Assembly: GCA_040752415.1 (NCBI GenBank)
Contig: JBFMGU010000143.1
Location: 1 to 27,398, forward strand
Direction: 5' to 3'
Length of the DNA stretch: 27,398 bases
DNA from: Myxococcota bacterium
GTDB lineage: Bacteria; Myxococcota; JACRCW01
Part shown: positions 1-27,398 of the stretch, one piece after another
Layout: every line of letters begins with the position of its first letter
How positions within the stretch are numbered: the first letter of the stretch is position 1
Program-made: the position numbers and the translations under genes
Notes under the pieces: model-generated
The model's input: only the letters and a program-made list of their open reading frames with translations
Told to the model about the DNA's origin: nothing
The model's database searches: none

Positions 1-174
1 GCGCTCCTCCGCCAGCCGACGCAGGGATTCCTTCTGCGCCTGCCGCGCGCCCGGCGGATTGTTCCCGCTGAGGATCTCCGTCAGGAGCGCCTTGCGCGGG
101 TTGTCGTCCGCCATCGCGGCGACGTGCGCACGAAGCCGGCTCATGGCCTGCTCTTGGTTGGTCGACGGCACCAT
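1..174 (-). CDS. Hypothetical protein, N-terminal part, runs off the left edge (MVPSTNQEQAMSRLRAHVAAMADDNPRKALLTEILSG...)
   Basis: Translated by hand, not in the ORF track. ATG at 174, GAGGTG RBS overlapping the stop of the upstream gene (183), frame open to the window edge. Confidence 0.7.
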   Translation of the reverse strand, partial: MVPSTNQEQAMSRLRAHVAAMADDNPRKALLTEILSGNNPPGARQAQKESLRRLAEER

Positions 175-182
175 GGCTCACC

Positions 183-761
183 TCACAGCTTCCCGAGGGC
201 CAAGAGCAGCGTGAGCATGTCCATGCGGCCTCCGCCGCCAGACAGCCCGCCCTCGCTCATCAGGAGCAGGAGCAGCGTGGTGGTATCCAGGCCGTCACCG
301 GTCGGCGCGCCGCTGCCGTCGCGGTCCTTCAGGAGCAGGATGAGCATCAGCGGGTCAATGCCCGTGCGCTCGTTGTCCTCCGTCGGCTGGTAGAACCCGC
401 CGCCCTGGGCAGCGACCGAGGCCGTCACGCTCTTGAGGCGCATCACGTCCTGTCGCACGGCCTGGAAGGCCTGACCCACGGCGCGCGCGAACTCGCGGAA
501 CTGCTCCGTGGTGATCACGCCTTCGGGGAACATGACGCGACCACCGCGCCCGTCGGGAAGCTGGATCATGAGGTCCCGCTTGCCTTCCGGGGTTTGGCCG
601 GTGACCGCTCCAATGACGCCGCCAATGGCGTCACCCACGGCGTGCTCAATGGCCTGCATGGCGTTCCCTGCGCCGGTCATGACCTGCCCCGGCGACGGAA
701 GGCCCGGAAGGGGCAGCGGCACCGGCACAGGCAGCGGGAGGGGAATTGGGGGGGCAAACAT
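183..761 (-). CDS. Hypothetical protein (192 aa): Pro-rich N-terminus and three Gly-flanked Leu-rich motifs at the C-terminus; possible virion/membrane protein
   Basis: AAGGTG RBS before ATG 761; tightly packed in an operon; motifs GIDPLMLILLLKD, GLDTTTLLLLLMSE, GRMDMLTLLLALGKL. Confidence 0.75.
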   Translation of the reverse strand: MFAPPIPLPLPVPVPLPLPGLPSPGQVMTGAGNAMQAIEHAVGDAIGGVIGAVTGQTPEGKRDLMIQLPDGRGGRVMFPEGVITTEQFREFARAVGQAFQAVRQDVMRLKSVTASVAAQGGGFYQPTEDNERTGIDPLMLILLLKDRDGSGAPTGDGLDTTTLLLLLMSEGGLSGGGGRMDMLTLLLALGKL

Positions 762-798
762 GTTTCACCTTCTTCTCTCTGGACCACGTGGGGTCCGG

Positions 799-2469
799 TT
801 ACGCCGGCCTCATGGCCGGCGGGTTCAGGCCGAGGGCACTCGCCAACTCGGCTGAAGACGCTTCACGTTGATTTCCGACGACGTTGCCGGCAGTGCTGGC
901 CATGCCGCCCACGGCGCCGACAATGGGGCCAGCCACCGTGGCAACGGGACCGACGATCTCCGCGGCGGCCGTCAGGAACGGTCCGACGTAGGGCACGGCG
1001 GAGAGGGCAGGTCCGACGGCGCTGGCCACCGGCCCAGCGATTCCGAGCGCGGCGGCCAAGCCGCCCGACGCGGCGCCAACGAGCTTGGACAGGCCGACGA
1101 TACCTTCCTTGCTGGTGACCACTTCAAAGGCGTGACCAGCAAGATCCCCGACGCCGGCGACGACCCGACGGCCAACCTTGTTGAGGTCGGACGCGGCCTC
1201 CCTGACGTCGGGGGGAAGCAACTGCGCCGGGAAGGCAAGGTCACCGCCAGCACCAAAGCTGCCCAGGTGCACGACAGGCTTGAGGTTCACGGGCACCGCA
1301 GTGCCGTTGACGACGAGCGTGCCGTCACCATTGAACACCACTTGGCCGATCTGGCCGTCCTTGACCCCCAGGGCCTTCGCAGCGTCGGCAGTGCGGGGCT
1401 GGATGATGGCCGAGGCGGCAGTGTTGGGTTGGACCGGCCGCGGACCGTTGGCGCCCTCAATGACCGGCCGCGGGATGAGCGCTTCCGGGTTCACGAAGAT
1501 GCGCATGTCACTGAAGGGGAAGGTGCGATCAATGACGTACTCGACGGCAAAGTGCAGATGTGGCCCGTTCTGCGCGGTCCCGCTGTGCCCGCTCTCCGCA
1601 AACTGCTGACCCTGCTCCACGACGGTGCCGGGCTGCACGAGCACGCGTTGCAAGTGCGCGAACGTGAGAATGAAGCCCGTGTCGTCTTGGGAGTTGTAGT
1701 CAATGTCCGGGAAGATCCCGTCGGGGCGCACCGCGGTGGCCTTCACCACCGTGCCGCCCTCGCGCTCCTCAAAGACCTTGCGCACCATCATGCGCACCGG
1801 CGCCACCACGGGTGTGCCATCACCAGCGCGAAGATCAATCCCTCGGTGGGTCTCGTCGCCGCGGATGCTCTCGCGTGCGTCGAAGGCGCTGGTCACCGCC
1901 GAGGGGATGGCGAGAGGGGATGCCCACGCTCCTTGAGGGGCGGGCACGCTGGCGGGCAGCGGCGCGCGGGTGGCGTTGGCGTTCACGGGCTGCGCGCTGA
2001 CAGGCATGGCGCCACGCGTCTTGAATTCGTAGGCGCGCGCCAATTCGTCAGCCGTGACCTTGAAGAACAGCAGCGCCTTGCCAAAGAGGCGCCACATCTC
2101 GCGGCCCACCTCCCGCTCCTGGGCACCGGCCCGCCACGCTGCGTCCTCGACGCCGTCACGTGCCCCCACCTCGAACGTGGAAAGATCCGGTTGGCCTGAC
2201 AGCTCCTCCCGCATCGCTTCAAAGAAGCCGCGCCACATCCACGCCGTCTGGCTCTCGTCGTATTTCACGACTTGGTGCGCGGCGATGAAAGCACGGAGCC
2301 CCCCGTGGGATCCTGATGTCACGTCGGAGCCATCGCGTGTGGGCACCACCGTTTCCCGTGGCGCGCGGGGCTTGCGCGGCGGCTTCCCCGCCGCTGCCTT
2401 CTGGAGCTTCCAAGCGAGTTTGAAGTCACCACCCGCCTGGTCAATGAACTTCTTCTCAAGACCGGCCAT
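799..2469 (-). CDS. M23 (LytM-type) metallopeptidase-domain protein with unknown N-terminus and long Gly/Ala/Val-rich C-terminal tail (556 aa)
   Basis: HRGIDLRAGDGTPVVAP (HxxxD), FAHLQRVLVQPGTVVEQGQ and SGTAQNGPHLHFAV (HxH). Start moved from 2505 to ATG 2469 because of an AAAGGAGG RBS. Confidence 0.85.
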   Translation of the reverse strand: MAGLEKKFIDQAGGDFKLAWKLQKAAAGKPPRKPRAPRETVVPTRDGSDVTSGSHGGLRAFIAAHQVVKYDESQTAWMWRGFFEAMREELSGQPDLSTFEVGARDGVEDAAWRAGAQEREVGREMWRLFGKALLFFKVTADELARAYEFKTRGAMPVSAQPVNANATRAPLPASVPAPQGAWASPLAIPSAVTSAFDARESIRGDETHRGIDLRAGDGTPVVAPVRMMVRKVFEEREGGTVVKATAVRPDGIFPDIDYNSQDDTGFILTFAHLQRVLVQPGTVVEQGQQFAESGHSGTAQNGPHLHFAVEYVIDRTFPFSDMRIFVNPEALIPRPVIEGANGPRPVQPNTAASAIIQPRTADAAKALGVKDGQIGQVVFNGDGTLVVNGTAVPVNLKPVVHLGSFGAGGDLAFPAQLLPPDVREAASDLNKVGRRVVAGVGDLAGHAFEVVTSKEGIVGLSKLVGAASGGLAAALGIAGPVASAVGPALSAVPYVGPFLTAAAEIVGPVATVAGPIVGAVGGMASTAGNVVGNQREASSAELASALGLNPPAMRPA

Positions 2470-2529
2470 GACCGAGTCCTCCTTTCGGCGTTTTGATACG
2501 GACACGATAAGCAGCGCGCAGGAGTGACG

Positions 2530-2601
2530 ACGTACTACGAGCCTACGCGTAGTACGTGACCCCCGTTTCTCGTCGAGTGCCGCTGCGTAATACGCGCAGC
2601 G
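2530..2601. promoter_or_regulatory. Putative operator cluster: CGTAnTACG palindromes at 2531-2539, 2548-2556 and 2586-2594
   Basis: Read directly. The first two form a 10-bp inverted repeat (ACGTACTACG-N8-CGTAGTACGT). They lie between the divergent M23 and RHH genes. Confidence 0.55.
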
Positions 2602-2801
2602 ATCGCAGAAAACGGATCACGGAATCGCCGGTGCGCGCCATGCAAACCCGGCCGTTGTGGTGGGATATCGGATCACGTTTCTCCGCGTCCGGACGCGAAC
2701 TTTTGGCCTTCCAGGGTGTCCACCGCTATGGCCCGCGTGGCGGGCTTATTGCACGCTGGAACGAGGCGCCCGGAGTGGCCGGCGCTGGAGGAAGTACCGG
2801 G

Positions 2802-3023
2802 ATGGTGTCGAAGAAGGTCAGCAGCATCCGATGGGACGAGGAGATGCGCCAGCAGCTTGAGGAACGCGCGTGGCGCGAGCGGACCAGCGTCTCGGAACTC
2901 ATCCGATCCCTGGTCCGGCGCGGCCTTGCCCAGGACAGGCTTGCAGAGCGCCAGCAACCCGCGCCCGACCCGGACGAGGGGGAGGTGCGTACTACGGGCC
3001 CTGCGAAGACGCGTGCGCAGTGA
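2802..3023 (+). CDS. Ribbon-helix-helix (CopG/Arc-like) DNA-binding protein (73 aa)
   Basis: MVSKKVSSIRWDEEMRQQLEERAWRERTSVSELIRSLVRRGL fits the beta-strand, helix A, SxSELIR helix B pattern; GGAGG upstream of ATG 2802. Confidence 0.8.
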   Translation: MVSKKVSSIRWDEEMRQQLEERAWRERTSVSELIRSLVRRGLAQDRLAERQQPAPDPDEGEVRTTGPAKTRAQ

Positions 3024-3052
3024 TCTTCCGCCGCGTATCAACACCCCAGCAA

Positions 3053-3369
3053 TCAGCATCGTTCCCCACACAAGCAACAGGAGGTGGCCCTATGAACCCC
3101 AGTGACACCCGTGGTCTCCGCGGACGGCGACGGGGCCGGCGCGCCGTCCTCTGGCGGTGCTTGGCTGAACAGCTCGGCGAGCGCGACACCGTAGGCGGTC
3201 GACAGCGCCACGAGGCTCAACAGCGTCACGTTGGTGCGGCCTGTCTCAAGGCGGCTGAGTTGCTTGGGGTTGCGCGCTCCGCCGCCGCCTCCTGGGAAAG
3301 GCCGCGCTCGATTCGCAGCCCCCTGAGCCGCGCTCCCAGGGCGCGCCGCTCCCGCGCGAAGCTCGCCAT
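3053..3369 (-). pseudogene. XRE-family HTH regulator, frameshifted
   Basis: MASFARERRALGARLRGLRIERGLSQEAAAERA in one frame continues as PKQLSRLETGRTNVTLLSLVALSTAYGVALAELF in another. Break near 3270, where the usual G-L/I-H turn residues are missing. Confidence 0.8.
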
Positions 3370-3546
3370 GATGATGGGCTGCCGCTTGGCTTCCGGCCGT
3401 CCATGCGCATGTTGTGACCGTGGGGCAGGCACGCGGGCGCCCGGTTACGCGCCACGCCCTTGCGGGTCCAACAACTCAATTGTTACCATTGGCACCCTGT
3501 TGACGGAGCGCCGTTGCCCATTGCAGCCGCGGGAGACCCTCCCCCA

Positions 3547-3942
3547 ATGACAACTCCCAGATTGCGCATCCTCATCGTGGACGATGACGCGTTGGTGCGG
3601 GGCGCGCTCGTGCGACAGCTCCGCGCTGCTGGGTTTGACGTCGTGGGCTGTGCGGCGGATGCCGGCACGGCGGTTGAGCAGGCAGAGAAGTTGCGGCCCG
3701 ACGTTGTCACCATGGACGTGGATCTGGGCCGTGGTGCGTCCGGCTTGGAGGCAACCCGCGTGATCGCGGCCCGGCTTCGGACTTGTGTCGTCGTCGTCAC
3801 CAGTCAGGACGTTAGGGAAGCAGCATTGGAGGCGGGTGCCTGTGGGTTTGTCTCCAAGTTCGACGCACTGGAGCGCCTCGTCCCTGGGATCGTGACAGCG
3901 CACCGCGGCTGCCAAGACGCGCACGGGCACCGTGTGCCTTGA
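3547..3942 (+). CDS. Stand-alone response-regulator receiver domain protein
   Basis: RILIVDDD, RPDVVTMD (phospho-Asp), SGLEATR, VVVVTS and GACGFVSK motifs; no output domain. Confidence 0.85.
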   Translation: MTTPRLRILIVDDDALVRGALVRQLRAAGFDVVGCAADAGTAVEQAEKLRPDVVTMDVDLGRGASGLEATRVIAARLRTCVVVVTSQDVREAALEAGACGFVSKFDALERLVPGIVTAHRGCQDAHGHRVP

Positions 3943-4497
3943 GGAGTCCGCTGAAAATGAACCGCGCCATCTTGCAAAGAGCATGGACCGGCTTGGTCAG
4001 CGGCTTGATGCTCAACGCGGCCCGCGCCGTCCTGGCAAACTGAGCCGAACCGGCTCCCCCGTCACCCGCAGAGATGACCCTGTGGCAGGGAACGCCCAGG
4101 TGACTGACGTAGTGGACGCGCTTCTGACATTGCCCGCTTTGGACGTCGTCGCTCATGGTTCTTGGCGTGGACATCCACCGTGGCTTGGCGATGCTCAATT
4201 CGCTCGCGCTGCGGTTCCGCGAAGGGCTTCCAGCCCTTGAGCGCACCCTCGGGCACGGGTGGCTGCATGAACCCCGGGCTTGGCCTCCCTTCATCGTCGT
4301 GGCCCGCATCCTTCATGGCCCGCAGCGCCAAGATCAGAGCGCAAATCTGTGGCTTGACCAGGATGACAACCGGGCGTACCGTTTGAGCGCTTGACACCAA
4401 AGGGCGACCTTGCCGGCGACGGCTTGGGAGCAAATCCGCGGGCACTCTTGAAGGCTTCGCGGTGCCAAGCTGGCGTCGACGCCAGCGAGGGGGTCAG

Positions 4498-7046
4498 ATG
4501 CGAACTAGCGCTGTCGTCTTCGTGGCCGTTGTTATTGCCGTGCTTCCGTCGTGCCGGTCGAGGCAGGACGACCGAATCAGGTGTGCCTGCTTCAAGAGCA
4601 TCCAGGGCGGAACCGGAGTCGACACCATCAAGCCAACCGTTTGCTCAGATGCAGACCGCTCGGCGATGTGCCCAAAGAAGACTGCGAGCTCGCATGTGAC
4701 CGGAAAGAAGGCGGCCCGTACGAATTGGCGGATCCGCCAAGTCGGTTCAGTTGCGAGACGGACGCGGATTGCGCTGCGCCTGGGCGAGGACCGAAGTGTG
4801 CAACGCACCCGAGGACAGGACGACGAGAATGCTTCGAATCTTGTGCCGCACCGTTGACGGTCCAAGACTGCCCTGAGGTCGCCACCGGATTGATCGTCGA
4901 GTGCATCGACGATGCTTGCATAGATTTCCAGTGGGAGCGCGTGTCGGCGTGCAATCCGTTCGAGGCGGCGTTTGCCAACATTCAGGGAGATCCGGGCCGG
5001 GCGACGTCCGAATCCGTCGCCCCGTCCAGCGTCGTCGCGCATGATCTTGTCTTCGGCACTATTCGTGTTCCCGAGGATGGCACCGCGTTCCCATCACTCA
5101 GCGCCAGCACAACGCTGGCCGGCGCTCAACTGACCATCAACGCGCTCGACGGGACGGTGCCACCACAAACGATTCCGATCGCCGGCACGCCGGGATCGTG
5201 CGGTCCGGTCACGTCCACCTGTGCCCCTCCCGCATTGCCTGGTTCGTGTTCCTCAGACAGCGACTGCGTCGCTGCCGGGTCCTGCACGTCGGGTGCAATT
5301 GGGTCCGCGTGCAGTTCTGACGGCCAATGCAATGTCGTCGGAGAGTGCGACGACACGGGCTTCTGCAAGAGCGGCTCAGCAGGGTTGCCGTGCTCGAACG
5401 ATGTCAATTGCGACATCAGTGGCCAGTGCGTCTTCCTGTCGTCGTGCGTTCCACCGGCTGCGCCCGGAGCCTGCTCCAGCGACAACGACTGCGTGGTTGA
5501 AGCGTCATGCATTAGCGCCCGCGCTTGCACAAGTGCCCCCTTCCAGCCCTGCAACGAAGACGATCAGTGCGCCCCCTCGCTCGACTTGGATGGCACCACG
5601 ACGATGTCCGAGCCCTATTTCGTGCTCCTTTCGCCTGTGACGGTGCCGATAGCGGCGGACGGTTCGTTCGAGGTGCCGGCACAGGCCGCTGTGTTCGCAG
5701 CGGCGGGCTCGCTCAACTCGGCGCTCGGCGGCGCCGTGGAAGTCTCCTTCCTCGCGACCAACAGCAGTCCAATCGCTGGTGTGTACGACGAGGTCGGCGA
5801 CAACTTCACGCTGGCCGGCACACTTCAGCATCTGCCGGAGTCGCCCCTCTTGCCGGCAGCCGCTGGCGCGGACTTCAATGTGCGAATGCGGTTCGTCGGC
5901 AGGCCGCCTGTCGCGGAGGCAGGGGCTGATCGCAACGCGGTGTGCGGTGAACAGATCCAACTTCATGGAACGGCGACTGACCCCGACAACGACATAGTTT
6001 TTCAACAGTGGCTTATTGACCCGAACACTCCGACGACACAGACGCTGCCGGGTGCCGACGTCACGGTTTCGCTCGGTGTCGGCGCGCATGCCGCGACCTT
6101 CCAGGTGAGGGACTCGCGCGCCGTCTTCTCCGAGGACAGCATGGTCATTACGGTGACCAATGCTCCCCCGACGGCGGCGATCTCTGCCAATCCGACTCAG
6201 GAATGCACAAGCTCGGCCGGTGCCGACGTCAGTGTGTCGGCGGCTGGATCAAGTGATCCAGATGGATTGCCGCTGCATGCGTTCTACTGGCGGCTCGGCG
6301 CGCCGACCTCCCCCATCGTCGCCGAGGGCGCGCAGGCAACGCTTCCCCTTCCGATGGGGAGGACCACAGTCGTCTTGGAGGTCGTCGACGCTTGTGGCTC
6401 AACCGCGTTCACTACAACGGCGATCGACGTCGTCGACACCACACCGCCTGAACTGACGGAGTTCGCCTATCTTGGTCCAGCGTGCCTTTGGCCGCCAAAT
6501 CATCACTACTTCGTCGTCGACGTCAACGCTCACTTCTCTGCTCTGATTTCGGATCGCTGCTCAAACGCGACACTCACAGTGCTGTCGGCGAGCAGCAATC
6601 AGCCGGACGACGCGACCGGAGATGGAGACACCACCAACGATGTGGTCGTTCACCCGGATCACGTCTGCGTCCGGTCCGAGCGGCGCGGCAACTCCGCTGA
6701 TGCCCGGATCTACACGATCCACGTCGCAGCAATCGACGCGTCCGGCAACACATCCGACCCCTCAGTGCAGCTTCGCGTCGGTCATGACCAAGCGGGCCTG
6801 GATCGGTGTCTCGAAAATGTGCAGACCGTGGACGAGGGCGCGAGCGTTTGCCAGCCTGCTCCGCCGCCGAACGCTAGCACTCCGCCAGCGGGTTCTTCTG
6901 GCGAAGACGCGGACGACGGTAGCTCCCGCAGCATTGGGTCTGACGACGACGCCGGAGTGAATTGCTCGCACGCCGGCCACCCGTCGTTCTTCCTGGTCTG
7001 GTTGGGATTCGTCCAAGCATGGGCGCGGCGTCGGCGACGGGCGTAA
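4498..7046 (+). pseudogene. Large Cys-rich surface protein (lipoprotein signal, Cys repeats, PKD/Ig-like domains, WPPNH-motif domain, MYXO-CTERM-like tail), frameshifted near 4656
   Basis: Signal MRTSAVVFVAVVIAVLPSC starts at ATG 4498 after a GAGGGGG RBS, in a different frame from ORF 4551..7046. Adding one C at 4656-4657 joins them (CSDADPLGDVPKEDC). Also PPVAEAGADR, NAPPTAAI, LWPPNHHY and C-terminal GVNCSHAGHPSFFLVWLGFVQAWARRRRRA. Confidence 0.7.
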
Positions 7047-7064
7047 ATGGGAGGTCTTGTGCAA

Positions 7065-7923
7065 ATGCGTTCCGCCCTCGTTTTGTGCGCCGGGTTATTG
7101 GCCTGCGGCGCTGACAGCCGTTTCAAGCAACTCGCGGCCGGCAACAACTTGACCTGCGGCATTCTCGACGACGACTCGCTCGTCTGTTGGGGCGTCAACA
7201 ACGTCGGACAATCTGAACCGCCGACCGGCTCCTTCAAACGTGTCAGCGTGGGGTTGGCTCACGCTTGCGCGATCCGACAGGACGACTCACTTGCCTGCTG
7301 GGGTGACAACGGATCGGGTCGGGCGAGCCCACCCTCTGGCACATTCAAGGACGTGTCCGCGTCGCAGGCCTTCACCTGCGCTGTGTCGTTGACGGGGGAG
7401 ATTTCGTGCTTCGGTTCCGACGCGCCCCGCGCCCATTCCACAGGGCACCTTTGAGCGCGTCGCGGCCGGAGACATTCATGCTTGCGCACTGCGAAGCGAC
7501 ATGACTGTGGCCTGTTGGGGAGAGAATACGGACCGCATCGAGGCGCCAACAGGCGCGTTTTCCGAGGTAGCGGCTGGTTCTTCGCAGATTTGCGCGATTG
7601 CGCAAGATGGGGGGGTGTCGTGTTGGGGCCGCAATACCCAGGCTCCCAGTGGTGGTTTCCGAGCGATCAGCACCGTCATGGAGCACGCCTGCGGTGTCCG
7701 TACCGATGGAAACTTGGTGTGCTGGGGGTTGAATGACTGGGGGCAGGCAAGCCCGCCGACGGGCCGTTTCAAAGACGTGGCGGCCGGTTGGAGACACACG
7801 TGTGCGATCCGTGACGACGACACCGTGGCGTGCTGGGGCTCTCCTTATGGGGGCGCTACGACTTCGCGCTACGTCAAGGAAACCATCCTTCCGATACCGA
7901 CGTGTATCGGTCCAGCGTGCTGA
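7065..7923 (+). pseudogene. RCC1/BLIP-II-like repeat lipoprotein, frameshifted at the C-run 7425-7428
   Basis: Lipobox GLLAC after a GGGAGG RBS. Repeats of type F..V.AG..H.CAI..D..V.CWG.N occur in both ORFs 7047..7454 and 7501..7923. Removing one C gives DAPAPIPQGTFERVAAGDIHACALRSDMTVACWG. Confidence 0.8.
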
Positions 7924-7928
7924 CCCCA

Positions 7929-9139
7929 ATGACGCCCATTCGTGCGGCGGCTGTGTCTGGGGTTCTCGTCGTGGGTTTGGCGAATTGCACCAGCACCCCT
8001 GCCGGCGGTCCGCCAGATTCCGGGTCTCCGACGAGCGGCACGGCAGATCGTGACCGGTTTGTGACCGCCTATGAAGCGTTTCTGATCTGCGAGCGGGCCA
8101 ATGAAGATCAGTCCTTCCTCGGTCGTGTAGAGCCCCAGGCGCGCTCGTCATCCGCCCACGACGACGCGGAGGCATTCGCCGACCTCGTCTTTAACGCCCC
8201 CTTCCGTGAGCGTGTCCGCGGACGCCTTGGCCCAGTGCCTCGCGGCGTTGGAGCACGCCTCCATTCCGTGCCAAGGCGACCCGGATGACTTCAGTGCTAT
8301 CTGCGGCGCCGCTTTCGTCGGTCAACTCTCACCTGGCTCGCCCTGCGCTGCTGCGCTCCAGTGTGCTGGGGGCTTTTGTGCGGCCCGGGACGGTGGCTGC
8401 GGAGTCTGCACGCGCTACGCCGCGACTGGCGAGGCCTGCCTGGAAGCTCAGTGTGACAAGGGCAGCGGGCTCTATTGCGACCGCACGACGTACACCTGTC
8501 GCCAGATAGCCGAGCAAGGACAGACGTGCGTCGACGGGGCGGTGACTCTTCGGTGCGATGATTCGAGCTGGTGCGACTCGGTTTCGGGTCTGTGCCAGCC
8601 ACGACGAGGAGAAAGCGAGGCCTGCGCGGCGGCGGCGGAATGCGCCGAAGGGCTGCGATGTGCCTCCGGTACGTGCGCACGGAGGAAAGCGGCGGGCGAC
8701 ACATGCAACGTCGCGGCGGTGGACGAGTGCTCCGTGACGGAGAGCGGCATGGTGTGCGAGTACAGTGCTGACGGTGGCCATTGTTCTCTTGCAGAGGTTG
8801 TCGACGAGGGCGAGCCGTGCAATGCGGTCGGATCATTCGACTACACCGCGACACTCTGGTGCGAACACGGATTGACCACGCACTACTGCCGCTTGGCTGA
8901 CGGCGGCGGTCGCGAGGGCGTGTGCTCGCGTCGCCCAGGTCCAGGAGAGGCATGCTCCCGGATCTCTGCGCCGTGCGACGGACTGCCGTGAGGGGGAGGC
9001 GGGGTTCGTTTGCAGCACGTGGCCCGGACGCGGTGAGCCGTGCCAGTCGCGTTGTGCCGACGGCCTCCGTTGCGCGGCAAGCCAGGATGGTGGCCGCACC
9101 TGTCGGCCTCAGGCACCGCCGATCATCTGCGAGATGTGA
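7929..9139 (+). pseudogene. Cys-rich repeat lipoprotein (GExC...C..GL.C repeats) with two frameshifts (about 8197-8201 and about 8980)
   Basis: Lipobox VGLANC. Removing one C of CCCCC joins it to ORF 8206..8991. The same repeat resumes in another frame at 8981 (DCREGEAGFVCSTWPGRGEPCQSRCADGLRC...ICEM, stop 9139). Confidence 0.7.
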
Positions 9140-9147
9140 CCCTGTGT

Positions 9148-9426
9148 TCAACCGGGCCGCGTAAGCAGAGCGGAGAGGGCCTGCCGCACGTCGTGCAGTA
9201 TCTTCAGCGCAGCGCCCGCGTCTCCGGAAACGAGCGCCAGCATGGCGCCCTGAACCATGTTGCTGACATTGCTGACACGCTGATCGCGAACATCCGCGTC
9301 CGTTTGTGAGGGTTCGCGGTCGGCGCCCACTTTCTCCGCGTCATTCTGCGGAGTTTTCGCTATCGGTGCTTGTGGTTCCATGAGCGTCCCGTCGCTTCCG
9401 GCGCCTTCGATTCCCGCTGGGATCAC
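9148..9426 (-). other. Putative detached C-terminal segment of an integrase gene split by integration
   Basis: Frame reads VIPAGIE across the att core and stays open for 85 more residues, ending in an amphipathic helix; its stop converges 8 bp from the cargo gene stop at 9139. No catalytic motif is present, so the integrase link is inference. Confidence 0.5.
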
Positions 9427-9428
9427 CA
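9406..9428 (+). other. Attachment-site core: 3' fragment of a tRNA (probably tRNA-Glu, Arg possible)
   Basis: TTCGATT (T-loop) CCCGC (T-stem 3' strand) TGGGATC (acceptor 3' strand) A CCA. Upstream bases do not supply the matching GCGGG T-stem strand or a 5' tRNA half. Confidence 0.85.
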
Positions 9429-9438
9429 AACGTTGTAC

Positions 9439-9475
9439 GCGGGCATCCGGGAAACCGGGTGCCCGCTTTTTTTTT
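9439..9475 (+). terminator. Rho-independent terminator, likely that of the target tRNA gene
   Basis: 12-bp stem GCGGGCATCCGG / CCGGGTGCCCGC (one G-U pair), GAAA loop, followed by 9 T; starts 10 bp after the CCA. Confidence 0.92.
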
Positions 9476-9611
9476 GCCCCGAGTTCCAGCGTCGTCGGGC
9501 ACCACGCAGATCCTGCGGTTGGACCGTGGACGCGTGGGTGCTTTGGCGCTAGCTCTGCCGCCCCAACCTTTCCGCCGGAGCACAACCGGCGACGTCACCA
9601 AGGAGCGGCAC

Positions 9612-10124
<513 letters not shown>

Positions 10125-10431
10125 GTTGCCCGGAGCCCCGACCCCGAAAAGCGATGGCACCGCTTGACGTCGTCGGGGCCTTCCGCGTGTTCCCGCCGCG
10201 AATCCTGTCGGTAGCGCCATCGACGTCGCGGAACGACACGCCCCAATCTCCAGCCACGCTCCTCGTCGTCACCAAGGCGGAGCCCCGCCGACGTGAACGC
10301 AGCGCGGGTGGAAATCGAGGGCGGGGCTTGGTGCCTTTCCAGGTGCAGCCTCGGCTGCCGCCAGGCTAATTCCGCCACGACGACGTCAGGTGCGCACTCC
10401 ACCGCCGCGCGCCTCGCCCCAGGGTCCCACC

Positions 10432-11106
10432 ATGCGCCGCATCACCATCCGCGTCCTCGAGGATCGCACCCGCACCACGCCCAGCGACCAGGGTTTCCTC
10501 AAGGTCCGCCGCCTGCTCCTGCGCAACCACTACGACGACGGCACCGAGAGCGCGCCCTACGCGTACGACGTGGTGGACCGCACCGCCCTGGACGCGGTGG
10601 CCATGGTCCTGCACGCCGACAACCCCGACAACCCGCGTGATCCGCTGGTGTTGATGCGCACCGCGCTGCGTCCGCCGGTGGGCCTGCGCGTGGGCCGTGA
10701 CCTGCCCCTCCCCGACACGCGCGAGCACGCGCAGATCTGGGAGCTGCCCGCCGGCATCATTGAGCTGGGTGAGCACGGCGTGGACGGCATCCTGCGCTGC
10801 GCCGCGCGCGAGACCCACGAGGAGACGGGCTACCACCTCGACGTCACCGCGTTCCAGATGCTGGGACCGCCGGTGTTCCTCACGCCGGGGTTGTGCGCGG
10901 AGAAGGTGTACTTCGCGCAGGCGCGCATCCCGGACCGCGACGCCGTGGGCCACGCCGCGCTCGACGGGAGCCCGGTGGAGGAATCCGCCACCGTCGAGTT
11001 CTGGCCGTTGTCGGTGTGTCTGCAGCGCACGCGCACCGGTGAGCTGGAGGACGCCAAGACGGAGGTGGGCCTGCACCGGCTGGCGGCGACGCTCGCGCGC
11101 GCCTGA
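10432..11106 (+). CDS. Nudix hydrolase (ADP-ribose pyrophosphatase-like)
   Basis: WELPAGIIELGE...AARETHEETGY Nudix box with a short insertion, plus TPG and EDAKT motifs. Confidence 0.85.
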   Translation: MRRITIRVLEDRTRTTPSDQGFLKVRRLLLRNHYDDGTESAPYAYDVVDRTALDAVAMVLHADNPDNPRDPLVLMRTALRPPVGLRVGRDLPLPDTREHAQIWELPAGIIELGEHGVDGILRCAARETHEETGYHLDVTAFQMLGPPVFLTPGLCAEKVYFAQARIPDRDAVGHAALDGSPVEESATVEFWPLSVCLQRTRTGELEDAKTEVGLHRLAATLARA

Positions 11107-11115
11107 CGACGGAGC

Positions 11116-11997
11116 TCAGCCCTTCCCGCCGTCGGAGCCGCCGCCGGGCATGGGCGCTTCCGCGGTGGTGTCCACGTCCTCCACCGCATCCAGGTCGCCC
11201 AGCTCCACTTCTTCTATCACCGCTTCAATGTAGCCCTGCTCCGCCAACTGCCAGAGCGCGCGACACGTCTCGTATTCACCGAGATAGCTGCGATCCACGA
11301 TGCGCTGCACGGTGATGCCGGGGCGGATGAGCGCGTACACCAGGTGCTCATTGGGACCCAGGCGGGGCTTGCTTCCACCCCCACCCTCTCCGTCGACGTC
11401 ACCGAAGGAGAAATCATCCTCCGCGGGCTCCTCCGGCGGCGGCGCCTCCGCTTCCAGCTCCTTCACCACGCGGAACGTGTGCTCATTGCTGGGCACCACC
11501 TTGCGGATGGCGGGCCAATCCCCAGCGCGACGCACACCCTCCATCAACGCCTGGTCCCACCGGATGCCACGCCCCAGGTCCGGGTCGGGCATGGTGCGCA
11601 CGTCCGGGACGAACTCGTAGGTCCCGCGACGCCACAGGAACGCGTTGTACAGCGTCTCGGTGGTCTGCAGGCGCGTGAACTCCTTGAGGGTGGGCGCGGA
11701 GATGTAGCTGCCCTCCACCAGCACCTCGCCCAGGCGTCGACGCGTGCGCCGCTGCACCGCCAGCGCATCCGTCAGCATTTCCCGTGAGATGAGGCCGGCG
11801 CGGACCAGGAGCTCGCCCAGGCGGTGGCGCGGGTCGCGGCTCATGTCCTCCACGCGCACCACGTTCCCGTTCTGGAACCAGATGTCCACCGCGGCGCGTT
11901 GGCTGCGCAGCTTCAGCAGGCCCGTCTTGTTTCCCTGGCCCATGAGCTGGAAGACGTCCGCACAGCCCAGCCCCGCCAGTATGCCTTTCAGCGCCAT
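11116..11997 (-). CDS. DUF4388 (PATAN-like) domain protein with MshEN/GSPII-N-like segment
   Basis: MALKGILAGLGCADVFQLMGQGNKTGLL N-terminus; RLGELLVRAGLIS...ALAVQRRTRRRLGEVLVEG. Confidence 0.8.
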   Translation of the reverse strand: MALKGILAGLGCADVFQLMGQGNKTGLLKLRSQRAAVDIWFQNGNVVRVEDMSRDPRHRLGELLVRAGLISREMLTDALAVQRRTRRRLGEVLVEGSYISAPTLKEFTRLQTTETLYNAFLWRRGTYEFVPDVRTMPDPDLGRGIRWDQALMEGVRRAGDWPAIRKVVPSNEHTFRVVKELEAEAPPPEEPAEDDFSFGDVDGEGGGGSKPRLGPNEHLVYALIRPGITVQRIVDRSYLGEYETCRALWQLAEQGYIEAVIEEVELGDLDAVEDVDTTAEAPMPGGGSDGGKG

Positions 11998-12042
11998 GGA
12001 CCGAGCCTCCCGCCAGCCTGCCGCGAGGCTACCACGCCAGGC

Positions 12043-13064
12043 TCAGCGGACCTCCCAGGTTTCTCCGCCGCGCAGCAGCTTGGCCAGATCACCCTTGCCG
12101 CGTTTGGCCTGCACCGCCTTGATCTGCTCATTCATGTCCTGCTCGAACACCGGCGCGTCCACCGCGCGAAGCACGCCGATGGGGGTGGGGAAGCCCGGGC
12201 GCCCGTCCATGCGGCTTAGCAGGAACGCATAGGCCGGATTCGGGTGCTTCTCGTCGTGGACGATGAGGTCCTTCTCGGTGATGCCGTTGCCCAGCGTCAC
12301 CACCTCCAGGTCCAGCCCGTTCATCCGGATGCCCTTGTCCTTCTTCTTGCCGAAGACGAGGGGCTGGCCGTGCTCCACGGCAATGGTGTTCTCGTCCTTG
12401 AACTCCTTGTCGGTGAGGCGGTCCCAGGCGCCGTCGTTGAAGATGTTGCAGTTCTGCAGGATCTCCACGAACGCCGTGCCCTTGTGGGCCGCCATCTTCT
12501 TCAGCACCGACTTCAGGTGCGGCTGGAACACGTCCACGGAGCGCGCCACGAAGGTGCCCTCCGCGCCAAGCGCCACGCTGAGCGGATTGAACGGGCGGTC
12601 CACCGAGCCGAACGGCGTGCTCTTGGCCTTCTTCCCCACTTCGCTCGTCGGGGAGTACTGGCCCTTGGTGAGGCCGTAGATGCGGTTGTTGAACATCATC
12701 ACCTTGATGCCAACATTCCGACGCAGCAGGTGGATGAAGTGGTTGCCGCCAATGGACAGCGCGTCTCCGTCGCCGGTGGCCATCCAGACCTCCAGCTCGG
12801 GGCGGGAGACCTTGAGGCCCGTGGCAATGGCCGGCGCGCGACCATGGATGGTGTGGAACCCGTAGGTGTTCATGTAATACGGGAACCGGCTGGAGCACCC
12901 GATGCCGCTGACGACGACGAAGTTCTCCTTGCGGATGCCCAGCTCCGGGAACACGGACTGGACCGCGTTGAGGATGGCGTAGTCGCCACACCCGGGACAC
13001 CAGCGGACTTCCTGGTCGGTCTGGAAGTCCTTCTTGTTGTAGACGGGAAGCGCGGTGGCGGCGG

Positions 13065-13068
<4 letters not shown>
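12043..13068 (-). CDS. korB: 2-oxoacid:ferredoxin oxidoreductase beta subunit
   Basis: WCPGCGD, SGIGCSSRFPYY, HGRAPAIATG, TPP motif GDGDALSIGGNH...NN, YGLTKGQYSPT. Confidence 0.95.
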
Positions 13069-14930
<1,862 letters not shown>

Positions 14931-15095
14931 GGCGCCCCTTTGAACCGTTTCGTCGTGAGCGTCAAGCACGGGCGGGCGGGTTCTCGCGCCCCGGTCACAG
15001 CCTTCGCTGTCTCCGCTGCCGATCCGGCACGCTGAAGCGCTCCCGCCGGCATGCTACGAGTGCGGCTGACGCACGGGCCGCCCGGGAGGAAAAAG

Positions 15096-16070
15096 ATGCG
15101 CACAACGTGGATGGTGCCGACCATGGTGGCGCTGCTGACGGGATGCCCGACGGGCTGTCCCGTCCCCGGCTTCACCGGCATCACCAAGGAGTGCGGCGCG
15201 CCCCAGGCCGGAGCCGTCCCGCGCCCCGACGGTGGCGACGTGCAGTGCACGCGCATCAACGAGCTGCGTCGTCAGTGTGAGGAGCAGTTCACGCAGAGCG
15301 GAGCGGCGGACATCATCTTCGTCATCGACAACTCCGGGTCGATGGACATGGAGCTGAAGGGCATCAAGGAGAACATCAACCGCTTCGCTCAGGACATTGG
15401 CAACAGCGGGCTGGACTTCCACATCGTGATGCTCACGAAGAAGGGCACGGACGCGTACTCCATCTGCGTGCCCGAGCCGTTGGCCGGTCCGAGCTGCGGG
15501 GACCATCCCGGGAAGTTCCATCACGAAGACGTGCAGGTGGAATCCACCGACGGGCCCGATCTCCTCTTGGGCAACTTCCCGAACTTTGCCTTCACCTGGA
15601 TTCGCCCGGACGCCAAACACAACGTCATCTTCGTCACCGACGACAATTCCGCGCTGAGGGCCTCCGACTTCCTGCGTCAGGCTTCGGCGCTTTCGGGGCT
15701 CGACGACGCCACCTATCACGGCATCATTGGCCTCAACGCCAACGACTGCCCGGACATCGCTTCCGTCGGGCAGGAGTACATTGCCTTGGCCAACCAGACC
15801 GGCGGGCAGCTCATCCACATCTGCTGCAACGACTACGGCCAGCTGCTCAGCGACATCGCGCTTGGCATCGCGTCGGCGGCGCTAAGCTTCCCGCTGGCCC
15901 TCCAAGCCGTCGAGTCATCCATCCACGTCTTCGTCGAGGACGCCTCGGGTCGCACGGAGTGGTTCCGGCCCTCCTGGCGCTACGACGCGACGAACAACTC
16001 CATCACCTTCGACGCGTCGTCGCAGCCTGCAACTGGCGCCATCATCACCGTGGAATACGTGACGGACTGA
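15096..16070 (+). CDS. vWA-domain lipoprotein (myxobacterial type)
   Basis: Lipobox LLTGC, MIDAS motif DIIFVIDNSGSM, IFVTDD, YIALANQTGG; GGGAGG RBS before ATG 15096. Confidence 0.85.
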   Translation: MRTTWMVPTMVALLTGCPTGCPVPGFTGITKECGAPQAGAVPRPDGGDVQCTRINELRRQCEEQFTQSGAADIIFVIDNSGSMDMELKGIKENINRFAQDIGNSGLDFHIVMLTKKGTDAYSICVPEPLAGPSCGDHPGKFHHEDVQVESTDGPDLLLGNFPNFAFTWIRPDAKHNVIFVTDDNSALRASDFLRQASALSGLDDATYHGIIGLNANDCPDIASVGQEYIALANQTGGQLIHICCNDYGQLLSDIALGIASAALSFPLALQAVESSIHVFVEDASGRTEWFRPSWRYDATNNSITFDASSQPATGAIITVEYVTD

Positions 16071-16213
16071 GCTTCCCCGCCACGACGTCGTGGGAAGCCC
16101 CAAGGCCTACATCCGCTCACCCACCATTCATCCGCCGAATGACGGAGGAACTCCTTGCCCCGTAAGCCGATGGACTACATGCTTCGTCCTCGTAGCCACC
16201 GCCTGAGGGATCC

Positions 16214-17374
16214 ATGACCACCGTCACCAGCCGCCCGCGCCCGTCCACCACGCAGCAGACCCAGCAGACGCAGCAAACCCAGCAGACGCAGCAAACCCAG
16301 CAGACGCAGCAGCCCCAGACGCAGACGCAGCCCGCCGCGGCAGAGACCGCTGAGCGGCAGCCCGCGTCGCGCCAGACCCAGGCCGGTTCCCGTCAGGCGG
16401 CCGCGGCGCGTGAGTCCACCGTGAGCCAGCGGCTCTCCGGCGCGTACGTCCCGGCCCCCTCGCTGGACCAGGTGCGCGCGGGCACGGCGAAGATCGGTCG
16501 TGGTCACCAGGGTGAGAGCGTGGCGGATCTGCAGCGTCGCCTGAACGCCAACGGCGCCAATCCTCCGCTGGACACCGACGGCAAGTTCGGTCCCAAGACC
16601 CAGGCCGCCCTGCAGCAGTACCAGCGCAGCCGTGACATCTCCGACACCGGCGTGCTGGGTCAGCAGACGCTGGGCGCGCTGGACCAGAACCGCCCCGCCG
16701 TGCAGAACCAGCCGCAGGCGCCCGACCCCACGCCGGCCAACAACGGCAACGAGCCGGCGCGCACCAACAACACGCAAGCCGTCGACACCTCGCGCATGTC
16801 GGAGGCGCAGAAGTACGACCACTACCGCAGCCTCATCGAGCAGAACGGCGGCCGTTTCCGCAGCGGTCCCAATGAGCGGAACATCCTGTCCATGCGCAAT
16901 GAGACCAGCACCAAGGCCAACGGCGGCCAGGGCGTCTACGACGATCGGACCGTGATGCTGTGGACCGACCGCAACGGCCAGAAGCACGTGCGCGAGTACC
17001 GCTCCAACACCGAGCCCTCGGCCCGTTACGAGGGGCGCTACGGTGAGGACGTGAACCGCGACGGCCGCCTGGACCTGGGCCGCATGCGCACCGGCTACTA
17101 CGAGTACCGCACCGGCACCTCCAGCTCGCTGGGCAACGTGCTCCGCCCCACGCAGAACATGACCGTGGACCGCGACACCAACCACGACGGCCGCTTCAAC
17201 GACGGCGCCAGTGGCAACGCGGGTCAGTCCATGCTGTTCCACATGGGCGGCAACAGCATGACGGGCAGCGCGGGCTGCCAGACCATGTCTCCCGCCGAGT
17301 ACAACCGCTTCTGGCGCGACCTCAACAGCAACGGCAACCCCGGCACCATCGGCTACACGCTGATCAACGCGTGA
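16214..17374 (+). CDS. Peptidoglycan-binding domain protein with Q/T-rich N-terminus and a putative His/Cys catalytic C-terminal domain
   Basis: GHQGESVADLQRRLN...LDTDGKFGPKTQAALQQYQ...DTGVLGQQTLGAL (PG_binding_1 pattern); C-terminal LFHMGGNSMTGSAGCQT; GAGGGA RBS. Confidence 0.85.
   Translation: MTTVTSRPRPSTTQQTQQTQQTQQTQQTQQTQQPQTQTQPAAAETAERQPASRQTQAGSRQAAAARESTVSQRLSGAYVPAPSLDQVRAGTAKIGRGHQGESVADLQRRLNANGANPPLDTDGKFGPKTQAALQQYQRSRDISDTGVLGQQTLGALDQNRPAVQNQPQAPDPTPANNGNEPARTNNTQAVDTSRMSEAQKYDHYRSLIEQNGGRFRSGPNERNILSMRNETSTKANGGQGVYDDRTVMLWTDRNGQKHVREYRSNTEPSARYEGRYGEDVNRDGRLDLGRMRTGYYEYRTGTSSSLGNVLRPTQNMTVDRDTNHDGRFNDGASGNAGQSMLFHMGGNSMTGSAGCQTMSPAEYNRFWRDLNSNGNPGTIGYTLINA
16253..16315 (+). 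repeat. Coding 9-bp tandem repeat (CAGCARACS x6 plus CAGCAGCCC) encoding (QQT)6-QQP
   Basis: Units read directly at 16253, 16262, 16271, 16280, 16289, 16298 and 16307. Confidence 0.9.
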
Positions 17375-17413
17375 GCCTCCGCGCGGGGCGGCCGCGCCCG
17401 GTGATCACCTTCA

Positions 17414-18058
17414 TCACCGACGACGTCGCCCCGGCTCCTCCTTGTTGATGCACTTGCCCTTGAGGCTGGCCGGCTCCGGCCCCGCCTCCTGCATGTCATC
17501 CCCCAGCCACGTCATGTCGCCCTTCTTGGTGACGCGGACCAGGCGCCAGTAGCGCGGGTGCTTGCAGCCATCCTTCTGGGTGTACAGGAACCAGATGAAC
17601 GCAGCGTCGTCCTGCACCAGCACGGTGTGGAACTGCTCGACGATGATGAGGCTCCCGCTGTGCGCCAGGGCCCGGAGCGCCGCGCGCTTCCCGTTCCACT
17701 TCTTGGCGAAGAACTGCGAGTATTCCTCGTCCTCGCCAATGTACATGTTCCCGTCCGCGCTCCCGGCCAGGAAGCACGTGGTGGTGTACGCGTAGTTGCC
17801 GCGGCTGTACTCCGTGATGTGTCGACACGGCTCCAGCTTGACGCCCAGCTCCTTCATGAGGTCCGCGGGCGTCGTGGGGAGCGCGCCCCAGCCCTTCACC
17901 TCCATGGCCGCCTTCATGGCCGTCTTGACCTCGGGGCCGGTGTCCGGCGCGGGGAAGACGTCCTTCATCTGCGTGGGCGGGTTGGGTCGCGTGAGCTGGT
18001 CCGCCAGCAACGTGACCGTGAACAGGAGGGCCGTGGACAACGGGAGGATGGCGCGCAT
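17414..18058 (-). CDS. Hypothetical secreted protein
   Basis: Signal-like MRAILPLSTALLFTVTLLA from ATG 18058 and host-like codon usage. The longer ORF start (18682) is the antisense shadow of the neighbouring Ser-rich gene. Confidence 0.75.
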   Translation of the reverse strand: MRAILPLSTALLFTVTLLADQLTRPNPPTQMKDVFPAPDTGPEVKTAMKAAMEVKGWGALPTTPADLMKELGVKLEPCRHITEYSRGNYAYTTTCFLAGSADGNMYIGEDEEYSQFFAKKWNGKRAALRALAHSGSLIIVEQFHTVLVQDDAAFIWFLYTQKDGCKHPRYWRLVRVTKKGDMTWLGDDMQEAGPEPASLKGKCINKEEPGRRRR

Positions 18059-18173
18059 GGCGCCCATTGAAGACCGCGCCCCGCGCGGAGCGCAACCCTG
18101 GCAAATGCGGGTGGGCCTATGTAGCGTCGGAGCCGCTTGCCGCTGCAGCAACGCAGCCTGGAGCCTTGGACTG

Positions 18174-20981
18174 ATGTCGCGTCGCCACCTGCCCCACCGC
18201 CGGTCCCTCCCCGCCTTCCTGGCCTTGGCCCTTGCGGCCTGCTCCGGGTCCACCGGCGCCGGAGAGACCAGCTCGTCCTCCTCGTCGTCCTCCGGGGAGC
18301 CGGGTGGCCAGTCCAGCAGCTCGTCCTCGTCGTCCTCGTCGTCGTCTTCGGGGATCATCAGTGAGTCCTCCAGCGGCGGGTCCAGCTCGGGGGGCTCGTC
18401 GTCGTCGTCATCGTCGTCTTCCTCCAGCAGCTCTTCCTCCACCGGCGGGGGCGGAACCAGCACCTCCACGGATGGCAGCAGTGGCAGCGCCACGTCGTCG
18501 ACGTCGGGCTCCTCGTCGTCAGGGGGCACCAGCACGTCCAACAACTTCGGGGAGACCAGCAGCAGCTCCTCGTCCTCCGGCGGCGGCACCGGTTTCTGCG
18601 GTGACGGCGTGGTGGGCGGCCTGGAGGAATGCGACGACGGCAACAGCGACGACACCGACGCCTGCCGCTCCGACTGCCTCAACGCGCGCTGCGGTGACGG
18701 ATTCCTCTACCCCGACGCAGAGGAATGCGACGACGGCAACACCGTGGACAGCGACGCGTGCACCACCGAGTGCCGCAACGCCCGCTGCGGCGACGGCCAC
18801 CTCTTCCTGCTGGAGGAGCTGTGCGACGACGGCAACGACGTGGACACCGACGACTGCACCAACAGCTGCAATCCCGCGCGGTGCGGCGACGGCATCACCC
18901 ACGCCAACGTGGAGCCGTGCGACGACGGAAACACCGACGACAGTGACGCCTGCCTGGTTGGCTGCGTGCTGGCCCAGTGCGGCGACGGCTACATCCACCG
19001 CGGCGTGGAGCAGTGCGACACCGGCAACAGCGTAGGCACGCCCGGCAACCTGTGCGGCGCCACCTGCCAGTTCGACCCGCCGCGCGCCGGCGACCTGGAG
19101 CCCAACGACACGCCCGAGACCGCCACGCCGCTGGAGGACTTTGGCGGAGCCATTGGCGCCATCCAGCCCGCCACCGACGTGGACACGTACACGCTGGTCC
19201 TGGCCCAGGAATCCCACGTGCTCATTGGCACCTCGGACGCCGCGGGCGGCTGTCCTCCTGGCGCGGACACCGTGATCTACCTGCTGGATGAACAAGGTGA
19301 ACGAATCACCGAGGATGACGACTACGGCCCGGGGAATTGTTCCCTCATTGACTACGAGGCCGACGTCGACGCGCGCTTCCTGCGGCCGGGCACGTACTCC
19401 ATCCAGGTGTCCGCCTACAGCAGCGCAACCCGGGAGCCCGTCGAGATCCCGTTCTATTCGCTGGATGTGACGCTTGTGACCAGCGGCTGTGGCGACGGAT
19501 TCCTGGGCGCTGCCGAGGTGTGCGACGACGGCAACACCGTGGATGGCGACGGATGCAGCGCCGCGTGCACCCTGGAGCGCGTGGTCACGCTGGAGTCCGA
19601 GCCCAATGACGCCGTGGAGAGCGCCAACCCGCTCGACCCCGGCAGTGACGCGTTCGTGGGTCACATCACGCCCGCCGGTGACGCGGACTACTACGTCGTC
19701 GACGCCACGTACGGGGCCAACGGCATCCGCGCGGAGACGTCCGACGGGACGGGCGGCTGTCCATTTGACACCTACCTGGAGCTGCTGGACGGCGCGGGCA
19801 ACGTGCTGGCTGAGGATGACCAGGACGGCCCGGGAAGCTGCTCACTGATTGCGCCGCAGAACGACACGGGCGCGTACGGCCTGCCCACCGGCGTCTACTA
19901 CCTGCGCGTCACGCACTGGTACTCCACCGGGACCGGCGGCCCCTACGTGCTCACCACGCAGGTCAGCGAGGCGCGCTGTGGCGACGGCATCCGCGGCATG
20001 AACGAGCAGTGCGACGACGGCAACGCGGTGGAGGGCGACGGCTGCTCCAGCGCGTGCGAGGTGGACTTTGCGATCACCGCGGAGGTGGAGCCCAACAACA
20101 CGCGCGCCAGCGCCAACCCGCTGGACGAAGGCACGCTGGGCTGGTCCGGCGCCATCACCCCGGCGGGCGACGTGGACTTCTTCTTCATCCGCCTCAGCAC
20201 CAGCGGCATGGGCATCCGCGCGGAGACCTCCGACGGGTTCGGCGGCTGTCCCTTCAACACCAAGCTGGAGCTGCAGAACAGCGCCGGCACCGTGCTGGTC
20301 TCCGACGACCAGGACGGGCCGGGGGACTGCTCGCGGATTGATCCGGTCGTCGACAGCGCGGCCTTTGGTCTGCCCGCGGGCAACTACTTCCTCAAGGTCA
20401 GCCACAGCTCCGCCACCTCCGTGGGCGGCGGCTACTTCCTGTTCGTGGAGCTGGTGAGCCCCGGTTGTGGCCAGGGCATCCGGGAGTCGGGTGAGGCCTG
20501 TGACGACGGAAACACCACGCTGGGCGACGGTTGTGACGCGCAGTGCCAGCAGGAGCCCAACACCGCGGAGACCGAGCCCAACGGCACCTCCGTGGCGTCG
20601 GAGAGCCGTGCGGTGGCCAACACCACCACGGGCCCCCACCTGCTGTTCTCCGGCGACATCACGGCGGACGACCATGACTGGTACCGGGTGGACCTGACCT
20701 CGCCGGCCTCCCTGCGCGCGGAGACCATTGGCCTGGACCTCACCACCTGTCCCGGCGACACCTACCTGGAGCTGTGGGATGAGGCCGGCACCTCCCGCCT
20801 GACCTATGACGACGACGATGGCGTGGGAACCTGCTCCCTGATCAACGGGACGGGCGCCGCTCCGGCGGATGCCGCCGCCTCCAACCTGCCCGCGGGCGCG
20901 TACTACCTGCACGTCCGAGGCTTCAGCGGCACAACCACGCTCACGGACTACCTGCTGCGGATCTCGCTCGAGGCGCAGTGA
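18174..20981 (+). CDS. Large lipoprotein: Ser/Gly linker, 8 Myxococcus Cys-rich repeats (DUF4215-like) and 4 PPC-like beta-sandwich domains
   Basis: Lipobox LALAAC; CGDG...ECDDGN repeats; four domains starting EPN[DNG] and containing D.D.[YFW] and DD.DG.G.CS.I-like motifs. Confidence 0.9.
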   Translation: MSRRHLPHRRSLPAFLALALAACSGSTGAGETSSSSSSSSGEPGGQSSSSSSSSSSSSSGIISESSSGGSSSGGSSSSSSSSSSSSSSSTGGGGTSTSTDGSSGSATSSTSGSSSSGGTSTSNNFGETSSSSSSSGGGTGFCGDGVVGGLEECDDGNSDDTDACRSDCLNARCGDGFLYPDAEECDDGNTVDSDACTTECRNARCGDGHLFLLEELCDDGNDVDTDDCTNSCNPARCGDGITHANVEPCDDGNTDDSDACLVGCVLAQCGDGYIHRGVEQCDTGNSVGTPGNLCGATCQFDPPRAGDLEPNDTPETATPLEDFGGAIGAIQPATDVDTYTLVLAQESHVLIGTSDAAGGCPPGADTVIYLLDEQGERITEDDDYGPGNCSLIDYEADVDARFLRPGTYSIQVSAYSSATREPVEIPFYSLDVTLVTSGCGDGFLGAAEVCDDGNTVDGDGCSAACTLERVVTLESEPNDAVESANPLDPGSDAFVGHITPAGDADYYVVDATYGANGIRAETSDGTGGCPFDTYLELLDGAGNVLAEDDQDGPGSCSLIAPQNDTGAYGLPTGVYYLRVTHWYSTGTGGPYVLTTQVSEARCGDGIRGMNEQCDDGNAVEGDGCSSACEVDFAITAEVEPNNTRASANPLDEGTLGWSGAITPAGDVDFFFIRLSTSGMGIRAETSDGFGGCPFNTKLELQNSAGTVLVSDDQDGPGDCSRIDPVVDSAAFGLPAGNYFLKVSHSSATSVGGGYFLFVELVSPGCGQGIRESGEACDDGNTTLGDGCDAQCQQEPNTAETEPNGTSVASESRAVANTTTGPHLLFSGDITADDHDWYRVDLTSPASLRAETIGLDLTTCPGDTYLELWDEAGTSRLTYDDDDGVGTCSLINGTGAAPADAAASNLPAGAYYLHVRGFSGTTTLTDYLLRISLEAQ

Positions 20982-20993
20982 GGAGGATTCACC

Positions 20994-21236
20994 ATGATGA
21001 AGAGCCCCCTGCTCAGACTCACGCAGAACGGAAAGACCGTTGGTGTGCGCGCCGACGTCATCCTGGCCGTGGTGCCGCAGACGGAAGGTCGTGGCGGCAG
21101 CATCCTGCACATTGGTGGGCGTGGCGACACGCGCAGCATTACCGTGACCGAGGAGCCGGAGCAGGTCCTGGCCCTCATGGACGACGTGCTGGGCTTTGCC
21201 AACCGCCCCATCCGCGCTCCCAACACGCTGGCGTGA
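20994..21236 (+). CDS. Small protein, FlbD/SwrD-like pattern (80 aa)
   Basis: GAGGAGG RBS; LLRLTQNGKTVGVRADVILAV...SITVTEEPEQVLALM resembles the FlbD family; GTGA overlap with the next gene. Confidence 0.65.
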   Translation: MMKSPLLRLTQNGKTVGVRADVILAVVPQTEGRGGSILHIGGRGDTRSITVTEEPEQVLALMDDVLGFANRPIRAPNTLA

Positions 21237-22018
21237 CGACCGTGAAGCAGAAGATCCTCTCCATCTGGGTGTGGGGCGCGGCGGTCACGGTGATCGTGTC
21301 GTGGACGGGCGTGGTGGGCGGCGTGAGGCTGCTGACCTTCCCGATTGATCCCAGGCGTCGCCTGACCAGCCGCGTCTTCCACTGGGGCTCACACCTGGTG
21401 GCGTGGGCGCATCCCTACTGGCACCACCGCATCACCGGGAAGCTCCCCCACGACGTCAACCAGGGCTACGTGGTGGTCTGCAACCACGAGTCCCACGCCG
21501 ACAGCGTCCTCATCAACCACCTGCCGCTGGACGCGCGCTGGTTGGCCAAGAAGGAGATCATGGACATCCCCTTCTTGGGCTGGATGATGCGCATGGCCGG
21601 CGACATCTCCGTCAAGCGCGGCGACCAGGACAGCGGTCGTCACGCCATGGAGCAGATGGCGGAGTACCTGCGGCAAGGCGTCAGCGTGTTCCTCTTCCCC
21701 GAGGGCACACGCAGCACCACCGGCGAGCTGGGCGCGTTCAAGAGTGGCGCGTTCAAGCTGGCCATCGAGACGCAGCGCCCCATCCTCCCCATGGTCCTCA
21801 CCGGCTGCGGCGAGGCGCTTCCCAAGGGCGGCTGGGTGCTGGGCGGTGCGGAGTCGCACGCGCGGCTGCACATCATGGAGCCCATCCCCACCCAGGGCCT
21901 CACCCTCGACGACGTGGAGAAGCTGCGTGACGAGGTGCGCGAGAAGATGATTGCCGCACGAAGGGCCCTCATGGCGGAGCAGCCCGAGCCCGCCGGTGCG
22001 GTGACCCAGGCCGCTTGA
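21233..22018 (+). CDS. plsC: 1-acyl-sn-glycerol-3-phosphate acyltransferase family protein
   Basis: NHESHAD (NHx4D), WLAKKEI, FPEGTRS, FKSGAFKLA; GTG start at 21233 (21242 also possible). Confidence 0.88.
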   Translation: MTTVKQKILSIWVWGAAVTVIVSWTGVVGGVRLLTFPIDPRRRLTSRVFHWGSHLVAWAHPYWHHRITGKLPHDVNQGYVVVCNHESHADSVLINHLPLDARWLAKKEIMDIPFLGWMMRMAGDISVKRGDQDSGRHAMEQMAEYLRQGVSVFLFPEGTRSTTGELGAFKSGAFKLAIETQRPILPMVLTGCGEALPKGGWVLGGAESHARLHIMEPIPTQGLTLDDVEKLRDEVREKMIAARRALMAEQPEPAGAVTQAA

Positions 22019-23608
22019 TCACCAGGTGAGCGCGCCGGTCTCGTCGAGCGCGAGCACGAACTCCCCCACCATCCGCCCCTGGTCCTGCAGCCCCCTGGGC
22101 GTGGCCACCGACGCCAGCGCGCCCCGCGCACGATCCATCAGCGTGGCGTCCGACGTCAGGCGCGACACCAGCGCCAGGAAGCGCGCCGCCGTCACGTTGT
22201 GCGCAAATGGCTTGTCCCGACGTGCGAACACGCCCGCGGCGGCGGGATCCTCGGTGTGGTCGTAGAAACCGCCGGATTTCTCGTCGGAGAACGAGGCCAC
22301 CAGGTTCCGCGCCACGCGCACCGCCGCATCCCGGTAGCGCGCTTCCCCCGTGGCCTGGGCCAGCAACGCGAGCGCGCGCCCCAGCGCGGCAGCGTCGGCG
22401 AGGAAACGCGGTTGATCGGGATTGTCGGCGGCACGACGGACGCTGCCGTCCTCACGCACGTGGGTCCGCAGCATGACGTCGGCGGCGCGGCGAGCGCGGG
22501 CCAGCGCTTTCTCGTCGTGGGCGGCCTCGTAGAGCACCGTGAGCGCGGCAATGGCCAACCCGTTCTCCCGGGCATAGACGTGGGTGTCCACCCAGGGCGT
22601 GCCGAGGGCGCGGCGCTTGGCGTCGGGGAGCGCGTAGTAGGTGTGCCCGTCGACAAACTTCGCGGCGCGGTCATGCGCGCCCACGTCGGCGTCCTGGTTC
22701 ACGTAGAACGTGCCCTCCGGCGAGGTCAGGAAGCGCTCCATGTACGACGAGATGGCCTGCGCGTCCTTCAGCAGCGTCGCGTCGCCGGAGACCTGGTAGG
22801 CGCGTGCGAACGCTTCCAGCGACGACGCCTGGATGGTCATCAGCTTCTCGAAGTGCGGTGATTTCCAGCTCCCGCCCGTGGAGTACTGGTAGACCCCACC
22901 CCACACCGGGTCCATGATCGCGCGGGCCTGCTGCAGCGTGAACGTGGCTCGCTTGAGGGCACCCGGATCACCGCGCTGGTGACGACGGAGCTCCACCTCC
23001 ACGTTGGCCCCCACCAGCAGCTTCTGGCGACGTCCCCATCCACCCAGCTCGGCGTCGTAGAAACCGTCGAGGTCATGGATGACGCGCGTGCCAATCCACC
23101 CCAGCGCAGCGACGGGTGCCGGGCTCCTGTCCGCCGACAACGCGTGCGCGGCCAGTTCTTTCGCTTGTTCCGCGCGCTCCACGGCGCGCAGGATCTCCAC
23201 CATCTGCTCCGCCGGCATGTAGCCGCGGTACTTGCCCAGCTCCTCGGCGTCGGGGGAGAGGATGACCGTGGCGGGCCAACCCCAGTCGGAATAGCGCTCC
23301 ATGAGGTCGGGGCGGGAGTCGATGTCCACGCGGATGGCGACGAACCGCTCGCTGATGATGCGGCCCACCTCGGGGTCCCGGTAGGTGGTCTCCTCCATCA
23401 CGTGGCACCAGTGACACCACTCCGCGGCGCCATGGAACAGGATGTGGCGCTTCTCGCGCTTGGCGCGGTCAAACGTCTCCTTGCTCCACGGATTCCAACT
23501 GAAGAGCTGCGCCTGTTGCTTCTGGCGCGCCTTGGAGATGTCTTCCTTGTCCGTCGGAGATGCGCCCACCAGCGCCAGCAACGCCGCCGAGAATGCCCAC
23601 CGCAGCAT
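22019..23608 (-). CDS. DUF255/YyaL (SSP411)-like thioredoxin-domain protein with helical barrel and N-terminal signal peptide
   Basis: WNPWSKETFDRAKREK, AEWCHWCHVMEETTY, GWPATVILSP, GGVYQYST...PHFEKL. Confidence 0.88.
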   Translation of the reverse strand: MLRWAFSAALLALVGASPTDKEDISKARQKQQAQLFSWNPWSKETFDRAKREKRHILFHGAAEWCHWCHVMEETTYRDPEVGRIISERFVAIRVDIDSRPDLMERYSDWGWPATVILSPDAEELGKYRGYMPAEQMVEILRAVERAEQAKELAAHALSADRSPAPVAALGWIGTRVIHDLDGFYDAELGGWGRRQKLLVGANVEVELRRHQRGDPGALKRATFTLQQARAIMDPVWGGVYQYSTGGSWKSPHFEKLMTIQASSLEAFARAYQVSGDATLLKDAQAISSYMERFLTSPEGTFYVNQDADVGAHDRAAKFVDGHTYYALPDAKRRALGTPWVDTHVYARENGLAIAALTVLYEAAHDEKALARARRAADVMLRTHVREDGSVRRAADNPDQPRFLADAAALGRALALLAQATGEARYRDAAVRVARNLVASFSDEKSGGFYDHTEDPAAAGVFARRDKPFAHNVTAARFLALVSRLTSDATLMDRARGALASVATPRGLQDQGRMVGEFVLALDETGALTW

Positions 23609-23614
23609 GTGACC

Positions 23615-25051
23615 TCACCCCCGGCGTCGACGCATTCCCGCGCCCACCGCCACCAAGAGCCCGCACACTCCCCACCACGCGCCACCTTCCGTCGTCACCG
23701 ACTGCGCGCTGCAGCTTGGCGGGGAACCGTTGCCCGCATCGCTCGACGACGCACCAGCGTCGAGAGCCGCCGTCCCCGAGCTCGACGACGCACCGGTCCC
23801 CGAGCTGCTGCTCACCCCGCCGCTGCTGCTCGCGGCCCCGGAGCTGGATGAGGACGAAGCGGACGAGGACGACGACGCGGCACCGGACGTGGTTCCCGCC
23901 GACGAAGACGAGCTGGAGGCTCCAGACGTGGACGAGCCCGCGCAGAACAATCTGACGGTCTCGCTGGCGGTGTCGCCGAACCATTGCACGCCCTCGCGCA
24001 CCATGCGCCAGTCGGTGATGGCCTCACCCTCGGAGCCCGGGTTGACGAGCGTGAAGGTGAAGGTCTTCTCCTCGCCGGGAGCCACGGAGTCGGTCTCGTC
24101 GAGCAACACCCGGGGATCGCCGCTGATGAGCGAATCGGAGTCGTCCACGGCGCCCAGCTTGTATCCGAGCGACCGCGTCCACGTGGTGGTCCCGGTGTTG
24201 CGCACGGTGACGGTGGCCTGGACCGTCTCTCCACACTGGATGTCCGGTGGCAGCGTGTGATCGACGACGACAGCGTTGTCTTCCGGAGTCGTGAGCGTTC
24301 CTTCGTCGGTGACCTCGCCGCCGCCGCTGCACGTGGCCAACGCACCCTCCAGGCCATCAATGACCACGTCGGAGAACACCGCACCAATGGGCAGTGACGA
24401 CGTGTCCAGCGCGGACGCACGTGGATTCCCCAGCACGAAGTGCAGCGTGTCCGGCCCAAACGCGAGCCCGCTGCCCAACCAGTCCACGTTCACCACCTCG
24501 ACGCCGTCCTTGTACAGGCGGGTCATGCCCGCGCCCCACTCGATGCGCAGGCGCGCCGCGGTGCCGTCCCACGACGTGTCCGTGGTGAAGGGCTCCTCGA
24601 AGAATGAACCGCAGCCGCACGCGTCGTAGCCGGGCGCGCCGGAGGGGCACATGCCCCACATCAGCTTCACGCCGCCCTCACGACCCGTCTCCGCGGCGCC
24701 GTAGATGCGGATGAGGCACTTGTAGTGGTTGTTGCGGAATGCCGGGCTGTAGTTGATGGGCTCGGAGATGCCGTAGCCCGCCTCGTACATGCCGAAGATC
24801 TCGTAGTCGTTGGTGACGAGGTTCTGCAGGGAGACGCCGCTCACCGTGAACTCGATGGAGCCCGTGACCAGGCGCGGCAGCGCGTACCAGATGCGGTCGT
24901 TCTCGTCGGTGACGCGCCAGCCGTTGGCCTCCAAAGCGCCGCCAACCTGGTTGCCCACCGTGGTCCCGTTCAGCGGATCCACCACGTGATACGCGCGGGC
25001 GGGAAGCGCGCCGAGCAGCGTCAACGTCGTCACCACCAGCCACCGCATCAT
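23615..25051 (-). CDS. Secreted protein with unknown N-terminal domain, NBR1-like Ig domain, Ser-rich linker and MYXO-CTERM-like tail
   Basis: Signal MMRWLVVTTLTLLGALPARA; VTVRNTGTTTW...VAPGEEKTFTFTL...WRMVREGVQWFG; tail SCSAQ...AWWGVCGLLVAVGAGMRRRRG; ATGA overlap with the upstream gene. Confidence 0.85.
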   Translation of the reverse strand: MMRWLVVTTLTLLGALPARAYHVVDPLNGTTVGNQVGGALEANGWRVTDENDRIWYALPRLVTGSIEFTVSGVSLQNLVTNDYEIFGMYEAGYGISEPINYSPAFRNNHYKCLIRIYGAAETGREGGVKLMWGMCPSGAPGYDACGCGSFFEEPFTTDTSWDGTAARLRIEWGAGMTRLYKDGVEVVNVDWLGSGLAFGPDTLHFVLGNPRASALDTSSLPIGAVFSDVVIDGLEGALATCSGGGEVTDEGTLTTPEDNAVVVDHTLPPDIQCGETVQATVTVRNTGTTTWTRSLGYKLGAVDDSDSLISGDPRVLLDETDSVAPGEEKTFTFTLVNPGSEGEAITDWRMVREGVQWFGDTASETVRLFCAGSSTSGASSSSSSAGTTSGAASSSSSASSSSSSGAASSSGGVSSSSGTGASSSSGTAALDAGASSSDAGNGSPPSCSAQSVTTEGGAWWGVCGLLVAVGAGMRRRRG

Positions 25052-25515
25052 GGCACCACCTCCTCGACGACACGCGTGCCGACGCGCGGACGCAACACCC
25101 ACTGCAGGACCCGCCCCTGCCAATCCACCGGCAACGCCAACCACGTGGCGGCCAGCAAGGAGCCCACACCGCGCCACCCCTCCGACCAACCTGGCTCCGC
25201 CCAGAAGCGCGGCAGGTGATCCACCGCGGGAACCAGGTGCGCCACGACGAGAACCGTGGTCGCCAGCTGCACCACCACGCGCCGACGCTGCCACAACACC
25301 TGGATGCGACCCACCAGCCACGGCACCGGCAGCAGGTAGATGACGACGGCAGCGAGCGCGCCGAACCCCTTCCACGCCTCCGTGAGCGACGGATTGTCGA
25401 CGAAGAGCCCGAGGTGCTTGGCCGCCGGAAACGAGTGCGCCCACGCGAGCACCAGCGTGACGAGACGCAGCCAACCGCCGCGGCGCAGCAGGGACAGCAT
25501 GGCTCCTAGGTACAC
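25048..25515 (-). CDS. Hypothetical membrane protein
   Basis: About four hydrophobic segments with an apparent internal duplication (AH.[FV]PA..HL..F...P...E.W[KR]G.G); fills the gap between co-oriented genes. Start could be ATG 25500. Confidence 0.75.
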   Translation of the reverse strand: MYLGAMLSLLRRGGWLRLVTLVLAWAHSFPAAKHLGLFVDNPSLTEAWKGFGALAAVVIYLLPVPWLVGRIQVLWQRRRVVVQLATTVLVVAHLVPAVDHLPRFWAEPGWSEGWRGVGSLLAATWLALPVDWQGRVLQWVLRPRVGTRVVEEVVP

Positions 25516-25524
25516 CGCGCGCGT

Positions 25525-26115
25525 TCAGGGCCCAAGCGCTTCCGCCGCCACGATGACGCCGTGCTCCAGCACCACCCGGAAGGGCACCGCGTTGGGCACC
25601 GCGCTGGGACGACCCGGTCCGGGCTTCCACACGTTGCCAATCAGGGAACGCATGACGCCGCCGTGGGTCACCACCAGGATGGTGCGCTCGACGGTGGCGT
25701 GCACCAGCCTGTTCCGCACCGCGTGCAACGTGCGCTGGCCCACCTCCTCCAGCGTTTCCGCGCCGGGCACCCTCGTCGTGCGGTCATCCATGTAGGCCGC
25801 GTGGTGCTGGGGATAGCGCTCCGAGACCTCCTGCCACGTCAGCCCCTCGAAGATCCCGAAGCAGCGCTCCCGCAGTGCCGGATCGACGTCGACACGGATG
25901 CCCAGCGTGTGCGCCACGATGTCGGCGGTCTCGCGCGCGCGGCTCAGGTCACTGCTGATGGTGTGACCAATGGGGTGTTCCCGCAGGAGCTCCGCGGCGC
26001 GGCGGGCCTGCTCGCGGCCCTTCTCGTTGAGCGGAGTGTCGGTGTGGCCTTGCAGGCGCCCCGCGGCATTCCAGTCCGTCTCGCCGTGTCGCAGCAGGTA
26101 GATCGTGCGCTTCAC
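25525..26115 (-). CDS. Histidine phosphatase (phosphoglycerate mutase family)
   Basis: LLRHGETDWN, SSDLSRARETA, LRERCFGIFEG, LVVTHGG. Confidence 0.93.
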   Translation of the reverse strand: MKRTIYLLRHGETDWNAAGRLQGHTDTPLNEKGREQARRAAELLREHPIGHTISSDLSRARETADIVAHTLGIRVDVDPALRERCFGIFEGLTWQEVSERYPQHHAAYMDDRTTRVPGAETLEEVGQRTLHAVRNRLVHATVERTILVVTHGGVMRSLIGNVWKPGPGRPSAVPNAVPFRVVLEHGVIVAAEALGP

Positions 26116-26136
26116 CGCCCTGCCCTCGTCCGTGCT

Positions 26137-26883
26137 TCAGCTTCCCAGCAGGTCCCGCCAGGCCTTGCGGTTGACCTGCTTGTTCACACTGGCAATCGAC
26201 GTCGTCAGCGGCAAGCCGACGGGACACACGCGCACGCAGTTCTGCGCATTGCCACAGTCGGAGACGCCGCCGGGCTCCATCATCGCCTCCAGTCGACGCA
26301 CGGCCTGCATCTCGCCGGTGGGGTGCAGGTTGGCCACGCGCACCTCGTGGACCGGCGCCGCACCCACGAAGCTGGTCTGCTTCCCGTAGTTGGGACACGC
26401 CTCCAGGCACGCGCCGCACCCCGTGCAACGGGACAGAATCTCGCGCTCCAACGCCAGCTCGGCGGACTGCCGCGGTCCGGGCCCCAGGTCCTCGAGTCCG
26501 TCGACGGACACCCACGGCTTCACGTGCTGCATCTGCTCACGCACGCGGCTGCGGTCCACCACCAGGTCCCTGACGACGGGAAACTTGTGCAACGGCGCCA
26601 GCACCACCGGCTCTTCCAGCTCGTCCACGCGCACGCTGCACGCCTGGGTGGGCCACCCGTTGACGTTCACGGCGCAGCTTCCGCAGGTGTCCTGCAGGCA
26701 GGAGGCCTGGAAGGCCACGGGGGTGGTGGTCTTTCCGTCGCTGGTGACGGGATTGGCCTGGATGTGCAGCAGGCACGACATCACCGTCATCCCCGGCGTG
26801 AAGGGCACCGAGAAGGTCTCCATCCTCGAGGGGGATTGCGGGCCGTCCTGCCGCTGGATGCGGATGATGATGGCGTCACTCAT
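26137..26883 (-). CDS. sdhB: Succinate dehydrogenase/fumarate reductase iron-sulfur subunit
   Basis: CLQDTCGSC...QAC (2Fe-2S), CTGCGACLEACP and CGNAQNCVRVCP clusters; FPVVRDLVVDRS. Confidence 0.88.
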   Translation of the reverse strand: MSDAIIIRIQRQDGPQSPSRMETFSVPFTPGMTVMSCLLHIQANPVTSDGKTTTPVAFQASCLQDTCGSCAVNVNGWPTQACSVRVDELEEPVVLAPLHKFPVVRDLVVDRSRVREQMQHVKPWVSVDGLEDLGPGPRQSAELALEREILSRCTGCGACLEACPNYGKQTSFVGAAPVHEVRVANLHPTGEMQAVRRLEAMMEPGGVSDCGNAQNCVRVCPVGLPLTTSIASVNKQVNRKAWRDLLGS

Positions 26884-27398
26884 GGGCGCGCGGCTCCTGG
26901 TGCGGTTGCGCGGGCGGCGGAGTTTCCGTCGGAGGAGTCTCTTCCACGGGCTTCTCCGCTTCCTTCGCGGGCGGCTGTTTCTCGTCGGAGGGCTTGGGTT
27001 TTTCCGCCTTGGGAGGTGGCTTGACGAACAGGTACGGAATCTGCGGGAGCGGGAGATTCGGCCACATCGTCGTGGGCTCGCGGTATCCCGCCAACGGCCC
27101 GACGAAATCCCACACCGGGTGCTCCGACCTGCGCGCCGGGACGAACAGGATCTCGTCGATCATGACGACGACGGCGGCCACCAGCGTTCCCACCAGTCCC
27201 AGCAGCGTCACCGCGCCGCCGACGGGAAGCAGCACGCGGGACCGGTCATAGTTCTCACGCGCCGCCTGTGTGCGCGCCGCCCGCTCCCGCTCCGCCTCGA
27301 CGCTGGTGTCGGCGCGGAGGCTGTCCGCGGAGGCCTGCTGCTGACGTCCCCACAGGATGAGCCCCGTGCCCAGCCCGCCAATCCCCAACCCCACGACG
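26876..27398 (-). CDS. Hypothetical membrane protein, C-terminal part (start is beyond the right edge)
   Basis: Open frame with two hydrophobic segments and a Pro/Glu/Lys-rich tail; its stop overlaps the sdhB start. Confidence 0.7.
   Translation of the reverse strand, partial: VVGLGIGGLGTGLILWGRQQQASADSLRADTSVEAERERAARTQAARENYDRSRVLLPVGGAVTLLGLVGTLVAAVVVMIDEILFVPARRSEHPVWDFVGPLAGYREPTTMWPNLPLPQIPYLFVKPPPKAEKPKPSDEKQPPAKEAEKPVEETPPTETPPPAQPHQEPRAHE

Follow-up and report, generated by a model that had tools for sequence, protein, structure and literature searches.

A predicted operon headed by an M23 peptidase gene in the core of a 12.8-kb element integrated at a tRNA-Glu gene of a Myxococcota bacterium

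To what kind of mobile element do three co-directional minus-strand genes at the left end of a Myxococcota contig belong, and what might they do for it? The window analysed here, 27,398 nt in length, is the entire contig (C50). An earlier note had taken the genes for the start of the structural module of a small, possibly tailless or membrane-containing temperate virus. Its description of three tightly packed, intact genes, each with a clear ribosome-binding site, was confirmed from the sequence and the ORF lists:

Positions 799..2469, minus strand: M23 protein, 556 aa (Pfam Peptidase_M23, E 1e-15)
Positions 183..761, minus strand: p192, 192 aa, without a match in Pfam, PHROG, NCBIfam or PADLOC
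Positions 1..174, minus strand: gene 3 (p172 family), first 58 codons; continues at C33:19-354 (169 aa joined)

The M23 gene extends from an ATG at 2469 to a stop at 799 (GC3 0.80), with AAAGGAGGA located 7 nt 5' of its start. After a gap of 37 nt follows p192 (ATG 761, stop 183, GAAGGTG upstream; GC3 0.86). Gene 3 begins with an ATG at 174, 8 nt past the p192 stop, is preceded by GAGGTG and leaves the contig at base 1. In comparison with a metagenome homologue, dN/dS of the three genes was 0.17-0.28 (0.23 for p192 and 0.28 for gene 3); they are therefore real genes.

The left end of C50 shares 18 nt, in frame, with contig C33 (common to the end of the reverse complement of C50 and the start of C33), and a contig overlap of at least 21 nt (k-mer) was not found at this end. 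The link was reached via protein homology: C50:1-162 corresponds to residues 6-59, and C33:4-348 to residues 55-171, of the gene 3 homologue in a metagenome locus (L005). After the junction, C33 carries the remainder of gene 3, genes of 67 aa (p67) and 327 aa (p327), a Uoi-like excisionase gene (xis), an Mx8-type integrase gene (int) and an intact tRNA-Glu gene, in this order. The joined element comprises 12,806 bp, bounded by a 20-nt direct repeat that is an exact copy of the tRNA-Glu 3' end at both element ends:

C33:1941-3437: integrase gene
C33:3399-3472: intact tRNA-Glu(CTC), holding the repeat copy C33:3400-3419
Positions 9406..9466, plus strand: attR, with the 20-nt core at 9406-9425 (displaced tRNA-Glu 3' end), the encoded CCA and the tRNA's own terminator (9439-9466) plus T-run
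Positions 9148..9405, minus strand: stretch added to the C-terminus of the integrase in the excised (attP) form only (in-silico junction)

The att site that the note had claimed is genuine, the leftward extension that it proposed does lead to an integrase and an intact tRNA, and the element is small, as predicted, with 12.8 kb between the att cores. Inside the window, neither an intact tRNA nor the tRNA-fMet-like motif of L005 was found; tpx, used for an empty-site check, gave no match in genome G001 with the query used. The three genes form the 5' part of a predicted one-direction operon (M23, p192, p172, p67, p327, xis, int), and these genes make up the conserved core of the element, which is complete at 12.8 kb and sits in tRNA-Glu. 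From M23 to int, the genes stand in the same order on one metagenome contig (L005, 44.9 kb). By these comparisons the core, with dN/dS of 0.15-0.28 for six genes, is under purifying selection.

The integration module was compared with that of phage Mx8. Over residues 8-384, Int shares 41% identity with its Mx8 counterpart (E 9e-70), and xis, directly upstream of int, matches HTH_17 (1e-09). PHROG matches of the module were phrog_1 (7.6e-38) and phrog_66 (8.6e-07). The attP core lies inside the int coding sequence and starts at codon 487. Across an in-silico attP junction the frame stays open through the core, and Int has 578 aa, versus 498 aa in the integrated form. An Int homologue, a Uoi-like excisionase gene upstream and an attP within int identify the predicted module as Mx8-type. 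In Mx8 the int frame likewise spans attP and integration alters the Int C-terminus, as reported in PMC6070905. Both have an HTH_17/MerR-like excisionase gene directly upstream, which in Mx8 overlaps the int start. In contrast, Mx8 is a 49.5-kb tailed phage, whereas no structural gene was recognized in the 12.8-kb element, whose target is tRNA-Glu; tblastn gave no match in Mx8 to the M23 protein, p192 or p327. The integrases of the element and of L005 are 56% identical in a search and 53% in an alignment, with tRNA-Glu and a tRNA-fMet-like sequence as their respective targets.

Hallmark genes were searched for in six-frame scans of the whole element, with PHROGs on 114 frames of at least 70 aa and Pfam on 91 of these 114. 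PHROG matches were confined to the M23 gene, REC, an RCC1 fragment, Xis and Int; Pfam matched the same genes and a Cys-rich repeat. A Walker A motif was absent from all six frames of the 12.8 kb. Together, the Pfam/PHROG and Walker A searches yielded no capsid, portal, terminase, packaging ATPase, Rep or T4SS gene. With respect to tailed prophages, there was neither a Walker A motif nor a PHROG or Pfam match for a large terminase, and portal and HK97-fold capsid gave no match at the level of these sequence profiles. With respect to ICEs, relaxase, coupling protein and VirB4-type ATPase were looked for, and the scans returned no Walker A and no relaxase or T4SS family. The same searches gave no Walker A and no profile match for an FtsK/HerA-type packaging ATPase of double jelly-roll viruses such as the Tectiviridae and Corticoviridae, and no Walker A or corresponding family for the Zot/pI ATPase and rolling-circle Rep of the Inoviridae. 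For a jelly-roll capsid, sequence searches of p192 and p327 were empty, and the AF2 model of p327 reached a pLDDT of only 30. PADLOC had no match among the in-frame core proteins. A 2026 preprint on myxobacterial viruses (10.64898/2026.09.14.751636) contains no mention of tailless or non-tailed viruses, inoviruses, tectiviruses, microviruses or M23. The scans uphold the view that no terminase, portal, tail or conjugation gene lies beside the att site, and by sequence profile the element is not recognizable as a tailed prophage or an ICE. Overall, the earlier note was right about the integrase, the tRNA, the small size and the lack of tailed-phage and conjugation hallmarks, but not in expecting a structural module that goes on for longer: before xis/int come no more than the remainder of gene 3 and the 67-aa and 327-aa genes.

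The M23 protein consists of a basic N-terminus, a helical domain (residues ~72-154), an M23 metallo-endopeptidase domain (~177-350), a beta extension (to ~392) and a Gly/Ala/Pro-rich C-terminus (~456-527) with two hydrophobic stretches (helices). The ligands H208-x3-D212, H272 and H306 are invariant among 27 family members; H304 is nearly so, at 90% or more of the sequences. With H-x3-D and H-x-H ligands and a LytM fold, the active site is intact, and the enzyme appears active. A signal peptide was not seen at the N-terminus by eye. In the AF2 model (mean pLDDT 68) the N-domain and the M23 domain are confident. VIA-align placed LytM, EnvC and lysostaphin at Z 16, over residues 177-350 only (rmsd ~2 Å, ~126-131 residues). 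Matches among viral structures include tape-measure, internal/ejection proteins and endolysins, and are poor outside the M23 domain (rmsd >20 Å). The protein resembles virion-associated M23 hydrolases, namely tape-measure proteins, the pre-ejectosome protein of cyanophage A4 (9k2v_A; Z 10.5 over model residues 177-346) and the peptidase of tectivirus Forthebois, in having the M23 domain within a long, mostly helical protein. It differs from them in that the M23 domain alone aligns, cellular LytM, EnvC and ShyA reach a higher score (Z 16), and both its N-terminal domain and the 'IPYVGP' region at its C-terminus are peculiar to its own family. About 40 full-length relatives were found, all distant and mostly on contigs of at most 14.6 kb; the longest contig was at most 14.6 kb in 29 of 30 family clusters, and 9,003-9,591 bp in seven. 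One relative lies on a 1.9-kb contig of genome G150. Relatives were not found in IMG/VR, searches of PLSDB and the phage collection returned M23-domain matches only, and a profile of the family retrieved nothing beyond close relatives in a further protein search. A match in genome G124 was rejected as an ordinary chromosomal M23 gene.

p192 is composed of a Pro-rich N-terminus, a Gly-rich amphipathic stretch, a conserved core and three short C-terminal repeats of Asp plus a Leu run. Its family counts 8 proteins, including itself, among 5.8 billion, and an atlas search gave nothing above 0.9. In G150 a 206-aa protein encoded after the M23 gene is a distant p192 analogue by eye. Relatives of p192 and p327 were absent from genome representatives and IMG/VR, and the search of Myxococcota genomes that the note had proposed found them in 0 of 400 other genomes, with three weak, motif-only matches. 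PDB profile searches of both proteins gave no significant match; the best for p327 was a tail fibre (E 0.14). The language-model clusters closest to p327 (scores 0.95-0.96) consist mainly of Uroviricota, with Beta_helix on 11% of the members of one cluster; the Beta_helix Pfam family was not found in long proteins with the p327 N-terminal motif. These leads suggest that p327 is phage-like and probably a beta-helix protein. In a check for an anchored spike and internal membrane proteins of the kind found in pleomorphic enveloped viruses (Plasmaviridae/Pleolipoviridae-like), TM-like stretches (Kyte-Doolittle, 19-residue mean 1.6) were absent from p192, p172, p67 and p327, and only the M23 C-terminus has them. 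The products had been called Gly/Pro/Leu-rich and hydrophobic. This is correct for the M23 C-terminus and for the Pro-rich N-terminus and short Leu runs of p192, but p192 has no 19-residue window at TM level and the gene 3 product is hydrophilic and helical.

Upstream of the M23 gene lie a divergent control region and the cargo of the element:

Positions 2470..2801, no strand: divergent control region, with a CGTAGTACG inverted pair at 2531-2539 and 2548-2556 and a third site at 2586-2594
Positions 2802..3023, plus strand: putative RHH (Arc/CopG-like) regulator, 73 aa, transcribed away from the M23 operon
Positions 3460..8991, plus strand: cargo, of lower G+C (0.63-0.65)
Positions 3460-3942, plus strand: stand-alone receiver domain
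Positions 4551-7046, plus strand: 831-aa Cys-rich PKD-like protein with a myxosortase-type C-terminus
Positions 7047-7923, plus strand: RCC1-repeat gene, split by a frameshift
Positions 8206-8991, plus strand: Cys-rich 261-aa protein

A fourth CGTAGTACG site is located inside the RHH gene (2988-2996). With at most one mismatch, the motif has 14 strand-wise matches in the window versus 1.74 expected, and 8 of the 14 (four sites, both strands) fall within 2531-2996. The RHH_1 match is weak (E 0.0023; 18.2 bits, under the 20.5-bit cut-off), and PHROG CopG/Arc-like repressors match at E ~1e-3. The CGTAGTACG repeats sit between the RHH and M23 genes, and we infer that 2470..2801 is a putative operator of the RHH repressor. 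Broken cargo genes had been reported; this could be confirmed for the RCC1 gene only, where two open frames, 7047-7451 and 7393-7920, overlap in different registers, each with RCC1 repeats. In L005, a look-alike RHH ORF lies upstream of the M23 gene in opposite orientation and shares, by eye, a Glu-x2-Ala-Trp ... Ser/Thr-Val-Ser-Glu-Leu stretch. The 1 kb upstream of the L005 M23 gene did not align to the cargo region.

Our tentative preference, held with clearly less than even confidence, is for an integrative element of satellite-like character, with an operon that is coupled to induction and provides envelope-breaching proteins as well as proteins of adsorption type. The RHH repressor, bound to the CGTAGTACG palindromes, would silence the operon. 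Upon derepression, Xis and Int would be made alongside the envelope proteins, so that excision would be coupled to the transfer stage. The M23 endopeptidase, with its C-terminal helices in the membrane, would cleave peptidoglycan, and p327 could serve adsorption or polysaccharide cleavage. Since the element seems unable to build or fill a capsid itself, it would most likely ride in the particles of a putative helper phage, to which it would add penetration and host-range proteins. Known satellites (P4-like, PICI, PICMI) are small and tRNA-integrated, with an integrase, an AlpA/HTH_17-type excisionase and an incomplete set of virion genes, and in all this the element is alike. Most of them carry a small terminase, capsid-size redirection or primase gene, and against the satellite-like reading counts that no such gene, nor a recognized replicase, was found in the element. 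A lysin gene and a tailspike-like gene are also atypical; to our knowledge, no satellite has a gene of either type. The beta-helix call on p327 comes from weak leads (the pLDDT of its model and the E-value of the tail-fibre match), and the structural matches of the M23 model are poor beyond its catalytic domain. Because the cargo half is partly broken, this copy of the element may be inactive.

The idea of the earlier note, a small temperate virus that is autonomous and has no icosahedral capsid, being pleomorphic or membrane-bound like the Plasmaviridae, appears unlikely. The excised circle would leave in a membrane vesicle, with the C-terminally anchored M23 protein and with p327 as spike. 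Membrane-type helices in the M23 protein, a core kept under selection, the absence of a recognized capsid or packaging ATPase and relatives mostly on small contigs would all fit, although small contigs may only reflect poor soil assemblies and relatives are absent from IMG/VR. Membrane viruses carry several membrane proteins, whereas TM-like segments occur here in one protein only; no Rep or origin was recognized, and p327 resembles tailed-phage proteins. The size agrees with that of the Plasmaviridae (Acholeplasma phage L2), which PMC12662186 describes as ~12 kbp, temperate and enveloped, without an icosahedral capsid. Unlike the element, these infect a host without a cell wall, and a membrane or virion role of the element is putative only; when the phage collection was searched by tblastn with the M23 protein, p192 and p327, there were only M23-domain matches or none, with no Plasmaviridae homology. 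It is likewise improbable that the element is what is left of a larger podovirus-like tailed prophage, in which the end of the late operon was kept while head and early genes were lost to decaying cargo. The block would then comprise ejection/lysin proteins, an Arc/Mnt-like RHH gene, a tailspike, xis, int and att. In P22, ejection proteins, Arc/Mnt, tailspike and att-int follow in that order, and a P22-like prophage right end shares with the element envelope-crossing proteins, a small RHH regulator, a beta-helix-like protein and then xis, int and att. The likeness is one of gene order only: the RHH gene is placed elsewhere, and the element has no head, portal or terminase genes. The Mx8 type of Int/Xis, the phage-like p327, at least one broken cargo gene, the 44.9-kb contig of the L005 copy and, via its M23 domain only, the resemblance of the M23 model to ejection/tape-measure proteins speak for such a remnant. 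Perfect att cores at both ends, an int ORF that is open in the integrated and excised forms, and purifying selection on six core genes argue against it; no phage genes lie beside the core in L005 and the short contigs, the family is found mostly on contigs of at most 14.6 kb, and Mx8 has no homologue of the M23 protein, p192 or p327.

Quite unlikely, in our estimate, is a genomic island merely moved by Int/Xis, with the operon as a lytic weapon or lysis cassette for killing prey or competitors or lysing the host. An M23 enzyme that appears active, M23 bacteriocins such as lysostaphin as structural neighbours, and remaining cargo typical of secreted myxobacterial proteins would be in line with this; myxobacteria secrete many lytic enzymes, according to PMC8538405. 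On the other hand, the M23 protein lacks an evident signal peptide and PADLOC gave no match, while the operon is co-directional with xis/int and leads straight into them, and one core is paired with two integrases of differing tRNA specificity.

The element would be an ordinary one if it were only the end of a decaying prophage or an island with lytic cargo. The satellite-like and the membrane-virus readings bear on a wider proposal, which we regard as rather doubtful: that the M23 protein, with its helical N-domain, M23 domain and hydrophobic 'IPYVGP' tail, is the hallmark protein of a lineage, not yet described, of temperate mobile genomes that are small (~9-13 kb), occur in soil bacteria and spread without known capsid or packaging machinery. 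Its members could be viruses that lack a capsid, are wrapped in membrane and infect walled Gram-negative hosts, or a new kind of satellite with its own penetration and host-range proteins. If the core operon mediates transfer, this would be a Gram-negative mobile element that moves without a recognized capsid, packaging motor, replication protein or conjugation system. Its hallmark would then be a conserved cell-wall hydrolase anchored in the membrane, whose gene would serve as a marker for finds in metagenomes, and the ways in which small elements spread would be extended, by pleomorphic viruses of walled bacteria or by satellites that supply entry proteins.

The window is contig C50 taken in full (27,398 bp), from an 11-Mb genome assembly in 520 contigs. 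At its left end, three tightly packed minus-strand genes with ribosome-binding sites had been proposed in the earlier note, and their coordinates, gaps and upstream signals were confirmed in the sequence.

Genes at the left end of the window
2469..799, minus strand: M23 gene, 556 aa, upstream signal AAAGGAGGA
761..183, minus strand: p192, 192 aa, GAAGGTG upstream, 37-nt gap after the M23 gene
from ATG 174 off the contig end, minus strand: gene 3, GAGGTG upstream, 8 nt after the p192 stop
2802-3023, transcribed away from the M23 gene: RHH gene, 73 aa

Third-position GC is 0.80 in the M23 gene and 0.86 in p192. The sole recognisable domain among the three minus-strand genes is indeed the peptidase (Peptidase_M23, E 1e-15). 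A short hairpin around the ribosome-binding site of the M23 gene (2472-2488) was flagged by the scan as terminator-like on the opposite strand.

No contig of the same genome shares at least 21 nt with the end of the window, and the extension was therefore sought through relatives. In a collection of 5.8 billion proteins the p192 family comprises eight proteins including p192 itself, one of which lies on a 44.9-kb metagenome contig, L005. The gene order of L005 is M23 (74% identical), p192 homologue, 172-aa protein, 331-aa protein, HTH_17 excisionase and tyrosine integrase. When these core proteins were searched against the window's own genome, every one of them mapped to the start of another contig, C33. 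Reverse-complemented, the start of C50 overlaps the start of C33 by 18 nt (window 1 / C33:1-18), and gene 3, in frame across the join, encodes 169 aa aligning with the 172-aa protein of L005. Between gene 3 and a 327-aa gene (p327) lies p67, a 67-aa gene that is also conserved and has a strong ribosome-binding site. The leftward extension suggested earlier thus reached C33, with an integrase gene and an intact tRNA-Glu. The assembly break falls inside the element, within gene 3; contig edges also hold relatives (L005, G150:C671, P0017).

The integrase ORF (C33:1941-3437) extends into tRNA-Glu(CTC), which is intact and lies on the other strand (C33:3399-3472). A 20-nt piece of the tRNA 3' end (C33:3400-3419) is repeated exactly at window 9406-9425, where CCA and a strong terminator come next. 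The copy in the window is the tRNA's original 3' end, now displaced. The repeat pair delimits an element running from window 9425 to 1 and through C33:19 to 3419 (12,806 bp), with further tRNAs and prs beyond one end and tpx and a NUDIX gene beyond the other. Its integrase is 41% identical to that of the Myxococcus tailed phage Mx8 (E 9e-70). In Mx8, the excisionase gene uoi is located directly upstream of int and overlaps its start; the HTH_17 gene takes the equivalent place in the element. When attP was joined in silico, the int frame continued past the att core through window 9405..9148; Int is 578 aa long in the excised form and 498 aa in the integrated form. The same feature, an int with attP inside it that is split by integration, is reported for Mx8, where integration hands int a new 3' end, according to a passage of a myxophage review (PMC6070905). 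Judged by sequence, this is an Mx8-type integration module. The recombination system appears intact, given two perfect att cores and an int frame that stays open whether the element is integrated or excised.

In L005, int ends (L005:6763-6812) within 49 nt identical to positions 27-76 of the window genome's initiator tRNA (C59:10365-10440). The tRNA's 5' part is missing, so L005 either represents an attP form or belongs to a tandem array. With int at tRNA-Glu here and at the initiator tRNA in L005, the same core travels with integrases for different tRNAs. Directly past att (L005:6975-7100), a Shine-Dalgarno-like box, AACAAGGAGGT, occurs in two near-identical copies; an ATG and a mini-ORF of four codons come after each copy. 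Further on, L005:7457-13291 encodes on the opposite strand a protein kinase, a PcfJ-like protein, an ADP-ribosylglycohydrolase-dual-specificity phosphatase fusion and a dynamin-like fragment.

The six core genes have dN/dS values of 0.15-0.28 between the element and L005 (two loci), and by this measure are under purifying selection. Scanning 1.84 billion representative proteins in full yielded 21 M23 relatives at E ≤1e-30; about 40 relatives cover the N-domain, M23 domain and C-terminal region at 30-45% identity. When the longest contig was taken for each of 30 M23-family clusters, 29 were ≤14.6 kb, and the only longer one (32.3 kb) belonged to a match with partial architecture. Seven measured 9,003-9,591 bp (P0021, P0022, P0024, P0027, P0028, P0038, P0039), two of them exactly 9,314 bp. 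This hints that the family resides on units of about 9-13 kb, a picture that poor soil assemblies could also give. In 400 further Myxococcota genomes, a relative reaching beyond the M23 domain turned up in G150 alone, on a contig of 1.9 kb; the next gene there encodes 206 aa and is p192-like by eye. The unpublished genome G195 is part of this tally, and nothing claimed here depends on it. Searches of IMG/VR, PLSDB and the phage collection found no relatives beyond M23-domain matches.

An inverted pair of CGTAGTACG sites and a third site close by are found between the RHH and M23 genes, with a fourth site inside the RHH gene. The motif has 14 strand-wise matches in the window (1.74 expected), eight of them in 2531-2996. 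The RHH protein may control the M23 operon via these sites. In L005, where the motif is lacking, two RHH-like ORFs precede the M23 gene, oriented the other way.

From the RHH gene to attR (3.1-9.4 kb), G+C is lower and proteins typical of the secreted myxobacterial kind are encoded on the other strand. A frameshift divides an RCC1-repeat gene (7047-7923) into two out-of-register frames, 7047-7451 and 7393-7920, which overlap and each carry RCC1_2 repeats. Window 4462-7046 holds an 831-aa Cys-rich PKD-like protein whose C-terminus resembles myxosortase-dependent proteins (NF038112, E 8e-10); ORF 4462-4857, in a different frame, encodes a lipoprotein-type signal peptide, which suggests a frameshift here as well. 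The 1 kb upstream of the L005 M23 gene did not align with this half of the element.

The element has 114 stop-to-stop frames of 70 aa or more; a PHROGs scan of all of them (E ≤1e-4) matched the M23 gene, the excisionase, the integrase, a receiver domain and an RCC1 fragment, and nothing else. Pfam, run on 91 of these frames (the 23 left out were among the shortest, all <80 aa), added only a Cys-rich repeat. No six-frame translation of the element contains a Walker A motif. Across the whole element, these searches thus recognised no terminase, portal, capsid, tail, packaging ATPase, Rep, relaxase or T4SS gene. The absence of terminase, portal, tail and conjugation genes, noted earlier near the att site, therefore holds by profile for all 12.8 kb. 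A tailed prophage and an ICE, which the earlier note had left standing, are excluded at the level of sequence profiles, as is any virus needing a P-loop packaging or assembly ATPase. We conclude firmly that this is a complete, small integrative element of the Mx8 integrase type, with 1-2469 as the front of its conserved operon.

The M23 domain matched the cyanophage A4 pre-ejectosome protein with Z 10.5, and longer Foldseek alignments of the model with tape-measure and internal virion proteins had an rmsd >20 Å. The C-terminus of the M23 protein has two hydrophobic stretches; none of transmembrane level was found in p192, gene 3 or p327. The M23 protein keeps its zinc ligands, and structural neighbours of its AF2 model (27-sequence alignment, mean pLDDT 68) cover the M23 domain only (Z 16 to EnvC, DipM, lysostaphin and ShyA). 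The model is confident in a helical N-domain (72-154) and, over about 180-392, in the M23 domain and its beta extension; the C-terminal helices are modelled with low confidence.

For p192, gene 3 and p67, profile, family and similarity searches gave no match. The AF2 model of p327 has a pLDDT of 30. Its nearest language-model clusters (0.95-0.96, a score level reached by chance about once in 100) are unnamed and mostly Uroviricota, one with Beta_helix on 11% of members, and the best PDB profile match is a putative tail fibre (E 0.14). p327 is probably a phage-like beta-helix protein, a lead rather than a result.

As the element appears unable to build or fill a capsid, a helper-dependent, satellite-like life is the reading we tentatively favour. 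A capsid-less enveloped virus and a remnant of a larger podovirus-like prophage are less probable, about equally so, and a lytic weapon island is somewhat less probable still. The operon runs straight into xis and int, apparently under one RHH-controlled region, and for this reason we think that it acts at the transfer stage, where the M23 enzyme would cut the cell wall and p327 would act in adsorption.

Follow-up and report, generated by a model that had tools for sequence, protein, structure and literature searches.

Evidence for an attachment site within the 3' part of the tyrosine-integrase gene of an integrative element in a tRNA-Glu(CUC) gene of a Myxococcota bacterium

The segment from 9148 to 9428 of the stretch of Myxococcota DNA analyzed here (27,398 nt; the whole stretch is referred to as the window) is very probably the attR end of an integrative element of about 12.8 kb that is inserted in the 3' end of a tRNA-Glu(CUC) gene and carries its attP within the 3' part of the gene for its own tyrosine integrase (int). 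The window is one whole contig (C50) of a metagenome-type assembly of 11 Mb with 520 contigs and 4.3% contamination, and the other end of the element was located on a second contig, C33. In window coordinates, the attachment site and its surroundings are organized as follows:

9151..9405, minus strand: 85 codons, proposed C-terminal tail of the integrase in its excised (attP) form, with the stop codon at 9148-9150
9163..9306, minus strand: predicted helical hairpin of the tail (residues 34-60 and 63-81; AlphaFold2, four-sequence alignment)
9260..9277, plus strand: perfect tandem TTGCTGACA TTGCTGACA, candidate P' arm-type integrase-binding sites, inverted relative to int and encoding VSNVSN of the tail
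9406..9425, plus strand: 20-bp att core TTCGATTCCCGCTGGGATCA, the attR copy, from the T-loop to the acceptor end of tRNA-Glu(CUC), identical to C33 3400-3419 on the other strand
9406..9428, plus strand: orphaned native 3' end of tRNA-Glu(CUC), encoded CCA included (unique 23-mer, ARAGORN)
9439..9475, plus strand: intrinsic terminator of the original tRNA gene, a 12-bp stem (9439-9466) followed by T9
9612..10124, plus strand: thiol peroxidase-like gene (Redoxin/AhpC-TSA) of the host flank

The 23-mer TTCGATTCCCGCTGGGATCACCA at 9406-9428 is present as a single copy on the plus strand of the window (shuffle expectation 0) and contains the T-loop, the 3' half of the T-stem, the 3' acceptor strand, the discriminator A, and CCA. 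Because ARAGORN detected no whole tRNA gene in the 27.4-kb window, this sequence is a tRNA fragment. Followed by the terminator and the host gene, the fragment looks as would be expected of the native 3' terminus of a tRNA gene into which an element has inserted. An Rfam scan of 9100-9700 yielded two matches, each under its gathering score. The original prediction had described an att core that is read in frame on the minus strand, and every coordinate it gave was correct.

A second copy of the core had been expected to the left, and it was indeed present on C33 at 3400-3419, at the end of an intact tRNA-Glu(CUC) gene (C33 3399-3472, minus strand; ARAGORN, whole genome) that lies beside tRNA-Gln(CUG) and ends with ...TTCGATTCCCGCTGGGATCA. 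The identity between attL and attR is exactly 20 bp and breaks off on both sides; the second copy has 20 bp rather than the length of the 23-mer because the intact tRNA gene on C33 encodes no CCA. A second genomic copy of the full 23-mer, with up to two mismatches allowed, was not found. The first 18 bases of the reverse complement of C33 are identical to the first 18 bases of the window, and this 18-mer is unique in the genome, so the two contigs abut, with C33 to the left of base 1. The word TGCTGACA, described below, is also present on both contigs. The length of about 12.8 kb between the cores (C33 1-3399 plus 19-9405 of the window) is to be read with the caveat that the two halves are joined only by the 18-bp overlap. 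Among 30 sampled relatives, one of them of the same family, an empty attB was not shown. The same-family genome has the tRNA-Gln/tRNA-Glu pair, including a tRNA-Glu(CUC) with identical T-arm and acceptor sequence, but a different downstream gene, and its CCA is not encoded.

The core copy on C33 is abutted by the int ORF (C33 1941..3437, 498 aa), the tyrosine recombinase that had been predicted for this end. Directed into the tRNA gene, it crosses the core in antisense as ...GATQMIPAGIE-PAFAT* and stops five codons past it; the core starts at the second base of the Met codon and corresponds to residues 487-493. None of the refuting conditions named in the original prediction occurred: an integrase is present, it does not stop before the core, and it passes through the core in the same orientation and the same phase as VIPAGIE and the tail in the window. 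The protein matches the phrog_1 integrase family (E 6e-38), whereas its Pfam matches are weak (PF14659, 23.1 bits with a cut-off of 22.6; PF22022, 24 with 27; PF00589, 22 with 27.1). Its best phage match is Mx8 Int, with 41% identity over residues 8-384 and E 9e-70 (237 matching of 50,697 phage records), and among the phage matches listed for int the only myxophage records are those of Mx8. R218, K258, R335, H357, and Y367 are invariant across 34 aligned family sequences. The position of the second catalytic-site His is occupied by Tyr332 (YDLRRT), in contrast to HDLRRT in more than 90% of the family. The catalytic residues are all situated ahead of residue 368, the catalytic domain extends to about residue 380, and the core follows only at residues 487-493. 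Therefore, the product of the integrated gene is a complete enzyme of 498 aa. The start of int is overlapped by an HTH_17/excisionase-like ORF (HTH_17, E 1e-9; phrog_66 excisionase, E 8e-7). No other copy of this integrase family was found in the genome.

At the window end, the minus-strand translation from 9585 to 9148 is ...RLVIPAGIEGAGSDGTLMEPQ...LLTRPG*, with the core read as RLVIPAGIE, and both other minus-strand frames of the tail stretch contain stop codons. At the window core, the phase of int gives 92 open codons, counted from the start of the core, compared with 0 and 28 codons in the other two phases. If rejoined across attP, int would encode 493 + 85 = 578 aa, as deduced from the frames that were read separately at the two ends. 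The tail had also been described as exactly filling the gap to the convergent gene; it nearly does so, but 8 nt are left, because the plus-strand frame ends at 9139. By itself, the openness of the tail is weak evidence in such GC-rich DNA: frames of at least 85 codons are open at 30% of all positions of the element, and 9.5% of the mononucleotide shuffles of the 255 nt had no stop codon. The GC content at codon positions 1/2/3 is 0.75/0.48/0.69 in the tail and 0.69/0.49/0.79 in the integrase body; this pattern of the tail is coding-like and resembles that of the body.

When 1.84 billion representatives were searched with the 92-residue peptide that starts with VIPAGIE and includes the whole tail, five proteins resulted. 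One is the tail of the window itself, called as an ORF of 77 aa with an ATG at 9380-9382 (P0080). The second has 110 aa, 55% identity to the tail, and an in-frame core peptide of its own, IPSGFE (P0081), and the third has 44 aa and matches the end of the tail (P0084). The remaining two are long, unrelated proteins with low-complexity matches. Among the three tail relatives the block MVQxAMxALVSGDAGxALKxLHDVRQAL is nearly invariant. In the AlphaFold2 model, the first third of the tail is disordered, and pLDDT is about 90 over residues 41-80, which belong to the predicted hairpin. A contiguous protein of body, core, and this tail was not present among the longer proteins, the tail alignment revealed no locus with this tail when run against genome, viral, and metagenome contigs, and the tail had no match in phage genomes, Pfam, or PHROGs. 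The tail of L126, an element in tRNA-Asp with a different phase, is a further relative (E 3.5e-4, set of 24). The similarity of the tail to other tails of the family was otherwise not significant against 78 proteins, with either the single sequence or a three-sequence profile. Profile links to other tails had E values from 5e-4 to 0.08 in a set of 24, under the best scores of 56,199 background ORFs of this genome. The similarity of tails between subfamilies is weak, and it is not significant on the genome-wide background.

That the public gene calls list the 77-aa and 44-aa ORFs as separate proteins could mean that the tail forms a separate small gene located at the element's end, starting with the ATG at 9380-9382 and unrelated to int. 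We consider this highly improbable. The tail frame continues from the core without a break and shares the phase of int, the 110-aa relative runs through its own core peptide, and the in-phase layout recurs in related elements (see below). In addition, promoter-like sites were not found in 9000-9700, and the tRNA terminator lies directly upstream on the path of that strand. The preferred reading of the 85 codons thus remains that of a detached end of int.

The evidence for this reading extends to related integrases. The integrase has 77 protein homologues with about 35-55% identity and highly variable C-termini. In 35 of the 71 homologues with a recognizable domain end, the catalytic domain is followed by an antisense tRNA T-arm peptide (counted as GFEP/GIEP/GLEP, D/E-S/L-N-P, or I/T-RT). 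For shuffled tails, the number of such cases averaged 4.5 and did not exceed 10, and the rate per residue was nine times that of the protein bodies. At the DNA level, a scan with one representative genome per species yielded 80 loci, nearly all of them labelled Myxococcota. In 33 of these, the stop of the int ORF falls within a tRNA gene or shortly after it, and the tRNA gene is on the opposite strand every time. The tRNA targets of the 33 loci are Asp, Glu-UUC, Glu-CUC, four Leu species, Cys, Ser, Gly, Pro, Lys, and Thr. The distal core was sought for 23 of the 33 loci, once inside the fetched locus and 22 times by a pattern search of the genome; nine loci and one further locus with a core that did not fit the pattern were left out of this count. 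A distal core copy outside of a whole tRNA was found in 16 of the 23 genomes and was not found in seven.

These 16 elements have in-phase frames of 72, 102, 87, 90, 94, 121, 88, 100, 83, 87, 84, 97, 56, 90, 96, and 46 codons, counted from the core start. Frames of at least 72 codons are thus found in 14 of the 16 related elements, or in 15 of 17 when the locus of the window (92 codons) is included, but in only 3 of 34 cases off-phase. The in-phase frame exceeds both others in 13 of the 17 elements, while another phase is longer in four, and two elements have short in-phase tails (46 and 56 codons). Some of the split tails are similar to the ends of contiguous, full-length metagenome integrases (L118 to P0032, E 2e-10; L124 to P0035, E 5e-6; set of 24), and the split tail L122, of a prophage at the L087 locus, is nearly identical to the Mx8 tail (E 2e-52; set of 24). 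One genome has, besides its split int, a 3' part of int that is 96% identical to it in DNA over 481 nt and is contiguous through the core into a tail of 83 residues. Such a junction would be expected of a tandem insertion or a free copy of the element.

The DNA on both sides of the core contains short repeats that lie within the coding sequence. TTGCTGACA has two matches in the window when one mismatch is allowed, both exact and directly adjacent. CTGCTGACA is on C33 at 3352-3360 in the opposite orientation, with a 6-of-8 copy 11 bp upstream. Relative to the core, an exact and a degenerate copy are thus located 46 and 57 bp before it, and two perfect inverted copies 129-146 bp after it. Altogether, the locus has three exact copies of TGCTGACA and one 6-of-8 copy. 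Of 100 shuffles, 23 contained three copies of an 8-mer, as did 51 of 200 in another run, so that the count for this locus alone is not significant. The layout recurs in 11 of 16 pairs from other genomes: two direct copies of TTGCTAC (one mismatch allowed) precede the core, 11-12 bp apart, between -92 and -38, and one or two inverted copies follow about 86-147 bp after the core. In three further pairs, a different word is repeated, and the repeats flank the core; an Mx8-like pair is among them, and its copies are not inverted. The repeats in the coding sequence are probably arm-type integrase-binding sites, which on both sides of the core would be expected of a heterobivalent, lambda-like integrase. 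They encode recurrent peptide boxes, namely LATxLATx before the core and TVANVAN, CSNVA or, in the window, VSNVSN after it. Therefore, conservation of the tail is partly conservation at the DNA level.

According to a further explanation, the 255 nt past the core matter only as DNA, that is, as the P' arm, and the open frame is a by-product of the GC content that encodes a peptide without a role. The best-conserved peptide boxes after the core do coincide with the DNA repeats, tails of different subfamilies resemble each other only weakly, and open frames of this length are frequent in the element, as described above. Nevertheless, long frames predominate in phase over off phase (15/17 versus 3/34), and an arm needs no open frame. 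Moreover, the conserved block of the tail reaches about 80 nt past the repeats, the conserved part is predicted with high confidence to form a hairpin, and the codon-position GC is coding-like. A role as DNA only is thus improbable, and the reading of the tail as the detached C-terminus of int is retained.

The remainder of the element consists of cargo genes that are distributed over the two contigs:

1..9405, no strand: right-hand 9.4 kb of the element
within 1..9405: ORF of 192 aa
799-2505, minus strand: M23-peptidase-domain protein, 568 aa
2556-3023, plus strand: RHH (ribbon-helix-helix) protein, with the RHH match in the last third of the ORF
3460-3942, plus strand: response-regulator receiver
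4551-7046, plus strand: Cys-rich/PKD protein, 831 aa, with a weak PKD match
7047-7454 and 7501-7923, plus strand: RCC1-repeat ORFs
8206-8991, continuing in another frame to 9139, plus strand: Cys-rich ORF with a frame change near 8990
C33: ORF of 327 aa and two smaller ORFs, function unknown

The third-codon-position GC is about 0.7 in the element versus about 0.9 in the host flank. Phage structural genes (capsid, portal, terminase) were not recognized in the element, which is an integrative island, a satellite, or a remnant, and not a whole Mx8-like phage. Two of the cargo genes look broken, the Cys-rich gene by its frame change and the RCC1-repeat gene by its division into two ORFs. A selenocysteine at the TGA at 8989-8991 of the Cys-rich gene was considered and rejected: the next in-frame TGA follows 15 codons on and the Cys pattern is lost, which indicates a frame change and not a recoded stop.

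In view of Tyr332 at the position of the second catalytic-site His, a replacement seen in this integrase only, and of the two broken cargo genes, the element may be decaying. In that case, the architecture would be real but fossil, the element would be immobile, and the tail would be the stranded end of a gene that is never rejoined to int. The missing phage structural genes and the lack of another copy of this integrase family in the genome are consistent with such a history, and an excision junction was not seen in the one public read run (0.05 word share). The contigs from that run cover parts of 8401-8960 with 90-99% likeness; it has nothing at 9003-9404 and no core joint. We nevertheless regard immobility as unlikely, though clearly less so than the explanations discussed above. 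The two 20-bp cores are identical, the tandem 9-mers are perfect, and no interruption is seen in int (498 aa), in the excisionase-like ORF, or in the 85-codon tail. The breaks in the cargo genes could be assembly errors at G-runs, and the table of a paper on archaeal integrases lists a Tyr at the equivalent position in the pNOB8 integrase (PMC5861418).

For a mobile element with attP inside int, the favored interpretation, the following mechanism can be proposed. In the free circle, or at the joint of a tandem, int would consist of the body, the core (MIPAGIE), and the 85-residue tail and would encode an "IntP" of 578 aa. Recombination with the tRNA gene would place the tail at the opposite end of the element (9148-9428) and fuse the int body to antisense tRNA sequence, yielding the "IntX" of 498 aa on C33 that ends with ...MIPAGIE-PAFAT*. 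As the catalytic domain is untouched, the enzyme would not be destroyed by integration; what would be lost is the disordered linker and the helical hairpin. By analogy with Mx8, the prophage form without the tail is expected to be less active for integration, but competent for excision together with the excisionase-like protein encoded upstream. The same DNA would double as the arms of attP, because the repeats flank the core inside int and the tail ORF. In this scheme, the anatomy of the locus, the reading frames, the homology, and the recurrence across the family are observed, while we infer that the element is excised, that the integrase binds the repeats, and that activity depends on the tail.

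Many of these features have counterparts in Mx8, the target of which is a tRNA-Asp locus. Its tyrosine integrase, which exists as intP in the phage and as intX in the prophage, is homologous to the one described here, and uoi overlaps the start of the Mx8 int gene, as the excisionase-like ORF does here. In Mx8, too, the core is a tRNA T-arm that is read in antisense in the 3' part of int, as the peptide STGLEPV, located about 113 residues from the C-terminus of the protein. Reportedly, 112 residues of the Mx8 integrase are replaced by 13 upon integration, and IntX is less active. The element of the window differs from Mx8 in its tRNA-Glu(CUC) target, in a tail without sequence match, in another arm-repeat word, and in the Tyr at the second catalytic-site His. 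Furthermore, the integrase is carried by a 12.8-kb element that lacks capsid and terminase genes, in contrast to the 49.5-kb phage Mx8. In Mx9, too, attP is in int, and the target is a tRNA-Gly gene. Mycobacteriophages with integration-dependent immunity are said to have their attP inside the repressor gene; there, integration edits the 3' end of the repressor, whereas here it would edit that of the integrase, according to the same concept of a switch.

The Mx8 precedent that had been invoked in the original prediction, attP inside int, is stated in a review of myxophages: attP is within int, and integration generates a new 3' end, by which the integrase is modified and not inactivated (PMC6070905). 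In both systems, a tail of roughly 100 residues is swapped for a few tRNA-antisense codons while the catalytic domain stays whole, as far as Mx8 is described there (PMC6070905). The same review ascribes to Mx9 a comparable way of integrating by means of a single int gene, with two attB sites (PMC6070905). The "suicidal" integrases of archaea (SSV1, pTN3, pT26-2) also have attP in the ORF, a translated att, and tRNA targets, and hybrid genes are formed by the exchange of parts on either side of the core, according to passages of a paper on these enzymes (PMC7253208). The same passages describe the SSV-type integrases as being split into two inactive halves and as so far restricted to archaea (PMC7253208). 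In contrast to that defining split, the split observed here follows the whole catalytic domain, and the prophage keeps a complete enzyme. A survey of the intragenic-attP arrangement across myxobacterial integrases was not found in the literature searched. The element is very probably a further case of the already known IntP/IntX arrangement of Mx8, and the additions are its recurrence across the family and the repeats embedded in the coding sequence.

For genome annotation, the arrangement accounts for "orphan" small ORFs beside tRNA fragments as well as for integrases with odd, variable C-termini of antisense-tRNA origin. Plasmids with int-attP of Mx8 are standard in myxobacterial genetics, according to the review cited above (PMC6070905), and the family described here represents many natural int-attP cassettes for different tRNA genes, together with a defined set of candidate arm repeats with which the determinants of directionality could be studied. 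The mechanism known from Mx8, an integrase that is altered by its own recombination, is not confined to two laboratory phages, but recurs in one integrase family across Myxococcota, here on an island of 12.8 kb. On balance, we lean towards a more general conclusion for this family, namely that, as a rule, the whole attP of about 230 bp, comprising two direct P-arm repeats, the tRNA-derived core, and two inverted P'-arm repeats, is contained within the last third of int, so that site DNA and peptide would be dual-coded, with LATxLATx before the core and boxes of the SNVAN type after it, and the enzyme would carry the hairpin tail only when the element is free or in tandem. The arrangement would have been retargeted among at least 13 tRNA species, with the core read in all three phases, and would be used by small non-phage islands as well as by phages. 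It may thus represent a general, evolvable sensor of whether the element is integrated, and not a peculiarity of Mx8 and Mx9.

Of the related integrase loci in other genomes, L120 contains, at positions 2139-2879 (+), the 3' part of an integrase gene that runs unbroken through the att core into an 83-residue tail. This 3' part is 96% identical at the DNA level, over 481 nt, to the tRNA-abutting integrase gene of the same genome, and another copy of the core, with one mismatch, is located about 1.1 kb away. The arrangement resembles the outcome of a tandem or nested insertion, by which an attP-type junction would be re-created. Some integrases in the prophage form are read antisense across one entire tRNA gene and then into a second one (L028 4589-4754 and the proteins P0007 and P0014). 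In L028, tRNA-Asp and then tRNA-Val are read in this way, yielding ...GLEPAASGVTGRRYNQLNYHP...GFEPVTPGL*.

In the window's own genome, the integrase encoded on the abutting contig C33 has, at residue 332 (position ~2934 of this locus, L002), a Tyr in place of the second catalytic-site His: its motif is YDLRRT, and that of over 90% of the 34 relatives is HDLRRT. Work on archaeal integrases (PMC5861418) tabulates a Tyr at this position for the pNOB8 integrase as well.

Among the ORFs in the cargo region of the window are the following:

7047-7454, +, RCC1-repeat ORF 1 (PF13540, E 3e-19)
7501-7923, +, RCC1-repeat ORF 2 (PF13540, E 4e-23)
8206-9139, +, cysteine-rich ORF, with a stop codon at 8989-8991

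The first two are neighbors, both made of RCC1 repeats, and are probably a single interrupted gene. In the cysteine-rich ORF, a Cys pattern of a similar kind carries on in another frame up to 9139 (+), indicating a frame change at or near the run of five Gs at 8992-8996; the gene is broken here, or else the assembly is wrong. Selenocysteine at the stop codon was considered and rejected, as it does not fit. Contigs from X1, a groundwater metagenome, match parts of this gene (8401-8960) with 90-99% similarity, but none of these contigs matches the att region; thus, relatives of the cargo gene are present elsewhere, with this junction unseen there.

Large phages or mobile elements are the usual carriers of dense tRNA gene arrays. 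Outside the window, contig C471 of the window's own genome contains about 26 head-to-tail tRNA genes of many specificities within ~2.3 kb (45565-47816), and further packed tRNA genes are present on contig C479 (223-2509).

Another terminator-like hairpin that has a T-run, the second in this area, lies within the tail-coding stretch (window 9334-9353, +) and could serve as the transcription end for the convergent cargo genes. Immediately on the element side of the core, window 9389-9405 (CCCGTCGC), compared with C33 3420-3437 (CACGTCGC), shows partial similarity to the tRNA anticodon-arm region. The ancestral attP may have contained a longer tRNA-like stretch.
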